Positions 1 through 64,000 of a stretch of DNA of 64,000 nt are shown here, one piece after another. The position numbers and the translations under genes are program-made. The notes beneath the pieces are model-generated. The model worked only from the letters and a program-made list of their open reading frames with translations, ran no database searches and was not told the origin of the DNA. The first letter of the stretch is position 1; the number at the start of each line of letters is the position of its first letter. The stretch is from Savitreella phatthalungensis (Eukaryota), in contig AP039700.1 of the NCBI GenBank assembly GCA_051599415.1, positions 310,001-374,000 on the forward strand, in the 5' to 3' direction.

Positions 1-51
1 GTATTTGTCGCTCCTGCATCTTCACCTTCGGCTGATCTGCTCGCCCGACTA

Positions 52-2010
52 TCAATTCGATCTGATCTGTCGCAGCTCGGGTTCGAATTGTGTGTTTGCT
101 TTTCCATCGTGAATGGGCAGCTCTGAATATAATTTCCGAGTTGGAGGTTCGACGACGGCTGCGACGAAATATTCATAGGCGCCCGGCGGTAGGAGAACAT
201 GAGAAGCGGCCGATATGGCTTTCGAGATCAACTTGCAGCAGCAAGTTCTTGGGAATTTTATGTCTGGCGCAATGAATTTGTGGAAGGTGAAACAATGCCA
301 CGAGTGACCCACATCTCTGGAACGCGGTACTGCAGTGTTCTGCCAACTTGACCTTGCCTTCTCCTCTTCTATCTCCACTCTTTAGGCTCCACATTGGACA
401 GTCCGATAATCCGTCTCTCGAGACTTGTCACATCTCGACACATGCTGGAGTTTGGCTCCTGTCCTGATTGCAACATCCGTAGGCGTGGCTTGCGAGAGGA
501 TGTATTCTTTTTTATTCTGTCGCGGATCTTCAGCTCATGATCAATGGTAGAATATCCGTGAATTTTGACAAAGAGCAATCTCATCGAGAAGGACTTCTAA
601 TTCCTCCTCTAGCCTGATCTACAAGTTTCTTGTGTCCGCTGCAGCACGCTTCTCTCCGCTTCTCTCGCCTCTCTACTCTTCTCTCCGACGACCTCGCGTT
701 GATCTGTTGGTCAGATGAGCCGTCCAGAAGACCTGTGTATCCTAGATCTCGTTTTCTAGAAATGTGATAGGTCGATTTCTCTGTCGTATTCGATCGTTTG
801 GGTGGGTAGCATTCACCCAGGCAGAGTAAGCACTCGATCGTGAATTGAATCAGACTATCCAGAAACGCCACAGACAAGTAATTGGCTCTCACAATTGTGA
901 GAAAACGGTGGCAAGAACAGCGCTGGAAAATTTGTGAGTAGACGTCGTCTGCCGCTCCTTTTGTCAGGCGTCATCACAGCTCCACGTAAGGTGTGACTTG
1001 CATTTGCAGAGCTCATGCCACCGACATTTGCTCTTGCAGATGCATTCGGGCAGTGTTTGTCCGATCACAAGTTGACATTTGACGACCGCGACTCAAGTCG
1101 CTTCGTGTGTCAAGCTCCATCTAATCTCCGGCATTGCTCAAATTATCAGACGGGCAAGCAACAACATGTGCGCATACTTATCATGTGCGTGACTGACGTA
1201 AAGCTCAAAAACATGGCGTAGCTCTGTCTGGTGATTGTTTGTCTGCATCTACTCGAAACCACTGCTCGTATGACCTCTTCCAATCGTGCTTCATAATCTT
1301 GGGTATCATGCTGGCGAAGCTTTCGGGGTCATTTTGAGGTGTGTGCCGCTACTGTCTCGGAGTCGTGTCCCAAACTGTATCAGATACGAGATACAAGGAT
1401 CAGGATTGTGTTTCTAGAGGGTGTGCTCAACAACGATCCATCCTCAGCGTTCCGGCGCGGAGTCTCCCTGATTGACATTGCCAGTTTGTGATCCCCATTG
1501 GTGTTCAATGCTGCTGTCGGATGCATGAGACGATGGTAACGGTGAGCAGGCGCTATAAGGCACGGCAGGCATTGCTCGAACCAGGTCAAGATCTTTTTTT
1601 CACTGAGCGGAACATTGTCCAAGTCCATCCCACGAGCGACTCGCTTGGTACGCGGCTGAGTTCTTGCACAGGCTCTCTAAGCCTCGCGAGGCACTGCGCT
1701 GGGGTCAACAGTTCGGTGCCATCACCATTGCCTCCAGCGCTTTGGTACCGCGTGCCCCTGTTCGCTGGTCTGCATGGCGGCCAGTAAGATTCTCTGCTGT
1801 GGTGGACGAATGAGATGGCTGACATGAGGAGGTCGACGATGGGCGTCTACCACGGCGAATTGCTGTCCACGTGCACGGAGTTGACAAGTCACCTCATATG
1901 GGGACTCAATGCAAGACAGAACGAAATAGCTATCTGACGTAAGAGAACCAGTCGCATTGCACGATCGATGTTTGCACCTGCGATTAGGCCTTTGACTTGC
2001 CATACCCCTT
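52..2010 (-). pseudogene. Degenerate gene C, copy 1 (unknown function)
   Basis: Fragmented frames match 15700-17600(+) collinearly: IESPYEV..QLRA / FEDPLYNV..KLRA; PPHV / PPHV; WFEQCL / SFEQHL; LFVKIHGY / LVIKIHGF; PR..K..HVLLPPG..RKLYSEL / PR..K..HVYLETG..RKFTSFL. Many stops and frameshifts; ends approximate. Confidence 0.5.
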
Positions 2011-2299
2011 GAGATTCGTCCGGAATGCTAAATGTCGAGCTTCGGGTGTCTCTGATTTTCGAGTGTCCGGACTATGCTGACAACACAGCCCTGTATTGCT
2101 CGCCGGATCACATAGCTCCGCTTGTGCAACCTAAAAAGCTTCATCACATGTGATCGGACTGTGGCTCTTCACGGGAGAATTCTCCGAAAAGTGGAGGTGA
2201 TTGGTCGAAAATACTCTTTGCTCGAGCAGCTCCTACTGAATCCCTGTTACCTGGATTGAAAGCGACGGCAAAATTGAGGCAAGAACTGGTCTACCTCAT

Positions 2300-2900
2300 A
2301 GCGTTCGGCAACCGTGGACAATGCATATTTTGCCTATGTACTAAACAAGCCTTATCTTCACGACTCTAGACTCGGTCGGCCATCGAGAGACTCCTGCGGG
2401 TCAATCAGAGGCTTGCTGGCCCACGATGCCTAACAAGCTGCTTGTTGAAGTACAGCGGTGATGTTCACAGATTTCCAAGCTTGCTCGCGCATGACCCTCC
2501 AAAATGCACTGTGATTAAGCATGAGGTTGGCGTCTAGAAGATGCCAGAACATGCTTGTTCAAAATGCTCTACAAGACCTTTGTCGAACATGTTGTGGCTC
2601 ACTTGCTCAGGAGCCTCACATGCATCATGGTCAACTGAGAAATGCGACAACAAAGAGATGTTTAATCTGAGGCTCGCCTGCTCAGGTTGACCAATAAGTC
2701 AAGCCAAAGCACGAGACCTCAACGAAAAACGTCAAGGTCAGCTTGATCGGAATAATCAACAAGTGTCGGGGAAAGCGTGACATTCCTTTCTTGCTCGTAA
2801 CTCCCAATCAGCCTTATAGAGATATTGAGAAACCATTACGAACAGGGCTGCTCACAAGTCTGCAATCTGGATCCATCCCTAATCTCAGCGTCGAACAGAC
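2300..2900 (+). pseudogene. Degenerate gene B, copy 1 (zinc-finger-like relic)
   Basis: Fragments DNAYFAY..NK, HEVGV..CSKC..(frameshift)..EHVVAH, AKARD and CRGKRDIPF match the 10860-11310 fragments in the same order. Limits uncertain. Confidence 0.35.
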
Positions 2901-3859
2901 ATTGAAATTAATTAGGTATGAAGATGTTGACTTGGTCACAATATTAAAACAGCAGCTGAGGTCTACTGGCTCACCCGGTGGACCAGCCTGCCTGAAAAGC
3001 ATTGTGGTGAAGTTTCGGAATGTCGACAAGACAATCTTGCATTAGACATGGGTGAGCAGCGCAAACCTTAAGCTGTGTCGCGTGCAACAGACATATCTTG
3101 GCCACAGCACCGAGCCGGCGAAGGAGTGTACTGCGGTAGCACACGGGATCCCATACCGATACGTTCATATGTTGATATGTTTGGGCGCATGATCCAATGA
3201 GCCCGTGCTCGTCTTCAGACGAGACGATACTCACTCCGAGGACGGCATGCTGCACAATCAGGAATGAGATGGAGCCCCGCCAGGTGGGGAATAGGGGTGG
3301 AGCTCAAGAGCGAGAAACGCAATTAGTGTGGGTCGAGAATCTGAGATTATCATCTCTATGCATAGAACGCGATTGTATGGATTGATTGCAAAGTTGGCGA
3401 TGAGAGAGAATTGGGCAGAGGTGCTTGAGCCCTTTGCGCCGATCTCAAGTGTTTGCAAATCGAAATGGGCACTCCAGATCACTGACTTGACTTTCGCTCA
3501 TAGCAGGCAAAGGCATTTAGCGGATCGGTTGTGGTGGCAGCATAGCGCCGACAGACTCTTTCTTGTGGAGGCCTTGGCAAAGACCCATCTGTAGACGCTA
3601 TCATGGCTGCAGACGATGCATGCTTGTCCTGCTTGGATGACAGATAGAGGTATGCTCCAGGAAGACCACGAGGTCTGACCTGCTTGACCTAGAGCCACTC
3701 CATCACATTCTCGAGCCTATCCATCTCGTCCGAGAGCCTTTTCATCACGTCCCTCGAATATCCTGGACGGCAGGTAGATGCATTCTCGAGAGACCTGCAT
3801 CTGGTCATAGATTCATCTTGAAATCGCATATCTGACCAGGATCGGTATGATCGCCCGAC

Positions 3860-4076
3860 CCTTTTGTGGTGAAGTCACCAAATGCAGGAGGAATTCATCC
3901 GAGACGCTCCAGGAAATGACGTGCTAAGCGAGAATCCCGGGGATTCACCATTCGGAGAATTTATGCCTGTAAGCCACAATTTGATCGATTTTGCAGAAGC
4001 AAAGGCCCGACAGATCAGCTGAGTGGCATCCCGCACACCATTCACCTACAGGAGTTCCATGCAATCGGGCAAGCGA
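3860..4076 (+). repeat. Dispersed ~200-bp module, copy 1
   Basis: Core starts GTGCTAAGCGAGAA at 3921. 30-bp exact match GGCATCCCGCACACCATTCACCTACAGGAG at 4025-4054 and 9262-9291. Confidence 0.9.
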
Positions 4077-4464
4077 TCTATGGCTGGGGGGCAAAAGTTA
4101 GAGAGGCATCTCGAGATAGACAGATCCGAACGCAGATTCTAGAATGAACACAATAGCTATGGCGGTCTGATCTTGCATTGGGTCTACGAGCAGTTCCTCA
4201 ACTCATTCTATTTGACTCGCCCCTCGTCTATGATTTAAGGGTGCCCCTCAATCTTTCCGCCGAGTCTACACATAAATTAAAGTTTAATCATCAGATTTCA
4301 CATGTCAACGGTCATGAGCACCGTTACAAGATAGGCCTCATTGATGCACATGTTAGGCCTCATTGATGCACATGAACCTATGTTGGGAGAGGGCATATAT
4401 CCTCCATCTTTGCCCTTCCACACGCTCGACATAGGTCAGCTCTGCTATCAGCTTCTCGGCAAAC

Positions 4465-7400
4465 ATGGGCAAGAAGCGCAAATGGACCGGAGGCGATTCC
4501 GACGTTCCTCGACTCACCCGAAAACCATGTGCGGCGAGGCTCAAGCAGCTCAGAGATGTTCTCAGGGACGATGTAACGCAAGTCTTTGATGCGTTTGATC
4601 CAAGTGACGGGCCACTGGGCAAAAGGGATCTCGGCTTTATTTCACTGGTCATGGCCTCTTCGTCTGATTCACCGCGACCGTCATCTTCTCATCCACCGCC
4701 CTCGTCATCGCAACCACTCCAAGCAAGTCGCGAGGAACGCCTCGAGCGCTTTAGGGGTGAACTCCAAGTCGGCAGCGACGATCATCTGGACGAGAGACTG
4801 AAGGCCTCGCGAGCGAGGTACCCGAAGTCATGGAGCCTGATCGAGCAAGCTCGCACAAGATTGAGCGCTAAATTGATGCAGGTCAACAATGTCTGGGCAA
4901 CGCCGCTGCTCTATCTCATTGATTTGTACATCAACGAGGCACTCTCACACAACAGAGATCCGCTGATGTGGCGTCCGTCTAACCTGCCCTGTCTGGAAAG
5001 CGTCCTGGCGCTAGAACCGCGCCGTGGCATCGACTCATACATTCACGACGACTTGTTGGAGTTTATGCTGTGTTCCGATCGGCTCCAAACCTTTGGGGGT
5101 GAACGAGTCTCATCACGTCCGCGCCATGTCCATCTAGTCAGGAATCCAAACGAGGTCCAGCAATTCATCTTTGGGGTGTCGGAGGACGCGGCACTACAGA
5201 TTTACAGGGACATGGCGGACATGGACAGGCGAGCGTTTGGGAGGGGCGAACCGCCAGGGTGTACGTTCTCGGATCTGCGGGAGGAGTGCACAACGATTCT
5301 ATTCCCCCTGAATCCCACGACCCGGCACTGGGTTGCCGTCGTCGCGTCTCTGAGGTCTCCCCGACACGTCCTAGAGCTAGAGGGAGGCCCATGTGTGATT
5401 GAAGTCACAATCTTCGACTCCATCGGCGACAACAGCGCCTACAAAGATCGCATGGAGTTTGACATTGTGCAGCTCCTCACGCTGCTTGTCCGAAACAAGT
5501 CCTTATCGGTCACTCTCGACTGCGATGTGGATGTCAAAATCGAGTATGGCCGATGCTCCAAGCAACACAATGATGAGGACTGTGGCGTGCTGACCTCCGA
5601 CAACCTCCTTCGGCTAGACAACCTCCTTCGGCTAGAACGAGACGGGGAGCTCCCTCTGCCCATCACAGATCTGCCCATCACAGATCCCCATGAGATGCAA
5701 CTTCATGGTGAGGAACTTCGCTGGACCACCATGGGGGAGATACGCACAGCCTTCGAACGTCAAACCTTTGGGCCCTATGTCCGTCACCCTAAGAAGAAGC
5801 ACCAAAAGACCGCACGTCGCATTGCAGCTTTGGAGCAGGACCTAGACCGCATGACAGACACATCACCATCATTCGTGCCGCGAGTGCTGGCTTCCAAATC
5901 GAAAGATGATCTCTGCAGCTCGCGACAGAATCTGACACAGCTCGTTACAGACCACCTAGCGATCTCTGGAGGTGCTTCCACCTTTACATCAATCCTGAGG
6001 TCAGTCGAAGCCAGATGGGGCAAAGTCTTTGCCAAGCAGGAGGTCTCCCTGGCTGCGCTTGTGGAAGCACTGCTGGTTGCCTGCCCGGCGTCATTTGCAA
6101 AGAGCGGGAACAGCTGGGTCCTGCACGAAGCACCCGCAAGCTTCACAACAGCACAGGTCCGCCTGATTCAGCACCCGAGTCACGATGCGAGTCACGATGT
6201 CTACGGATCGGCCTCCCAGCACGATCGGCAGAACAAGTGTCACGACGACGACGTCTACGAATCGGCGTCCCACCATGATTGGCAGATCCCGTACGAGGAG
6301 ACACATCTTGTTGTTGCTGTATCGCGCAAGAGCCGTGGACACGTCAACGATCACGCGGTTGAGGCTCACAAGCGCAGACCCGGGCAGATCGAGGAGGCCT
6401 TCTATGCCAGATACTCCACCACCACCACCCAAGAACGACGCATCAAGGTCAAGGACTTTGCCCACCTCCAGCAAGTTCTAGAGAAGGGCAAGCTGGGCTG
6501 GTACTCTTTGCCGATCGAACCAGTGTCCAGCCGCGCAAGGTTTCTAGAGCGCAATGACCCTATCAACTCCGACTTCCTGAAGCTGCTCCAGGACGCCAAC
6601 AACTTTCCGGTGAGACACGACGTCAGGAGAAGCAAAATGCGTGAGCTTCTTCAGGAGAAGAACTGCTTGAATGTCCGTCTGGTCGCCACTGGATGGGACG
6701 GACTCTCGACGAATCCTGATACGTTCACTTGGCTCGTTGAGACGTTCAAGAACGTCAACTTTACGCTTACTCTGATCATCAGGGACAGCTCGATCCTTGA
6801 TCTCACCAGCTTTGGTCCGGGTACGCCCCATGGGTCAGGTCTGGATCACTCAGGTCTGACGCGCCACGACGGACTGAAAGATCTGACCTGGTTCAACTTC
6901 AGTATCAGGCATCTCGCCTCCCTGCGGAGTGGCATTCCGACAAGGCTGGACAGGGTGGAGGCTCATCACTTGCGCCTCCTACTGTACCTCTACAAGATCG
7001 ACTGTGCCAAGGCACTACAAGGGGTGATTGAGCGCGTTATCGGCTACAATGACAAAAGCTTCAAGCAGAAAGGCGAATCTCTCGGCTGCTATCTAGCGAG
7101 CACATGGACGCGCCTCGGCCTGGATCTGCCAACAGCCAACGATCGATCACCTGCCAACGATCGAGATGATCGAATTCCAACAGACGATCGATCTCTCGAT
7201 CGTGCAACAGACCGATGCGCAGCGCGAGAGGAGAGCACATACCTCTGTCCAGTATGTGACAAGGAAATGCCGCTTGTTGAGGCACGAGGTCATCTGGGAC
7301 GGCACATCGCATGCTCTGGCGATGGGAAGAAGTGTCCGGTCGCACTGTGCACTTACACTCTTCCAAAGTCGCATCGTCCGGTTATGCTGGCTCACATCAA

Positions 7401-8127
7401 GACACACGAGACCACTGCAGGCAAAAGTCGGCCAAGACTAGTCTGCGTTGACTGTGGTGCCTCCTTCAAGCACGAAAATCAGCTTGTTCAACATGCCGCA
7501 GTTCACAGAGGAGAGTACGTCTGCGATGACAGCGATTGCGGAGAAGTAGATCGCACCTTTGACAGACGCGGGCTGAAGGGGCACAGGAAGAGGATACATG
7601 GCCATCTGTACAAGCACCACAGTGCCTCAAACTACAATCTGCCATATATCTGCGGGCATTCAACCTGTCGAAAGGGGTTCAAAAGCCTGCACGCATTGCG
7701 AACGCACGATCGGCAGGGTCACAGACGTCATCAGACAAGAACGGTGCAAGACAACGACCATACGAATGAGGCTGTGGGTGAGGACACGAGTGGAGGTGCG
7801 CATGAGGCTGCGAGTGAGTACACGATTGAAGATGATCGAGACGCACTGGAGGTCGAAGATGAGAAAGACGCAATAGAAGACGATTACCACGAAGATGCAG
7901 TGGAAGTCGAAGACGACGCAGACGCACCCGAAGACGAAGACGACGAAGACGACGAAGACGCACCCGAAGACGAAGACGGACTCGAAGACGAAAACGACGA
8001 AGACGCACTCGAAGACGAGGAATGGAACTGGCCTTCAAGCTCTCCTGCACCACAGAGCGACGACAAGCTAAGTTTATGGCGCAGGCCGCCGGTGGCAAAG
8101 TTCTGCCCCTTCTCTATTCCCGTCTGA
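4465..8127 (+). CDS. ORF A: 1220-aa multidomain protein (Ulp1/C48-like protease, winged-helix-like segment, serine-recombinase-like segment, 5 C2H2 zinc fingers, acidic tail)
   Basis: Uninterrupted ATG-initiated 3.66-kb ORF. C48 motifs HW (H288), FDS (D318), QxNxxDCG (Q367, C373). Five CxxC/Cx4C...Hx3-4H fingers at aa ~928-1086 (nt ~7240-7722). D/E-rich tail. Confidence 0.85.
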   Translation: MGKKRKWTGGDSDVPRLTRKPCAARLKQLRDVLRDDVTQVFDAFDPSDGPLGKRDLGFISLVMASSSDSPRPSSSHPPPSSSQPLQASREERLERFRGELQVGSDDHLDERLKASRARYPKSWSLIEQARTRLSAKLMQVNNVWATPLLYLIDLYINEALSHNRDPLMWRPSNLPCLESVLALEPRRGIDSYIHDDLLEFMLCSDRLQTFGGERVSSRPRHVHLVRNPNEVQQFIFGVSEDAALQIYRDMADMDRRAFGRGEPPGCTFSDLREECTTILFPLNPTTRHWVAVVASLRSPRHVLELEGGPCVIEVTIFDSIGDNSAYKDRMEFDIVQLLTLLVRNKSLSVTLDCDVDVKIEYGRCSKQHNDEDCGVLTSDNLLRLDNLLRLERDGELPLPITDLPITDPHEMQLHGEELRWTTMGEIRTAFERQTFGPYVRHPKKKHQKTARRIAALEQDLDRMTDTSPSFVPRVLASKSKDDLCSSRQNLTQLVTDHLAISGGASTFTSILRSVEARWGKVFAKQEVSLAALVEALLVACPASFAKSGNSWVLHEAPASFTTAQVRLIQHPSHDASHDVYGSASQHDRQNKCHDDDVYESASHHDWQIPYEETHLVVAVSRKSRGHVNDHAVEAHKRRPGQIEEAFYARYSTTTTQERRIKVKDFAHLQQVLEKGKLGWYSLPIEPVSSRARFLERNDPINSDFLKLLQDANNFPVRHDVRRSKMRELLQEKNCLNVRLVATGWDGLSTNPDTFTWLVETFKNVNFTLTLIIRDSSILDLTSFGPGTPHGSGLDHSGLTRHDGLKDLTWFNFSIRHLASLRSGIPTRLDRVEAHHLRLLLYLYKIDCAKALQGVIERVIGYNDKSFKQKGESLGCYLASTWTRLGLDLPTANDRSPANDRDDRIPTDDRSLDRATDRCAAREESTYLCPVCDKEMPLVEARGHLGRHIACSGDGKKCPVALCTYTLPKSHRPVMLAHIKTHETTAGKSRPRLVCVDCGASFKHENQLVQHAAVHRGEYVCDDSDCGEVDRTFDRRGLKGHRKRIHGHLYKHHSASNYNLPYICGHSTCRKGFKSLHALRTHDRQGHRRHQTRTVQDNDHTNEAVGEDTSGGAHEAASEYTIEDDRDALEVEDEKDAIEDDYHEDAVEVEDDADAPEDEDDEDDEDAPEDEDGLEDENDEDALEDEEWNWPSSSPAPQSDDKLSLWRRPPVAKFCPFSIPV

Positions 8128-9114
8128 AGCACGACGCAGTCGATGTTACGAATGTATCCTCACACGACTATTATCCGACCCATTGAATTAAATCGAATCG
8201 TTGGCCTACAGCCACAATTAGTTCCAGCCAGATGGTGCGTACTCTATGTAAGGATGCGCAGGCTTCCATATCAGATACCACTCCTTTTCACTCCGATTGC
8301 GAACCCAGGCTTGACACTATATCTATACAAAACCTTGTGTATTTTTCCAATCGGCCACCCTGGGTCATTTGAATGAGGCGTCAAACCCGTCCGAGCACTA
8401 GCTTCTCGTCTATTGTGTGGTGCTATCGAACAGAACACCTGAGGATCGCTCAATGGAAAGATGTGCTGACCATGCTTTGCCACCGAGCTTAGACAGGGCA
8501 TTGAAGTCGCCTGAAGACGGCCGATCGCTATGTCAAGCTGGACACTGACACTCCGTCAGCCGTTCCACAATTGCTGCTCGCCTTCTCTGAATCAATCCGA
8601 TAGGCGATCATTTGATGTCAATGGACGCGCCAGGACGCAATATGAGGTTGGGACAAAGCCGGGCGAAGCCGATTGTAAAATTGCACTGTTCTCACACGTC
8701 CGCAACCTTCTTGGGCGCCCGACATGATACACACAACCTTCACAGAGAAGAGGCAGAGCCACTTCAAAGAGCTGTTGTGGTGGGAAATTCTGCTTGACGC
8801 ACTTTCTCTTCTCGCCAATTCATCCGGTCCGATCGCGATGATCGAAACACATGCGCGAGCGTATTGACCCTCACCTCCTCCCCTATACGAGAAAGATACC
8901 ATGCGACCTGCAGACTGGATCGATCAACGAGCTAAATCATGGTTGAGGTCTTTCCACAAGGCAACAGACGATCGATCGAAGCCCCGTCCATAGACTAAGC
9001 GTGTCAGACAGCAAGTCAACGCGTTCTTGCCACAGGATGGGAGATTAGTGATCATGAGCTCTACCCAATACCCATGTCCACGTTTCGTTTGGACTACTTC
9101 AGGGTAATATCAAC

Positions 9115-9313
9115 GCAGGCAGGAGGTTCCCGTAGGAGCAGCTCGAGCGAAGAAGGTGCTGAGCGAGAATTCCAGGTCCCCCCATCTTTCGAAGAATTTA
9201 TGCTTCTCAGCCACAATCCAATCGACTTTGCAGAAGCAAAGGCCCGTAAGATCAGCTGCGCGGCATCCCGCACACCATTCACCTACAGGAGCTCCATGAA
9301 CTCGGGCAAGCGA
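9115..9313 (+). repeat. Dispersed module, copy 2 (direct repeat of 3860-4076)
   Basis: GTGCTGAGCGAGAA at 9156; collinear with copy 1 through TCGGGCAAGCGA. Confidence 0.9.
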
Positions 9314-9626
9314 ATAACGATCGAGTGGAGAGAGTGGCAGAGAGAGTAACGAGGGTGATTCAATCTTGTTGTACGACGCAAACCTCGACGAAATTTGAGA
9401 GGCCGGTTTCTTGAGACTGGCGATCCTCGCGTCTTGCCGACTACACATGATACCCTCGGGAGCTCAACCACTATCGAGCGTGTTGTCCGATGCAATCCAT
9501 TGCTGAAGTAAAGTGCTGGGAGATAGAAGTAGTAAAGACGAAAACAGAGGAGCACGGCGGACAGAACTGTCACCCAACCGCTTTGACAGACGCACGTGAG
9601 AAGAGAAGAGAAAAAAGAAAAAAAAA

Positions 9627-9726
9627 TGCCTCCACCCGGATTTGAACCGGGGACCTTGTCGTCTCACATATTTTCTATGGCGAAAATTTTACAAGCGACA
9701 CGCCTTGACCACTGAGCTATAGAGGC
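9627..9726 (-). tRNA. tRNA-Thr(UGU) with intron
   Basis: Minus strand GCCTCTA TAGCTCAGTGG ... anticodon stem TGTCG/CGACA, loop CT-TGT-A, ~27-nt intron after position 37, T-arm GGTTCAAATCC, 3' TGGAGGC-A, followed by an oligo-T Pol III terminator. Confidence 0.95.
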
Positions 9727-10449
9727 TGGCGAAAAATCCGGAAATCGAAAGGGTCCGGGGATCTGCGATGGTAGGATCGCACAAGCGCCTTGTATATATA
9801 GAAACGGCTTGTGAAGGTGGCGTTCGAAATGGTACACAATCGGACCAAATTGCAATCCTTCGACTCTTGCGGGTCAATTGCGTTTGTCCTTGCTTGCTTG
9901 TTCTGGTTGAAATCTTCTCGAGTTTCTCAGCTGCGCAGTCATCATATGTCAACGACAAATCACATCAACCCAAGGACATCAATTTGGACGCGTCTCTGTG
10001 TATACCGCATTTCGCGTTGAAACTGGCACGTCGAGACACACGTCTCACGTCTGCCGGCTAATCCGTTCACCTAGCGGGTCTTCAACGAAATGTTCTTTTG
10101 CTCAGACATGGCTAATATGCGCAGAGCGACTCGAGGCTATCGAGACGATCTCCACTCCCTCTTCCAAATGTAGTATGTGTCAAAGTTCGAGCTTGTTGAG
10201 TATGATAGAAAGCTCATCGCGAAAAGTTGATGTTGTGATAGCAATGCCTCGCTTGAAAATCGCCCTCGAACGTTCAGCCGGACGTTATCGATGTGGTTCG
10301 ACCGGGATCGTGATCGGTTCATGGCACTTTGGTCTAACTTTGTCTTTGGAATCGGATCGGCCGGTCACATTATGTGGCTAAGACGGAATTTAGCACCTTC
10401 GACGTGTCCTTCTGCACCGACAAAACCGACGTCAAGTGTTGAGTGAATC

Positions 10450-11463
10450 TGTGCAGAAGGCCTGCTGACCGTTTTTGTCCGTCTCAAAGTCTGCAGGACC
10501 TACAGTTCTTGTGCAGCTCAGAGGACGTCATTTGGACGACAGAGGTTAGCGTGATGAAACGTGATGAGCTCTGCACTCTTCTGCCAAACTTGATGCGCCT
10601 TGTAGATTTCTACATCTTGCGTTCTCTGGCAACCCCTACTTTGGTCTTGATTGTGAAGTGGTAGGGAGCTAGTCGATGCAAATGATATGCCAAGTATGAT
10701 GTCTATCTGGCTGATCCTCTTGAAGCGTCTTTGGAAGCCTGACCGGCGTGATTTGAGAATTGCGGGAATTGGTGGCTTCTGCGAATTGCTTCCGCAAATT
10801 CGACGACGACATCGATCCACTTGATCAGAATCATAATGACGGGTTTTGGCTTCACAAGTTTGGGTTTGACAACTTGCTCGCCTACAACAAGAAGTCGTGC
10901 TTGGGGAATCTGACGTGCGATCAAGCGGCCGTCTGGAGGGAGAGCACTGGCCCGATGTTGGGATCAGCACTCTCATGATGAGTAGCAATCGCGGAGACGC
11001 CTTGACTCTCCATCATGATGTCCGAGTGGCGGAATCGGAGAAAGTCTTCAGGGACAGTAAGTGCGCCAAGTGTGGAAAGAGAGTATCTGGCCATCTGGCG
11101 AAAGTTGAACACGCGGTTGTCTGGCATGGATTGCTGGCTGTCCGCAGGCCTGCTGGCAACGTTGTGTTTCTCTTCGAGACAACGCTCAGGCAGGCACGCA
11201 AATCTGTACCGGCAGTGTCGCGAAGCAAAATCGCGCGATCAAAGACATCCACTATACGTCGGGTCCAAGGATACTTGCCAGCGTGCTTGGCGAAGCGCGT
11301 CCCCTTTTTCGGCAGAATTTTGGAGAAGTACCATCGACTACCGGATGAAGTAATGGTTTTCGACAGGATCGTTCTTTGTGTTGTCACAAGTCGCTACCAA
11401 GACGCCCGGAATGGCGACACCGGAACGCACTGTCCTGTCGTCATCCTGAGGCTGTCGGCGTGA
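10450..11463 (+). pseudogene. Degenerate gene B, copy 2, with a C2H2 finger
   Basis: CAKC-x12-H-x4-H (CAKCGKRVSGHLAKVEHAVVWH) near 11062-11128; coding-like fragments broken across frames; similar to 2300-2900. Confidence 0.45.
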
Positions 11464-12915
11464 CCAGAGTTTGGGAGCCCAAAGACAACTTTATTGGGCT
11501 GGAGGCTTGGTTGTCTCGATTGGGCGTGGCATGACGACACGGATGGCAACATAGGGGCGTAGAATCTGGGATATGTATACAGGGCGCCCGGAGAGGTGGA
11601 TTGATTCCTATGTAAATATCGGTCGCCATTGAATTGCCGCCTGCGGTGCAAAGTCGTAGGTTGAGACAGGACCGACGTTGTGTCCACTAGTGTCGTCACA
11701 GGTTGCTGCCATGGCGTCGAAGATGTCGGCGCCAATCAAAACACGTGCACTACAGAGGCAATCTATCAGGACATACCCATTGTCCCGGACCTGCCCAGCA
11801 TAGTCCGGATCAGGTGCTGAAATTGATCGAATGATCCATGACACCATGTATCGGCCGGCCAAATGGCTTGAGTGCTGGGCGCGGCCTGGCCTGTAAGACG
11901 GTGAAAGCTGCCTGAAATCAGGCGGCCACCTTCGAGATCCAGTTCGAGTGTTGACCCATGTTTATTGAGAAGCCTCCAATTTGTACAATGTTGACCTGGT
12001 TGTGACGAATTTGACCCGGGTTCAACTTCGACTGGTGGCTCATGGCACTGCCTTCAAGTGGGGAGGTTCAGATCCAGCTTGCGGGCTAAAAAACTGACTC
12101 AGCGGTATCAATAGCCGCGCAAGCTCAGACTTCACTGACTATTCACTGTTTACAACAACCCGTTAATTTTGATTTCAAAATTCAACACGAAGACGGGAAC
12201 ATCTGCGACTGGGACCTCCGGGGTTGGCAAGTTGGGAAGTTCACATCGATGCATTAGACAAAATGATGCCTAATAGAGGGCGAAGGAATGCCGGCTAAAA
12301 GAGTTTGGTCGTGCCGGCCGCCCATGCGCGCTGCTTTCGCGGGCACATCGAATCATAGCCCCGTCCTGCAACGATGATAGATATAAACATTCATCGGTAA
12401 AATCCTCGATACCGGGAACTTCGAATCTGGTCATTTCGCTTATTCATCGTGCGTGCTGATTTTGCGATGATGTCATCAATGCAAGGAATTATCCCGCGGT
12501 GCTCAAGCGTACATCGTGCTAAGCGAGAAATCTGAATGTTCCACCATTCGGAGAATTTGTGCTTGCAAGCCACAATCCGATCAAATTCAAAGGATCAGGT
12601 TCCCAACGGACAAACTCTGCGGCATCCCGCGCACCATTTATCCATGGAAAGTCCAGGAGAATCTGCGAGCAAATCAAATGTTGGGGTTTTGGGCAATCTC
12701 AGATATGATCTGTGGGCGCATGATGTCGCGTGATGCATTTATTCCCTGACTTGACTAGAATTGACTGGAATCTTGTTACGTCAGACTTGCCTTCGACTCC
12801 CCATGGAATCACATATGTGTATATATAGGAACAGAAATGTGCAGCAATATGGATCGGATACCTGTCACTTCAAATTTCGTCGTCGTCGTCGTCGTCTCTT
12901 TGTGCACAAGCAGTC

Positions 12916-13578
12916 ATGCCCAAGAAGCGTACAGCGCTTTCTGATGGCGAGGAGCAATCCAACAAGCGACGCGATAGCTCCCCGAAGGAGCTCTCCATGC
13001 CCAAGAAGCGTACAGCGCTTTCTGACGGCCAGGAGCAATCCAACAAGCGACGTGACATCTCTCTGAAGGAGGCTACTCGGATGTTCAAGTGCGCGGCCGG
13101 CTCATATGACCTTAACAGCAATCTGACTGAGGGCAAGCGGAACTTCATTGAAACAGCGTTGGCACTGGATCTGCCCTCCTCAGATTCGGCCAGACCATCA
13201 TCGTCGAATCCTCAACCACCAAACACAGCCACTGGACTAAAGTCAGTCAAGTCTCGCACAATTCGGGAGACGACTTCAGGAGCAGAGCAGCAAGACGCAA
13301 ATTGATCGGCTCTACAGTCCTGCAGACAACCTGACGCACTGATCACGGACCACTTGGCCATCTGTGACGGATCCTCTACCTTCGGGTCAATCCTGAAGTC
13401 AGTAGAAGTCCGATGGCATCATTGGTTCGTCAAGAACAAGAAGTGCGAGCATACTTCTCCAAGCGCTACTGAGAGCTTGTCAAGCGTCGTTCCAGGAGGT
13501 CGAAGGACGATGTCCCTTACGTCAGATGCCTGCTACTTTCTCGACAACGCACATTGCTTCTGTTCACGAACCAGAGAC
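12916..13578 (+). pseudogene. Truncated, frameshifted paralog of ORF A (left arm)
   Basis: MPKKR start (duplicated 81 bp), SSDSARPSSSNP, frameshift then stop at 13305, then LITDHLAICDGSSTFGSILKSVEVRW matching ORF A LVTDHLAISGGASTFTSILRSVEARW. Confidence 0.8.
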
Positions 13579-14287
13579 CGTTGCCGTGATCGGCTCTGAC
13601 AGCTTCTATGGCAAGATAGGTCTTGTCTGGATCGTGAGTCGCAGCAATCTGCTCTGTCGTGAAAGTAGCAGGCATCTGACGTAAGACATATCGTCCTTCG
13701 ACCTCCTGGAACGACGCTCGACAAGCTCTCAGTAGCGCTTGGAGAAGTATGCTTGGGCACTTCTTGTTCTTGACGAACCAATGATGCCATCGGGCTTCTA
13801 CTGACCCAAAGGTAGAGGATCCGCCACACATGGCTAGGTGGTCCGTGATCAGCTGCACCAGGTTGTCTGCAGGACTGAAGAGCCGATCTGTTTGTGTCTT
13901 GCTGCTCTCCTTGCGCGCTTTCTGATCTTGTACTTTGCTCTCCTCCTGCAGTCGTCTCCTGAACTGTGCGAGGTTTGACTGTCTTTGACCCAGATTGAGT
14001 GTGTTTGGTCGAGGATTTGATGACGGTCGAGGATTTGATGACGACCATCCAGGATTCGATGGCGACGGTGGAGGATTCGACGACGATGGTCCTGCCGAAT
14101 CTGAGGAGGGCAGGTCAAGTGCCAACACTCTTTCAATGAAGTTCCGCTTGCCCTCAGTCAGATTGCTGTTAAGGTCATATGAGCCGGCCGCGCGCTTGAA
14201 GATCCGAGTAGCCTCCTTCAGAGAGATGTCACGTCGCTTGTTGGATTGCTCCTGGCCGTCAGAAAGCGCTGTACGCTTCTTGGGCAT
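13517..14287 (-). CDS. Short paralog of ORF A (N-terminus + winged-helix-like segment only), open frame; may be a pseudogene
   Basis: ATG of MPKKR at 14287 (ORF track starts 14332). NLVQLITDHLAMCGGSSTFGSVEARW..ALLRACRASF..PATFTTEQI matches ORF A aa ~489-565. Lacks the protease, recombinase-like and zinc-finger parts. Confidence 0.55.
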   Translation of the reverse strand: MPKKRTALSDGQEQSNKRRDISLKEATRIFKRAAGSYDLNSNLTEGKRNFIERVLALDLPSSDSAGPSSSNPPPSPSNPGWSSSNPRPSSNPRPNTLNLGQRQSNLAQFRRRLQEESKVQDQKARKESSKTQTDRLFSPADNLVQLITDHLAMCGGSSTFGSVEARWHHWFVKNKKCPSILLQALLRACRASFQEVEGRYVLRQMPATFTTEQIAATHDPDKTYLAIEAVRADHGNGLWFVNRSNVRCRESSRHLT

Positions 14288-15699
14288 GATTGCTTGTGCA
14301 CAAAGAGCTGATGATGACGACGACGACGACATTTGAAATGATACGGTCTCCTATCCATATATAGTGATGCACATTACTGTTCCTATGTGATATCATGTGA
14401 GGAGTCGAAGGCAAGTTAGACGGGTACCTGCATATGGTTAACGAGATTCCAGTCAATTCTAGTCAAAGTCAAAGAATAAATGCATCACGCGACATCATAC
14501 AACCACAGCTGATATCTGAGACTGGCCAGGTCTCAATGTTTGATTGTTCGCGCTTTCACACAAGAGCCATGAATTGCTTGCAGAGTCTCCTGAACTTTCC
14601 ACAGGGGAATGGCGCGCGGGATGCTGCAGAGCTTGTCCGTTTGCAACCTGATTCTTTGAATTTGATCGGATTGTGGCTTGCAAGCACAAATTCTCCGAAT
14701 GGTGGAATATTCAGAATTCTCGCTTAGCAAGATGTGCTCTCGCGCGGCGCAAGACAATTCTCCTGCATCGATGAGATCACCACAAATTTTAGCCAGCACG
14801 ATGAATGAAGGGGACTAACGGGACTTGAATTTCCCTGCATCGGGGATTTTACCGCATAAGCTGGGGTAATAACAGCTAGTCGTCTGGAGGTAGCAAAATT
14901 CAAACCATCATCAGACGTACGATTTATCCCTACCGCTATTGCTTGAGTATCGTACGCAATCTTGGGCTTAGCTTCAGTCCTACGCAATCTCGGGCTTCCC
15001 TTCAGTCATTGGAGTGCTCATTGATGTCATGGCTTTTCGATCGGCGGTCCTGGCGGATCTACTACTCCAAAAGTCACGCATGCGCCGTGTATGTGTGGAG
15101 AGCGGGTCTGTGAAAGCTTCCGTAAGTTCTGGACTCGGCTGCAGGTCTGGATCTGATGGATGTTGATGTTTACCATCGTTGCAGGTCGGGGCTATGATTC
15201 GATGTGCCTGCCAAACCATCGCGCATTTGCGGCCGGCACGAACGCCCAAAACTTTTTAGCCGGTTTCCCGCCGCCCTCTATCGTGCATCATTTTGTCCAA
15301 TCCATAGATGTGAGCTTCCCAATTTGTCAAACCCAGTCCCCAGTCTCCGGTCCCCGGTCCTTGAGGTCGAGCTCTAAAGGGAAACACATGGGCCACACCA
15401 GACCTTGTTTTCCTTCCGTAACTGAACTTGCACTTTGACTGCTGGTTCAGACTCACTTAGCACATCAGACTTCACAGACTAGTTCTGTAGCCTGGTTCCA
15501 TTCCTTCTTCCTTTGCTTTTCCCCCAGCTGTCTGTGATCGAGTCAGATACAAGTCTGTGTTCGAGTGAGACGGCACATGGAGAATGCCACATCATCACGA
15601 GTTGAAAGCGCGCTTCCCTAAGTCAGAGGGTTCATCGGGTTTCCCCGCCGTGGAGCGGTCCTACGGTGTGATCAAGCGCTCTGACAGCAAACACTTGAG

Positions 15700-17600
15700 A
15701 TCAAGGCAGCATTTGCTACTAGGACAGCCCGGCGGGCGTTTTTTGTGAGTCCCACTTCTTCGAGGATCCATTGTATAATGTTTCTCATCATGAACTGAAG
15801 CTGCGTGCGGAACGCCATCGTGCTGCACAGCAACTCGTGCGGACCAGTCCATCCACCGCATGTGCTGCAATGTGCATGAACGATATCAGCATGGGCGTGC
15901 CCTCTGTGCAAATCATTTGCAACACGCCCAGCAGCAACATGCCCATTCCGCTTGGTGCAAGCTATTCTCCATGGCGTCTGTTGCCTCACATCACCCACAA
16001 CGCATCGTGGCCCTGGCCAGCATCACTTGCTGAAGTGACAGAACGATTGTGTGCAGCATACGATGCGCCGCGGCAAGCTTGATAAGGCCACGCAAGGAGG
16101 GAAATAGAAGCCCTTCTCAGCAGGATCGTCACACTCCAAAGACCCCGTCGCCCTGTCAGCGGCGTACCCGAAATGGATCTCCAAGCAGGATAAGAGCTTA
16201 TAGGCTTCCACGGAGTCTTTCCTCATTTGAGCAGCACTTGTCAGATGATCTGCAGCCGTGGAGACCATCATTGTGGAGACATCAATGATCGCCGCTTCTC
16301 ACTCTTTAGTCACACTGTTGAGTGAGTGAGCCTCAGCGCGCCTGACCGCGGTCTTTGTGGAGCCTTTTGAACAAGCATGTTTCGACGCCATTTTGACGCC
16401 GATCTCATGCTTCGCCAAAGTATTTTTGAGCACTGCGCACAGGCCAGCATGGCAACTCTGTCAATGCCCTCTCCGTGCTTCCCCGGAAAGGTCTGCAGGC
16501 GTTGTGGGTGAGCAAGCTTCGCCACATGAGATGATGCGATCACGTCGCATTAAAAGTTTGTTGGGGATCATAGGCGAGCTTTTCTCGACAGTCGTGAAAC
16601 GCCACCATTCTTTTAGCATAGTACGGAGGAGACCTGGACAAAATGCATGCACTACCACAGTCTCCGTCGAGCATCATGCGCGAGCAACCCTTGTGATTCC
16701 GGGGACGACTCTCACACATTCCGACACAGCGTTTGTCAGACTCGTAAGCCGGAAAACATCGGCGTGCTCTACGTCATTGTCCTTTGTGGCTCCTGAGCGA
16801 GCAAAGTCTCGACACTAGCAGGAAGAGCGAAGATTCGCATGCTCCCATCCAGTCAGGTCAAGGATGACGCCCCGGAGAGATGAGTCGGCCACAGTTGGAG
16901 GGGTGGAGCAGCCATGCAGCGAGGCAGCCACAGGAACGGCCTTTAGCCTCTCGAGATTTGATTTTGGTCGGAACAACAAATCACTTGGACTGGCGCCTGA
17001 GCTTCTTGGCGGAGCTGCTAGTGTGATCGCTTTCATGCTCGTGAACGGGACGCTGGTGATCAAGATACATGGCTTCACGTTGCGCTCAAACACAATTGAA
17101 GTCTGTGTATGCGAGCGCGGCCTGACCTCGATAAGGTTGTCATGTCACTCGCGTGCTTCACCATGGTGTCCCTCAAATCTGACACACCGATTGCCATGCG
17201 GGAGAGTGCCCATCGAGATACCGCAGGGGCGTTGACGAGAGCGCTATGCTCCTGTTCATTTGCTCTTGGAGGCTATCAAAGCCACATCTGCATCTATTCG
17301 ACGACGAGCTGTCCCCGCTCGATCCTGATTTCGTCTGAGAAGCTGCTGAAAGTCGCAGTCGTATCTCTGCATGTGTACCTCGAGACGGGACAGTGTCGAT
17401 CAGGCATGTTCCGGAAATTCACGAGCTTCCTTATTCGTGAGGATACCGATCGCGTGGTAGCGTATACCGACGAGCAGATCTGGAGGATCGACGCGAAGTC
17501 TTGGAGAACTGATCAGAGAGAACTCGGACTCGAGATCGGAGGCGGCTCTCTCTCTCTCCTCTCCCAAAATGGCGTGACGATCATCCGCGGAAGAAAATCC
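15700..17600 (+). pseudogene. Degenerate gene C, copy 2
   Basis: Collinear peptide matches to 52-2010(-), plus nucleotide matches such as TCAGCGGCGTACC / TCAGCCGCGTACC and AAGCTTCGCCA. Multiple stops and frameshifts. Confidence 0.5.
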
Positions 17601-18148
17601 CCGTCATCTGAGTGGCTCGGATTAGCCAACAGGGGTTCGAATCAATCGTGCAACCACATAATGCAATTTGCAATTTGAAGCGATCTAAATTTGAATTTAT
17701 TTGGAGACACGGAATTTGAAAGCAATTGAGCGCTTTCACCTTCTGAAACAAATTGACAGCATAGACTCGATCTTATTCTAGTATGCAGAGGATTACAATG
17801 AATTGATTCTCAATCAATCATTCACGCATTCACCCAATTAATCCACTGACCGCTCCTATACTCATACTCATACTCAGACTCATACTCCAGCTAATCACAG
17901 CCAGTTTCATCTAAATCGCGTCACATCCGGGGAAGCCACGATGGGAGAACCCGTATATCCGTGACCCGTTATCCTCCAGGAAGATCCTCCAAATACCATA
18001 ACGACTAAGAGGCATCCGAAATCACTCCCAAAGATAAGACGCTGGATGTCAGCCTTATAAAGCTGCGGGTTCCCATAGGTTCCTCTCACCCCAGTATCCT
18101 CACCCCAGTATCCTCAGCGCAGGCACTCCTCCTACCCATTTCCTCTAC

Positions 18149-18184
18149 TCTCCTCTCCTCTCCTCTCCTCTCCTCTCCTCTCCT
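18149..18184 (+). repeat. (TCCTC)n microsatellite
   Basis: About 7 pentamer units just upstream of the ATG at 18210. Confidence 0.9.
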
Positions 18185-18209
18185 TTCCTCCCCTCTCTCA
18201 CTCACGAAC

Positions 18210-19637
18210 ATGCTTGCTCTGGCGGCAGTCGATGTAGCAACAAATAGACCAAATGCTAGCATCAGCTCAGGCGCTACACGCCGGCGAGCGCTGCCGTACT
18301 ACATGGGCGGCACTAGCGGGATGTCTGAACGGAGCACAATCACTGCTGCAGACCGACAGGCCATGAGCTGCCGCCCAAATTGCCTGAGTGTGCCGTGGGT
18401 GCATGGGCCCGAAAGCGTTCCAGGGTACGGCCACGAGGACAACAGCTTCAAGCCACTCCTCTACGCCCTCGTTGCCAGACCTCCTCGATCTTCACACCCA
18501 AAGTCGGACCCGTCAACAGGCGTCGAGTCGTCTGGCAGCTCGACACACAGCACAGGCTCACGTGGCGGACCGAGGGCAGCGACCTCCACAGGCACGATCA
18601 CAGTTCCCAAAAGCGTGAAAAAGTCGGCGGTGTTCGCGCTCGAGTGTCCGACCTTTGGCGAGCAATTTGTGTTTGGGCCTGGCGTTGGTGTTGACGGGGA
18701 CGGGCTTGTGCGTGGCGGGTACGCTGCCAGCGGGCGACACCTGCGCCGGATGGTGGAGTCGTCGTTCGGAATGTATCGCGAGCGTCTCCCGAACACATGG
18801 GGCGCGCCAGGAATTCACCCAGGAGGAGGAGCAGCAGCAGCAGCAGCAGCAGCACCCCTCTCCACAGACACTCACTCGCAGCACTCCTCCCTTTACCGAA
18901 CCGCACTCGAGATCCCATCCCCCGGATCACCCGTCTGCACGGTCGATCGCCCCCGCAGACCGCGCGTCAACATTCGACAGAAGGACCCGAGTGTGCGGGT
19001 GACGTTGCCGCGGTCAGGTGCTGTGGTGGAGGTGGTAGTCTGCCGTGGCGGATACTGCTCGTTCAGGGTGCCCGGATCGCTTCTCGGTGGTGGCAAGGAT
19101 GGTCAGGTGGAGTACACGTGGCAGCTGCGGTGGCTCGAGCCGATCGGCGGGACATCCATCTCGTCGTCTGTGTCTCGGGACCCGCCACGGCTCAGGGACG
19201 CCGTCTTGCGGAAGCAGGGTGAGAAGGCCATTGCCTGGTACATCCCCACAAAAGATCCCCTCATCCGTGATCACCAGGAACCAGACATCCTACACCGCCC
19301 GTCACCCTCAGGTCGCAGCACCCCAATCCCAAGAATCACCTCGTCGAGCTCACTCCGAGGACAATTCTCCCAGGCCGGCGTCACCATCGATAGAGAGTCC
19401 TCGAGGAGCGCACGCTCCGGTGGAGACCGTACACCAGAGTACGATCACGCCTCATACCAGCTCGGCACGCTTGTCTCCCGACTCGATCTCTCACCAATCG
19501 ACCGGGAGCTGACTGTGAGCACGTTCGGAGCAATCTACGGAAGGGTGGTCGGTGCAGTGACGAGCGGAGTCGATCTCGCTGGCCTCGAGAGCATGCTCTT
19601 GTCTGGTCACAAGCTGGCCGGTATGTCGTGGCGGTGA
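18210..19637 (+). CDS. Hypothetical protein, 475 aa
   Basis: ATG-initiated 1.4-kb ORF after a pyrimidine-rich leader, with a TATAAA at ~18056. Ser/Gly-rich linkers and beta-rich segments; family not recognised. Confidence 0.75.
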   Translation: MLALAAVDVATNRPNASISSGATRRRALPYYMGGTSGMSERSTITAADRQAMSCRPNCLSVPWVHGPESVPGYGHEDNSFKPLLYALVARPPRSSHPKSDPSTGVESSGSSTHSTGSRGGPRAATSTGTITVPKSVKKSAVFALECPTFGEQFVFGPGVGVDGDGLVRGGYAASGRHLRRMVESSFGMYRERLPNTWGAPGIHPGGGAAAAAAAAPLSTDTHSQHSSLYRTALEIPSPGSPVCTVDRPRRPRVNIRQKDPSVRVTLPRSGAVVEVVVCRGGYCSFRVPGSLLGGGKDGQVEYTWQLRWLEPIGGTSISSSVSRDPPRLRDAVLRKQGEKAIAWYIPTKDPLIRDHQEPDILHRPSPSGRSTPIPRITSSSSLRGQFSQAGVTIDRESSRSARSGGDRTPEYDHASYQLGTLVSRLDLSPIDRELTVSTFGAIYGRVVGAVTSGVDLAGLESMLLSGHKLAGMSWR

Positions 19638-21103
19638 TGCGACGAGCGGAGTTGATCTCGCTGGCCTCGAGAATATGCTCTTGTCTGGTCACAAGCTGGC
19701 CGGTATGTCGTGGCGGTGATGCGACGAGCGGAGTTGATCTCGCTGGCCTCGAGAGCATGCTCTTGTCTGGTCACAAGTTGGCTGGTATGTCGTGGCGGTA
19801 ATGCGGCGAGCAGTAGGCCGAATCGCATATTACCAGAGTGTAAATTTCCAATATCTTCCACAGTTGATATGGTGAGCACATCTGTGGCAATTCTCCGGAA
19901 CGCCACGGGCGCTGTTACGAGCGGTGTGAATCTCCCTAGTGTACAGAAAATGCTCCTGTCTGGTCACAAGCTGGCTGGTATGTCGGGGCGGTGATGCGAC
20001 GAGCGGAGTTGATCTCGCTGGCCTCGAAAATATGCTCTTGTCTGGTCACAAGCTGGCTGGTAAGTCGTGGCGATGACCGCGATTTATGGGAGGGCGGCGA
20101 GAGCGGTTTCGAGCAGCGTCAGTCTTGCTGGCCTTGAAGAATCTGCTCGTCTGATCGCAAGCTCGCCTGAATGTCATGGCGGTAGTACGATGATCTGTGG
20201 GTCAGATCGCGCGATAGAGTACGTGGTGTCGTACTTGGGGACGCGGCGTCGATTCCCGCACCCTCGCACCCACCGAATACGAACTCTGATCGCTCACGGT
20301 CTCCCACGACAAGGCACGTTTGGTGCGGGCAACGGGCAGGTTGCCTGTGCAGTAACGAGCGACGTCAACCTCGCTGGTCTCAATGACATGCTCATATTCG
20401 GCTACATGCCCGCCCATATGTCGTGGCAATAGCGTGAGTCATAGAGCAATTCGGAATAACAGATTGCGACGATTCAGTATCCCCCATATCTGACAATGAT
20501 TACATCGCCGGCGACTCCTTGAAGGGCCATGGCAGCAGTCACGAGCGGTGTCGATCTTGCTGATCTGGGAAGTATGCTTCTGTCTGCTCACAAGCTAGCC
20601 TGGATGTCATTAAATGAGAGACTCGATCGCCGACGGTCTCCCACGAGAAGGGGCACGTTTGATGCCGTTTGCGGACAGGTTGTGAGTGCAGTGACGATCG
20701 GCGTCAATCTCGTCCGGAGAGCAGCCTCTCGTCCCGCCGCAAGCTCGCCTGGGATGTCATAATGGTAGTGCGACGACCAAGGGGTCCAGACCGTGAGTTG
20801 GGGGTAAGCACATGCAGGGAAATTTACGAGTGGGTCACCGGTGCAATGGCGAGCGCCGTCACTCTCGCTGGTCTGCCGCAGATGATGCTCTTGCCCGTCG
20901 CATCCTGGCTCATGTGTGGTGGCGTTAGCGTGATGAGCGATAGAGCAGATCGCGAGACAGAGGAATCTCACAGACGGTCACCACATCTGGTGCGCTTTCC
21001 CGGCGAGTCATAGGAGCAGTCATGAGCGGCGCCAGTCTCGAGACGTTGGTCCGCAGAGCGTCGTCTCGTCTGCTCACAAGCTCGCCTGGATGTCATGGGG
21101 GTA
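19559..21103 (+). repeat. Array of 11 copies (gene end + 10 downstream copies) of the 3' end of the 475-aa ORF
   Basis: Core GACGAGCGG..GATCTCGCTGGCCTCGAGA..TGCTCTTGTCTGGTCACAAGCTGGC..ATGTCGTGGCGG-stop at about 19559, 19641, 19723, 19916, 19998, 20109, 20354, 20540, 20693, 20847 and 21021. Confidence 0.92.
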
Positions 21104-21122
21104 AAAGATATTTGATACATTG

Positions 21123-23180
21123 CTAGATGGGTATGTCGACCCTGTCTGCGTACTTGCGAATGTCCGAGACCCAGTTCTCAGTAACCTCGTGCCCGTTGCC
21201 CGCGACCACCTTGCCGATCAAAAGTGACAACTCGGGCCGGCCCAAAATGTCGACGTGGTCGGCAGTCTTCGGACCACCCCGAATATCAAACGTGTCTTCC
21301 TCGTGAGCCATCTCGACCACCTTGACCGGTGCTCCTGCAGGGTTATAGCGCGTGACGCCTCGCCACCCGCGAGCACACATGTACCCACTCGACAGCAGAG
21401 AGACCGTCCCATCGCCCTCGCCCATCCGGACACCCTTGTCCGTGCCGTCGGCTGCTGTCGAGACGGTCGGGTCGATCTGGACCGCTCGTGGGAAGGGGAT
21501 GTGGAGTGGGGGTGTGATGGTTTTGTTCCGAGTGAGGTTGTCCGCTCGCGTCACGTCGTCCTCCAGCATGTCCCTCCGTAGTGATGCGGGTCCGTCGACC
21601 GACGACTGCTCGTAGAAGTACGTGCGCTCCGTGGGTTTGCCCACGCCGTAGAAGCAGTAAATCTTCAGATTTGGGGCGTATGGGAGGGAGACCTCCAGCG
21701 GGTTGATCCATTTGGACGGGTCCCGATCGTTGCGCTCTACTTCGCGCTGCGTGAGCGCGACACCGTGGGAGTAGTTGAGTGAGAGCATCCGGTGGAAATC
21801 TGGGGTGGTGTGCTCCAGCAGATAGTCGAACGCTCCCGACATGGTCATGTTGTCGCGGCGTGGGAGGGAGGCGTCTTCCCTGGCGAGCGCCTCCTGTGGC
21901 GGGGCATCTGCGTCGTCCTTGAATCGGATGAATTGGCCAAAGGTGGTGCCATTCTGGTCGTCCCGGTCGTCCGGGGCACTTTTGGTGGTGCCCCACACGC
22001 GGTCGCCGCCCTTTGGCAGCATGGAGGAGATGCCTGGCATGGTACGGAGGATCGCAGCCCTCTCCTTCTTTGAAAAAAATGCCTCGAGGCCGTAGACCGC
22101 CAGCGCATTCAGCTGTGCGGTGTCCTTCATTTCGCCAGAGAGAAGTGCAGCGACCGTTTTTGGCGCGCCCAGCATGCTGCCGGAGATGTTGATCCAGCTG
22201 TCGATGTGGTCGTCGACCCAGGTCGAGCCGCCACTCCCAAATTGATCGCCCTCAGCCTCGACCCACTTGAAGAAGTAGAATATGACCTGGGAACCCATAG
22301 AGTGGGAGACCAGGACAGTCTTCTTGCCAGACAGCTTGACGGCCGTCTCGATGTGCATCTTCAGCTTTGAGAAGTAGCCGTCACGGTGCTCGAGATTGCT
22401 GAAGCTCAGACGCCAGTCGTACGATGCAGTGAACATGTTGCCCGGCTCCCCACCGATTGCAGAAAGATTCTCGAGGATCTTGTTCCAGATCCAGTATCCC
22501 GTGATGAAAAAGTCGCTGGCGTCGAAGCTTGCGGCCGCTCGCAGCTTGCAGCACTCCGGGTCCAGCCCGGTGACTGGGTCGAGGGAGATGGCCCGCATCC
22601 AGTACGGCTTGTCCGTGAGCATGGCCCTGATCATGTTCCAAGATCCCCAGAGACGTTTGCGGTAGTACGGTGCTGCTGGTCCGTCCGTGATCCAGGACTC
22701 GAGACCGGTCGAGATGACTCCGGGGATCATGACGGTGGCCAGGTCGAGGTGGTACCCTTCCTTCTTGAGCTTGCGTCCCACAGCGAAGGAGTCTGCGGTG
22801 GCCGCTTCCTGCCTGCGCTGAGAAATCTTCTGTGCCTCCATCACGACGGATGCCGGCATATGCGCGGACAGGTCATCGAAGAACTCAGCCATCGCGCCGT
22901 CGGCAAAGTTGATCTGTGCGGCACCGTACCACATGGCGATCCCTGCACCTAGCAGGCCACCCAGCAGAAACACCCATTTCTTTGACCACTTCTTATTCGT
23001 GACTTTCTTTAGTCGCTGGACACTTGCCGACCGGGACAGTCGTGTGATTGGATCTGGTCTCTTGGCCTGAAGAGTCTTTGGTTTCTCCTTGAGCTGGGTG
23101 TCGTCCTGTTCATCTGGGGAGTGATCTGGTGCTGGATCTGCATGATCTGCGGCAGCTCCTGCTCTTGTCCTACGGAGCAT
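21123..23180 (-). CDS. LRO1: Phospholipid:diacylglycerol acyltransferase (LCAT family)
   Basis: N-terminal basic region plus TM helix; IPGVISTGLESW, YDWRL, VSHSMG nucleophile motif, GEGDGTV, HVDILG. Confidence 0.95.
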   Translation of the reverse strand: MLRRTRAGAAADHADPAPDHSPDEQDDTQLKEKPKTLQAKRPDPITRLSRSASVQRLKKVTNKKWSKKWVFLLGGLLGAGIAMWYGAAQINFADGAMAEFFDDLSAHMPASVVMEAQKISQRRQEAATADSFAVGRKLKKEGYHLDLATVMIPGVISTGLESWITDGPAAPYYRKRLWGSWNMIRAMLTDKPYWMRAISLDPVTGLDPECCKLRAAASFDASDFFITGYWIWNKILENLSAIGGEPGNMFTASYDWRLSFSNLEHRDGYFSKLKMHIETAVKLSGKKTVLVSHSMGSQVIFYFFKWVEAEGDQFGSGGSTWVDDHIDSWINISGSMLGAPKTVAALLSGEMKDTAQLNALAVYGLEAFFSKKERAAILRTMPGISSMLPKGGDRVWGTTKSAPDDRDDQNGTTFGQFIRFKDDADAPPQEALAREDASLPRRDNMTMSGAFDYLLEHTTPDFHRMLSLNYSHGVALTQREVERNDRDPSKWINPLEVSLPYAPNLKIYCFYGVGKPTERTYFYEQSSVDGPASLRRDMLEDDVTRADNLTRNKTITPPLHIPFPRAVQIDPTVSTAADGTDKGVRMGEGDGTVSLLSSGYMCARGWRGVTRYNPAGAPVKVVEMAHEEDTFDIRGGPKTADHVDILGRPELSLLIGKVVAGNGHEVTENWVSDIRKYADRVDIPI

Positions 23181-25951
23181 AATAGCAGGATGCTTTCCTT
23201 GCCTGTCCTCCAGCTGTGGTCTGTACTGCTGTCGATGAAGGATAAATGCTACAGAGACTTGTGCATGCCAAAAAGACGAGTGGATACCTATGACATCGTC
23301 CTTTGGTTTAGATGAACTCGAATATGCAGTGCTGTATCCACGACGTCGGATATGGAAAATGTGTCAGATTGATATAGTCGGTATGAATTCATAGCAAAAT
23401 AGAAAATTGAGATTAGATTTTAGATTAAAATAAATTATCACAGATCGAGAGAGGCGGAGAGAAGATGTGTGGACCAACACGTGACTCTAGCGCCTGAAAC
23501 ATTCCTGACCTGTCTATCTGGTATTCATTTGTTGAGGTATTTGAGTAGTGAATTAATCGATCGAATGTACATACTCAACTGATCAATTTTAAACACAATT
23601 TTTACGCCGCCACGAGTGTGAGGTATCTTCAGTAGATAGCTCGTGGGTCCATGGCAAGATCTTTCGAAGGGCTGGATGCAGAACAGCCTCTCCAATGGCT
23701 CTACTTAATACAAGAACCAAAATGAGTCTCTTTTACTCCGTGAAGCACCCACTGCCACCGTGCATCTGAGTGACTGTCTGCAAGGAATGCAATTGGCCAC
23801 ACAAAGAGACTCGACTTTGTACTTGATAATTGTTTCTAACATGGTCAGATGATCTGTAGGATGTGAGTCTCCTGAGGATTGTGGCAAGAAGCAGCATCAG
23901 CAGAATTCCTGATCGATTCGACGTGCTCGCCTAAGCGCATCTTCAATTCAAGTGACGAGGCTACCCGCGTGCATTGAGCCATAGATCCAGGTTTCTACCC
24001 ATGCTGTCGTTCATAGCCAGTGTGGTCGGCACCGAGTTACGGCATCTTGGCGGATGCACAGCCGTTGTGGTAATTATTCCAAGGCGCTTCAGATACAAAC
24101 TTTTGCGCTTTTTCTGCACATTATCGAACTTAGGCAGAATAATCTGTGTTCTCATTGCCAATCAGAGACCAGTTTGCCAGGTTTATTCGACCAGTAGCGG
24201 CGCAACTGTTGGAGTGACCTCGGAGACATCTCGACAGGACGCATAAGTGTGTCACACACGCGCCATAGTAATCTACAGCGGCATAGCGTGACAATGAGCA
24301 CTTGCAAAAAGTCTGTCTTCTGGTGTCTCGCAATGCGGGAGTCAGATGGGATAGGCCAGTTAGAATACATGAAGGGTTCCACTGACGAGGCTTTACTGCA
24401 GAGCTCAGGCGATTTACCACACATCGAAGCGTTGGTGCATGATATCAGCAGTCCCTGAGCAAGCCCTAAACGATCAGAAAATCTGCATGTTTGCCCGCGA
24501 GGTGGAGAAATATTGGCACGCTTACTTGACGCCCTGACTGGATAGCGCATCGGTGGCAGAAGAAGAGGAGTAACTCTTGCAGTGCCACTTCAAGCGTAGA
24601 TTGCGTTTCCAGGCACGTTGATTGGTGACTCTGGTCCGGTGAGGCGTTCAGATTTTTCATGCCCATTGTGACAGCTCCTGGCTTTGTCAGAGCTGAAAAT
24701 GCATTCAAAAGACAGACCCAGGAGAAGCTCTCCATGGGAGAGTCTGATTTGCATATGCAAGGCGACGTAAATCTAAGTCTGATCACGGATAAAGATCGTA
24801 AGGGTTATTTTAGCTTGTGGCCAATCTACCTCATTTCCACAGAACTGTCCATGTTTCCTACCCAGGGCTTCTTCTGACCTGTCGTATTATCGGCTCCAGA
24901 CCAGCTTGACAATCCACAGTCGCGTGATGATCAGCGGGTCAAATAGAGTCTGCCTGTGTAGCTGGTACTGGAGAAGAAATTTATTAAAAGAGTGCTACCA
25001 ATATTATACTGCTCTCTGACCTACCATGTGCTTCCAGTTTGACTTTCTCGCGGGTCGAAATGTGCTGGCTTGGTTTTGATCTGACATGTTCTCCTGCAGA
25101 TTTCTCCACCCTTTCATCCTGCAAACCCAAATTTGGTCTGGCCTGGTTTATATTTGGCTGTCTGAGTGTGTTGGAATAGGCTGCAATATGGTTGGTGCAG
25201 CGGTCCAGGCGAGCGTTAGAGCGGCGAGCAGATAAAGAATCAATCAACCTGTCGGGTCAATTGACCACTATATAGTTTACATTTCTCAAAAGCTTCAGTT
25301 CCAACATGAGCTTTAAATTTTCCAGAATTTAGATCCCAGCCTGATTTGATTCACTTCTCTGATTTTGTCCAATCTCTGTTTCTCTCTCTATCTCACTCTC
25401 ACTCACTCTCTCTCTCTCTCCATATCTAATTTTATCTATTTCTCTTTCTGTACACAGCTGTTCCTTCGGATCCTCTGAGTGGCCACCACACCCCCACGCT
25501 ATTTTTCACTCTACCTTTCCCAAAGCTAAATCAAAAGAACCGCCGCGGTATCGGGAGCCCCGGAGCCCGAAAGGGGGGACGTGCGGCTACCGGCTCACAC
25601 TCGTCTCATCTACAGCTCCAGCTCCAGGTTCAGGTCCAGCTCCAGCTCGTCTGACGAACGCCGAGCCAGAATCACACCTTTGCTCTCTCTCTCTCTGTAC
25701 CAACGGCCTCAACGGCAGAGAGGAGTATCTTGATCATATCGACACCGAAAAAACACATCACTTCCAAGACATCTGTACCTATTCTTTTATCCGCTTCTTA
25801 GGTCTTCTCGATCAGTTGCCGGCCTGTCAGCTCCTGTCATTGGCACTCGCCCGAAGCTAAATCTCCAGAACCAGATTCTGTCAGAGGCCTAACACTTCGA
25901 TTTCTTCCACTGAAAATCCCCCTTGAAAGACGCACATACACTGGTCCAACA

Positions 25952-28060
25952 ATGTCCGAGCTCATTCGTGGCGAGAACCAATGGCAGATGTACCGCAAGT
26001 TCGTCGGAGCCAAGATTTATTACCGCGGCTTCACCGAGGAAGTCGTCTCTCAGGTTCTGGCTACCCCTCAGGTCGAGGCAAAGATCGACCAAGTCGCTCG
26101 AAAACGCAATGTCAAGCGCAGCGTTGTCCGTGCACAGGCACGTAAGCAGGTCGAGTTCTTTGTCGCTCGTTTGGAATCGCACAAGTTTATCCGATTCGCA
26201 GCATGGTCGGTCGGTGGACTGATGAAGTCGGTTTACGACCAGGGCGTCTGGGTGGACGAAGGAGAGATCAAGCGTCTGAAGGAGACTGCTCGTATCGCCG
26301 GTCTCAAGAAACAGAGTCTGATCTTCCTGCCCTGTCATCGTTCGCACATCGACTACGTCTCCCTCCAGCTCATCTACTTTCAGCTCGGACTCTCGCTGCC
26401 CAACATCGTCGCTGGCGACAACCTCAACTTCCCACTCGTAGGTCCTTTCCTCCAGAATGCAGGTGCCTTCTGGATCAAGCGCGAGACGCCGACAGAGGAG
26501 ATCAACCCGCTCTACCCGACCCTGATGTCGGGCTACATCGATACCCTCATGTCCCGCGGGCTCAACTACGAGTGCTTCATCGAGGGTGGACGGTCGCGCA
26601 CGGGCAAGATGCTGCCGCCCAAGTTCGGTATGCTGAAGCTGCTATGCGACAGTCTGCTGCGACTTGACCGCGACGCAATCATCATCCCAGTCTCCATCCA
26701 GTACGACAACGTGCTCGAGACTCAGTCATACGCCAACGAGCTGCTCGGTACGCCCAAGACGAAGGAGTCACTCTCTTCCTTCTTCGCAGCCCGCAAGGTG
26801 CTCGGTCTCCGCATGGGTCGCATCGACGCCCGATTCGGCAAGGGTTTCAACGTGCGCGACTACATTCGCGACTCGGAGCGTGACCTCGGTTTTGATCTCT
26901 CGAAACCAGGTTCCGACGAGCGTGCGGTGTTCAATCAGAACAGTGTCAAGATTCTCCGCAGTCTGGGATACAAGGTCCTGAACGACATCAACGACGTCTC
27001 GGTCGTCATGCCGACTGCGCTCGTTGGCACCATCTTGCTCACGATCCGTGGCCGTGGCGTGGGCAAGTCGGAGTTTGTGCGACGCATGGCCTGGCTGACG
27101 GAGAAGATCCGTGCCAAGGGCAGTCGCGTTGCATCCATCGACGACTACGAAGCTGTGTTTGAGAAGGCAATCAGCGTGCTTGGACCTCTTGTCGGCATCC
27201 GCAAGGACCTGATCGAGGAGACATACTACGCCGCCGACAGATTCCGGATCTCGTACTTCCGCAACCAGGTCATCCACCTGTTCATCTCCGAGGCCATCAT
27301 CTGTGTGGCCCTGTACGCAAAGGTCAAGGCCGGTGGTGCTCACGAACAGCAGCGCATGTCCAAGGACGAGCTCCATGAACGCACATCTTTCCTCTCCCGC
27401 ATTCTCAAGGCCGAATTCATCTACAACGCTCAAGGCATTGAGCGCAACATGGCAGACGCGCTTCAGCAGCTCGAGCGCGATGGTGTTGTCCACATCACAG
27501 ACGACTACGTCGAGTTGTCTGAGCGAGAGCGTCACGGCGGTCGTGAGAATTTCGACTTTTACTGCTTCCTGCTCTGGCCGTTCGTGGAGACATACTGGTT
27601 TGCAGCAGTCTGCCTGTTCTCCCTCACGCCACACTCGTCGACTTCAGGCGCAGTGCTCGTGACGGACTTTGAAAAGCTGACGCAGACGTTGGGCAAGACG
27701 CTATTCTACCAGGGCGATCTCTCCTATATCACCGCCATCTCAAAGGACACCCTCCAGAATGCAGTCCAGTTTTACGCGACCATCGGCGCCGTCAAGCTGA
27801 TCCGCGGCGCCAGAAGAAAGGACGGCAGACTCGAGCTCTCTCCTAGCTGGATTCCAACACGTGACTCCACCGATGGCAGTGTGGAGAAGGCTGGCAAGCT
27901 TTGGGATCTGTGTGAACAGATTGCGGTGCTTCGCAGGGAGGGCAAGAACAGACGCGACAACGAGACTGTTGGCAGGCGTGTCATCAACCTGGTCGATCAA
28001 CAAGGCGCTGAACTTCAAAAATCCTCCTTGGTCGGAGGAGATAAGCGCGCCAAGTTGTGA
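25952..28060 (+). CDS. GPAT/DHAPAT-family acyltransferase (PlsB/GNPAT-like) with PTS1
   Basis: CHRSHIDY (HX4D), GAFWIKR, FIEGGRSRTGK, IIPVSIQYD; C-terminal AKL. Confidence 0.92.
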   Translation: MSELIRGENQWQMYRKFVGAKIYYRGFTEEVVSQVLATPQVEAKIDQVARKRNVKRSVVRAQARKQVEFFVARLESHKFIRFAAWSVGGLMKSVYDQGVWVDEGEIKRLKETARIAGLKKQSLIFLPCHRSHIDYVSLQLIYFQLGLSLPNIVAGDNLNFPLVGPFLQNAGAFWIKRETPTEEINPLYPTLMSGYIDTLMSRGLNYECFIEGGRSRTGKMLPPKFGMLKLLCDSLLRLDRDAIIIPVSIQYDNVLETQSYANELLGTPKTKESLSSFFAARKVLGLRMGRIDARFGKGFNVRDYIRDSERDLGFDLSKPGSDERAVFNQNSVKILRSLGYKVLNDINDVSVVMPTALVGTILLTIRGRGVGKSEFVRRMAWLTEKIRAKGSRVASIDDYEAVFEKAISVLGPLVGIRKDLIEETYYAADRFRISYFRNQVIHLFISEAIICVALYAKVKAGGAHEQQRMSKDELHERTSFLSRILKAEFIYNAQGIERNMADALQQLERDGVVHITDDYVELSERERHGGRENFDFYCFLLWPFVETYWFAAVCLFSLTPHSSTSGAVLVTDFEKLTQTLGKTLFYQGDLSYITAISKDTLQNAVQFYATIGAVKLIRGARRKDGRLELSPSWIPTRDSTDGSVEKAGKLWDLCEQIAVLRREGKNRRDNETVGRRVINLVDQQGAELQKSSLVGGDKRAKL

Positions 28061-28680
28061 GTCGAAGAGCATCTGTCACCAAGAGAAGAACAGCAAGAGC
28101 GAGAGCAACAGCATATTGTTTATTCGGGGGGTTGTATAGAAGTGTAGTGATAATAGAAGCATCCATCTGAACCTGCCACTGCCGTCCTCCTGATAGGATT
28201 GGCATGTCAGCACGACAAAGGGTGTCACGTGCTACTATCCTTGCTGGTTTGTACTCGACTTCTAGAAAGGCAGATTGATCACTTCCGAATCAGTCTGATC
28301 GACTTTCGGATCTGCCGTATTCAGTTGCAAATTCATCAGGATATCGAAACAAACCAAAAGCTTCAATCAATCTAAATGATTATTAGTAATTCAAGATTCG
28401 ATTCAATGCTCATTTGTTTGGTTCCGAATGATGACCTGTCAACCGTTGACGTCAGCCGATGATCAGTGAATCAATTCAACCTGCAAATCTACAGGGGAAC
28501 AGATATTGAGGTTGTGACCTTGACCTTCAGCACAGGCTCACAGCCTCACGCTCAACCACATTCTGGACTCTCCGACACAACATACACACAGACACCGACA
28601 CACCAGCTGGCATTCACACCCGTTCACCATTGCAGAAGAAGAAGCAGCAACATCTTCAAACATTAAACCAATCTCTGAAC

Positions 28681-29436
28681 ATGTCTGCAAACACAAACAA
28701 GGCCTGCTGCTCGATCCCGCCAGTCAAGTCTGACTATCAGCCAAAGGGCGACTACGAAGAGTACGCTGGACTGAAGACGTACGTGACTGGTGACCGAAAC
28801 TCGAAGAATGTGATTGTGATCATCTACGACATCTTCGGGTTTGCACCACAGACACAGCAGGGTGCTGATATTCTGGGTGACCAGGGATTCCTGGTGTTTA
28901 TGCCTGACTTCTTCAAGGGGTCGCCTCTGCCGCAATCCTTGTACCCACCCAAGACGGACGAGGACAAGCAGAAGGTCCAGGACTTCTTCGCTGGCCCTGC
29001 AGCACCGCCAAGCAACCTGACTGCCTTGTCGGAATTTGCGGCTGCGTCGTCGAAGAAGTACACGCAGGTCCGCAACCACGGCATCCTCGGGTTTTGCTGG
29101 GGCGGAAAGATTGCGACGCTCGCGTCAGACAAGCGTGATGTGTTCAAGGGCACAGCAGTCGTCCACCCGGCCATGGTCGACCCGAACGACGCCAAGAACA
29201 TCACGAACCCTTACCTCCTGCTAGCGTCCAAGGACGAGCCGGCAGACGACATCAAGGCGTTCGAGCAAGCCCTCCCAGACGACGTTCGTGCAAAGTCGAC
29301 CGTCAAGACTTACGGCGATATGCACCACGGCTGGGCAGCAGCACGCGCAGACCTCAACAACGATGACAACAAGAAGCGATTTGGTGAGGCCTGGGAGGAA
29401 GTTGCTAACTTCTTCCTCAAGACTGTCGCTGCTTAG
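28681..29436 (+). CDS. Dienelactone hydrolase family protein
   Basis: ACCSIPPV N-terminus, YDIFG, GFCWG nucleophile elbow, MHHGW. First ATG at 28681. Confidence 0.92.
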   Translation: MSANTNKACCSIPPVKSDYQPKGDYEEYAGLKTYVTGDRNSKNVIVIIYDIFGFAPQTQQGADILGDQGFLVFMPDFFKGSPLPQSLYPPKTDEDKQKVQDFFAGPAAPPSNLTALSEFAAASSKKYTQVRNHGILGFCWGGKIATLASDKRDVFKGTAVVHPAMVDPNDAKNITNPYLLLASKDEPADDIKAFEQALPDDVRAKSTVKTYGDMHHGWAAARADLNNDDNKKRFGEAWEEVANFFLKTVAA

Positions 29437-29544
29437 AAAGAAGAGCTACGAAAGGTTTAGTCGAAAAAAGTCATTTCATTTGCCTATATTCGTATCGTGT
29501 ATGTGTGTGTGTGGTCGTAGAGATTGAGAGATAAGTGGTTGTGA

Positions 29545-30189
29545 TTAGGCGACGATGATGCGGCGCTTGAGCTCGGCCGGTTGGTGTTTTGGGACGTGTA
29601 GTGAGAGTAGTCCGTCTGCGTGGGTAGCCTTGATGGCGTCAGGTCTGATGGCGAGCTGGTGGAACGAGATCGTCCTCTCAAACACACCCACTGCAATCTC
29701 CTTCGACACCGACCTGTACTCAACCTCGCCATCCTCCTTCCTCGTCGCAGCAACCACCTCCCGTGCAGGCTCCTCCTGGACAGCAACCTCCACATCACTG
29801 CCGTCCTCTACAGCGTCTGCGACGGTGACCGGCTTCGGCTGTGGGGATGCTGGTGGATTAGCCCCGTTGACGGTCTGCTTGACGTGTCGCGGGCGAGAGG
29901 TGCCAGAGACGGTGAGTCGATTGGATCGAGCATCGTACTCGACGTTGATCTCCTCCTTCGCTACACCAGGCAGCGCAATGTCGATCACCACTGCATCAGA
30001 ACCATCGTACAGGTCCACATCAGGCTGCCATGTCCGTTTCGCCGGCGTCACCTTGGTTGTAGTCGAGCTAGTAGGCCCACAGGAAGAGCGGTTCTTGCCA
30101 TTGAAGGCATCTGCAGTGCTCAGAGCCAGACCAATGACATCGGAGATGTCAAGCGGCTGGCGGTAGATGCTTTGGTATGCGTTCACCAT
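29545..30189 (-). CDS. Small heat shock protein (Hsp20/alpha-crystallin)
   Basis: PDVDLYD, LPGVAKEEINV, LTVSG, GVFERTI, ATHADGLLSLHVPK, C-terminal IIV motif. Confidence 0.92.
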   Translation of the reverse strand: MVNAYQSIYRQPLDISDVIGLALSTADAFNGKNRSSCGPTSSTTTKVTPAKRTWQPDVDLYDGSDAVVIDIALPGVAKEEINVEYDARSNRLTVSGTSRPRHVKQTVNGANPPASPQPKPVTVADAVEDGSDVEVAVQEEPAREVVAATRKEDGEVEYRSVSKEIAVGVFERTISFHQLAIRPDAIKATHADGLLSLHVPKHQPAELKRRIIVA

Positions 30190-30262
30190 GGTATCTGTGA
30201 TTGAGATGGTCGTGTTTGTCTTTTTGGAAACCGATGAAGACTACATGATGAGTGGATGAAGG

Positions 30263-30383
30263 CTCTTATAGTGCAGGGTCGACTAAGAGACGCGTGGCTG
30301 AGTGACTAATGTAGCATGTCCTCGACTTTTCTAGGACGTGCTCGATGGATCTGTGTGGGGAAAGTGCTCGAATATTCGAGAAC
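30263..30383 (-). promoter_or_regulatory. Hsp20 promoter: TATA-like box and heat shock element
   Basis: TATAAGAG on the minus strand at 30263-30270; perfect nGAAnnTTCnnGAAn (cGAAtaTTCgaGAAc) at 30369-30383. Confidence 0.8.
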
Positions 30384-31536
30384 GATATTGACTAATCGGG
30401 AAACATCCTTGTCACAATCATAGGGAGCGTTCAATTTAGCTCAGACTCATGAGCAGATGACAAAGCGATGATGACTTCATCCTCAATGCTTCCAGAAGGC
30501 TATGCCGACAGCAATCTACGATCGGATGGTCGTGGTGGTATAGATTGGTTCTCCGGGGATTTTTGTTCCAATTGGATGCCACGGAATGAATAAATCGAAA
30601 AGGCTGAGAGGAGCCCCACGGATGATGCACAATTAAGACACTGATGCACGAGCAGATAAAATTGAATGCACACACTCAATCCACCAAGCTGATGCAGGAA
30701 ATTCTCTCATTTTAATAATCACTTCCACTTCCACTTTCGCCTATGCACACAGGAACTTCTCCAGTCCACGGCAGAATCTTAGCAGTGGGATCAAACAATG
30801 CATGATCGAATCTACACTATATGGCTTGGGATTGGCTGGACCGTGAGCTCATGAGTTGAGTTGAAAAGCCCCAAGAAGCGCGTCACCATCGACTTGATAG
30901 AGGGAGAGCTTTCTGGACTCGATAACAATTGCAATACGGCAATTACCGCTCATCACTGTCATGAGGCCAAAGAAAAACAAGTCTTGTGGATTTACAAGAG
31001 TCTAGAAGGGAATGCTAATTGCTACGATAGGCGCTGAGCTGTTTCACAAGTGACGATAGGTAGAAGCTGCACATGCTCTTCCAGTAGCTGACTAGAAATG
31101 CCGAGCAATAGAAATTATCAAAGCCACCAACACCAATAGACTTAGTTCCCTCTCGACAACCAATTTACTTTGAATTTGCTTGAATTCGACCTAAATAATA
31201 GCGCATGCATACTATATTCTCCATTGATCGACAGACCGAATCCCTGGCTCAAACCTCGGAATTTCTATTAAGCACGATCGATTCTCATTCCCATTCAGAA
31301 TCGAGAGATACGAGCACGGGCACGAGCACGTTCATGAGCAACCTTCAGAATAGATCCCGCCCCGCATTAGAACATAAGTGCAATCTACAATCAATACCCA
31401 ACATCCTCCTTCATCCCCACACACAGACACACCTACACCCGTATACACACACTTGCACTCAATCACCAAGGAGCATATCTCGGAAGGAAGTCACTCACCC
31501 ACATCAGCTGCACTTCTCCTCCGCATTCTCCACTCC

Positions 31537-32433
31537 ATGCAGCCACAGACATCCACCCTCAAGTACTCGCGAATCCCATCGTCCGAATTCAACTTCTACA
31601 CACGTACTTGGACACCTCCAGCAGGTACACCCACACTCGCCACAGTCGTCTTCCAGCATGGATTCGCAGAGCACTGCGACCGGTACGCGCACGTGTTTGA
31701 GGCCTGCGCGAACCGCGGAATCGAGGTTTTCGCCTTCGATGGGCGTGGATTCGGTCAGAGTGCGGACGATAGCACTGCCGGTGTGAATGGTGGGTGGGCT
31801 CAGCAGATCAACGACCTCGACCGGTGGGTGTCTGAGAAGCGGCGATCTGATGTGCCGCAGTTCCTGTGGGGACACTCGATGGGCGGTGGGCTCGTGATCA
31901 AGTACGGTTTGGACGGTCCACACCGCGACAACCTCAAAGGCATCGTCGTCAGCGCACCCCTGCTCGAGCAGCACGACAGCGCAAAGCCATTCTGGGCAGT
32001 CCTCAAACTAGGCACCCTCGCATCAAAACTCCTCCCAGACCAGATCATCCCAGTCGCCGTACCAGTCAGAGACTGCACCCGCGACCCGGAAGCCATCGCT
32101 CTTGGAGAGAAGGACGTCCTGCTGCGCCAGAAGGGGTCCCTCAAGGGTATCTCCGACATGCTGCTTGGTGGCAAGTCGTTGATGGAGCCATCTGCTGCAA
32201 GGAGGTTCGACAAGCCTGTGCTGCTAGTCCACGGGACTGGGGATGTGGTCTGCAGCCACACGGCCAGTGCCAAGTGGTTCAGCCAGATCTCCTCCACCGA
32301 CAAGACTCACAAGCAGTACGATGGATACTTCCACGAGCCACACAACGACCTTGGCAGAGACGTCCCCATCAACGACTGTATCGACTGGATTCTATCGCGT
32401 GCAAAGCCATCACAGCCAGCCTCAAAACTCTAG
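31537..32433 (+). CDS. Monoacylglycerol lipase / lysophospholipase (Yju3-like alpha/beta hydrolase) with PTS1
   Basis: HGFAEH, FDGRGFGQS, GHSMGG, HGTGD, YDGYFHE; C-terminal SKL. First ATG at 31537. Confidence 0.9.
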   Translation: MQPQTSTLKYSRIPSSEFNFYTRTWTPPAGTPTLATVVFQHGFAEHCDRYAHVFEACANRGIEVFAFDGRGFGQSADDSTAGVNGGWAQQINDLDRWVSEKRRSDVPQFLWGHSMGGGLVIKYGLDGPHRDNLKGIVVSAPLLEQHDSAKPFWAVLKLGTLASKLLPDQIIPVAVPVRDCTRDPEAIALGEKDVLLRQKGSLKGISDMLLGGKSLMEPSAARRFDKPVLLVHGTGDVVCSHTASAKWFSQISSTDKTHKQYDGYFHEPHNDLGRDVPINDCIDWILSRAKPSQPASKL

Positions 32434-32534
32434 ATACAGCGACACCTATCATCATGAAATCTAATTAGAATGAAAAGTTACGTTTTCCCAAGATGCATCC
32501 TTCGCGTAATTGGTCGTGGGGCGTGTCACAGGGG

Positions 32535-34598
32535 TCATGCTGCGTGAGAAATAGCTTTATCGCCATTGCTGTGTGAGTGGCTGGGTGATGGGGTGTGAGT
32601 GGCGAGGGCTATTCGACAAATCCGCGGCAGTCGATCGATGAAGAATCGACCGACCTCGCCTCCTTGGGTCCGCACGCACGCAAACAGATCCACCGTTGCC
32701 TTGCGTGCCTCCACATCCTCATGCCACAACCCAGCCATCGCGACCTGCGTCAACCCACCACCGGACAACGGACACAGCGCCAGCAGGTGAGCAATCGCGT
32801 GGTGCTGTGTAGGTTGGGCAGGTGCGACTTGTGCGCTGATGGCGCGTAAGGATGCGGCGATTTCGGGGGACGGGAGATCACGAGCTGTGCGGAGTTTGTC
32901 GAGCTGGTAGGCAAGATCGATCAGGTTCGGTGCTCGTGATGAGGCGGCAATGTCGGCAGACAGGTCCGCGCAGAATGTGGCGTACGACTCGGAGGCCTGC
33001 CACGCGCACGCACGAGCCGCGTGCGAGACCAGCTCACGCTGCTTCGCAGGGTGCATGGATGGTGGCGTGAGTAAGCTGGCACGGGATGCGTCAGGTGGAG
33101 TCGAGGTGAAGTACCAGCCGAAGCCAGGGAGGACGTGCCGCGTGGCAGCTGCAGTGAGTGTCGTGGCAAGTTGTCCCAACTGACGGCGCGGGATGCAGCG
33201 CTCGTGCACAGCCAGCTCGTAGTGTGGCTGCATCCGTGTCATCCGGGTCACAAAGCTGTGCCATCGCAGGCGTACCTGTGTTTCTGTAGTACCACGATCC
33301 TGCATGATCATTGCCAGCACTGACTCGGCGAATGCGACGTCCGAGTGCTCGGTGGTCGAGTGTCCCAGTCGTGGAGAATCTCTGAGGAGTGGAGAGCCAA
33401 AGGGGTCAGAAGGCTGCTTGATCAAGGGCGAGATGGTGACTTGACCAGTATCAATATTGCAGAGCACATCCCACCACTGCGGATGGTGCTGAAAGATCCC
33501 GTTCGTGACGCCAGCGATGAAACCTGGGACGGTCAGTAAATCCTCGATCTTGCTCAGATCCGTGTACGGGAAGGCACGCTCAGTAAAGCCTCGCAAAACG
33601 CCTGTCCCACCACTTGCCATGACGCAAGCCGCTAGCACGTGCTCCGACACGATCCCACTTGGCCTGTCGTTGCCCATGAAAATGACACGTTTTGAGCTTA
33701 TCATGGCATTGAAGATGACCATGATGGCAGGGGTCGAGATGTCGCATGTGGTCAAGTGCGGATGCAGTGTTGTATTGCTGGGTAATCCACCGGAGAATAT
33801 TCGCATCAGCTCGATGACTGACGGGTCGCCGATCACCTCCGGCATGGTCGTCAGCGGCACCTTGATAGGTACTCGAGCCCCGTTGTACATCAAACTCGTT
33901 GCAAACTTGTCATGATCATGTCGAACTGTCGGCAGCGAGATGGCGATCGCTTGGTGAGGCGATGGTTGGAAAGAATGCTTGGTCCGAAATGAGTCAGCGT
34001 CCTTGGGCGAGGGTGGCACAGTCCGAACGTTCCCCAGGTCTTCGTTCTCACACTGCATGAGAACGAGCTTTTCCAGGTAGGACAGCTCTGGCATGGCTTC
34101 GAGGTCCATCGCATTGACTGAGGTGTAAAGTCGAGCAAGTGTGTCCGGCTCTGGTCTCCGGAAGTAATCCTCGAGGGCGAGCAGCAGTACCGGCTTGTAG
34201 ATGTGTACGAAAGGGTGTCGAGTGACGATGGCGAGCGCTCTGACTTGCGCACCGCGCTTGGCACCCTTGTCGTGCTTCGTGTTGACGAGATTAAGCACAT
34301 ACAGCAGGGAAGTGTCGAGCAGGTCCCGGGTCTCCTGCCCAGGATTTAGCCGGCGCTTGTGAATGGAGGTGTGGTGTGTCATGTTTTGACCCTCACTGGC
34401 AGACTGTCTGTGGAGAAAGAACACGGTCCAGTCCTGCTGACGCATATGGACTTTATCTGGCAGCATGAGTTCTGCAAGCATCTTGAGATCGCCAACAATC
34501 GGTTCGGGATACTGCTGGGTGACGGTCGGACCTCGATCGATGTCGAACTCTGCAACGAGAAGATAGTTGACATGAGGAGCCGAGCCTACTGAATTCAT
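32535..34598 (-). CDS. Afi1/MesA polarity protein (Afi1 + SPA domains)
   Basis: LVAEFDIDRGP..LAELMLPD..HMRQQDWTVFFL, RGAQVRALAI, FPYTDLSKIEDLL. Confidence 0.88.
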   Translation of the reverse strand: MNSVGSAPHVNYLLVAEFDIDRGPTVTQQYPEPIVGDLKMLAELMLPDKVHMRQQDWTVFFLHRQSASEGQNMTHHTSIHKRRLNPGQETRDLLDTSLLYVLNLVNTKHDKGAKRGAQVRALAIVTRHPFVHIYKPVLLLALEDYFRRPEPDTLARLYTSVNAMDLEAMPELSYLEKLVLMQCENEDLGNVRTVPPSPKDADSFRTKHSFQPSPHQAIAISLPTVRHDHDKFATSLMYNGARVPIKVPLTTMPEVIGDPSVIELMRIFSGGLPSNTTLHPHLTTCDISTPAIMVIFNAMISSKRVIFMGNDRPSGIVSEHVLAACVMASGGTGVLRGFTERAFPYTDLSKIEDLLTVPGFIAGVTNGIFQHHPQWWDVLCNIDTGQVTISPLIKQPSDPFGSPLLRDSPRLGHSTTEHSDVAFAESVLAMIMQDRGTTETQVRLRWHSFVTRMTRMQPHYELAVHERCIPRRQLGQLATTLTAAATRHVLPGFGWYFTSTPPDASRASLLTPPSMHPAKQRELVSHAARACAWQASESYATFCADLSADIAASSRAPNLIDLAYQLDKLRTARDLPSPEIAASLRAISAQVAPAQPTQHHAIAHLLALCPLSGGGLTQVAMAGLWHEDVEARKATVDLFACVRTQGGEVGRFFIDRLPRICRIALATHTPSPSHSHSNGDKAISHAA

Positions 34599-35352
34599 CC
34601 TCTCGCACGGTCACAACAATCTTTAAGTCTTGTCGCCTTCGCCTACCGATCACTCGGCGAGCTAGCGGCCATCCCAACACGGTCTAGCCTGAAGAATAAG
34701 AAAGCGTTGTCTGTCGATGCGACAAGGTGATTGAAGAGATGAGTTGTCGTCGCGATGAGTTCACCTGGCAGTTTGTGTTACAGGCTCGCGTGTCAGGCTG
34801 TATGAGGTCAACCTCGTGTATCCCATCACTGCGTGACGTTGCGGACCACACACACTCTCACTTAAGCAGGCGCGTGGTGGTCACGATACAAGGATGCATG
34901 GAAGCGCGTGATGACCGCGTTCGTCTTTTGTGATCGTACTCGTGCGCGTATCGCGAGCGTCCTCAGAGTCTCGAGCACAATCTTGAACACCTCCGCTGTA
35001 GCACACAGCGATAATGTTCCTCTCCAGCAGTCGACGTGAAGCACTCCAAGTGGGTAGAACAGACCAATTGAATGTGATGTCTGTACACCTTGATTTAAGG
35101 CTGCTTGACTCGATCGATCTCCTTCATCGATCGTGCATTTTCTTTGAACGATTGTTAGAACGAGTTTAAGCGGGAGACGGGTTGTAAATTGCACGTGAAC
35201 AGGCAGTCTTCAGACGCACTCTCTTCTTACACACTCTCCAACACGCATCTCTGGATAGCCTATAGCTTATTGTCTTTCACGTCCACAGATAGACTGAAGA
35301 AGAGGTAAAGGTTCAAGTGGTGCTGGGAAGCATGCTCAGATGATCGAGATTG

Positions 35353-37236
35353 ATGGTCGTCTGTAGGTACTTCCAGCAAGGCCGCTGCAACAAAGGTGCG
35401 CGCTGTACATTTGAACACCCAAGGCAGCAGGCGAATACACCGGGCGCAAGTAATGGCGGGAGTGCATTTGGAGGCTCTGCCTTTGGCTCAAGCCCCTCTC
35501 ACAGCGCGTCACAGACTTTGTTTGCGCAGGTCAATGCGAAGCCTGAGTCACCGATGACAAATACGGTATCGACGAAGCAGATCTCCGATGATCTCACGAT
35601 AGAGAAGCCAATATGGCCGTTCTCAAGCTATTGTCCAGCAAAGCACGGTATCTCATCCCTGATTACAGGCGCAGACCTGTCGCCTGACGAGGTTCGGGCA
35701 GCAGCGTACGAAGCAGCGGCCAGCAACACCCTTCCGCAGTTCGAGCAGCAGCTCAATGGAAAACTGGCAGAGATCAATGGTCAGATACAGCAGATCATGG
35801 GCAATCTCGGACAAGCTGTTAGAGATACGCAACAGAACAATTCTCGCGCAGCTTTCGACAGGTACATTGCTGGTCATTCCACAGGTCAGCAAAGCACAGG
35901 AACCCCGACATCTAGCTTTAATCAAGCTCGACCACCTACCGGATCAGCCTTCGGCGGTTCCTCAGCATTTGGACAGTCTTCTTCAGCCCCGAGTTCCACG
36001 ACAACGTCTCCATTTTTCAACAATGCGCAATCGGCTTTTGGTCAGCCCTCGGCGTTTGGCAAACCATCTGCTTTTGCAGCGAATGCCGGCTCCCCCAGCT
36101 CGGCAGGAGCGTTTGGGCAGACAGCTCCAGCTTCAGCATTCGGCAAACCTGCTGCCGGAGCATCAGTCTTCGGTCAGTCGACGCAACCTGCTTCAGCATT
36201 TGGACAATCGGCGTTCGGGCAGCCGTCGGCGGCTGGTTCCGCATTCGGGCAGACGAGTCTTCCGAGTAGCGCATTTGGCGGCGGTGGTGCTAGTGGTAGC
36301 GGTTCTGTGTTCGGCCAGACACCGTTCGGTCAGCAGCCTCAGACATCGGCATCAACCACTGCGACACCGCCTGCCGGCAGTGCCTTTGGTCAGAGCGCGT
36401 TTGGTGCCACTCCAACACAATCAGCCTTCGGACAGTCAAATGCTGTCGGCGGAAACGGAAGCGCTTTCGGTCAATCTCCAAGCGGAAACCCTTTCGGACA
36501 ATCCGTCCAGACAAGCAACGCGTTCGGTAGCACACCTGGCGCGAGCAGCGCATTTGGCAATCCTGCTGCTGGGCAGGGGGCGTTCGGACAGTCCAGCGCG
36601 TTTGGACAGTCCAATGCAGCACCTGCCACTACCGCGTTTGGACAGACAGCGACGTCGACCAATGGTACGGCCTTCGGTCAATCCCCCAGTCGACCAAACG
36701 GCGGTGCATTCGGTCAACCTCTGAATGGAAGCGGAAGCGCATTTGGACAGCAATTCGCTTCCCCAGGTGCTAGCGCCTTTGGGTCGACCGCTCCTACGAC
36801 CTCGTCCTCGCCTTTCGGCACAGCATCTGCACAGCCGACAGCAGGCGCGTTCGGCCAATCGAACGCCTCTGCCTTCGGTCCGAGCGCTTTCGGCTCGCAG
36901 CCGTCAAGTCAACCCACCAACAACGCGGGAGCGTTCGGCGGTAGTGGGTCGTTTGGCCACGGAGGTCTAGAAGCCGGTCTGATTGTGAAGACTCGTGGAT
37001 CACCCGGAGACCCCGCGATCGTGTCGGAGCTCGTCCGGCGGCTGATTGTCCCTCACCTGCGTGACGGTCTGCCATGTCCGTCCGCCGTCGCCGCAAGGCA
37101 GAAGAACCTGTGTCCAGACATCAAGACCTGGGACGACCTGCCCCCAAAAATCGCAGCAGACCTCCAAGCGCCCGAGTACATCCCTGGACAGGTCCCAACC
37201 GTCCCTCCACCGCTCGAAGCTGTGACGATGAGTTGA
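35353..37236 (+). CDS. AMO1: CCCH zinc finger FG-repeat nucleoporin (Amo1/Nup42-like)
   Basis: N-terminal CRYFQQGRCNKGARCTFEH; WPFSSY..DLSPDEVR; dozens of SAFG/AFGQ repeats; C-terminal GQVPTVPPP. Confidence 0.85.
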   Translation: MVVCRYFQQGRCNKGARCTFEHPRQQANTPGASNGGSAFGGSAFGSSPSHSASQTLFAQVNAKPESPMTNTVSTKQISDDLTIEKPIWPFSSYCPAKHGISSLITGADLSPDEVRAAAYEAAASNTLPQFEQQLNGKLAEINGQIQQIMGNLGQAVRDTQQNNSRAAFDRYIAGHSTGQQSTGTPTSSFNQARPPTGSAFGGSSAFGQSSSAPSSTTTSPFFNNAQSAFGQPSAFGKPSAFAANAGSPSSAGAFGQTAPASAFGKPAAGASVFGQSTQPASAFGQSAFGQPSAAGSAFGQTSLPSSAFGGGGASGSGSVFGQTPFGQQPQTSASTTATPPAGSAFGQSAFGATPTQSAFGQSNAVGGNGSAFGQSPSGNPFGQSVQTSNAFGSTPGASSAFGNPAAGQGAFGQSSAFGQSNAAPATTAFGQTATSTNGTAFGQSPSRPNGGAFGQPLNGSGSAFGQQFASPGASAFGSTAPTTSSSPFGTASAQPTAGAFGQSNASAFGPSAFGSQPSSQPTNNAGAFGGSGSFGHGGLEAGLIVKTRGSPGDPAIVSELVRRLIVPHLRDGLPCPSAVAARQKNLCPDIKTWDDLPPKIAADLQAPEYIPGQVPTVPPPLEAVTMS

Positions 37237-37485
37237 TGTGAGAGGAGACGAGTGATCTTATGGCCGTAGCTAATTTTGATGAAAGACATGTCCGCCCACG
37301 TATCCGTGTGCACGTAGTCGTGCATTCTGTTGAATTGTTGAGGCGTAACTCGTTTTCCAAATCCCAACTCCACACACGGTCGATCAATTTGCATTCGCGC
37401 AACGACGTCACACTCCAAAGCTCGAGACATCCATGCTTTGAAGGCACCCCTTCAGACCACCTCATCTGCTTACGCCCCCACAAAG

Positions 37486-38355
37486 ATGTCCTTCAAAGTC
37501 GCTAGCAAGATCAAGTCGTTCGGTGGGCTGATCTATAAGATCGAGCATGAGAGTGCGGTGCTGGGTGGACTGACGTCGAAGTTGAATTTGTTTGTGCCCG
37601 GCGGTGGTGGTGAGGGTGGGTTGGTGCCGGTGCTGTACTACCTGGGTGGGCTGACGTGCACTGGCGACAACGGGTTGGAGAAAGGCAATATCCTCGGAAG
37701 TGCATCATCGCATGGGATTGCAGTGGTGTTTCCAGATACTTCCCCGCGCGGCGCCGGTGCGCCCGGGGAAGACGACGGGTATGATTTCGGTACGGGAGCT
37801 GGGTTCTACGTGGACGCGACGACGGAAGGTTTCGCCAAGCACTACAACATGGAGACGTATGTGACAGAGGAGTTGCCGAAGCTGTTGAACGACAGGTTCA
37901 AGCTCGATCCCGAGAGGACCTCGATCTTTGGACATTCGATGGGTGGACATGGCGCACTCACGCTGTACCTCCGACACAGGGATCTCTACAGGAGTGTGTC
38001 TGCGTTTGCTCCTATCTGCAACCCGATGCAGTGTCCGTGGGGGCAGAAGGCGCTGAAGGGGTACTTTGGGGAGTCCTCGAAGGAGACGTGGGGGGATCAC
38101 GATGCTGTGGAGTTGATCAGGAAAGGGGTGAATGAGAAGAGCGAGGTTCACGGTCTGGTGGATTCCGGTACTGGCGATGATTTCTACAAGCAGGGGCAGC
38201 TGCTGCCTGAGAATTTGATTGAGGCCATCAAGGAGCAAGGGCTCGAGTCCCAGATTCAAGTCAGGTTGCAGGACGACTACGACCACTCGTACCCATCCAT
38301 CATCGCATCTTTCGCTCCGGAGCACGTCGCGTTCCACGCCAAGTATCTCACATAG
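37486..38355 (+). CDS. S-formylglutathione hydrolase (esterase D)
   Basis: GLTCT, PDTSPRG, DFGTGAGFY, GHSMGGHGAL, PWGQKA, YDHSY. Confidence 0.95.
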   Translation: MSFKVASKIKSFGGLIYKIEHESAVLGGLTSKLNLFVPGGGGEGGLVPVLYYLGGLTCTGDNGLEKGNILGSASSHGIAVVFPDTSPRGAGAPGEDDGYDFGTGAGFYVDATTEGFAKHYNMETYVTEELPKLLNDRFKLDPERTSIFGHSMGGHGALTLYLRHRDLYRSVSAFAPICNPMQCPWGQKALKGYFGESSKETWGDHDAVELIRKGVNEKSEVHGLVDSGTGDDFYKQGQLLPENLIEAIKEQGLESQIQVRLQDDYDHSYPSIIASFAPEHVAFHAKYLT

Positions 38356-38410
38356 CTCTCCTCCATATACGTATACAGTCTCTCCAGGCGATCTGCAGGT
38401 AATGTGAAGC

Positions 38411-39262
38411 TCAGCGTGATGGGATTGCAGGCTGTCCTGAGGTTGCATGGTCGTCGACGAGTGGTCCGATGAGACATGGTTCGAGGAGTGCGTGAGCGTT
38501 GACCCAGGCGTGGTACTTATCGAATAGTGAAGAGCAGTCTCTGCCGACAGCCAGCCGCAGCAGGATCGACCGGCCGCCAGGGTGGAAGTCCAAGTACGCC
38601 GCCAGATTATACACCCGCGCGTGCAGCCCCGTCAGCAGCGGTTCATCATCATCATCAACGTTGTCGTGGTTGTCGTCATCAGTGCTCGCGGTCGCGAGCG
38701 GCCGTGTGTTATCGTAGGCCATATCGGCATCGACGAGGGTCTCGTCATCGGTTGCGGTGGGGCGAGCTCTTGCGGCTAGAAGTCTTTTGGCTGGCGCTCT
38801 TGATTGGGCGAGTGCGGTTTTGGAGATCTTCACGTATGCTGGTGCTCCGGCCTTTGCGAGTGCAGACCCACGCAGTTTCGTCTGCGCGGACGAGGAGGGG
38901 TCGCGAGAGAGGCGAGCCCAATCGAGCGCGCTGTACCCAGGTCGTAAGGCGACTTTGGCTCGACCGGTGCCAACGCCTGCGATCCCGCTGCCTTGCTGAT
39001 CGGATCGTGATGGGAGGGCGGTAGTAGGTGGAGCGAGTGAGGAGGAAGGAGGAATGCGGCCTGGCACAGTGAGGCGCGCTGATGGGCCAAGAGAGGTAGA
39101 TGGTGGAGGAAGACGACCTGGAACACGGAGAGACGCTGGAGCGCTGAGGCTGACACTTGGGGGCGGCATCAGCGTGCTTGATGTGGATGATGGTAGCGTC
39201 GTCTGCGTCCCTCTGGTCTGACCCCCCCTGGCAGCATTGAGATTTCCAACACTCGTCGTCAT
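38411..39262 (-). CDS. Cytochrome b5-like heme-binding protein (Irc21-like)
   Basis: KVALRPGYSALDW, VYNLAAYLDFHPGG, FDKYHAWVN; Pro/Ser-rich N-terminus. Confidence 0.85.
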   Translation of the reverse strand: MTTSVGNLNAARGGQTRGTQTTLPSSTSSTLMPPPSVSLSAPASLRVPGRLPPPSTSLGPSARLTVPGRIPPSSSLAPPTTALPSRSDQQGSGIAGVGTGRAKVALRPGYSALDWARLSRDPSSSAQTKLRGSALAKAGAPAYVKISKTALAQSRAPAKRLLAARARPTATDDETLVDADMAYDNTRPLATASTDDDNHDNVDDDDEPLLTGLHARVYNLAAYLDFHPGGRSILLRLAVGRDCSSLFDKYHAWVNAHALLEPCLIGPLVDDHATSGQPAIPSR

Positions 39263-39485
39263 GCTAGTGTGTCAGCTTCTAGAGAGAAAAGGAGTAATTT
39301 TAGATTGCTTCATCAAAGACAAAACAAATAATCATGTGAAACGGCAGTCGAGCATGAGATCATAGTGAAGCATACGTATATACGTACGCATGAGAAGAAA
39401 TCCTTGAAAGTCATCATTACTGAGCTATGTAAGCTACGTGATCGGTGGAATTGTACAATTGAATAGGACGCCATTGTGCTGCCGT

Positions 39486-40025
39486 CTAGCAGACGAGGGC
39501 AGCTGCAAAGGCCAGTGCTCCTGCACCGATGGTGGCCAGGAGTGCTGGTCCGTGGATGGACTTTCCAGCAGCAGTGTTGGTCCGTGCGGAAGAAGAAGCT
39601 GCTGCGGCCGAGCTGACTCTCGAGGAAGAGGCACCTGCAGAAGAAGCTGCGACTGACGCAGAGGCAGAAGCACGTACTGCCTGGACGGAAGCCTGAGAGC
39701 TCGGGTTGACAGTGGATGCTCCAGCGAGAGCACCGGACGATGGTGCGACCGTGGCTGCGGATGTCACAGAGACCAGGGAAGCGGTACCGGTGGCTGCGGT
39801 GAGGACGCCATTCGTGCAACGGTACTTGGAAGCGTCGTAGCACAGGTTCTCACCACAAAGCTGCAGGGCGTTGCCGTTGACGATCGCACAGGCGTACTGA
39901 CCACCAGATGGCGTGCGGAAGCAGGTGAACTCTCCGGGTGTGTAGATCTGCGATCCGCAGGTGGTCTGCTGTTGTGCTGTGACTGTGCTTGCGAGGAGCG
40001 TTGTAAGAGCGAGGATGAACTGCAT
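39486..40025 (-). CDS. Secreted, probably GPI-anchored protein with a CBM52-like glucan-binding module
   Basis: Signal peptide; CGSQIYTPGEFTC..CG..CYDASKYRCTNGVL; Ser/Ala/Thr linker; hydrophobic C-terminal tail. Confidence 0.8.
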   Translation of the reverse strand: MQFILALTTLLASTVTAQQQTTCGSQIYTPGEFTCFRTPSGGQYACAIVNGNALQLCGENLCYDASKYRCTNGVLTAATGTASLVSVTSAATVAPSSGALAGASTVNPSSQASVQAVRASASASVAASSAGASSSRVSSAAAASSSARTNTAAGKSIHGPALLATIGAGALAFAAALVC

Positions 40026-41090
40026 GATTGTAGTAGTTCGAGAGTGAAGACGAGGTAGAAATTGAAGCGTAAAAGATGAAAGGTGAAGAGGTTGAAAAGT
40101 GAAAAGTTGTGAAAGCTGAAGATTGGATAAAGTGAAGATGAAAGGGGAAGAGTGATGGAGAGTGGAGAGTTAACGATGAGAATTGGCGGATTGGTGTGTT
40201 CTTTATACTGTTGACCGTTGACCGATGAGTGGAGTGTTTCTGGTGTTCACGATTGAAGCGGTTGTTCTACTTGGGGTCAATGCGAGCAGAGTAGATTGCT
40301 TTGATCAGGTCACGCCAGGTCAGGCTGAAGGAACACGCGTCTGTCGTGTTTTGAAGTGTTCTAGCTTGTGATAGATATCTCAGGCTGAAGATGAATGTTG
40401 TTAACGGTTTTCCAAGGGTTCAATCTGGTTGCACTTGTGACAGGAATAGAAGCCAGATGGAGCCGAATGTCATGTTTTGGCTTCGCTTGGTTTGATGTTG
40501 GTTGGGGTGCTGCGCGTTCCATGGCTTACGCTTGTCAGAATAGTTGGATACTTAAACCAGTGGAAAATCTATGTGGTCAATCATTCAAGGATCAGATTGT
40601 GATTGAACTCGATCGACTCCGCGTAGATTCGTGAATCTGATCCAGGATTTATTCACGCTGCAGGGTTTTGTATCTCTTCTGCGGCTTCCAGCCGTTACGA
40701 GAATTCCATATTGACCTCTTCTAGATTAGACCAGCATTCCAGCGATATTTCAGTCAATCGTCCGGAGTATAAGTCCGAACCGTTCTGCAGAGATTCCGTT
40801 GACCAATTCAAGTAAAGCAAGTCCAGACCAAGCTTGCCTGCCTGTATTGTGTCTGGTGAAAAAGGCGAGAAAAAGAAATCCTCTTGGTAACGTTTGAGTG
40901 TATTTTTGGAAGCAATTCCAATAGATCAACACTGTTCAATATACGTGATGAATCAGATCAATCATGTCCATCACAGTTGCAGCTCTTCTCTACGGGGTAA
41001 TATAGGTTGCAGGAACTCTCGTATGGTCACCACATCTTGTCGTTCTTGACATATACAATATCTTGCTTGCACATGGGTGAAAAAGTCACT

Positions 41091-41951
41091 TCACGCCTGC
41101 CGGCGCATCATATCGTCCACTTGCTTCTGTAGTTCTCCTAGTTCATCCGAAAGATCAAGCGTGCCTGACTTCACATTCGCATTCGCGTCCGTATCTCCTG
41201 GTGAATCTGTGGCGATTCTTGTGGATGGTGGTATGTCCTGGATCCCGTTCCCATGACTAGTCTCCACGTGAGTCAATGACGAGAGCTCGTGGTTTCCATT
41301 CGTGCCACGCATCTGGACGTTCGCATTGCTGGTGCCCACGAGTGAGCTTGCCCTGTGTGCACGTGGTGGAGGTGGTGCCGGTTTCGAGCTGGGGTTCCCT
41401 GGTGTTGGAGGAGCTGGTGCTTCTGAGAACTTCATTTCAGAGAGTCTGCTATCGAGTGGTCTGCCAGGTGATGGCCTACGAGCTGAGCTTCCTGTCACGG
41501 AACTCTGCTGTAACAGCGTGCTAGATCTACTGCGCGGTGGTGGAGGTCTGACTGATGGTTTTCCGGCGGCTGATGCCTGTGAAGCATTCTCGCCAATTCC
41601 ACGATTCATCTGTTCACCTTCCAACTCATCCAGCGCACGCATGTCTTCCTCCTCCAGCCGTTCTATGCTCCCTGTCTTTCGATGCCGAGCTGGTGTGCCA
41701 TTCTGTATGACGTGTGCTGTCGCTTGCTCTGAAGCGTCGGAAGCGCGACGGGATGAATTTCTCCTTGGAGGCGCCGATGGTGGAAGAGCACGGCTCTGAC
41801 TAGGAGGTTCCCCTGTTGTGCTATTTGTTGAGGTTGTGACTGCCGTGGAAAGGTCTCCGGTGAATGACGTCTTTGGCCGGGAAGAGATTGGATGAGGTTC
41901 TGCTGCCGCCGAAGTCGACTTTTTCCGGAATGGATTGTTTCCTGGTATCAT
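41091..41951 (-). CDS. Hypothetical Pro/Ser-rich protein
   Basis: 286-aa ATG ORF; NNPF near the N-terminus, PPPPR motifs, short C-terminal coiled coil. Confidence 0.7.
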   Translation of the reverse strand: MIPGNNPFRKKSTSAAAEPHPISSRPKTSFTGDLSTAVTTSTNSTTGEPPSQSRALPPSAPPRRNSSRRASDASEQATAHVIQNGTPARHRKTGSIERLEEEDMRALDELEGEQMNRGIGENASQASAAGKPSVRPPPPRSRSSTLLQQSSVTGSSARRPSPGRPLDSRLSEMKFSEAPAPPTPGNPSSKPAPPPPRAHRASSLVGTSNANVQMRGTNGNHELSSLTHVETSHGNGIQDIPPSTRIATDSPGDTDANANVKSGTLDLSDELGELQKQVDDMMRRQA

Positions 41952-43027
41952 GGCTGCCCCCGGGAATGTGAATGCTCCCCTGTGATGTGATTGGAACTGC
42001 TAGGATGTACGTCGCTGAGAGATGTATACAGATGTTATGAGTCTCTGTGGTGAGCCTCGCTGCTGACCTGACTTGAGCTGATGGGAGTGACGAATTCTAC
42101 CTGAAGCACCCAATGTCGATATGAATTTTGATCTGATGATATTGCTAGCAGATACCACTGAGATATATTCTGTATTTTGATCGGTGCACCTGCACATGCA
42201 CATGCACATCCTTAAGCACATGCACAAGCACATGCACATGCACAGTTTGAGTGGTGACTGAGAAAGTGATGTAGACATGAGAGTCTGCTATTGTTGAACT
42301 CATCTGCTATCATTCGAAGCAGTATTTCACTTGAATGGGACGAAGTGCTTACCTATCGATCGATGAGCTAGCTCCTACCCGTGATGTTGATGGAACACAA
42401 AGAGTTCCATCCGCGGCTTTCTCTGTCTCTTTCTCTTTCTGAAGGATATGAATAAGTGAGTGCAGCTAGTGGATCTTGTGGGTGAATGAATGTTTGTGTA
42501 CAATTGAATGAGAACGTTCGTTTGACGTATCCGCGTACGCATTTGAGGCTGATTTGATTCTTTGAAATGTGAATTCTGACGTGCTTGAATCTATTCACGC
42601 TGCCTCTACTCCCACTGCTACTACTACAGCTACTGCTACTGCTGCTCCTGCTGATCTAATTTATATGGCTCTCGATTGTGTATGATCTACACACGACATC
42701 ATACACGATTCATTCACATCCCTATAAGCCCAAAATTTCGGGATTTTGAACTCTTGCTCCGGGAATCCAGCAGATTCTGGCCGGAGCTGAGCCGGGCCAC
42801 ACGATTTTCCCGAAACCCTGAAATTTGTAACCACTTTTGGGCGGGAATCGGGACACGGGTTTTACTGTGGCTAGTGACCGGGGTTCGGCTTTTAAAACGT
42901 GGGATACCTGTTTCAGATTGAAATAATTGATTCTAGAATGCTATTGGACAGTGCTGCCTATACTTGAAACAGCCGAGTTGACATGACAAGGATGTCGATG
43001 TTGTTGATGTGGTCCTTGGCCTTTTGT

Positions 43028-43062
<35 letters not shown>
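43028..43062 (+). repeat. (CTGC)n microsatellite
   Basis: About 8-9 tetramer units. Confidence 0.9.
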
Positions 43063-43240
43063 ACTGTCTGTCTGCTTGTTTGATACAAAGTCTGCTGTGG
43101 TTAGTATGGCTGCTCTTTCGAGGTGAAAAGTGTATCATACCCGTAATGATGTGGGTGAGGTCCTGCTGTAGTGGTGTGTGTAGATTCTACTTTCTTTGTC
43201 AGTCCTGGTCTGTGAAAAGAGCTTTGTCTTACATCGGATT

Positions 43241-43282
43241 TGCTGTTGCTGCTGTTGCTGCTGTTGCTGCTGTTGCTGCTGT
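43241..43282 (+). repeat. (TGCTGTTGC)n-like GCT/GTT microsatellite
   Basis: Direct inspection. Confidence 0.85.
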
Positions 43283-43978
43283 CAGTGTCAGTCTCTTGAT
43301 TGACTAAGGGAGAGTGCAGACCAGTATTCCAGTGAGTACCAGATGGTCACAGGTAGAGACAGCCTCTTTGATATACAACAGCAGTCCTCAATTGAGACCT
43401 ACTGTAGAATAACAAAGATACTGACAATGCCTGGTGTACAGTGTGTTGGTGTTCTGATGACGCGTTTCAGGTAGAATGTGTGTGTGGGGGCTACTGCACT
43501 TTCTCTGTCTGTCTGTAGTGGAGATCTTCGTGTTTCAACTTAGCAAAATTCATTCAAAAGTTTTGGACTTAGCAAAATTTGTTCAAACTTGGCATTTGCA
43601 CAGATGGAATCCCGAATCCTGTTTCGAGACAGCAAAATCCCGGCAGAAAATCCCGATCTAAGGATTCTAATTCCCGGTTCCCAACTTACTAAAACAATTC
43701 ATTTTACTAAAACAATTCATTAAAAATTTCCCGATGTGAAATTCGACAAAATCCCGATCTGATTTCGACGTTGCTGTGAGGGATTCAACCTCCTCCATAG
43801 TAAAATCCCGATTTCAAGGTTTCATAGGGATATCAGAAGCCAATAGCTGATAGCTGTCATTTGATCTGGTAAGCAATCTACGTGACATCGTCCCCACACA
43901 CTCCCCCGTCCTTCAAATCCTTCCTCTCCGAGCTAAGCTGGACTGCTATCACTTGATCATCTATTCAAGACCGACAGA

Positions 43979-44803
43979 ATGCCATTTACGACGCAGGCTG
44001 AGCTCAAGTTTGCCTCTCGGGAGACACGAGATGGCAAGAAGCACTGGGTAGAAGGCGGTGTCTCGCACCCCCAGAAGAACTTTGATGAAGTCTGTGTCAC
44101 CGTTCCGATTACCGATCTATCAGAGGGCGACTTTGTTCCTACGCTGGATGAGAATGGCTTTGCTGTGGTGGATCTGGCATCGACTGAGGGTGCGTTTGTG
44201 AATGAGGATGCGATTGCGCAGGGATACTACCTGGAGGTTGAGAATTTCTTCCGCAGTGAGGCTGGTGGAGGTGCATCGTCTGTCGTCATCTTTGACCACA
44301 CCATTCGCAGGTCAGGCGCCGTCAGAGGTCCCGTCCAGAGAGTCCACGTCGATCAGACACCAAAAGCCGCATACGCCCGAGTCGACCGACATGCCGGTGC
44401 TCACGCTGCCGAGCTGCTCAAGAAGCGGTTCGCGATTGTGAATCTGTGGCGAGCGATTGGACATCCTGCGGAACGCGATCCACTGGCGTTGTGCGATTAC
44501 GCGACGGTGGATTCGGGAGCTTTTGGGAGTGAGGTGGGTGACGTGATTGCTACGGATCGGGTGGATTTAGGTGATACGTCGAAACCGCCAGGCGAGACTT
44601 ATGCCGTCGCTCACGCGGCCAAGCAGAGATGGTACTTCTACAGAGCACTGCCGCTCGACAAGGCCATCCTCATCAAGTGCTTCGACTCAAAGGACGAGGT
44701 GGCCAAGTACGCCCCTCACACAGCATTCGACTTTGCCGAAGCGCAGGCTGATGCACCGCCAAGACAGAGTATCGAGGTCAGAGCTCTGCTCTTTTGGGAC
44801 TGA
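43979..44803 (+). CDS. AsaB/CmcJ/NvfI-like oxidoreductase (hydroxylase/desaturase)
   Basis: IFDHTIRR, VHVDQT (HxD), NLWR, PLALCD, KCFDS, PHTAF, RQSIEVRAL. Confidence 0.85.
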   Translation: MPFTTQAELKFASRETRDGKKHWVEGGVSHPQKNFDEVCVTVPITDLSEGDFVPTLDENGFAVVDLASTEGAFVNEDAIAQGYYLEVENFFRSEAGGGASSVVIFDHTIRRSGAVRGPVQRVHVDQTPKAAYARVDRHAGAHAAELLKKRFAIVNLWRAIGHPAERDPLALCDYATVDSGAFGSEVGDVIATDRVDLGDTSKPPGETYAVAHAAKQRWYFYRALPLDKAILIKCFDSKDEVAKYAPHTAFDFAEAQADAPPRQSIEVRALLFWD

Positions 44804-44966
44804 ACCAGAGCATCATGCTGATCCCTCCCAGTTGTCTCACGTATACTTGGTAAATAGTCATGAAGGTCATTACAAAATTAGGCGACGCCATCGCTCTCTT
44901 GTGGTTAGGTACAATTTAAGGCTGTTGCGTACATGTACATCCGTCACAGAGAGCACCACAGCGTGT

Positions 44967-47582
44967 TCATGTGAGAGACTGTCTCTCGATCCGGACGAGG
45001 AGGGAGGCAAAGATGAGCTGTTCTCCGCACGCGTCGCGCAGACGGATGGTGTGGTAGCCCTTGCGGAGGTACGGCAGACTGACGGTGTAGTGCGCGGTCA
45101 CTGGATCAGACACAGAAGCCGTACTGGTGCCTGCTGCTCGTGGAGACGCCGACAGCGCTGGAGACGAGCCTGGAGTTGTGCTTGTGACGGCATCGCGAAC
45201 GACGAATCGCAGAAAAGCGAATTGAGGATCCTCGTCGGCGTGCAGTGTAAACGCAAATCGATGGTTGAATCTTGGGTTGAAAGCATTGCAATCTGCGACG
45301 TGGGTACGAGTGCGAGTCTCTCTGGAAGAAAGATGGCCAAGCGTGGAGGTGAGCGGTCCGGATGAGGCTGATCCTTCGGAAGCTGTACGACGACGGCGTG
45401 CGTACTTCGCTTCTGTCAGGCCAGCGAAGGTGCTTAGATCCGAGGCGTCAGATCGCTGACTCCATGGACGTCCATCGTCAGCACTCGCTGGCTTGACCTG
45501 GGGAACAGGGGCTGGTCGAACGAGTTCGACCTCGACATACGGCGACGTGCGCGACGGTGCAGATGGCCGAGGGGGAAGTTGCTGCCCGCTGATTACGGTC
45601 ACGGTGTATCGAACTGGCTGGAAACTGGCGGCGTCAGGTAGGCGCGGCCACTGTCGCATATATAGCGGTTTCAGCCGGTACCCGGAAGCATCTTCGTCGT
45701 CACCGGCAGCGAAGAAGGCATCATTGAGCTGCATTGCTAGATCATGAGTCTGCCAGTTAAGTGCTACCATCTGCACGCCCCACTGCCAAAACGCGACTGG
45801 ATCGAAATTCGATGACCAGAGCCTCGAACGACGTGGGTAGACGCGCATCATATAGCGAGTGTTGTGCTTGACGATCGCCCGCGCGTCAGAATGGTATACA
45901 TCACGCAGACTGGATTCTGAGAGTGAGAAGATATGGTTGAACGACTTGGATTCTGGCAAGGAGAAATTTCGGAACTTGATGCCTTGTAGTAGTGGCGCCA
46001 GACACAGGAGATCCGAAATGACGCCTGCTTTGACTTTTCGTTCAGTCGCACTGCGCTTGAAAAGTTTGGGTGCGGGTGGAGAAATGCTATACTCTGCCTC
46101 GGCCGATGTCTCATCCCAAGCCGAAGTCGCGGTCGTTGTGGTCGTAGTTGTGGTCGTTGTCGTCGTCGTCGTTGTGTAGGAATCTGAGTCGTCAACATCG
46201 CCACGATTTGGGTCAGGTGAATGAAGGGCGGGCGTTGCCTTGACCTTGACGAGAATGCGATGCCGGAGCTGCTCGGGTGATGGAAGACTTTCTTCCTCTG
46301 CAGTGGCGAGCAGGTCACCAAGGATGTGTCGAAGGAGCTTAGCCACTGTCTCTTGCGCTTTTGGACCGCAACGTACCTCGAGGCTCAGCGTCAGCGGCCA
46401 TGGAGACGTGATGAAGGCATATTTCTCAATCGCTCTGAGAACGGCTTCAAGCGAGACAGGCGTGGTGAAAGCATGACCGTGACGGACCTCGGGAGCGCCG
46501 GAAGACGTCTCCCATATATCGATCTCGACGCTTCTGCAGCCGCGCTGAAGGGATCGGACATAGAGCTCGACTGATGATTCGTCCGCGACCTGTTTTCCAG
46601 TGAGGTAGGTGTTGTGTGAGGCGGAGATGAAGTACTCGTTTAGAGGACGAGACATGTCTTGGACCGGGATTTCCACGGGGCTGTTCTGGCTGGAGAGCAG
46701 GTATGCAAGGAAACTGCTAAGCGAGACCTGTCCAGGCATGCCCGTCATCGCACGTTGAACGAGATGATCAATCGCATCTGGCACATGGTCCTGCTCGCGT
46801 ACGAGAAAGCTGCGAAATTCCTGTGCTGTCATCATGTCGCTCGAGGAGTGCTGCCGATAGATATCTGCCATGTCCTCTCTGGCTTTCAGAATGTCTACGA
46901 ATCGCTTGAATTGCTCGAGCGTGAGAGAAACGCCGCCATCACGAGCAGTATCAAATGCCTTGCGCATTTGCGATGCCGGCGCGTTGAGATGCATTCGCCA
47001 GCACAGAGCCTCGACCTGGTCAAAGGTCATGCGGGATATCTCGGTCTCGGTGTTGTCCGAGGCGATGCTCCGCCACTCGGAGTCGTTCAATGCCATTTGT
47101 CCGAGCAGGGAGATGTGCCCTGCGAGCTCGAGTCTGTGGGCAACAAGACGTCGAAGGCTGCCAACAAGTCGGTCGAGTACGTCACGTGACGGACAAATGA
47201 CGTTGAGGACCTTGAGCTTGTGGCCGTGGCCATTAGGTACAAGGTAGACCATACTGAGCCAGCGCGGGGTGTGATCCGCTGAGATCTTGCATAGCTCTCT
47301 GTAATGAGCTGCCTCTAGTCCTGCGCGCAGGTCACGAAGGTTGTCGACCACGAACTTGACGGTCTTCCGGTCGAGCAATACTGCGCCTGTCTGCGGATCG
47401 ATACTGAGTAGTCGTGTGCGGACCTTTCGCCGAGTGACTCTGAGAATGTTGCATCCCTCGAGGAAATCAGATGAAACAATAGCTCGAATGCGTGAAGAGT
47501 CTGTGGTCTGCGTCGCAACGGAGATCGAGGTCGAGGAGCCCAGTCTCTGGGAGGGTCTGCGCGTGGGGAGTGTCGCGGACAT
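44967..47582 (-). CDS. PLC1: Phosphoinositide-specific phospholipase C
   Basis: PH/EF-like N-terminus; X box YFISASHNTYLTGKQ..GCRSVEIDIW..HGH; Y box MRVYP..SSNFDP..QMVALNWQT; C2 domain. Confidence 0.95.
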   Translation of the reverse strand: MSATLPTRRPSQRLGSSTSISVATQTTDSSRIRAIVSSDFLEGCNILRVTRRKVRTRLLSIDPQTGAVLLDRKTVKFVVDNLRDLRAGLEAAHYRELCKISADHTPRWLSMVYLVPNGHGHKLKVLNVICPSRDVLDRLVGSLRRLVAHRLELAGHISLLGQMALNDSEWRSIASDNTETEISRMTFDQVEALCWRMHLNAPASQMRKAFDTARDGGVSLTLEQFKRFVDILKAREDMADIYRQHSSSDMMTAQEFRSFLVREQDHVPDAIDHLVQRAMTGMPGQVSLSSFLAYLLSSQNSPVEIPVQDMSRPLNEYFISASHNTYLTGKQVADESSVELYVRSLQRGCRSVEIDIWETSSGAPEVRHGHAFTTPVSLEAVLRAIEKYAFITSPWPLTLSLEVRCGPKAQETVAKLLRHILGDLLATAEEESLPSPEQLRHRILVKVKATPALHSPDPNRGDVDDSDSYTTTTTTTTTTTTTTTATSAWDETSAEAEYSISPPAPKLFKRSATERKVKAGVISDLLCLAPLLQGIKFRNFSLPESKSFNHIFSLSESSLRDVYHSDARAIVKHNTRYMMRVYPRRSRLWSSNFDPVAFWQWGVQMVALNWQTHDLAMQLNDAFFAAGDDEDASGYRLKPLYMRQWPRLPDAASFQPVRYTVTVISGQQLPPRPSAPSRTSPYVEVELVRPAPVPQVKPASADDGRPWSQRSDASDLSTFAGLTEAKYARRRRTASEGSASSGPLTSTLGHLSSRETRTRTHVADCNAFNPRFNHRFAFTLHADEDPQFAFLRFVVRDAVTSTTPGSSPALSASPRAAGTSTASVSDPVTAHYTVSLPYLRKGYHTIRLRDACGEQLIFASLLVRIERQSLT

Positions 47583-48199
47583 GATGCTCAGAACTCGCTT
47601 TGTCGGGTTGTTGGGTTGGCTAGATCATAGTGAGCAGGCTTGGTGAGTGTCGAGCCCTCGTGAGACTCTGAACTCTGTATGTAGGCCCGAGGGGTGTGGA
47701 TGACTAGACCTGACGCGTGTGTGTCATCTCGAGGAAGGACAGTCTGATGTGAAACTCAGCTTGGGAAAGCAGCATTCGCATGCGCCGAATGAACCGGTAT
47801 GTAGTCGTGTATATCTTCTTGAGAAGAGATGCTTTAGCTCGTTGCTTAGTCTAGTTTTCCTGGTCAGGCACTTGTGACTTACGCTGCAGCGTGTATGTGT
47901 GCATGTGTACTGTATATATGTACACCCTTTCTACACATGTAAATTATATGCAGTACGTATACGTGATCAATACTCTCGGACGAGTCGATCCTGATGAATG
48001 CACCTTTTGGATGAAATACATACTGTATGTATTTGGTGATAGTAAATATACAGACAGGTTCATTCATTCATGCATGTGTATCTATTGGCGTCATATTCAA
48101 TCTAAGTCCCATGAGCAACAGACAGTTGACGAGTGAAAAAGTGTAATTTGGGTATGATAAAAGGGATTATATATTCTTGATGAGCAATATCCATCCATG

Positions 48200-48297
48200 G
48201 GTTGCATGGTGTAATCGGCTAGCACACAAGATTTTGATGTGTTTAGAACGCATTTTAACGACTTCTTGAGAACCCGGTTCGATCCCGGGTGCGACCT
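48200..48297 (+). tRNA. tRNA-Gln(UUG) with intron
   Basis: Acceptor stem GGTTGCA/TGCGACC, D-arm TGGTGTAATCGG, anticodon stem CAAGA/TCTTG, loop TT-TTG-A, ~25-nt intron, GGTTCGATCCC, oligo-T terminator. Confidence 0.95.
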
Positions 48298-48366
48298 TTT
48301 TTATTTCTTGCATTTTTTTCCCTTTTGTCATGTCATCGGATCGATACATACATACAGTATATCTTT

Positions 48367-51300
48367 TTATGCTAGCAAGTCCATGGGTTCGCCTGCATCT
48401 GCACCTGTACCGGCATCTGTCCCTGGCTGCCGGTCAGCCAGATCTGGTACGGTTGACTCCTCAATAGACTTCTGCTGAACCTCTTTCTCATTTTCATTCT
48501 CATGCGCCATTCGACCCTCAGTCGCACCTTGCATCTGACGGCACAAGGCAGATGTGAGAGCCTCCTCCTGACCGATCCGCACGTACGTCAGCATGTATGG
48601 GTTCTCGTTCTTGCCTTGGAGATCTGCAAAGACGACATCTCGATCGATGATTGTCACTTCTTCGTCGTTATACTTGCGCCACAAGCACTGTTGGAAGTCT
48701 CGGATGTAGATCCAGTAGTGCCCGTGAGAAGCTTCTCCACGGTGCATAAATACTGAGTGCAGTGTGTACCCGTGCTCCTGACGATCAGCAAAACACTGCC
48801 TGAGTCGCTCCTTGATCCTTGAAATCTCTGAGGTGATGTCTTCAAGCGATTCCTGTAGCTCTTCTTTGGATGGAGCTTCCTCTGCAGTCTCATCGACCTC
48901 GACAGTCCTCTCCCCTTGCAGAGTCGACTCTGTCGTCTCCTCTTGTGGGATTCGAGGAGTCAGGATCTCTCTTACACTGCCCCGTCGCATTCCATCATCT
49001 GGCTCTTGATCACTATCAGAGTCGACTTCCTGCGCTGTGGCCGTCCATGAGTGGTCGCGGTATAGCGGTTGCTTGTCCGGAACGACAGCTGCAACCATCG
49101 GTGGCGAAGGCAGTGGCCCAGCCACTTCGAGGGAGTCGATCTGGTTGCGAAGCTGTGCTTGGCGCTCTTCGAGCGCAGCGAGCGTACGATTTAACCCGGC
49201 GTACTCATCACGCTCTTCCACCAGCGAATCGTCGTCCAGATACCTGTCCATGTAGACGACTTCGTCCAGCCGCAAGTATGTGTTGTCCTTTTTCGCAGAC
49301 ATAGAGGCCAGGTCGAAAGTGGCCCGCTGAATCTGGATCTGGAGAATCTGTGGGAGTGGTAGACTCATGCGCGTCGTCATCATCACCTGTTTGCCTTCGA
49401 GCTCGACCTTGCTGCCGACAGGGTCGAAGACGCCGTCTAGCGCACCATACAGGTCCTGCCCGTCACGGGAGAGACTGACGATTGTGTTAGAGAACCAGTC
49501 CTGACGAGGCTCATTGCCTTCGATCTCGATCTTCTGGAGCGTTTTGCCGTAAAAGAGCGTCTTGACCAAGTCGAGTTGCTCGCCGTTGCGCTCATCCTCC
49601 AGCTCCGACTCGAGCGCAGCCTCCATCTGGAACAGGCAATTATCAATGCACTCCGCCACGTCCTGCTGCTGACCCCAGTCGTTAACTTCAGACCACAGGA
49701 GAGAAGACTTCCGCCGGACGGCTGGTCTGGAAGGGACTGCTGGCGGAGCTGGAGGAGCTGCAGGTCTCGGCAGCACGTTACCAGGGATGTCCACCAAGAC
49801 GGCTTCGTTCTCGAAGACCTCGACTTCATCGTGAAGGCAGCTCGGGTCGGATGTCTTGTCTTCCCATATTCCGTCTTTGCGCATTTTTCGAGGTGGTTCA
49901 TCGTCCACTTGCTTTGCACCGGCAGACGCCAATGGAGAGTCTCCACTGTCGGTGCTCGTCTGAGGCTCGGTCGTGTCTGTCTCCATCAGATCGATGTCGA
50001 CGAGGTTTTCCTCAAGAGCTGGAGCAGGCATCATCAGATTGGAAGTCGCTGTGATGGTATCGGTCATGGAAGACTTGCGCTTCGGAGATCGTGCAAGTTC
50101 TGGCGATGTCATCTCCACATCCATGTCCACGTTCTCCTTGTTATCCTGTGAGTCCTGCCCGAACAAGACCAGTTGATTCGTCTCGGCCGTCTGTAGATCC
50201 GCACCAACATTTTTGTCAAGCACCGCCACAGAGGTTGTGTCCTTTGCCAGTGCCTGTCTGTGAGATACCAGGGCGAGGAAGCATACCGCTCTCGAAGGCT
50301 TGTAACTTCCTTGCGCACAAGTCATGAGCTCAGCGAAGAGCTGGCGAAGTTCACGCATGAAGGATTTGGCTCGGTCGATTTCGTCTGTCGTGACAAGCCG
50401 GCCGCCGACTTTCTTCTGGCGATCAGCGAGAGAAGTGTCTTTCCACTGGGAGCTGTCCATGATGAGATCGCGCAATGGCCGGACGCTGAAGTAGTATTGG
50501 AGCAGGGAATTGAGATAGCAGGTGTTTCCAATGTTCTCGAGGCCAACAGGCATGTCTGACCGGCCGGGGGGAGGTGCGTACGGCGCAGGTGCCCCTTTGT
50601 CACCGGTGAGCAGGTAGTTGCGAATCTGCTCAGACGCTCGCGCGTCACCGACGACTTCCAGCGCTCTGCGAAGCTTCTCCATCTCTTCTGGTTCGTCCAT
50701 AGCTCTGATTTCATACAACATGATCAACATATCATCAGCAATTGTTCTGTCGTCAACGCCCAGACGAGAGTAGGCAAGATCTGGATCAAGCATTTCGAGC
50801 TCAGCCTTGGTCGGATTATCGCCAGCTTTGGGCGAGACTGCGATGGGCACAGCTGGTGTTTCGTCTCTGTCGCCTGTATCGAGGAATCGACGAAGCCGAT
50901 GATTTTTTCGCTCGTCAGCCACAAAACCGAGCGCTGCTCGCGCTAGTCGTTCGTTACTCTCAGCCTTGTCGTCGTAAAGGATCATGAGGAAGTCGTCATC
51001 TGTCGTACTCTCGGCGCCGAGATAGGCAAGAGCTGCATCAATGTCGTCGAAATCACGCTTCGGTGTGTCGAGATAGGAAGCGATCATTCCAGATTGTCGT
51101 TCGCTCCCGATCAATTCGACTGCATGGCGAATCCTGCTCTTCGCAGAGTCCGTCTCATTGTCGAGCATCAGAGACTCGGCAATGTTGATGACTGTCTCAT
51201 CATCCTCGTCCCGACATTCGTTCAGAAGTCGGTAGGCTTCCGAGAGGTCCTCGCGAGTGTAATTGCCCATGGATCGTTGCCGCTGGAGCTCGAGCTGCAT

Positions 51301-52494
51301 GTCGTCGCCACGTCTGAGCTTGGCAATCTCATTGAGTGCGGACAGGTAATGACTCCGTCTCGCAGGATCCTGATCGCTTTGGAGCTGAAAGAATTCCAAG
51401 ACCGCGTTGTCCGTGAAGATAGGAACGATGCCTAGTGTCGAATGCGCCCGCTCGTCGGAAGATTCTGACGGTTGCCATTTTGGCGCTGCCGTAAACAATC
51501 TGAGTGGAGCATCGCACACGGCCAGCATGTGGGATTCTGCCCGCTCGAATGACACAAGCCAGGGTTTCGTGTTGAAAGGGTCACTTGGCACTTTGGCGGC
51601 TTGTGCCAGAATCTGTAGCTCGAGACGTATGCGACGCAGCTTCGAGCGCATCCCTACTTGCAGTGGGTTCGGCGGGATCCATTCCCACTCAATACGATCA
51701 GCGTCGGTTTCTGCGCCATCGAATTCGTCAGTGACGTCGTTCTCGTCGAATGGAGATTCTCCGTCCCAGTCGGCTGGAGCCAATTTGAAACAAAGATCTT
51801 TCATGAGTAGCGTGATGGCTGGCTCGCGACCGACTCTTTTAGCAAACATACTAGGCTCTCCCGAGATACTGGCCAGCCCAATCCGTCGAGGTGACTGGAG
51901 TGTCTCTGTGGGGACGAATTTTGCGGTGTGGCGAACGTAATACTCCAAGCTTTGGAAGGTGGAAAATCGTGATGGACCATCTGCCTGTGTCCGGGTCTTT
52001 GCAGTCGCATAAGATGCCTGTGGACGGATGGCATATACCTGAGTGAGGGTCTCCGGAGGTATCTCTGGCTGCCATAGTCGAATCTTGAGCCCAGTAGAGC
52101 AACGCGAACAATTCCAATCGAAGCTCTCATAGAAAGGAGCACGTACTGATGCATCGTGCACGAGTTGGAAATGATGTAGCTTATTGCGGTTCCTGCATCC
52201 GCGGTCAAGTGTCCCATCTGCAAGCTCTACATGTTCCAGCTGTAGATGAAGGTGGTTGCGGGTGAGCTCGCAACATGCATCAAGTTCTGTTTCCTCGGCA
52301 TCATCAAAGGTAGTATCTGCATCGATATCGAGCAGCCAGCGATGGACGGTGTCACCAGTGTTGTGCTGTACGGCTGTAAGAATATCACTTCCGAGGGCGT
52401 GCTTCTCTAGATCAGCGACAAGCCGGGGAGCGCTCTTGCCTGGGCCACGCACATAAGTAGCTCGTTCCGCCTGGTAAGGTGGAGGATCTAGCAT
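48367..52494 (-). CDS. UBP2: Ubiquitin carboxyl-terminal hydrolase, Ubp2-like
   Basis: GLENIGNTCYLNSLLQ Cys box, QQDVAEC, HRGEASHGHYWIY His box, repeated helical units before the catalytic domain. First ATG at 52494. Confidence 0.92.
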   Translation of the reverse strand: MLDPPPYQAERATYVRGPGKSAPRLVADLEKHALGSDILTAVQHNTGDTVHRWLLDIDADTTFDDAEETELDACCELTRNHLHLQLEHVELADGTLDRGCRNRNKLHHFQLVHDASVRAPFYESFDWNCSRCSTGLKIRLWQPEIPPETLTQVYAIRPQASYATAKTRTQADGPSRFSTFQSLEYYVRHTAKFVPTETLQSPRRIGLASISGEPSMFAKRVGREPAITLLMKDLCFKLAPADWDGESPFDENDVTDEFDGAETDADRIEWEWIPPNPLQVGMRSKLRRIRLELQILAQAAKVPSDPFNTKPWLVSFERAESHMLAVCDAPLRLFTAAPKWQPSESSDERAHSTLGIVPIFTDNAVLEFFQLQSDQDPARRSHYLSALNEIAKLRRGDDMQLELQRQRSMGNYTREDLSEAYRLLNECRDEDDETVINIAESLMLDNETDSAKSRIRHAVELIGSERQSGMIASYLDTPKRDFDDIDAALAYLGAESTTDDDFLMILYDDKAESNERLARAALGFVADERKNHRLRRFLDTGDRDETPAVPIAVSPKAGDNPTKAELEMLDPDLAYSRLGVDDRTIADDMLIMLYEIRAMDEPEEMEKLRRALEVVGDARASEQIRNYLLTGDKGAPAPYAPPPGRSDMPVGLENIGNTCYLNSLLQYYFSVRPLRDLIMDSSQWKDTSLADRQKKVGGRLVTTDEIDRAKSFMRELRQLFAELMTCAQGSYKPSRAVCFLALVSHRQALAKDTTSVAVLDKNVGADLQTAETNQLVLFGQDSQDNKENVDMDVEMTSPELARSPKRKSSMTDTITATSNLMMPAPALEENLVDIDLMETDTTEPQTSTDSGDSPLASAGAKQVDDEPPRKMRKDGIWEDKTSDPSCLHDEVEVFENEAVLVDIPGNVLPRPAAPPAPPAVPSRPAVRRKSSLLWSEVNDWGQQQDVAECIDNCLFQMEAALESELEDERNGEQLDLVKTLFYGKTLQKIEIEGNEPRQDWFSNTIVSLSRDGQDLYGALDGVFDPVGSKVELEGKQVMMTTRMSLPLPQILQIQIQRATFDLASMSAKKDNTYLRLDEVVYMDRYLDDDSLVEERDEYAGLNRTLAALEERQAQLRNQIDSLEVAGPLPSPPMVAAVVPDKQPLYRDHSWTATAQEVDSDSDQEPDDGMRRGSVREILTPRIPQEETTESTLQGERTVEVDETAEEAPSKEELQESLEDITSEISRIKERLRQCFADRQEHGYTLHSVFMHRGEASHGHYWIYIRDFQQCLWRKYNDEEVTIIDRDVVFADLQGKNENPYMLTYVRIGQEEALTSALCRQMQGATEGRMAHENENEKEVQQKSIEESTVPDLADRQPGTDAGTGADAGEPMDLLA

Positions 52495-52945
52495 AGAGTC
52501 TGAAGCAGTAGCTGTACTGTACTGCACTGTACTGGACCGTACCTGACTGCACTGCACTTGTCACTCTTCACCGATGGAGCATATCGGATTGTTGTAGAGT
52601 TGTGTTGGTAGTTGTGCGCTCTCTTTTTGTGCGTCATTGTGGTGTTTCAATGACTCTTTTGAGGATTGGATGGTGTATGTGCGTATGTGTTTGTGCATGT
52701 GTGCGTGTACGTGGGTTGATTCAATTGATCGATTGAGTTGGATCACATGCATGGCACAGAAAAGCAGCAACAGCAGCAACAATATCAACCTCAACAGGTA
52801 CAGTCCACACTCACTACACTACACAATCACTCAAGCCAGCGAGCGAGCAAGGTGTAGGAGTCCAGCTTGTATTCTATCGCCTCGAAGAGCTGTAACTGGG
52901 TGCTTGTGCTTATAGAGTCATCTGGCCTCATCATCTATTGTGAGA

Positions 52946-53437
52946 ATGCCCAGAGTACTATCTTTGAAGAAGATCAAAGGGAAAAAAGAGCATGCCCACC
53001 CACACAGCCGTAAAGCGAATCAGATCCAGCGAGCAGCATTGAGAGATGAGCGAATCAAAGGCGCTACAGCTCGGCGAGAGAAGGACAGGTACACGCTCAT
53101 CAATCGTGTTGGCTTCTTCAAAGTTGCAGTCATCACTGGAGATCGGAAGACTCTGACAGAGGATGAAGTGCACGAGCTCATCAAAACGTATATCAACCGG
53201 CGGCAAGGTGAGCTAGAAGATGAGAAAGCCGCTCGGCGACCGGGCAGACCGAAGAGCACAAAAGAAGACCTTCTGAGTATGGCGATCGAGCAGGAGCAGG
53301 CAGAGTACAAGACAGGCTTCAAAGTCCCAGACATGACAGACGAAGTGAATGTGATCAATCTCAAGGCATGGAAGGGCGATCATGGAGGTTTGAACCATAT
53401 CAAACTGGTCGAGCTACCGCGGCGAAGTGACGAATGA
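52946..53437 (+). CDS. TMA16: Translation machinery-associated protein 16
   Basis: HPHSRKANQ, RRPGRPKS, EYKTGFKVPDM, WKGD. Confidence 0.9.
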   Translation: MPRVLSLKKIKGKKEHAHPHSRKANQIQRAALRDERIKGATARREKDRYTLINRVGFFKVAVITGDRKTLTEDEVHELIKTYINRRQGELEDEKAARRPGRPKSTKEDLLSMAIEQEQAEYKTGFKVPDMTDEVNVINLKAWKGDHGGLNHIKLVELPRRSDE

Positions 53438-53600
53438 CCTTTGAACGGTCTGGTAATGTCTGTAATGAGAAGAGGAAGTCATGTAGCAAACGAGTCTATT
53501 CGAGATGGAAGATTTTTGGAGTTGTTCATGAGTCGGCATTAGCGCGGATTTGATGCTGTGGCATTGGCATTGCGTGACTTTGTGCGGTGATCCCGGTCGT

Positions 53601-54377
53601 CTATGCCTCGACAAATTGTCCAAGCTTCTTGAGCCAGTCACCGTACTCACGTGCCTCCTTGTAGTCGACGTAGTCTGGAATAAACAGGGCGAGGTTCGTG
53701 TCGATGGCACGCTCTTCAAGGTACTTCTCCATCAGCATCTGCAGCTCTTCATCCAGGTTGTTGTAGAGCGGTCCACCGTAGAGTTCCCGCCTGGCGTAAT
53801 CGCCAGATGAAGAGTCATCAGCTGCCAGCTTGGGCTCGTACAGACACGCGTTTTCAACGACAAGCACGCCGTCCTGCGCAATCGCATCGATGCAAAGCGT
53901 TTGTGAGGCATTGTCCTTGGCAATGGTGATGAAGCAAGGTACGGGAAAGCTAGGTCCAGCATCTTCACCGTCTTCGCCGCCATTAGCACCTCCGGACGAT
54001 GATCCTTCAACCTCTCCCTCGTCCATCTCGTCAACATTGCTGAGCTCGTTGGCGCTGAAGATGATCTTGATTGTCTCATTCCCTCCGAACTTCCGTGTCA
54101 GTGTCACCTCATGCTTGCCAGGCACATCTTCGATCGAGAAGCCAGACATGTCGAGGAATTGGCTAAAGGACTCTGGAGCAGGTTCCTGACGCATCTCATC
54201 CTCGATTGCAAGCTCAGAAGCAATCTTGTCACCGAGTTCCTTGTCTACCGAACCACGGCCGAATGCTGTGATTGAGCTTGTGAAGGTCCGTGTAATCTGC
54301 TGCTGCCTTGGCACAGTTGCTGCCAGGGCCAGCCTTGGCGCTCTGACAAGAACTCTAGCTGCAACCGAACGGAACAT
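53601..54377 (-). CDS. MAM33: Mitochondrial acidic matrix protein (Mam33/p32)
   Basis: Arg-rich presequence; YGGPLYNNLDEELQ..YLEERAID..YKEAREY..WL. Confidence 0.93.
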   Translation of the reverse strand: MFRSVAARVLVRAPRLALAATVPRQQQITRTFTSSITAFGRGSVDKELGDKIASELAIEDEMRQEPAPESFSQFLDMSGFSIEDVPGKHEVTLTRKFGGNETIKIIFSANELSNVDEMDEGEVEGSSSGGANGGEDGEDAGPSFPVPCFITIAKDNASQTLCIDAIAQDGVLVVENACLYEPKLAADDSSSGDYARRELYGGPLYNNLDEELQMLMEKYLEERAIDTNLALFIPDYVDYKEAREYGDWLKKLGQFVEA

Positions 54378-54776
54378 TGGGATTGATTGACTGTTATGAG
54401 ACCAGCTTCGTCTTGTATGTCCTTGTGAAGTCTAGAGAAGTTTTAATGTCTCCTGTGTGTGTGACCTGAAGCTGTACGTAGATTGTGTTTGCTGGTGTTT
54501 CGTTCGGTGGAGCCGCATGAGTGATTTGAGTGGAGTTCCCGTGCGCGCATCCAGAATTCCAAAATGCATGCAATAATTGCTCGGACATGCAACTCACTCA
54601 AATCGCCGACAGCCTTAACCACTGTCAACAACAGCGCAAGAAGGGTACGGGGCAATCTCGCGCTAGACGCCTCCGGATTCAGTGATAAAGTGGAGGAATA
54701 CGGTTGGTCTAGCCACCGTGAGGATCGTTACCCTTGGAACTCCGAGATTAGTAGGTCTTGATTGACTCTACGGATC

Positions 54777-56627
54777 ATGTCACAGCAAGGGTCGCCAGCG
54801 ACGGGGCCGATGCGCGCTGGTCAACCAGGTGCCGGGGGTCAGCCTGCAAGACCAGTGCAGACTCAGGCAATGCAACAGCTTGCACTGGAAGTGCGCACGC
54901 TAACGCAGCAGATTGCACAACTGGGGGGTCCACAAAGCACGAATCCCCAAGCTCGTGCGATCATGGTTCGCATCAACACACTGCGGCATCAGTATCAACT
55001 CCTAGCACAGCAGCAGCTACAAGCACAAGCTCAGGCTCAGGCTCAAGCCCAACAGCGTGTACAAACTCCACAGCAGCAACATCAGCAGCATCTCCAGCAG
55101 ATGGCCGGAAGCTCCCCACAAGCCGGATCTTCGCCGATGCGTGCAAGTCCGATGCCAGCACAGGCTAATCTGGCTGGTGCACCTCAACAGGGAGGAGCAA
55201 CTGGCGGGGGACAACAACTCGCTTCGTCACAACTTGACGCCATCTTCGGTCAAGCCCCGCCGGCATCTGCCCCGGCGGCGGTACGTCAGGCATGGGCGGA
55301 GCAGCAGACGCGCGTGCAGCAGCTATTGCGTGCGATGAACGGACTGAAGGCCAGTATCGCGGTGCTGCGTAACGAGGTAGCGATGCCTGGAATCGCGCCA
55401 GAGATTAAGGCCGACAAGGAACGACAAATTGCCGAACAGATTGCACGATTCAGTGAGTTCCAGCAAGTGCTCATCCGCGCTGGTAGGAACGCGCGTGCGC
55501 AACAGCAACAGCAGGCAGTCGCCGCACAACAACAACAACAACAGCAGCAGCAGCAGCAGCAACAACAACAGCAACAACAGCAACAGCAACAGCAACAAGC
55601 TGTAGCACAGCAACAGGCTGCTGCAGCCGCTGCGGCTGCTCAGCAGGCTCAAGCGCAAGCGCAAGCACAAGCCGCGCCGGCTTCAGCGCCTGCGCCAACG
55701 CCAGCGACACCTGTGACCACAGCCGCCGGAAACAAACGCAAAGGTGGACCGACAGCAGCTCAGCGAGCAAAAGCGGCCAAGGCAGGCGCACAGGCGGCTC
55801 CATCTGCTGGCACGCCTGCACCTGCACCGACATCGGCATCGGCTTCTCCTGCGGCAGGTGCTGCGGCGGCCGCTGGGAACACCACCACCGCTGCTCCAGC
55901 AGCAGGAGCGAACGCAGTGGGCACGCCGATCGGCCTACCAAACGGAACACCTACCCCTGGCGGGCAACCTGCAAGTTCTGCTGCGGGGTCGCCAGCCCCA
56001 CCAGCCACTGCAGCTGCTGCTGCGGCCGGAGCAGCAACAACGACAGGCACGCCGACAGGAGCACGGAGCGGCAGCGTGTCAATGCCTTCATCCATCCCGC
56101 CTACCCAGGCGACCCTGACTGCGAAGGTGCCCGTGGCAGCGACAGTCGGTCCAGGTCGACCTACGCTGAACAACGGCGCAGTCGGTACGCCATCGACCTT
56201 CTCGCCCGTGCTTGCAAAACCGCCAGCGACAAGCGGGACCTCCTCCGCTGGCGCCGCCCTCGACCCGAGCGTTCGAATGCTCTCGAAGCGCACGCTCGCA
56301 CAACTGCTCGCGAGCATCGATCCATCGGAGCGCCTCGATGGCGACACTGAAGAAGCGCTGCTTGACATGGCTGATGAGTTTATCGAGAGTGTGGTGACGA
56401 TGGGTTGCAAGCTGGCTAAGCACCGGAAGGCCGATACGCTTGCGGTGGACGATGTGAGGCTTGTGCTCGAGCACGAGTTCAGTATCAGGGTGATGGGATA
56501 CTCTGACCCGAGAGACGATCTACCACACCTCCACCACGGACACGGCGCAAAGAAGAGGGCAAGGGACGGCACGAAAGAGTACAAGTCCAAGATCCAGGCA
56601 ATCAACAACGCCAAGGCTCTGAGCTGA
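54777..56627 (+). CDS. TAF12: TFIID/SAGA subunit Taf12
   Basis: C-terminal histone fold LSKRTL..IDP..LLDMADEFIESV..CKLAKHRK; Q/A-rich N-terminal region. Confidence 0.92.
   Translation: MSQQGSPATGPMRAGQPGAGGQPARPVQTQAMQQLALEVRTLTQQIAQLGGPQSTNPQARAIMVRINTLRHQYQLLAQQQLQAQAQAQAQAQQRVQTPQQQHQQHLQQMAGSSPQAGSSPMRASPMPAQANLAGAPQQGGATGGGQQLASSQLDAIFGQAPPASAPAAVRQAWAEQQTRVQQLLRAMNGLKASIAVLRNEVAMPGIAPEIKADKERQIAEQIARFSEFQQVLIRAGRNARAQQQQQAVAAQQQQQQQQQQQQQQQQQQQQQQQQAVAQQQAAAAAAAAQQAQAQAQAQAAPASAPAPTPATPVTTAAGNKRKGGPTAAQRAKAAKAGAQAAPSAGTPAPAPTSASASPAAGAAAAAGNTTTAAPAAGANAVGTPIGLPNGTPTPGGQPASSAAGSPAPPATAAAAAAGAATTTGTPTGARSGSVSMPSSIPPTQATLTAKVPVAATVGPGRPTLNNGAVGTPSTFSPVLAKPPATSGTSSAGAALDPSVRMLSKRTLAQLLASIDPSERLDGDTEEALLDMADEFIESVVTMGCKLAKHRKADTLAVDDVRLVLEHEFSIRVMGYSDPRDDLPHLHHGHGAKKRARDGTKEYKSKIQAINNAKALS
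55526..55598 (+). repeat. CAA/CAG polyglutamine tract in Taf12
   Basis: About 24 consecutive Gln codons. Confidence 0.9.
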
Positions 56628-56869
56628 TCACCACATCCCCCATCCTAGCCTCATCCCTCGCTCGCTCGCGTTGCCATCAGGACATTGCATATGTTTGACG
56701 AGTCAGAACCCGCGTGTACCTAGACAAGACAAAACACATATAATACGGACCATACGTATACTGTACGATTTGTGAGACAACTTGTGAAGTGTAGAATTGC
56801 GCGTGCGTTAAGAGATGTACGGACTTTGAAATGGTGCTATCACTATCGACATCGTTTTTTTTCCCGAGA

Positions 56870-58336
56870 CTACTGGTCGCGGAAGATGGCCTGTGCACCG
56901 TCGTGCGGGGTGAGGATGATGTCGTAGCGGAAGTTGTTGCCCTTTGCGTTAGGGGTCGGGACAAAGTCGAGTTTCGGGAAGCGCTGGAGGACCTTGACCA
57001 TTGCGTAGGCAATCTCCGTCAGGGCGAAGTTCTGGCCGAGACAGATACGCGGTCCGGCGTTGAAGGGAATGTAGCTGAAGGGCTTTGGAACGTACTTCTT
57101 GCGACCGGGCGTGTCGAGCCAGCGGTGTGGGTCCCATTCGTCCACGTTGTCGATTCCAGTCAGTCGGTGCATCAGCACTGGCGCGTACATGATCTGCGTG
57201 TCCTTTGGCACGCAGATGGGCTCAAGGCCGTCAGGACCACCACCATGTGGCAGCGTTGTGTCACGTAGAGCCGTCCGAACATTCATAGGTACGATCGGAT
57301 ACAGCCGCAGAGTCTCGTTGATGCAACCCTGGAGGAGCTTGTAGTTCTTGAGCTGTGTGTAGGTTGGGCGACCCGTGAGGTCAATCTCCTCGCGCAGAGC
57401 CGCGTAGACGTCAGGGCGCTGGGAGAGACGCATAGTCAGCCAGGTCAGTGTGGCGGCGGTGGTGTCGCGACCGGCAAGGAGGGCAGCGTTCAGTGCGTCA
57501 CGCAGGAATTTCGGGTCACGGTTGAAGCGAACGAGCGCAGTAAGCAGCGATTCGTCCTCTTCCTCGGTCTTCGACACATCCTTGGCGAGGGCCATCTGCA
57601 CATACTTGTCGACGTAGTTGTTGAGATCATTGAGTGTCTTGTTGAATTCGTCCTGTGGCCACCATTTCCAGGTTGGTCCGCGACGAGCTCGTGCGACCTG
57701 GAGTTCCTGAATCTTGGCAAAGATGGCTGCGAACTCGTTGTCGCCGTGGAGTGCATGAGAACGCTCGCCAAAGAGATGCTCAGTGGCGGAGTCAAAAGTG
57801 AAACGGAACCAGAGGTCCATGACGTCGGTCACCTGACCAGGCTTGATCATGTCGAGCACCTCGGTCATCTTGTCCTCGAAATTGTCAAGATCGGCAACGC
57901 GCTCCTTCAAGAACTGAGGACGCATGAGAGCACGGTTGTGTGCCCAGACCTCGCCGTCGGAGTTGAAGATAGAGTTGCCGAGGAAGGCGTACCACTGTGC
58001 ATGGAAGATCGGACCCTTGCCAAAGTCCTGGAATTGAGTGGCAAGGACAGCCTTGACGTTCTCTGGGTCATGAGTGATCAGGAAGCTCTCACCAATGATG
58101 TGGCTGAGGAACGTGCGTCCGTATTTTTTGTAGTTGCGTTGGAGAAGCTCGAGGTTCTCATAACGCTTTGAGTATTGAAGCATCTCATAGAGATTGTCGA
58201 GACCGAATGGAACGTATGACTGTGATACGGTGGGCCAGTGCGCTCCTAGTTTGTAGCTGTAGTAGTACCTTCTGAGGTATGACCAGATGTAAAGGACACC
58301 TGCGGCTGCGGCCAGGTAACCGAGTAGATTCAACAT
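56870..58336 (-). CDS. Cytochrome P450, CYP52-like (alkane/fatty-acid hydroxylase clan)
   Basis: N-terminal TM anchor, DPENVKAVLATQF, AGRDTTA, ETLRLYP, FNAGPRICLGQ heme motif. ATG at 58336. Confidence 0.93.
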   Translation of the reverse strand: MLNLLGYLAAAAGVLYIWSYLRRYYYSYKLGAHWPTVSQSYVPFGLDNLYEMLQYSKRYENLELLQRNYKKYGRTFLSHIIGESFLITHDPENVKAVLATQFQDFGKGPIFHAQWYAFLGNSIFNSDGEVWAHNRALMRPQFLKERVADLDNFEDKMTEVLDMIKPGQVTDVMDLWFRFTFDSATEHLFGERSHALHGDNEFAAIFAKIQELQVARARRGPTWKWWPQDEFNKTLNDLNNYVDKYVQMALAKDVSKTEEEDESLLTALVRFNRDPKFLRDALNAALLAGRDTTAATLTWLTMRLSQRPDVYAALREEIDLTGRPTYTQLKNYKLLQGCINETLRLYPIVPMNVRTALRDTTLPHGGGPDGLEPICVPKDTQIMYAPVLMHRLTGIDNVDEWDPHRWLDTPGRKKYVPKPFSYIPFNAGPRICLGQNFALTEIAYAMVKVLQRFPKLDFVPTPNAKGNNFRYDIILTPHDGAQAIFRDQ

Positions 58337-60104
58337 GTTTGGAGTGAAGCTTTCTAAAGTGATGGTAGTTGAGAACAGTGCGACTTGGATGATGGACTGT
58401 TGTGGTGGACTGAATTTGAGATTACTTGTGTCTTTGTCACTTGTCACAAGACTTTCAAACAAGGATGTGTCTGAATGTTTGGAGAGGGAATCTCTATGAT
58501 GGAGACCCGAACTTGATGATTGAAACTATTGAAGGGAGATCTTGGTTTGGAGGAAGGAATGGAGATCTTATAGTTGGTATCGGATGATGTGGATGAGGAT
58601 GAAGGATAGGAGGATGCGGTGGAACGGGGGCGGCTAAGGATGATTGATGGCTTAGTGATCAAATTATTCGGATGTCCACTGGATGAAGAAGAACATCATG
58701 ACAAAACTTAACTGAATCAACCTGGGGAATGGAGAATAGAGTCCTGGAGTTCTGGAGTCATACTCCGGAGTGGAAGTACTTGGGAGTGGGAGTGAGTGGA
58801 ATTGAACCCCTTTTGCAATCGTCTGATGCTGGAGAATTAATTTGATCAAATCCACAGGTTTTGGAGAAAAAGGGCTTTAGCCGACAGATCCACTTATGAT
58901 GCGCAGTAGTTGTACTTACACATACGGGTATACTTGACTGTATGAGCATGTGAATACTCGTCTCTTTGTCAAACGAGCAGGATGGGCAGCGGTGGGTAGA
59001 CTGACTTTCGGGGGTGGATTCGGCAAGCAAGTCAACAACATTCAATCTACCTCGCATCGATCAAACCAATGCGAAAGGCAGTAATGCTGTAGAGATCTGT
59101 GGCAGGTCAATCTGATCTCGATCGGTCTGGACAATACAGAGTCGGTCAAAATGAGTGGATGGCCATGATCCCAATGCGAAGGCTGGCAGCTTCAATCTCG
59201 ATCGCAATTGCGGGGAGGAAATTAAAACGGGTGAAGATATATTGAATTTTAGCCTAGAAATACTACTCACTGAGATGTATCAATTCGTCCCTCAAATGAG
59301 TCAAGCAAATTCATTGGAATAATTTGAGAATTGAAAGTCTGTCGAGTGGGATTTAGTAGAGTTAGTTGGTACAAACCTCCCCCATTTTCCAGAACCAGGG
59401 AATTGCATCAGAACGGAACCTTTTCAATTCGAAACTCTCCGTTCGGTTCCAGATACAAATCCCATTCAAAAACACAGTAGAATCCATTCGAGATGGATTT
59501 GGTATGATTGACTCCAGGTCAAATTGCTGGATGATTGGTGTAGAGTCCGCGGCTCGCTTCATTCGCGCTCCCGACGTGGGTAAGCATGTGATTGCGCCAG
59601 TAAGCCGTCCACTATCCGTCGAATTTGATCTGCCGCCTTTTCCCCAGATTCTTGGTGTCATAGACCGTCATGTGCACCGTACTTGACTCGAATGTCACAA
59701 GGCCAACTAGTTGGCATCCGCAGGCTGTTGCTGTCATCATCTCGTCTGATTTGCTCCAGGAAGCTTCACCAGATCATATTCTGTGAGATAATTAGCCGTC
59801 GGACCGCAGTTGAGGCTTGGCTTTCCACCCTTAGATACTACGGACGTGATCCGTTGCGACTCACCTTCTTCGGGGGTTATATTGTCGCCGACGCCCGCAA
59901 AGAGCAGGTCCACAGCACTCACGGATTCACACGCGAGTCAGGATCGAGACCAATAACGTGAATTCCTTTGTTATGTAGTGGAGCTCCTCTCCTCCCCTTA
60001 GTCAAGGCAATTGCCGGTCAAGGTGTCATGTGACAAGATGCGTCTCAAATGATCAAATAACCAATTCAAATATTCTAATTTAAGTCCTTTGTTCTCCGAT
60101 GCAT

Positions 60105-60863
60105 TCACTTCATCAATGACCCATTGTCAGTCGTAATCTTCTCGCCTGTCGCGTTGTAGTCACGCATGAAATACAGGTACACCTCTGCCGTGTTTTCGGG
60201 ACTGCCGATCTGTCCCGTGGTCGACTGAGCTGTGCCCTGGGCGAACAAGCCCTTGCGCACCTCTTCAGGCAGCGTGTCCCAGAGCTCTGTGACCACAAAT
60301 CCAGGCGACACAATATTGACACGGATCGGTGCCAGATCGAGCGCAAGTCCACGCGTCAGGCCATCGAGACCTGAAGCATACGCGTTCGGGACGGATCCAT
60401 TCGGCAGAGGTCGGCTGGAGATGACGCCTGTCGTAAAGATGACACTCGACGCCGGTCCCGGATTGAGGTATTCCTTGACGTACTTGCCCAGAATGATTGG
60501 TCCGAAGAATCGAATATTACCAGTGTCCAGAATCTCTTCGATCGAGAACTCCTGAATGGGCTTCAGCCTGAGCTCGTCGCCAGCTGTGTAGACCACGTGG
60601 TCTAGCTTGCTCTCCTTCGTTGCCTTCTCTAGGAGACCCTTGATCTGTTCGTCAAGTGTCGATCGGTTGAATAGGTCAACTGTGTAGCCTGAGGCACTCG
60701 CACCCAGCTTTGCAACTGCGGCATCGACCTTCGCTTGACGCGAGGAAGCAATGACAACCTTGCCTCCAGCAGCGATCACACCTTCAGCCGTGGCGAAACC
60801 GATGCCGGAAGATCCTCCGATGATGAGGACGCGCTTGTCACGAATCTTGTCGAACTTTGGCAT
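60105..60863 (-). CDS. Short-chain dehydrogenase/reductase (atypical)
   Basis: IIGGSSGIG Rossmann motif, LALDLAPIRVNIVSPG, TGEKITTDNG. ATG at 60863. Confidence 0.9.
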   Translation of the reverse strand: MPKFDKIRDKRVLIIGGSSGIGFATAEGVIAAGGKVVIASSRQAKVDAAVAKLGASASGYTVDLFNRSTLDEQIKGLLEKATKESKLDHVVYTAGDELRLKPIQEFSIEEILDTGNIRFFGPIILGKYVKEYLNPGPASSVIFTTGVISSRPLPNGSVPNAYASGLDGLTRGLALDLAPIRVNIVSPGFVVTELWDTLPEEVRKGLFAQGTAQSTTGQIGSPENTAEVYLYFMRDYNATGEKITTDNGSLMK

Positions 60864-61965
60864 GATGGATTGTTGAAGTGTCGTCGATGAGATTTCACTT
60901 CTGATGATCGATTCATCCTGTGCCAACATCCTCTTATATACATGCTTCTAGCCTCTTGACATGGCCTATCTTGCTTCGAATGTCATTACTGAGCAGCGTA
61001 GAAATCATATGTCAGCGGTGGCACGGAATTCGCCCAACACGTGCTGATCATCAAATGATCTGCAATACGGATTACGAATTCTCATTTGGGAACCACATGA
61101 TTCACCTGATGATTTCGCGCTTCAGCTTGGGCAAGGGCAGAAGTAGAGCTGCATCAATTTCTAAGCGATAGGCAAGCGAGCGAGGGAGCGAGGGAGGAAG
61201 CATTCAGCTATCGGACGTCGCACATGTGATGGTACGCATCTCTGTTGCGGGTAGCTCGGGCACGTGAATTGTACAACACACACGAGACTCTGCAAAACAG
61301 GGACGTCCCCAGATCCTTGCCGTTCTCGCGTATCTGCGCTCCCCAAACCGAGGCGTGTCTCGAAATAGAAAATGCGCGTATCGAAGTCATTGAGACTGTG
61401 TACGTTGCGCAAGCCTTGAACTGTTCAACGACTTCGTACTCGGTAACAAGTCAGGCCGTCTAAGCTATACCATAGAGGCTGAGCCTCGGACTGCTGCCGA
61501 GCTCATTAGTCGAAAGTGTTGCTGTGTCTGCAGACTGCGCTCATTTGCGAGTACACTTGGCATTCGGGACGAAATGAGAAGGGAACTTTCCAAGCTCGCC
61601 GACAATACGAGCGGATGTGCCCTTTCGGTGACTGTTACATGGCATGTCACTTTCAGGCTGTATCCCGTGACTGCCAGCATCCTCATCGACAAACTGCATG
61701 CATACTGCATGAAGACATCCGTTGAGACTTTCTACCTGTCTCAGCTTGTACAACCAATAGAGTTTTATTTTGCCTGTGGGCGCTATGGCGTTCCATGGTC
61801 TGGGGTCGGAACTAGTCCTTCCCAATTAGGCAAGTGTCAAACCGACCCCGGACTTTACTTTGTGTACCATATACGCTAGTCAACAGAAATCTCATCTCCA
61901 ATGATGTGTATAAGAGGTTGTCATGCTGCTCTGTGAAGGAGCATCGACAACAGCATTCAGCAAGG

Positions 61966-63897
61966 ATGATCATCGACGCGGGACTGACAGTTCTTCTGCT
62001 AGCGGCCGCGGCGGACGCTCAAGGATCGAGCTCATCGACTCGTGGAGCAGCTGCACGCAGCTTCTCTACTAACCCTGCCCAGACAAGATCCGGCTCAGCG
62101 GCAAGCTACTCTCCGACCTATCGGTTCAATGGGTACAGCACGCCATCGAGTTGGGAGGCGACGCGCATTGCAAATTATTCCCAGCCTGCTATCAGCAAAA
62201 CGTACGCCAAGGCATACACCGCAGTCAGCAGCCTGTTTGCAAATGTCAGTACCACTGCAAGCTTTCCGAACTGGACTCCAACCCCTGCTGCCTCCGCGGT
62301 ATCTGGAGGGCCAACTCCAGATGCATTCTCTCAGCTCTGGATCAATGCAGCACCGCTCAACCTGACTCGCGGATTGTACAACTCAACCGTTTCACCCACT
62401 CCTGTGGCGACTGCCGCGCTTATCCGGCCGCCGCCGCTCCAATTCCCTTCAAACGACACGCTCAGGACTCCTGCAGACTTCATCTTCGGTGTTGCCGGAT
62501 CTGCTTCCCAGGTCGAGGGTGCCGTCGCTGACGGAAAGGCACCGAGCGTGATGGACATGCTCTACACCTTGTTTGGTGGCAAGACGGTAGACAACTACGT
62601 CATCGGATCTCACTACTACCTGTACAAGCAGGACATCAACCGTCTTGCAGCGATGGGCATCAAGGATTACTACTTTACCCTTTCCTGGACGAGAATCATG
62701 CCGTTCGCCCTGCCAGGCACTCCAGTCAACCAGGAAGCCATCCAGCACTACAGTGACGTGATCGACTACTGCTTGTCGAAGGGCATCCGTCCGATGGTTG
62801 CAATTACCCATTTCGACACGCCTTTGCAGTTCTACGGCGGTGGCGGTAAGGCCTTCATTCCGAGCTTCATCAGTGGTCCTCAGCCCTACGGAGCTGGTTT
62901 CGGTCTCAACCTGGCGTACCAGAACAGTACGTTCGTGGACGCGTACGTGAACTACGCAAAGATCGTCCTCGCTCACTACGCCGATCGTGTGCCCCGCTGG
63001 ATCACCTTCAACGAGCCCCAGATCGGCAGTATCAACGGTGTGGCAGTCGACCACGTCATCAAGGCGCACGCACAGGTCGTACACTACTACCGCGAAACCC
63101 TCAACGGCACAGGAAAGATGTCGATGAAGATGGGCATCACCCCTGCAGTGCCACAGAACCCGAGCAACGGCAGCCACGTGCTTGCCGCTCAGACTTTCAC
63201 AGACATCTACGTCAACCCATTCCTGTATCCTCTAACACTCGGACTCGACTACCCGTCGTCCTACAAGCAGGCGATCCACGACTACGTCCCACTTTCACAA
63301 GCTGACCTGGCGTACATGAACAACACGATGGACTTTATTGCACTCGACACTTACAGCGTACCTCAGCTTACCCCAGCCACCACGGACTTTGCCTCGTGCG
63401 CGGCCGACAACACGACCGCGAACCCGCTGTACAGGTTCCCAATCTGCCTGAGGACAAACTACACGACCCAAACCGGCTGGCAGATTGGTTACACGCCAGA
63501 CGCAACCTCTCAGAACGTCGTGTTCGCGCCGCAGTTCCTCAGGGCTCAGCTGTCGTACGTTTGGAACACGTTCAAGAAGCCTGTGTTGATTGCCGAGTTT
63601 GGTCTGCCGATCCCTCCGCCCGCAGGCGGGCTGGTCAAGCCCGTGCAGTACAACACGCCGCAGTCGGAGTACCTGATCGGATACCTGCGTGAGATGCTCA
63701 AGTCGATCTCGCTCGACGGCGTCAACGTCATGGGCGCCTTTGCATGGTCGTTCATGTCCACCTGGGAATTCACCACCTACACAGAGTACGGACTCCAGTA
63801 CGTCAACCTCACAAAAGGCGCTGACCCCACCCTCCCTCGCAACTTCCGTCGCAGCATGTTCGACGCAGTCGACTACATCGAGAGCCGCCGTAACTAA
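61966..63897 (+). CDS. Secreted glycoside hydrolase family 1 beta-glucosidase
   Basis: Signal peptide, Ser/Thr-rich N-terminal extension, FIFGVAGSASQVEG, SWTRI, TFNEP (acid/base), IAEFG (nucleophile), WSFMSTWEF. Confidence 0.93.
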   Translation: MIIDAGLTVLLLAAAADAQGSSSSTRGAAARSFSTNPAQTRSGSAASYSPTYRFNGYSTPSSWEATRIANYSQPAISKTYAKAYTAVSSLFANVSTTASFPNWTPTPAASAVSGGPTPDAFSQLWINAAPLNLTRGLYNSTVSPTPVATAALIRPPPLQFPSNDTLRTPADFIFGVAGSASQVEGAVADGKAPSVMDMLYTLFGGKTVDNYVIGSHYYLYKQDINRLAAMGIKDYYFTLSWTRIMPFALPGTPVNQEAIQHYSDVIDYCLSKGIRPMVAITHFDTPLQFYGGGGKAFIPSFISGPQPYGAGFGLNLAYQNSTFVDAYVNYAKIVLAHYADRVPRWITFNEPQIGSINGVAVDHVIKAHAQVVHYYRETLNGTGKMSMKMGITPAVPQNPSNGSHVLAAQTFTDIYVNPFLYPLTLGLDYPSSYKQAIHDYVPLSQADLAYMNNTMDFIALDTYSVPQLTPATTDFASCAADNTTANPLYRFPICLRTNYTTQTGWQIGYTPDATSQNVVFAPQFLRAQLSYVWNTFKKPVLIAEFGLPIPPPAGGLVKPVQYNTPQSEYLIGYLREMLKSISLDGVNVMGAFAWSFMSTWEFTTYTEYGLQYVNLTKGADPTLPRNFRRSMFDAVDYIESRRN

Positions 63898-64000
63898 AAG
63901 ATGAGGCCGTCCTTGACTCGGCCAAAGTCGTGTAGCCTTTAAATTGCTTGTAGCTGTTGCACAGCATTTCTTTTAATATTCTGCCACTATACCATCTGTT

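Follow-up and report, generated by a model that had tools for sequence, protein, structure and literature searches.

A conserved alpha/beta domain next to a Ulp1 protease domain in Savitreella phatthalungensis: a possible, very diverged relative of the serine recombinase catalytic domain

In eukaryotes, the serine recombinases (SRs) known to date are all sequence-recognisable genes of the IS607 type (PMC2715888, PMC3627910). Saccharomyces (Lachancea) kluyveri has six IS607-family genes (PMC2715888), protists and giant viruses carry Fanzor2/IS607-like elements (PMC3627910), and some of the yeast copies are described with substitutions of catalytic residues, including Arg to Thr in motif C (PMC2715888). 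According to the mutational data summarised in PMC2794168, six residues of Tn3 resolvase abolish activity when mutated (Y6, R8, S10, D36, R68 and R71), and mutants at R68 or at R71 are reduced in cleavage rate at least 10^3-fold. Ulp1 domains are recorded from Ginger1, Mutator and Crypton (CryptonF/CryptonS) transposons (PMC2836005, PMC3212892).

The window, that is, the whole stretch of 64,000 nucleotides of Savitreella phatthalungensis that was analysed, contains an open reading frame, ORF A, whose product is a large, nuclear-looking protein. Its N-terminus is basic and is followed by a Ulp1/C48 protease, a module of ~95 aa that paralogues also have, and, in the middle of the protein, an alpha/beta domain of ~160-170 aa; behind this come a helical extension, which is conserved, five fingers of C2H2 pattern and a tail of acidic repeats:

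4465..8127 (+), ORF A, intronless, 1220 aa
5284..5595 (+), Ulp1/Peptidase_C48 catalytic domain (PF02902), aa 274-377
5890..6177 (+), ~95-aa module common to paralogue fragments, aa 476-571
6307..6783 (+), conserved alpha/beta core, candidate resolvase-fold domain, aa 615-773
6883..7113 (+), conserved extension made up chiefly of helices, aa 807-883, low-confidence model
7246..7722 (+), zinc fingers of C2H2 pattern, five in all, aa 928-1086, found as a regular-expression match
7839..8027 (+), 27-nt tandem repeats (repeat family D1) coding for the acidic, D/E-rich tail

Two proteins matched ORF A at E <= 0.001 among 1,835,955,588 representatives, one of Savitreella (Taphrinales; P0002, 1.3e-97) and one of Zasmidium (Dothideomycetes; P0003, 6.9e-4). 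P0002 was 65 % identical to ORF A over ~295 aa, and tblastn of P0002 against the window gave 58 % over 308 aligned positions. P0003 matched at 29 % identity, its invariant residues clustering in blocks, and pairwise comparison with ORF A recovered the Ulp1 (E 4e-7) and alpha/beta (E 7e-12) domains in the same order. The alpha/beta domain is known from these three fungal proteins only. A profile of their alignment, A1, found nothing besides P0003 and P0002 among longer and near-length proteins, and a word-indexed search of near-length proteins with aa 590-900 left 0 of 2112 candidates at E <= 0.001. Pattern scans with tblastn confirmation gave 196 pattern matches in metagenome contigs, 54 in prokaryote genome contigs and 63 in viral contigs, with none confirmed in any of the three sets. 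With tblastn, the core had no match at E <= 10 in plasmids and two matches in phages (E 0.8-2), to hypothetical proteins that are not resolvases. An earlier note on this DNA, made from the letters alone, had mentioned similar Mucorales proteins; none of the searches brought up a homologue from Mucorales, only those of Savitreella and Zasmidium. The ORF A family is lineage-restricted and, in this genome, multi-copy.

This conservation bears on the explanation that the segment is an unfolded linker or low-complexity region, with chance motifs in a fast-evolving ORF. The poor single-sequence AF2 model (mean pLDDT 35.4) and the ESM Atlas, which held no usable match for the alpha/beta segment, are in its favour, but the identity to P0002, the significant Zasmidium match with its invariant blocks and, once the alignment is supplied, a regular predicted alternation of strands and helices with pLDDT block means up to 84 are all opposed to it. 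It appears largely refuted by conservation and is, in our estimation, very improbable. The segment flagged in the earlier note is the core of a genuine conserved domain, aa 615-773, of predicted alpha/beta fold.

PF02902 matched aa 274-377 with E 2.9e-5 and 24.4 bits, above the cut-off of 20.7 bits (Pfam), and the protein carries RHW (from aa 287), FDSIGD (aa 317) and KQHNDEDCG (aa 366), which we take to be the His/Asp/Gln-Cys catalytic residues of Ulp1. RHW, FDS and KQ..DCG align pairwise with counterparts in P0003, and the Ulp1 deSUMOylase domain looks intact. The ~95-aa module, 46 % identical (E 2e-20) to the ORF at 13517-14332 (-), is possibly a winged helix; the single hint is a weak TFIIE_beta match (E 0.075) at aa 936-961 of P0003, between its Ulp1 and alpha/beta domains. 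The helical extension at aa 807-883 is also present in both homologues. Pfam matches of the fingers were weak and below cut-off (zf-C2H2_jaz E 0.0017, zf-C2H2 E 0.1), and no C2H2 fingers were found in the sequence of P0003. Pfam listed no DDE or YR domain in ORF A. The sequencing runs listed, three from one study, are all of DNA.

Within the flagged segment, the motif strings lie where the earlier note had placed them, in frame with the ORF at 4465-8127 (+), and its residue numbers, S623 and S651, are right (ORF A residue = model residue + 595):

6307-6336 (+), LVVAVSRKSR (S623), first strand b1 and the residues after it
6325..6336 (+), R621-K-S623-R624, with R, S and R invariant in 3/3, candidate SR motif A (R8-x-S10)
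6400..6432 (+), FYARYSTTTTQ (S651), at the end of a predicted helix (model 34-55)
6517..6534 (+), EPVSSR, directly after b2, with E, P, S, S and R invariant in 3/3
6673-6714 (+), VRLVATGWDGLSTN, in frame with ORF A
6691..6711 (+), GWDGLST, directly after b3, with G, W, D, G and the last T invariant in 3/3

The invariant columns of alignment A1 include model residues R26, S28, R29, E90, P91, S93, S94 and R95, and also G148, W149, D150, G151 and T154. Three motifs, R621-x-S623-R624, E685-P-x-S-S-R690 and G743-W-D-G-x-x-T749, are therefore family-wide, and since all three blocks are kept in both homologues they are genuine family features. An insertion of 21 aa ahead of b3 is missing from P0002 (alignment A1).

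As matches to the SR consensus, the same motifs scored no better than chance when judged by profiles. The PF00239 model, which gives phage Mu Gin 170.1 bits as positive control and has a gathering score of 23.3 bits, was unlisted both for ORF A and for its aa 596-860 (E <= 10), as it was for P0002 and P0003 (E <= 1; Pfam). A profile built in house from the catalytic domains of 11 phage SRs and run with all filters off gave 0.0 bits for the window segment and 0.6 bits for P0003, and did not list P0002 at E <= 1000. Comparison of profiles by hhalign turned out negative, with a probability of 0.5-0.7 % against the SRs and a confident stretch of merely 12-16 columns; its greedy alignment puts RKS on RVS. 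Pfam, our own SR profile and hhalign thus gave no significant match to the SR family. The A1 profile had 0 matches at E <= 10 among 177,635 PDB sequences, and neither PHROGs nor NCBIfam listed a resolvase family for the domain. The observation of the earlier note is confirmed in part: the strings are present and three of the motifs are conserved in both homologues, and as matches to the SR consensus they score at chance level.

The fold was predicted with AF2 on alignment A1, which comprises three sequences, two of them 64 % identical to each other. The pTM was 0.58 and the mean pLDDT 51.6-54.4 across five models; the core reached ~58-84, and half of the residues were below 50. The predicted order is strand-helix-strand-helix-strand-helix-strand, with elements (model numbering) E20-26, H34-55, H70-78, E83-89, H104-118, H129-134, E140-147, H156-165, E169-178 and E212-218. 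In the core these correspond to b1 (LVVAVSR), a helix, a short helix, b2 (WYSLPIE), a helix, an inserted helix, b3, a helix and b4 (NFTLTLIIR). The helices beyond model residue 219, where a long helix E such as that through which SRs form dimers and tetramers would be looked for, have pLDDT mostly < 50.

When this model was compared, independently of Foldseek, with 48,161 PDB representative chains, SR catalytic domains were the best neighbours, with 11 of the best 50 rows by title and 6 of the top 9:

9dxd, serine integrase, Z 6.0, rmsd 4.1 A, 127 aligned residues
9iu2, Bxb1, Z 6.0, rmsd 4.0 A, 112 aligned residues
3guv, Z 5.6, rmsd 3.7 A, 115 aligned residues
3bvp, TP901-1, Z 5.4, rmsd 4.9 A, 119 aligned residues
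2mhc, TnpX, Z 5.2, rmsd 4.4 A, 112 aligned residues
3g13, Z 5.0, rmsd 5.3 A, 120 aligned residues
2rsl, gamma-delta resolvase, Z 4.6, rmsd 3.6 A, 100 aligned residues
4bqq, phiC31, Z 4.6, rmsd 6.0 A, 131 aligned residues
6dgb, IS607-like, Z 4.6, rmsd 3.7 A, 95 aligned residues
5c31, Sin, Z 4.5, rmsd 5.4 A, 116 aligned residues
5cy1, Tn3, Z 4.3, rmsd 5.3 A, 111 aligned residues
3lhk, title uninformative, additional to the 11, Z 5.0, rmsd 3.8 A, 103 aligned residues

Seven of the neighbour entries were verified as SRs by phmmer with Gin. Re-scoring of Foldseek's best 1000 chains (995 aligned) again placed SRs in 6 of the top 8 rows. Foldseek itself gave 0 matches at E <= 0.001 in the PDB and BFVD. 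Its best-ranked PDB entries were thiamin pyrophosphokinase, CARF/Csm6 and KaiC, with no SR among ranks 1-50, and in BFVD, rows named SR or resolvase stood only at ranks 27 and 37 (E 0.14-0.16), followed at rank 45 (E 0.19) by one named 'Integrase'. The SR-like catalytic domain proposed in the earlier note is accordingly supported in part, by the order of the predicted fold and the SR-rich neighbours; against it, PF00239 gave no signal and Foldseek nothing at E <= 0.001. That note had tied its claim to similarity with the resolvase fold and to an RxS motif kept in homologues: profile similarity is absent, structural similarity ambiguous, and one RxS motif is kept.

The register on the SR active site was read from the start positions of the alignments (ranges, not residue-level output), assuming an ungapped first strand. 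Model residue 19 starts on chain residue 1 of 2rsl, 5cy1 and 9iu2 and on residue 3 of 3bvp, model residue 20 on residue 1 of 5c31, and model residue 21 on residue 2 of 3uj3. Read in this way, R26/S28 (R621/S623) would coincide with R8/S10 in the resolvases of Tn3 and gamma-delta (PMC2794168 numbering), and likewise with R7/S9 of Gin and R8/S10 of Bxb1-like integrases, one of which (L012) also reads R-L-S-R. The strand LVVAVSRKS (S623), offered in the earlier note as the alternative first strand, is thus the one whose R621-x-S623, invariant in 3/3, is placed by the alignment starts on the R-x-S nucleophile motif, with Ser after strand 1 and Arg two residues before it, as in SR motif A. S651, its primary candidate, is off the nucleophile position. 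It was rejected as nucleophile because its motif closes a predicted helix on the C-terminal side, instead of following a strand, and its Arg is unconserved (R649 is N in P0003).

By spacing from the third strand, D745 would occupy the place of SR D67, and G746 and T749 those of R68 and R71. Motif C (D67-R68-x-x-R71) accordingly reads D745-G746-L-S-T749, and the replacement of both arginines, which had been pointed out before, holds in all three proteins (G and T invariant in 3/3). EPVSSR is a candidate counterpart of the D36..S39-G40 segment, in which E685 may stand in for D36. At the position of Y6, two members have V and the third has C (alignment A1). Identical counterparts in ORF A exist for only R8 and S10 of the six crucial residues of Tn3 resolvase.

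Alternatively, the domain may have no relation to SRs and be a three-layer alpha/beta domain of the generic flavodoxin/Rossmann-like kind, with a function such as binding of a nucleotide or phosphate ligand or as a protein partner of the Ulp1 domain; motif likeness and an SR-rich neighbour list would then merely reflect a widespread strand-helix arrangement. Conserved residues where strands 1 and 3 end on their C-terminal side are a feature of many alpha/beta enzymes, every sequence and profile test was negative, Foldseek favours other Rossmann-like folds, and of the six residues crucial in SRs three are missing. This explanation has to account, however, for ~12 SR entries at the head of a 48,161-chain search rich in flavodoxin-like and Rossmann-like domains, for the agreement of six structural alignments in placing the invariant R-x-S on the SR nucleophile motif, and for invariant residues exactly at the D67, +1 and +4 positions. 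We consider it almost as probable as the reading adopted below, at somewhat less than even odds.

That the alpha/beta domain is a very diverged, non-canonical relative of the SR (resolvase) catalytic domain is the reading adopted here, tentatively and at somewhat below even odds. As such a relative, the domain would retain the Arg-x-Ser nucleophile motif of the first strand (R621, S623) and the acid after strand 3 (D745), whereas both arginines that activate the phosphate in motif C (now G746 and T749) and the equivalent of Tyr6 would have been lost. The flanking DNA-binding modules may deliver it to DNA, where it could cleave strands by means of its serine, slowly or in an altered manner. More probably, since the motif C arginines are missing, it would act as a non-catalytic module of synapsis or oligomerisation.

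Outside ORF A, a module of ~280 nt is present in 4-5 copies within 2-15 kb of the window, always ~220-350 nt upstream of the start of some family ORF, and the ~95-aa module has four occurrences in the same interval:

3843..4119 (+), ~280-nt module, upstream of ORF A at 346 nt from its start codon
9081-9359 (+), 12441-12694 (+) and 14550-14807 (-), further copies of the ~280-nt module
2102-2246 (-), weak copy of the ~280-nt module
13517..14332 (-), paralogue fragment of 271 aa, carrying the ~95-aa module only
12916-13305 (+), mirror copy of the paralogue fragment
10494-10829 (+), decayed copy of the ~95-aa module

The end of the fragment at 13517..14332 coincides with the centre of a palindrome whose arms are ~1 kb long (12220-13217 and 15334-14067), and ORF A is the one full-length copy of the family visible in the window. 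The 280-nt module was rejected as a coding exon, with stops in the conserved frame of copy 1 and no shared ORF. Around ORF A no target-site duplications or terminal inverted repeats were found, merely chance matches of 9-10 nt, and mobility is therefore a candidate property only. A multi-copy family with a shared upstream module and a Ulp1 domain, which recurs in DNA transposons, makes a transposon-derived origin of the ORF A family plausible.

A stronger explanation, which we regard as unlikely, is that a new kind of fungal mobile element has ORF A as its active transposase or recombinase. The SR active site would be a non-canonical one, in which R624 and R690 substitute for R68 and R71, and the ~280-nt modules would serve as recombination sites, the direct pair 3843/9081 flanking ORF A and the inverted pair 12441/14807 flanking the palindrome. 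It is consistent with a multi-copy family whose flanking module is shared in direct and inverted orientation, with the patchy distribution in Taphrinales and Dothideomycetes, with the retention of R-x-S-R and the extra invariant arginines R624 and R690, and with what the sources cited at the outset relate of transposon-associated Ulp1 (PMC2836005, PMC3212892) and of IS607-type SRs in yeasts and eukaryotic elements (PMC2715888, PMC3627910). The position of the module upstream of ORF starts is, on the other hand, what duplication of a promoter or 5' region would look like, the alpha/beta domain is entirely missing from the paralogue copies in the window, no element termini or target-site duplications and no sign of excision or inversion were found around ORF A, and the loss of cleavage rate of at least 10^3-fold reported for the Tn3 resolvase R68/R71 mutants in PMC2794168 also argues against it. 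In its widest form, ORF A and its two relatives would be a previously unrecognised eukaryotic branch of SRs fused to a Ulp1 deSUMOylase and DNA-binding modules, catalytically competent via a rewired site of R621/S623 and R624/R690 and responsible for the excision, inversion or transposition of a new class of fungal element through the ~280-nt modules; to this we assign a low probability, about one chance in ten.

If the adopted reading of a very diverged SR relative is true, a relative visible at the level of the fold and invisible in sequence, joined to a SUMO protease and zinc fingers in a fungal family of several copies, would widen the superfamily, point to a new class of transposons or to a way of domesticating transposons that is new, and represent a natural architecture like that of zinc-finger recombinases. 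If the fold is an unrelated alpha/beta one, the domain would be an orphan of a lineage-restricted gene family and of local interest.

Compared with the SR catalytic domain (PF00239; gamma-delta/Tn3, Gin, Sin, Bxb1, phiC31 and TP901-1), the domain is predicted to share the order b1-helix-b2-helix-b3-helix-b4-(b5)-helices and has an Arg-x-Ser(-Arg), invariant, right behind b1, a conserved Ser-containing segment behind b2 and an invariant Asp three residues beyond b3. Unlike SRs, it is without detectable sequence or profile similarity to them, has an additional helix between b1 and b2 and the 21-aa insertion ahead of b3, and shows no confident modelling of long helix E; it is internal in a eukaryotic protein of 1220 aa, whereas the SR domain is N-terminal in resolvases and integrases and C-terminal in the IS607 type. 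The flavodoxin-like or P-loop-like sandwiches 2l69 and 2mr5, designed de novo and functionless, are without counterparts of R-x-S-R, EPxSSR and GWDG..T. The eukaryotic IS607 genes are, as presented in PMC2715888 and PMC3627910, small and sequence-recognisable (27-31 % identity to bacterial SRs), with an N-terminal DNA-binding domain; the ORF A family differs from them in its architecture and in being unrecognised by any sequence method, and resembles them in being eukaryotic and multi-copy. Ginger1, Mutator-like and Crypton elements work with a DDE transposase or a tyrosine recombinase, and their termini are defined, whereas neither such an enzyme domain (by Pfam) nor termini were found for ORF A; like Ginger1, Mutator-like, CryptonF and CryptonS elements, ORF A has a Ulp1 protease fused to or co-encoded with a recombinase, here a candidate one, in a repeated element.

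ORF A was an uninterrupted open reading frame of 1220 aa (4465-8127, + strand), and the strings from which the earlier note had read a serine recombinase (SR) catalytic segment were all found in frame with it, correctly placed and numbered:

6307-6336, +, LVVAVSRKSR (S623)
6400-6432, +, FYARYSTTTTQ (S651)
6517-6534, +, EPVSSR
6673-6714, +, VRLVATGWDGLSTN

The only Pfam match above cut-off was Peptidase_C48/Ulp1 (aa 274-377, E 2.9e-5), the others being sub-threshold C2H2 matches. A perfect 18-nt tandem duplication (5599-5634) encodes the repeated peptide DNLLRL-DNLLRL just past the Ulp1 domain, and a 27-nt period repeat in six overlapping copies (7839-8027) codes for the D/E-rich acidic tail. 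The large open reading frames around ORF A (LCAT-type acyltransferase, GPAT, PI-PLC, UCH protease, TFIID subunit, P450 and GH1) were ordinary fungal genes, and the eukaryotic, fungal setting assumed previously therefore stands.

With aa 560-910 as query, an exhaustive phmmer search of 1.84 billion representatives retrieved two hypothetical proteins only, P0002 of Savitreella phatthalungensis (Taphrinales; 314 aa, 65% identity, E 1.3e-97) and P0003 of Zasmidium cellare (1627 aa, 30% identity, E 6.9e-4), the latter with the domain order of ORF A, Ulp1 and then the alpha/beta domain (aa 615-773 of ORF A). In pairwise BLASTP against P0003, the Ulp1 part gave E 4e-7 and aa 647-783 E 7e-12. Profile searches among longer or near-length proteins found no further relatives, nor was any found in metagenome, prokaryote-genome and viral contig scans, the plasmids and phages searched, or the ESM Atlas; the Mucorales proteins suggested earlier were unsupported, the family comprising ORF A, P0002 and P0003 only in the searches made. 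Invariant residues of the three-way alignment (A1) formed four clusters: R621, S623 and R624, behind the first hydrophobic strand; E685-P-x-S-S-R690-x-x-F-L; V-x-L-x-x-x-G743-W-D-G-x-x-T749; and N-F-x-x-T. Small as the family is, the domain is a real one that its members conserve, and the absence of a folded domain is very improbable, given the conservation of the segment in P0002 and P0003.

Two modules recurred in the window, one of ~95 aa (aa 476-571 of ORF A) and one non-coding, of ~280 nt (nhmmer; four copies at E <= 1e-76):

13906-13628, -, ~95-aa copy inside ORF 13517-14332 (46% identity, E 2e-20)
13339-13615, +, ~95-aa mirror copy
10494-10829, +, ~95-aa decayed copy
3843-4119, +, ~280-nt module
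9081-9359, +, ~280-nt module
12441-12694, +, ~280-nt module
14807-14550, -, ~280-nt module
2102-2246, -, ~280-nt module, weak copy (E 1e-8)

The copy in ORF 13517-14332 lacks the Ulp1 and alpha/beta domains, and its last 16 conserved residues agree with the first 16 of P0002 at 15/16. It stops at the centre of a palindrome (12220-15334) with ~1 kb arms, 12220-13217 and 15334-14067, of 80-95% identity. The palindrome comprises two mirrored partial ORF A paralogue copies, ORF 12916-13305 (+) and ORF 13517-14332 (-), and its centre, at about 13620, is exactly where the alpha/beta domain would start. Three family ORFs start about 220-350 nt downstream of a ~280-nt module, and for the decayed ~95-aa copy the distance is about 1.1 kb; the module has a common reading frame, PPFGEF..SHN.I.F, broken by stop codons, and is a candidate promoter, decayed exon or recombination site. 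A search around ORF A revealed neither terminal inverted repeats nor target-site duplications. Directly downstream of one ~280-nt copy is an Rfam tRNA call (9627-9726, -, 52 bits), probably intron-containing because it is 100 nt long; ARAGORN with bacterial settings gave no tRNA in 9400-9900. Direct repeats, tandem or dispersed (about 80-185 nt, 82-93% identity), cluster at 19545-20076, where ORF 18210-19637 (475 aa, without a Pfam family) ends and beyond it, with weaker ones at 20146-21103.

PF00239 (Resolvase) was absent from the Pfam matches at E <= 10 for whole ORF A and for aa 596-860; the Pfam resolvase model gave Gin 170 bits as positive control. An HMM was built from the aligned catalytic domains of phage Mu Gin and of ten serine recombinases/integrases from diverse phages; with all filters off, it gave 0.0 bits for the segment and 0.6 bits for P0003. 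When hhalign compared the family alignment with that of the SRs, the probability was 0.5-0.7%, with 12-16 columns confidently aligned. Against PDB sequences, phmmer of aa 596-900 gave just two matches (E > 1, V-ATPase subunit) and the A1 profile none at E <= 10; PHROGs and NCBIfam listed no resolvase family, the sole row being a PHROG of unknown function (E 0.22). Compared with the SR consensus, the motifs proposed earlier do not rise above chance.

AlphaFold2 from the single sequence was useless (pLDDT 35.4); with A1 as alignment, mean pLDDT was 54.4 and pTM 0.58, with block means of about 58-84 in the core (residues about 15-178). The A1-based model (ORF A residue = model residue + 595) comprised:

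20-26, b1 (LVVAVSR)
34-55, helix
70-78, helix
83-89, b2
104-118, helix
129-134, helix, within a 21-aa insertion missing from P0002
140-147, b3
156-165, helix
169-178, b4
212-218, b5, between a low-confidence loop and low-confidence helices

Foldseek against PDB and BFVD gave no match at E <= 0.001, and its top PDB rows were other Rossmann-like folds, which favours a generic alpha/beta domain unrelated to SRs, a reading almost as probable as that of a resolvase-like domain. In VIA-align, independent of Foldseek, SR catalytic domains ranked top among 48,161 PDB representatives.

SR structures matched by VIA-align (Z; rmsd in A; aligned residues)
9dxd, serine integrase: 6.0; 4.1; 127
9iu2, Bxb1: 6.0; 4.0; 112
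3guv, resolvase family: 5.6; 3.7; 115
3bvp, TP901-1: 5.4; 4.9; 119
2mhc, TnpX: 5.2; 4.4; 112
3g13, conjugative transposon recombinase: 5.0; 5.3; 120
2rsl, gamma-delta resolvase: 4.6; 3.6; 100
4bqq, phiC31: 4.6; 6.0; 131
6dgb, IS607-like: 4.6; 3.7; 95
5c31, Sin: 4.5; 5.4; 116
5cy1, Tn3 resolvase: 4.3; 5.3; 111

The SR alignments start with model residue 19 on chain residue 1 (2rsl, 5cy1, 9iu2) or 3 (3bvp), 20 on 1 (5c31) and 21 on 2 (3uj3). If the first strand is ungapped, R621/S623 (model R26/S28) would fall on R7/S9 of Gin, numbered from its sequence, and, in Bxb1-type integrases, on R8/S10; a Bxb1-like integrase, that of phage KBG, likewise reads R-L-S-R. The motifs of Sin and TP901-1 would correspond as well. 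The same register would place R621/S623 on R8/S10 of the Tn3 and gamma-delta resolvases (numbered as in PMC2794168). A greedy hhalign alignment also set RKS on RVS, without significance. S623, the alternative of the earlier note, is the nucleophile candidate. S651, its primary choice, was rejected since it lies at the C-terminal end of predicted helix 34-55; R649 of that motif is Asn in P0003. By spacing from strand 3, D745, G746 and T749 may occupy the D67, R68 and R71 positions, and by spacing from strand 2, E685..S688-S689 may resemble D36..S39-G40. The structural evidence, weak but the best available, favours a fold like that of resolvases, in which R621-x-S623 takes the nucleophile position, and this supports the resolvase interpretation in part; SR family membership failed both at the sequence level and on motif C.

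Recombination by Tn3 resolvase is abolished, and cleavage lowered by a factor of about 10^3 or more, when Y6, R8, S10, D36, R68 or R71 is mutated, but D67 is dispensable (PMC2794168). In the inferred register, the family would retain R8, S10, D67 and perhaps D36 (as Glu), but has V/V/C at Y6 and invariant G746 and T749 at R68 and R71, in agreement with the previous claim that both DRLxR arginines are replaced. The family therefore has no canonical SR active site, and either the other invariant arginines, R624 and R690, stand in or the domain is non-catalytic. An active recombinase or transposase of a new type is improbable. Tentatively, we favour a resolvase-like domain that is non-canonical and has diverged very far, most likely with catalysis altered or lost, in a multi-copy family that resembles transposons.

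Ulp1 proteases are recurrent passenger or fusion domains in the DNA transposons Ginger1 and Mutator (PMC2836005) and likewise in CryptonF and CryptonS (PMC3212892). A fungal SR had been considered notable; as such it has precedent, since IS607-type SR genes are described from a yeast and from eukaryotic elements (PMC2715888, PMC3627910). Those genes are recognisable by sequence, whereas the domain of ORF A is invisible to sequence comparison and sits in another architecture, and an SR of this kind would, if true, be new and unprecedented.

Follow-up and report, generated by a model that had tools for sequence, protein, structure and literature searches.

A diverged tail-to-tail inverted duplication in Savitreella phatthalungensis, most likely a decaying rearrangement scar

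In a 64,000-nt stretch of the Savitreella phatthalungensis genome (contig AP039700.1, positions 310,001 to 374,000; the window, in what follows), two copies of the front half of a gene face each other across a very short centre. An earlier note on this DNA offered two readings of the structure, a locus whose hairpin RNA silences a family of transposons and the scar of a rearrangement, and the question that it raises is which of them, if either, describes the locus. Our answer is that the locus is most likely a decaying rearrangement scar.

The inverted repeat had been placed at 12395..14855. It is real and its arms do run tail to tail, but those limits enclose only the inner part of a larger structure. 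As delimited by repeat search, self-BLASTN and alignment, the arms cover 12207..13586 on the plus strand and 13611..15345 on the minus strand, and at 1.4–1.7 kb each they make up a structure of 3.1 kb. The repeat search returned 19 inverted pairs within 11000–16500, with a collinear set running from 12220/15334 to 13575/13626, and self-BLASTN aligned 12996–14288 with its own reverse over 1407 columns (E 0.0), 12395–12990 with 14854–14213 (E 1e-138) and 12207–12395 with 15345–15155 (E 9e-45). A segment of ~300 nt is present only in the right arm (14855..15154, minus strand); the arm alignment presents it as an insertion in that arm or a deletion in the left one, and self-BLASTN found no second copy of it in the window. 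The inverted repeat picks up again beyond this segment and has its outer ends near 12207 and 15345, past which no further extension was found. The left arm holds an upstream region, a conserved element and the 5' half of a gene, now a pseudogene, and the right arm holds the same unit inverted, with its reading frame intact. Each has upstream sequence and ATGs, as first described (12916/12997 in the left arm, 14332/14287 in the right), and the two arms were rightly called similar and not identical: 1103 of the 1261 ungapped columns match (87.5%), transitions account for 93 of the 158 differing positions and transversions for 65, and the 23 indels add up to 569 gap columns.

The intact local member of the gene family is ORF A (4465..8127, plus strand; 1220 aa), which comprises an NLS-like N-terminus, a Ser/Pro stretch, a Ulp1 (C48) protease core, the domain shared with the arms (aa 473–571), a C2H2 region and an acidic tail. 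It matches Peptidase_C48 (PF02902) at aa 274–377 with 24.4 bits against a cut-off of 20.7 bits (E 2.9e-5), its other Pfam matches being weak C2H2 ones only, and from this composition it looks nuclear and combines a Ulp1-type protease core with C2H2 fingers. A conserved upstream element of ~200 nt, the NLS-like N-terminus, the Ser/Pro stretch and a helix-rich domain of ~100 aa are found in each arm and are all common to ORF A. The duplicated unit, which takes in these parts and the upstream region, ends just past the domain, and the Ulp1-protease core and zinc fingers of ORF A are absent from both arms (Pfam; frames in 1–18.3 kb). The arms had been regarded as derivatives of ORF A. A distant paralogy does stand, with a domain 46% identical over 100 aa (E 7e-20), a collinear N-terminus and Ser/Pro stretch and the common upstream element, but nothing closer than that. 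A closer family member is the protein P0001, which is identical at 15 of 16 positions over the last 16 residues of the right arm, as against 58% identity to ORF A.

The upstream element is common to four copies, those of the left arm (12460..12670, plus strand), the right arm (14564..14786, minus strand), ORF A (3862..4104, plus strand) and a third, decayed family copy on the plus strand (9103..10829), in which the element spans 9103–9341 and the domain, at 10494–10829, contains 4 in-frame stops. The element was considered as an RNA gene and rejected (consensus −18.5 kcal/mol, covariation term −0.81, 3 of 40 pairs compensatory, no Rfam match), and a metagenome scan with a degenerate 30-nt pattern of it gave 0 matches. 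A tRNA was matched by Rfam and not by ARAGORN. No relative of the shared domain was detectable outside the family of this genome among 1.84 billion representatives, and a metagenome scan by protein yielded 99 pattern matches, of which 0 were confirmed. The AF2 model of the shared domain has a mean pLDDT of 61, and Foldseek against PDB returned 0 matches at E <= 0.001. Several winged-helix proteins appear among the weak Foldseek rows, none of them usable.

The centre of the structure bears directly on how it arose. A spacer of ~40 bp had been claimed, and it is indeed short: it measures 50 nt by the ungapped criterion (13576–13625) and 24 nt (13587..13610, plus strand) once weak gapped homology reaching 13586|13611 is counted. 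Residues 1–31 of P0001 align with the left-arm frame at 13526–13606, straight through the spacer (E 1.5e-4), whereas against the right arm P0001 matches over only 16 aa (13675–13628), ending after residue 16. The spacer thus continues the left-arm coding sequence, and this fits a fold-back-type duplication that truncated the gene. It would be the native continuation of the left, putatively parental, copy, which is what duplication by fold-back or template switching requires. On inspection of the centre (13540–13660), divergence hides any inverted microhomology that may have founded the structure.

The left copy is, to judge from its reading frame, a pseudogene. The frameshifts that had been reported in it are present, indels of 2, 1 and 2 nt together with one stop breaking the frame relative to the right-arm ORF, and two ORF fragments remain on the plus strand: one of 129 aa (12916..13305), which includes the N-terminus with its tandem duplication of 81 nt, in frame, and is cut off beyond a frameshift, and one of 81 aa (13354..13599), which covers the first part of the domain before the frame shifts. 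The tandem duplication (12915..13071, plus strand) has a period of 81 nt and consists of 76-nt copies at 12915–12990 and 12996–13071 that are 91% alike; the second, inner copy is identical to the right arm, and the first lies within a 114-nt match at 89%. Beside the duplication, a 222-nt block (12996..13217, plus strand) is 95% identical to 14067–14288, stretches of 87 and 63 nt within it matching perfectly, which suggests gene conversion between the arms. RIP has left no signature in either arm, since substitutions run about evenly in both directions (G>A 27, A>G 26, T>C 23, C>T 17), and the two indices stand at 0.40 and 0.46 for TpA/ApT and at about 1.5 (1.50 and 1.48) for (CpA+TpG)/(ApC+GpT).

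The suggestion of a rearrangement scar is supported by these features: the palindrome is diverged, its centre truncates the gene just after the ~100-aa domain, and one of its copies is a pseudogene. We consider it probable that a segment with the 5' half of one gene, a member of a lineage-restricted family in a Taphrinales-like yeast, was duplicated tail to tail long ago and that the resulting palindrome has been decaying since. A break within the gene would have been followed by fold-back priming or template switching that copied the upstream part in reverse, leaving a 24-nt loop that belongs to the left copy, and the gene would have lost its 3' part. The arms have since come to differ by ~12% in substitutions, with no pattern of RIP, and by many indels; three frameshifts, a stop and the 81-nt tandem duplication break the left copy, the right copy is still open over 271 codons, and at least one patch of inter-arm gene conversion would have come later. 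A search for remains of the 3' part on the minus strand to the left of the left arm gave nothing but non-collinear matches (E 0.05–3), which were rejected. One observation speaks against a left parental copy. The right flank, and not the left, has far-upstream homology to the upstream region of ORF A (2408–2609 against 16520–16319, 66%), which fits a right copy that may sit in its original context; with the left copy as the parent, this homology calls for a later change left of 12207.

To regard the whole locus as debris may, however, be too sweeping, given that the right ORF is open and the arm-to-arm dN/dS is 0.64 (16 synonymous and 33 non-synonymous differences), so that the right copy may still function as a gene. 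It would then encode a short nuclear protein that consists of the N-terminus and the domain and lacks both protease and fingers, such as a family regulator in truncated form, with the left arm as its dead twin and the palindrome without a role of its own. We hold this to be doubtful, though several observations agree with it. The ORF (13517..14332, minus strand; 271 aa, with a second in-frame ATG, MPKKR, at 14287) is still open in all its 271 codons despite 12.5% divergence, and every length difference of the right arm in the coding part is a multiple of 3. These are a 57-nt Ser/Pro-rich extra of SSNPRP repeats and a 12-nt difference, at which the right arm has STFGSVEARW where the left reads STFGSILKSVEVRW, both of them as the earlier note had described, and a further extra of 33 nt. 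The dN/dS is about as expected for one constrained and one free copy, and derived replacements, as polarised by outgroups, fall mostly on the left copy (10 against 3), although these counts, the union of three comparisons, are small numbers (binomial p about 0.09). The domain is modelled by AF2 as ordered, with an H-H-H-beta-beta core and pLDDT 70–80 at residues ~30–100. Against a working gene, the ORF runs through the centre to a stop inside the left arm, and its C-terminus is accidental because the last ~35 residues are antisense of that arm. A search for homologues of comparable length (149–475 aa) confirmed 0 among 1435 candidates at E <= 1e-3, nor did Pfam return a significant match (best 19 bits, below its cut-off of 23.5 bits); Atlas gave nothing above 0.77, and its recognition of 2028 is too low against 2300. 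The right ORF may nevertheless still be expressed, a possibility that sits equally with a decaying scar.

According to the silencing reading, transcription from the promoter of either arm would cross a centre that has no terminator, the resulting fold-back or convergent RNA would be diced, and the small RNAs would silence closer family copies elsewhere. This we judge clearly unlikely. The RNA folding that had been proposed as a check does favour it, in that a read-through transcript would fold as a very stable hairpin (inner 601 nt, −483 kcal/mol, z −30, 0 of 20 shuffles as good), and 10 perfect inter-arm runs of at least 21 nt remain (398 nt). At the level of motifs, a TATATA hexamer is found in the upstream sequence of each arm, and the sense strand from ATG to centre is free of AATAAA and ATTAAA, the next AATAAA lying at 14475 on the plus strand and at 12743–12738 on the minus strand. 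The match of P0001 at the end of the right arm shows that a closer family member exists to serve as a candidate target, and a high-depth variant contig of sequencing run X2 covers 13627–13855. Over unique sequence the depth of X2 varies from 5 to 307, with a gap at 12569–12913, and the run is possibly not plain genomic DNA, so that this depth is given no weight here. In runs X3 and X4, from another study, the interior of the left arm is 98–100% identical to the window (0–5 differences per piece) and holds all 4 of the pieces that are at least 99% identical, whereas pieces in the flanks are 85–97% identical. Plain neutral decay does not account for this near-identity, which, were the hairpin-RNA locus real, would represent selection at the nucleotide level on the arm producing the guides. 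The same runs have no piece in the right-arm interior (13616–15154) save a trace near 13817, which at a depth of 2–4 is likewise given no weight.

Other observations weigh against silencing. With 23 indels and only 87.5% identity the arms resemble decay rather than the maintenance of pairing, and their longest exact match to anything else in the window is 17 nt; the same length holds for ORF A, which had already been thought an implausible target. The premise that the arms are transposon fragments is unsupported, because no transposase, reverse transcriptase (RT) or integrase domain turned up in the first 18 kb. ORF A has only Peptidase_C48 and the weak C2H2 matches, and 0 of the 64 frames scanned match transposase, RT or integrase families; these 64 belong to 91 frames of at least 75 aa in 1–18.3 kb, those inside ORF A or duplicating the arms having been omitted. 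Terminal repeats and target duplications around ORF A were looked for and none was found, and the family displays no hallmark of a transposon. A silencer role is accordingly graded as quite unlikely on the sequence evidence, and its most developed form is a long shot: the locus would be a natural source of hairpin RNA, driven by its own promoters, in an ascomycete yeast that diverged early and is competent for RNAi. Convergent transcription through a palindrome without a terminator would there yield dsRNA that checks a Ulp1/zinc-finger family, young and expanding locally, or the closest copy of that family, the P0001 locus. Plants offer well-documented natural hairpin loci that keep a gene family under control, and we know of no case in this fungal group. 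Dicer and Argonaute are reported from Taphrina deformans and Schizosaccharomyces in PMC4159005, by which the group retains RNAi, and the locus would matter more if it were transcribed to dsRNA.

A foldback-type mobile element, in which the long arms would be the terminal repeats of a unit that transposed or inserted whole, is highly improbable. It would find some backing in a 17-nt direct repeat (16/17 identical) that flanks the structure at 12125–12141 and 15465–15481, the only 2 matches in the window against 0.04 expected for a pattern that was itself derived from these two sites, and in the higher-depth variant contigs around both sites, which indicate further genomic copies of these segments. 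Between the arm ends and the direct repeats, however, there are 65 nt on one side and 119 nt on the other, and no target-site duplication is present at the ends themselves; the arms hold the promoter and 5' half of a gene rather than tandem subrepeats; the variant contig at 12065–12169 runs on collinearly toward the left arm with no empty site (by eye); and a transposase was not found nearby. Apart from the 17-mer, the flank segments 12040–12200 and 15390–15560 have no BLASTN similarity at E <= 0.01.

The inverted repeat is not an assembly artefact: palindromes with tiny spacers are a known class of such artefacts, and X1 and X2, which alone among the runs cover the stretch well, may be the source sample, so that a 298-nt Logan contig of X1 spanning the centre with 0 differences (13452–13749) is not independent support, but a chimeric fold-back read or a mis-join is scarcely credible when an artefactual fold-back gives identical arms and these arms differ at 158 positions and by 23 indels, and when pieces of both outer arm ends are present in the runs of another study. 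Separate pieces of run X3 match the left outer end at 12191–12324 (7 differences) and the right outer end at 15178–15343 (14 differences), the latter running on collinearly into the right flank after a gap of ~13 nt (by eye), so that a relative seems to have both ends of the arms.

Among known systems, the silencing reading has its model in Mu killer (Muk) of maize, described in PMC3440606 as an inverted duplication of part of mudrA that includes two TIRA copies, for which a hairpin RNA of ~4 kb and read-through from a flanking gene are proposed. The present arms, 87.5% identical, are likewise an inverted duplication of part of a gene, taken from its 5' side with the upstream terminal region, on a kilobase scale and tail to tail, so that read-through would yield a long hairpin. 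Unlike in Mu killer, the gene has neither a transposase nor any hallmark of a transposon, the arms have diverged by 12.5% and gained or lost sequence in many indels, and the host is a yeast and not a plant. Young plant MIR genes arise, by the inverted-duplication model, from inverted copies of their own targets, and a gene-fragment inverted duplicate decaying to an imperfect hairpin resembles what is seen here. A MIR856 match, the only Rfam hairpin match at the centre, was dismissed as noise (28 bits against a gathering score of 297). As for the proteins, ORF A resembles in its C48 match those Ulp1/SENP (Peptidase_C48) proteins that have extra domains, such as the 1627-aa P0104 of Zasmidium cellare, which carries C48 and has a second region in common with ORF A (aa 646–777). 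The arms differ from all of these in having no protease part, and the domain that they hold in common with ORF A has no relative detectable outside the family among the 1.84 billion representatives.

The preferred reading, a rearrangement scar, is best compared with the fold-back (hairpin-primed) inverted duplications and palindromes at yeast DNA breaks that are described in PMC11724301 and PMC10123110. Spacing and divergence limit the instability of inverted repeats, as stated in PMC10164571, and the divergence of the arms would explain why this palindrome has been tolerated. As a scar, the locus would be a clean natural instance of fold-back-type inverted duplication that has survived to ~12% divergence in a compact yeast genome, which is not surprising; it is set in a small orphan Ulp1/zinc-finger cluster of one intact copy, one dead copy and one palindrome, and it should help to date such events and to study how the arms of a palindrome undergo gene conversion. 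The cases in those two yeast reports are recent, arose in experiments and range in size from a few bp to chromosome arms, whereas the structure here is old, interstitial and 3.1 kb long, and any founding microhomology and the outer junction are no longer readable. As in the yeast palindromes, two inverted copies meet at a very short spacer, and here the spacer is native to one of the copies and the gene is truncated at the centre.

The palindrome is a genuine inverted repeat, far above chance expectation. A repeat search of positions 11000–16500 found 19 inverted pairs, with a collinear set leading from 12220/15334 inwards to 13575/13626, and self-BLASTN gave a reverse match of 1407 columns (E 0.0) plus two outer matches (E 1e-138 and 9e-45). 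By global alignment the left arm spans 12207–13586 on the forward strand and the right arm 13611–15345 on the reverse strand, with 87.5% identity (1103 of 1261 ungapped columns; 93 transitions, 65 transversions and 23 indels). A segment of about 300 nt (14855–15154, reverse strand) aligns as right-arm-only, and outside it the inverted repeat picks up again for 190 nt at about 80%; an earlier note on this DNA had rightly described the repeat, but its limits, 12395–14855, enclose only the part inside this segment. The centre measures 50 nt by an ungapped criterion or 24 nt (13587–13610) by a gapped one. The alignment also bears out the 12-nt ILKS difference between the arms and the Ser/Pro-rich extras of the right arm (57 nt and 33 nt), and confirms that each arm has upstream sequence and ATGs.

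Two public sequencing runs, X1 and X2, come from one sample, possibly the source of the window. Contigs from X1 tile the region with 0 differences, one of them spanning the centre (13452–13749). Depth in X1 is flat at 32–41; in X2, unique sequence over 8000–18500 is covered at depths between about 5 and about 307, except for a gap at 12569–12913, and this run possibly derives from something other than a plain genomic library. Higher-depth variant contigs at 12065–12169, 13627–13855 (X2 only, with a 12-nt ILKS insertion) and 15417–15530 indicate related copies elsewhere in the X1/X2 genome. On either side of the palindrome lies a 17-nt direct repeat on the forward strand (12125–12141 and 15465–15481; 16/17 identical), 65 and 119 nt beyond the arm ends and with no other match in the window; because both segments have such variant contigs, these copies are assigned to a dispersed repeat.

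The window looks fungal, with a housekeeping protein 68% identical to that of Protomyces lactucae-debilis and 64% to that of Taphrina deformans; Savitreella phatthalungensis is described as close to both genera (PMC8877625). Positions 1–18200, about 18 kb within an otherwise gene-dense, intron-poor window, hold a single long ORF (ORF A, 4465–8127, 1220 aa); this intact copy, a dead one and the palindrome make up the family cluster there. ORF A has a Peptidase_C48 match above the Pfam cut-off and weak C2H2 matches; a repeat of 27-nt period, in six overlapping copies (7839–8027), encodes its acidic (D/E-rich) tail. The 271-aa right-arm ORF (13517–14332, reverse strand) shares with it a domain of about 100 aa (46% identical, E 7e-20), an NLS-like N-terminus and a Ser/Pro stretch that are collinear in both ORFs (as seen in the sequences and in tblastx patches) and, at the DNA level, an upstream element of about 200 nt with long invariant blocks. 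The arms contain neither the protease core nor anything beyond the domain. The third copy, between ORF A and the palindrome, retains the element (9103–9341) and the domain (10494–10829, with four in-frame stops). Between these two, Rfam places a tRNA (9627–9726, reverse strand, 52 bits) that probably contains an intron because it is 100 nt long; ARAGORN, unlike Rfam, found no tRNA anywhere in the window. Further on, in a stretch of 60% GC, lies a 475-aa ORF (18210–19637, forward strand) for which Pfam gave no match at E <= 0.1.

The non-coding element lies 5' of all four family copies (3862–4104, 9103–9341, 12460–12670 and, on the reverse strand, 14564–14786). The ORF A and dead-copy versions share 77–87% identity, and identity to the arms is about 70%, so the element is better conserved than the coding sequence (33–46% at the amino acid level). 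It gave no Rfam match and no convincing conserved RNA fold, and possibly belongs to a promoter or 5'-UTR. A 204-nt patch of 66% identity, joining the far-upstream region of ORF A (2408–2609) to 16319–16520 in inverted orientation beyond the right arm, points to an earlier, more extensive duplication of this locus. This homology lies in the right flank and not the left, a point that does not simply fit the left copy as the native one; sequence to the left of 12207 has therefore probably been altered since the duplication.

When residues 1–1199 of ORF A were searched exhaustively with phmmer against 1.84 billion representatives, 348 matches had E <= 1e-3, only two of them close: P0001 (314 aa, covering 609–903, 65% identical) and P0002 (261 aa, covering 974–1198, 61% identical). 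Among the matches listed, nearly all others cover the zinc-finger region (about residues 890–1090), the exceptions being the database protein P0042 (residues 123–383, 27% identical) and a single distant protein from Zasmidium that carries a C48 domain. P0001 and P0002 are adjacent hypothetical proteins annotated in Savitreella phatthalungensis; their coding sequences are not in the window, and instead of orthologues they may be paralogues from another part of the same contig. Of the last 16 in-arm residues of the right arm, 15 agree with the beginning of P0001, and the arms are nearer to the P0001 copy than to ORF A. With the left-arm frame P0001 aligns over 31 residues through 13606, that is across the spacer (E 1.5e-4), and with the right arm over 16 only, so the spacer is native to the left copy. 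The gene is cut directly 3' of its domain at the palindrome centre.

The left copy has become a pseudogene: its frame, already noticed to be disrupted, carries indels of 2, 1 and 2 nt and one stop, all of them in this copy. Length changes in the coding part of the right arm are all multiples of three, derived replacements number 10 on the left versus 3 on the right (outgroups ORF A and P0001; p about 0.09), and comparison of the two arms gives a dN/dS of 0.64 (16 synonymous versus 33 non-synonymous differences). The right copy may be evolving under constraint or free of it, and its ORF is possibly still functional. No RIP signature was found in the arms. Identity between them is patchy, with a 222-nt block at 95% and perfect runs of 87 and 63 nt. 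The start of this block coincides exactly with an 81-nt tandem duplication; the inner copy of the duplication is identical to the right arm, the outer one falls within a match at 89%, and we infer a conversion event between the arms. Pieces from X3 and X4, runs from another study, include matches to the outer end of each arm. There and on the flanks, identity is 85–97%; at 12363–13382 the pieces are 98–100% identical (0, 1, 1, 1 and 5 differences in 151–302 nt), and the four that are at least 99% identical all lie in the left arm interior. Constraint at the nucleotide level, a low-cover strain mixture whose assembly retained only two-copy words, or a recent exchange could each account for this.

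The palindrome had been proposed as a silencer locus, in which one RNA over both arms would form a hairpin or double-stranded RNA. Such a capacity is predicted by RNA folding, a check named in the earlier note (−483 kcal/mol and z −30 for the inner 601 nt), and 10 perfect inter-arm runs are at least 21 nt long. At the motif level, TATA-like hexamers occur 5' of the ATGs, and neither sense strand carries AATAAA or ATTAAA between ATG and centre. PMC4159005 reports Dicer and Argonaute in Taphrina deformans and Schizosaccharomyces, and their loss in Pneumocystis. Against silencing, however, exact matches of the arms elsewhere in the window reach at most 17 nt, and 12.5% divergence with 23 indels looks like decay rather than maintenance. 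Of the arms as transposon fragments there is no sign: ORF A has no transposase-type Pfam match, none of 64 frames of at least 75 aa in 1–18.3 kb (of 91 found, the 64 that lay outside ORF A and did not duplicate others over the arms) matched transposase, RT or integrase families, and no terminal repeats bracketing ORF A were found.

The other proposal, a rearrangement scar, is supported by the cut after the domain, the pseudogene on the left and the 12.5% divergence. The palindrome is a real, old and decaying duplication of a truncated orphan-family gene, a scar of a type already known. A break inside the gene would have led to inverted duplication by fold-back or template switching, and the anatomy is that expected of such an event at an intragenic break. 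It resembles the fold-back and template-switch inverted duplications of yeast, examples of which are given in PMC11724301 and PMC10123110.
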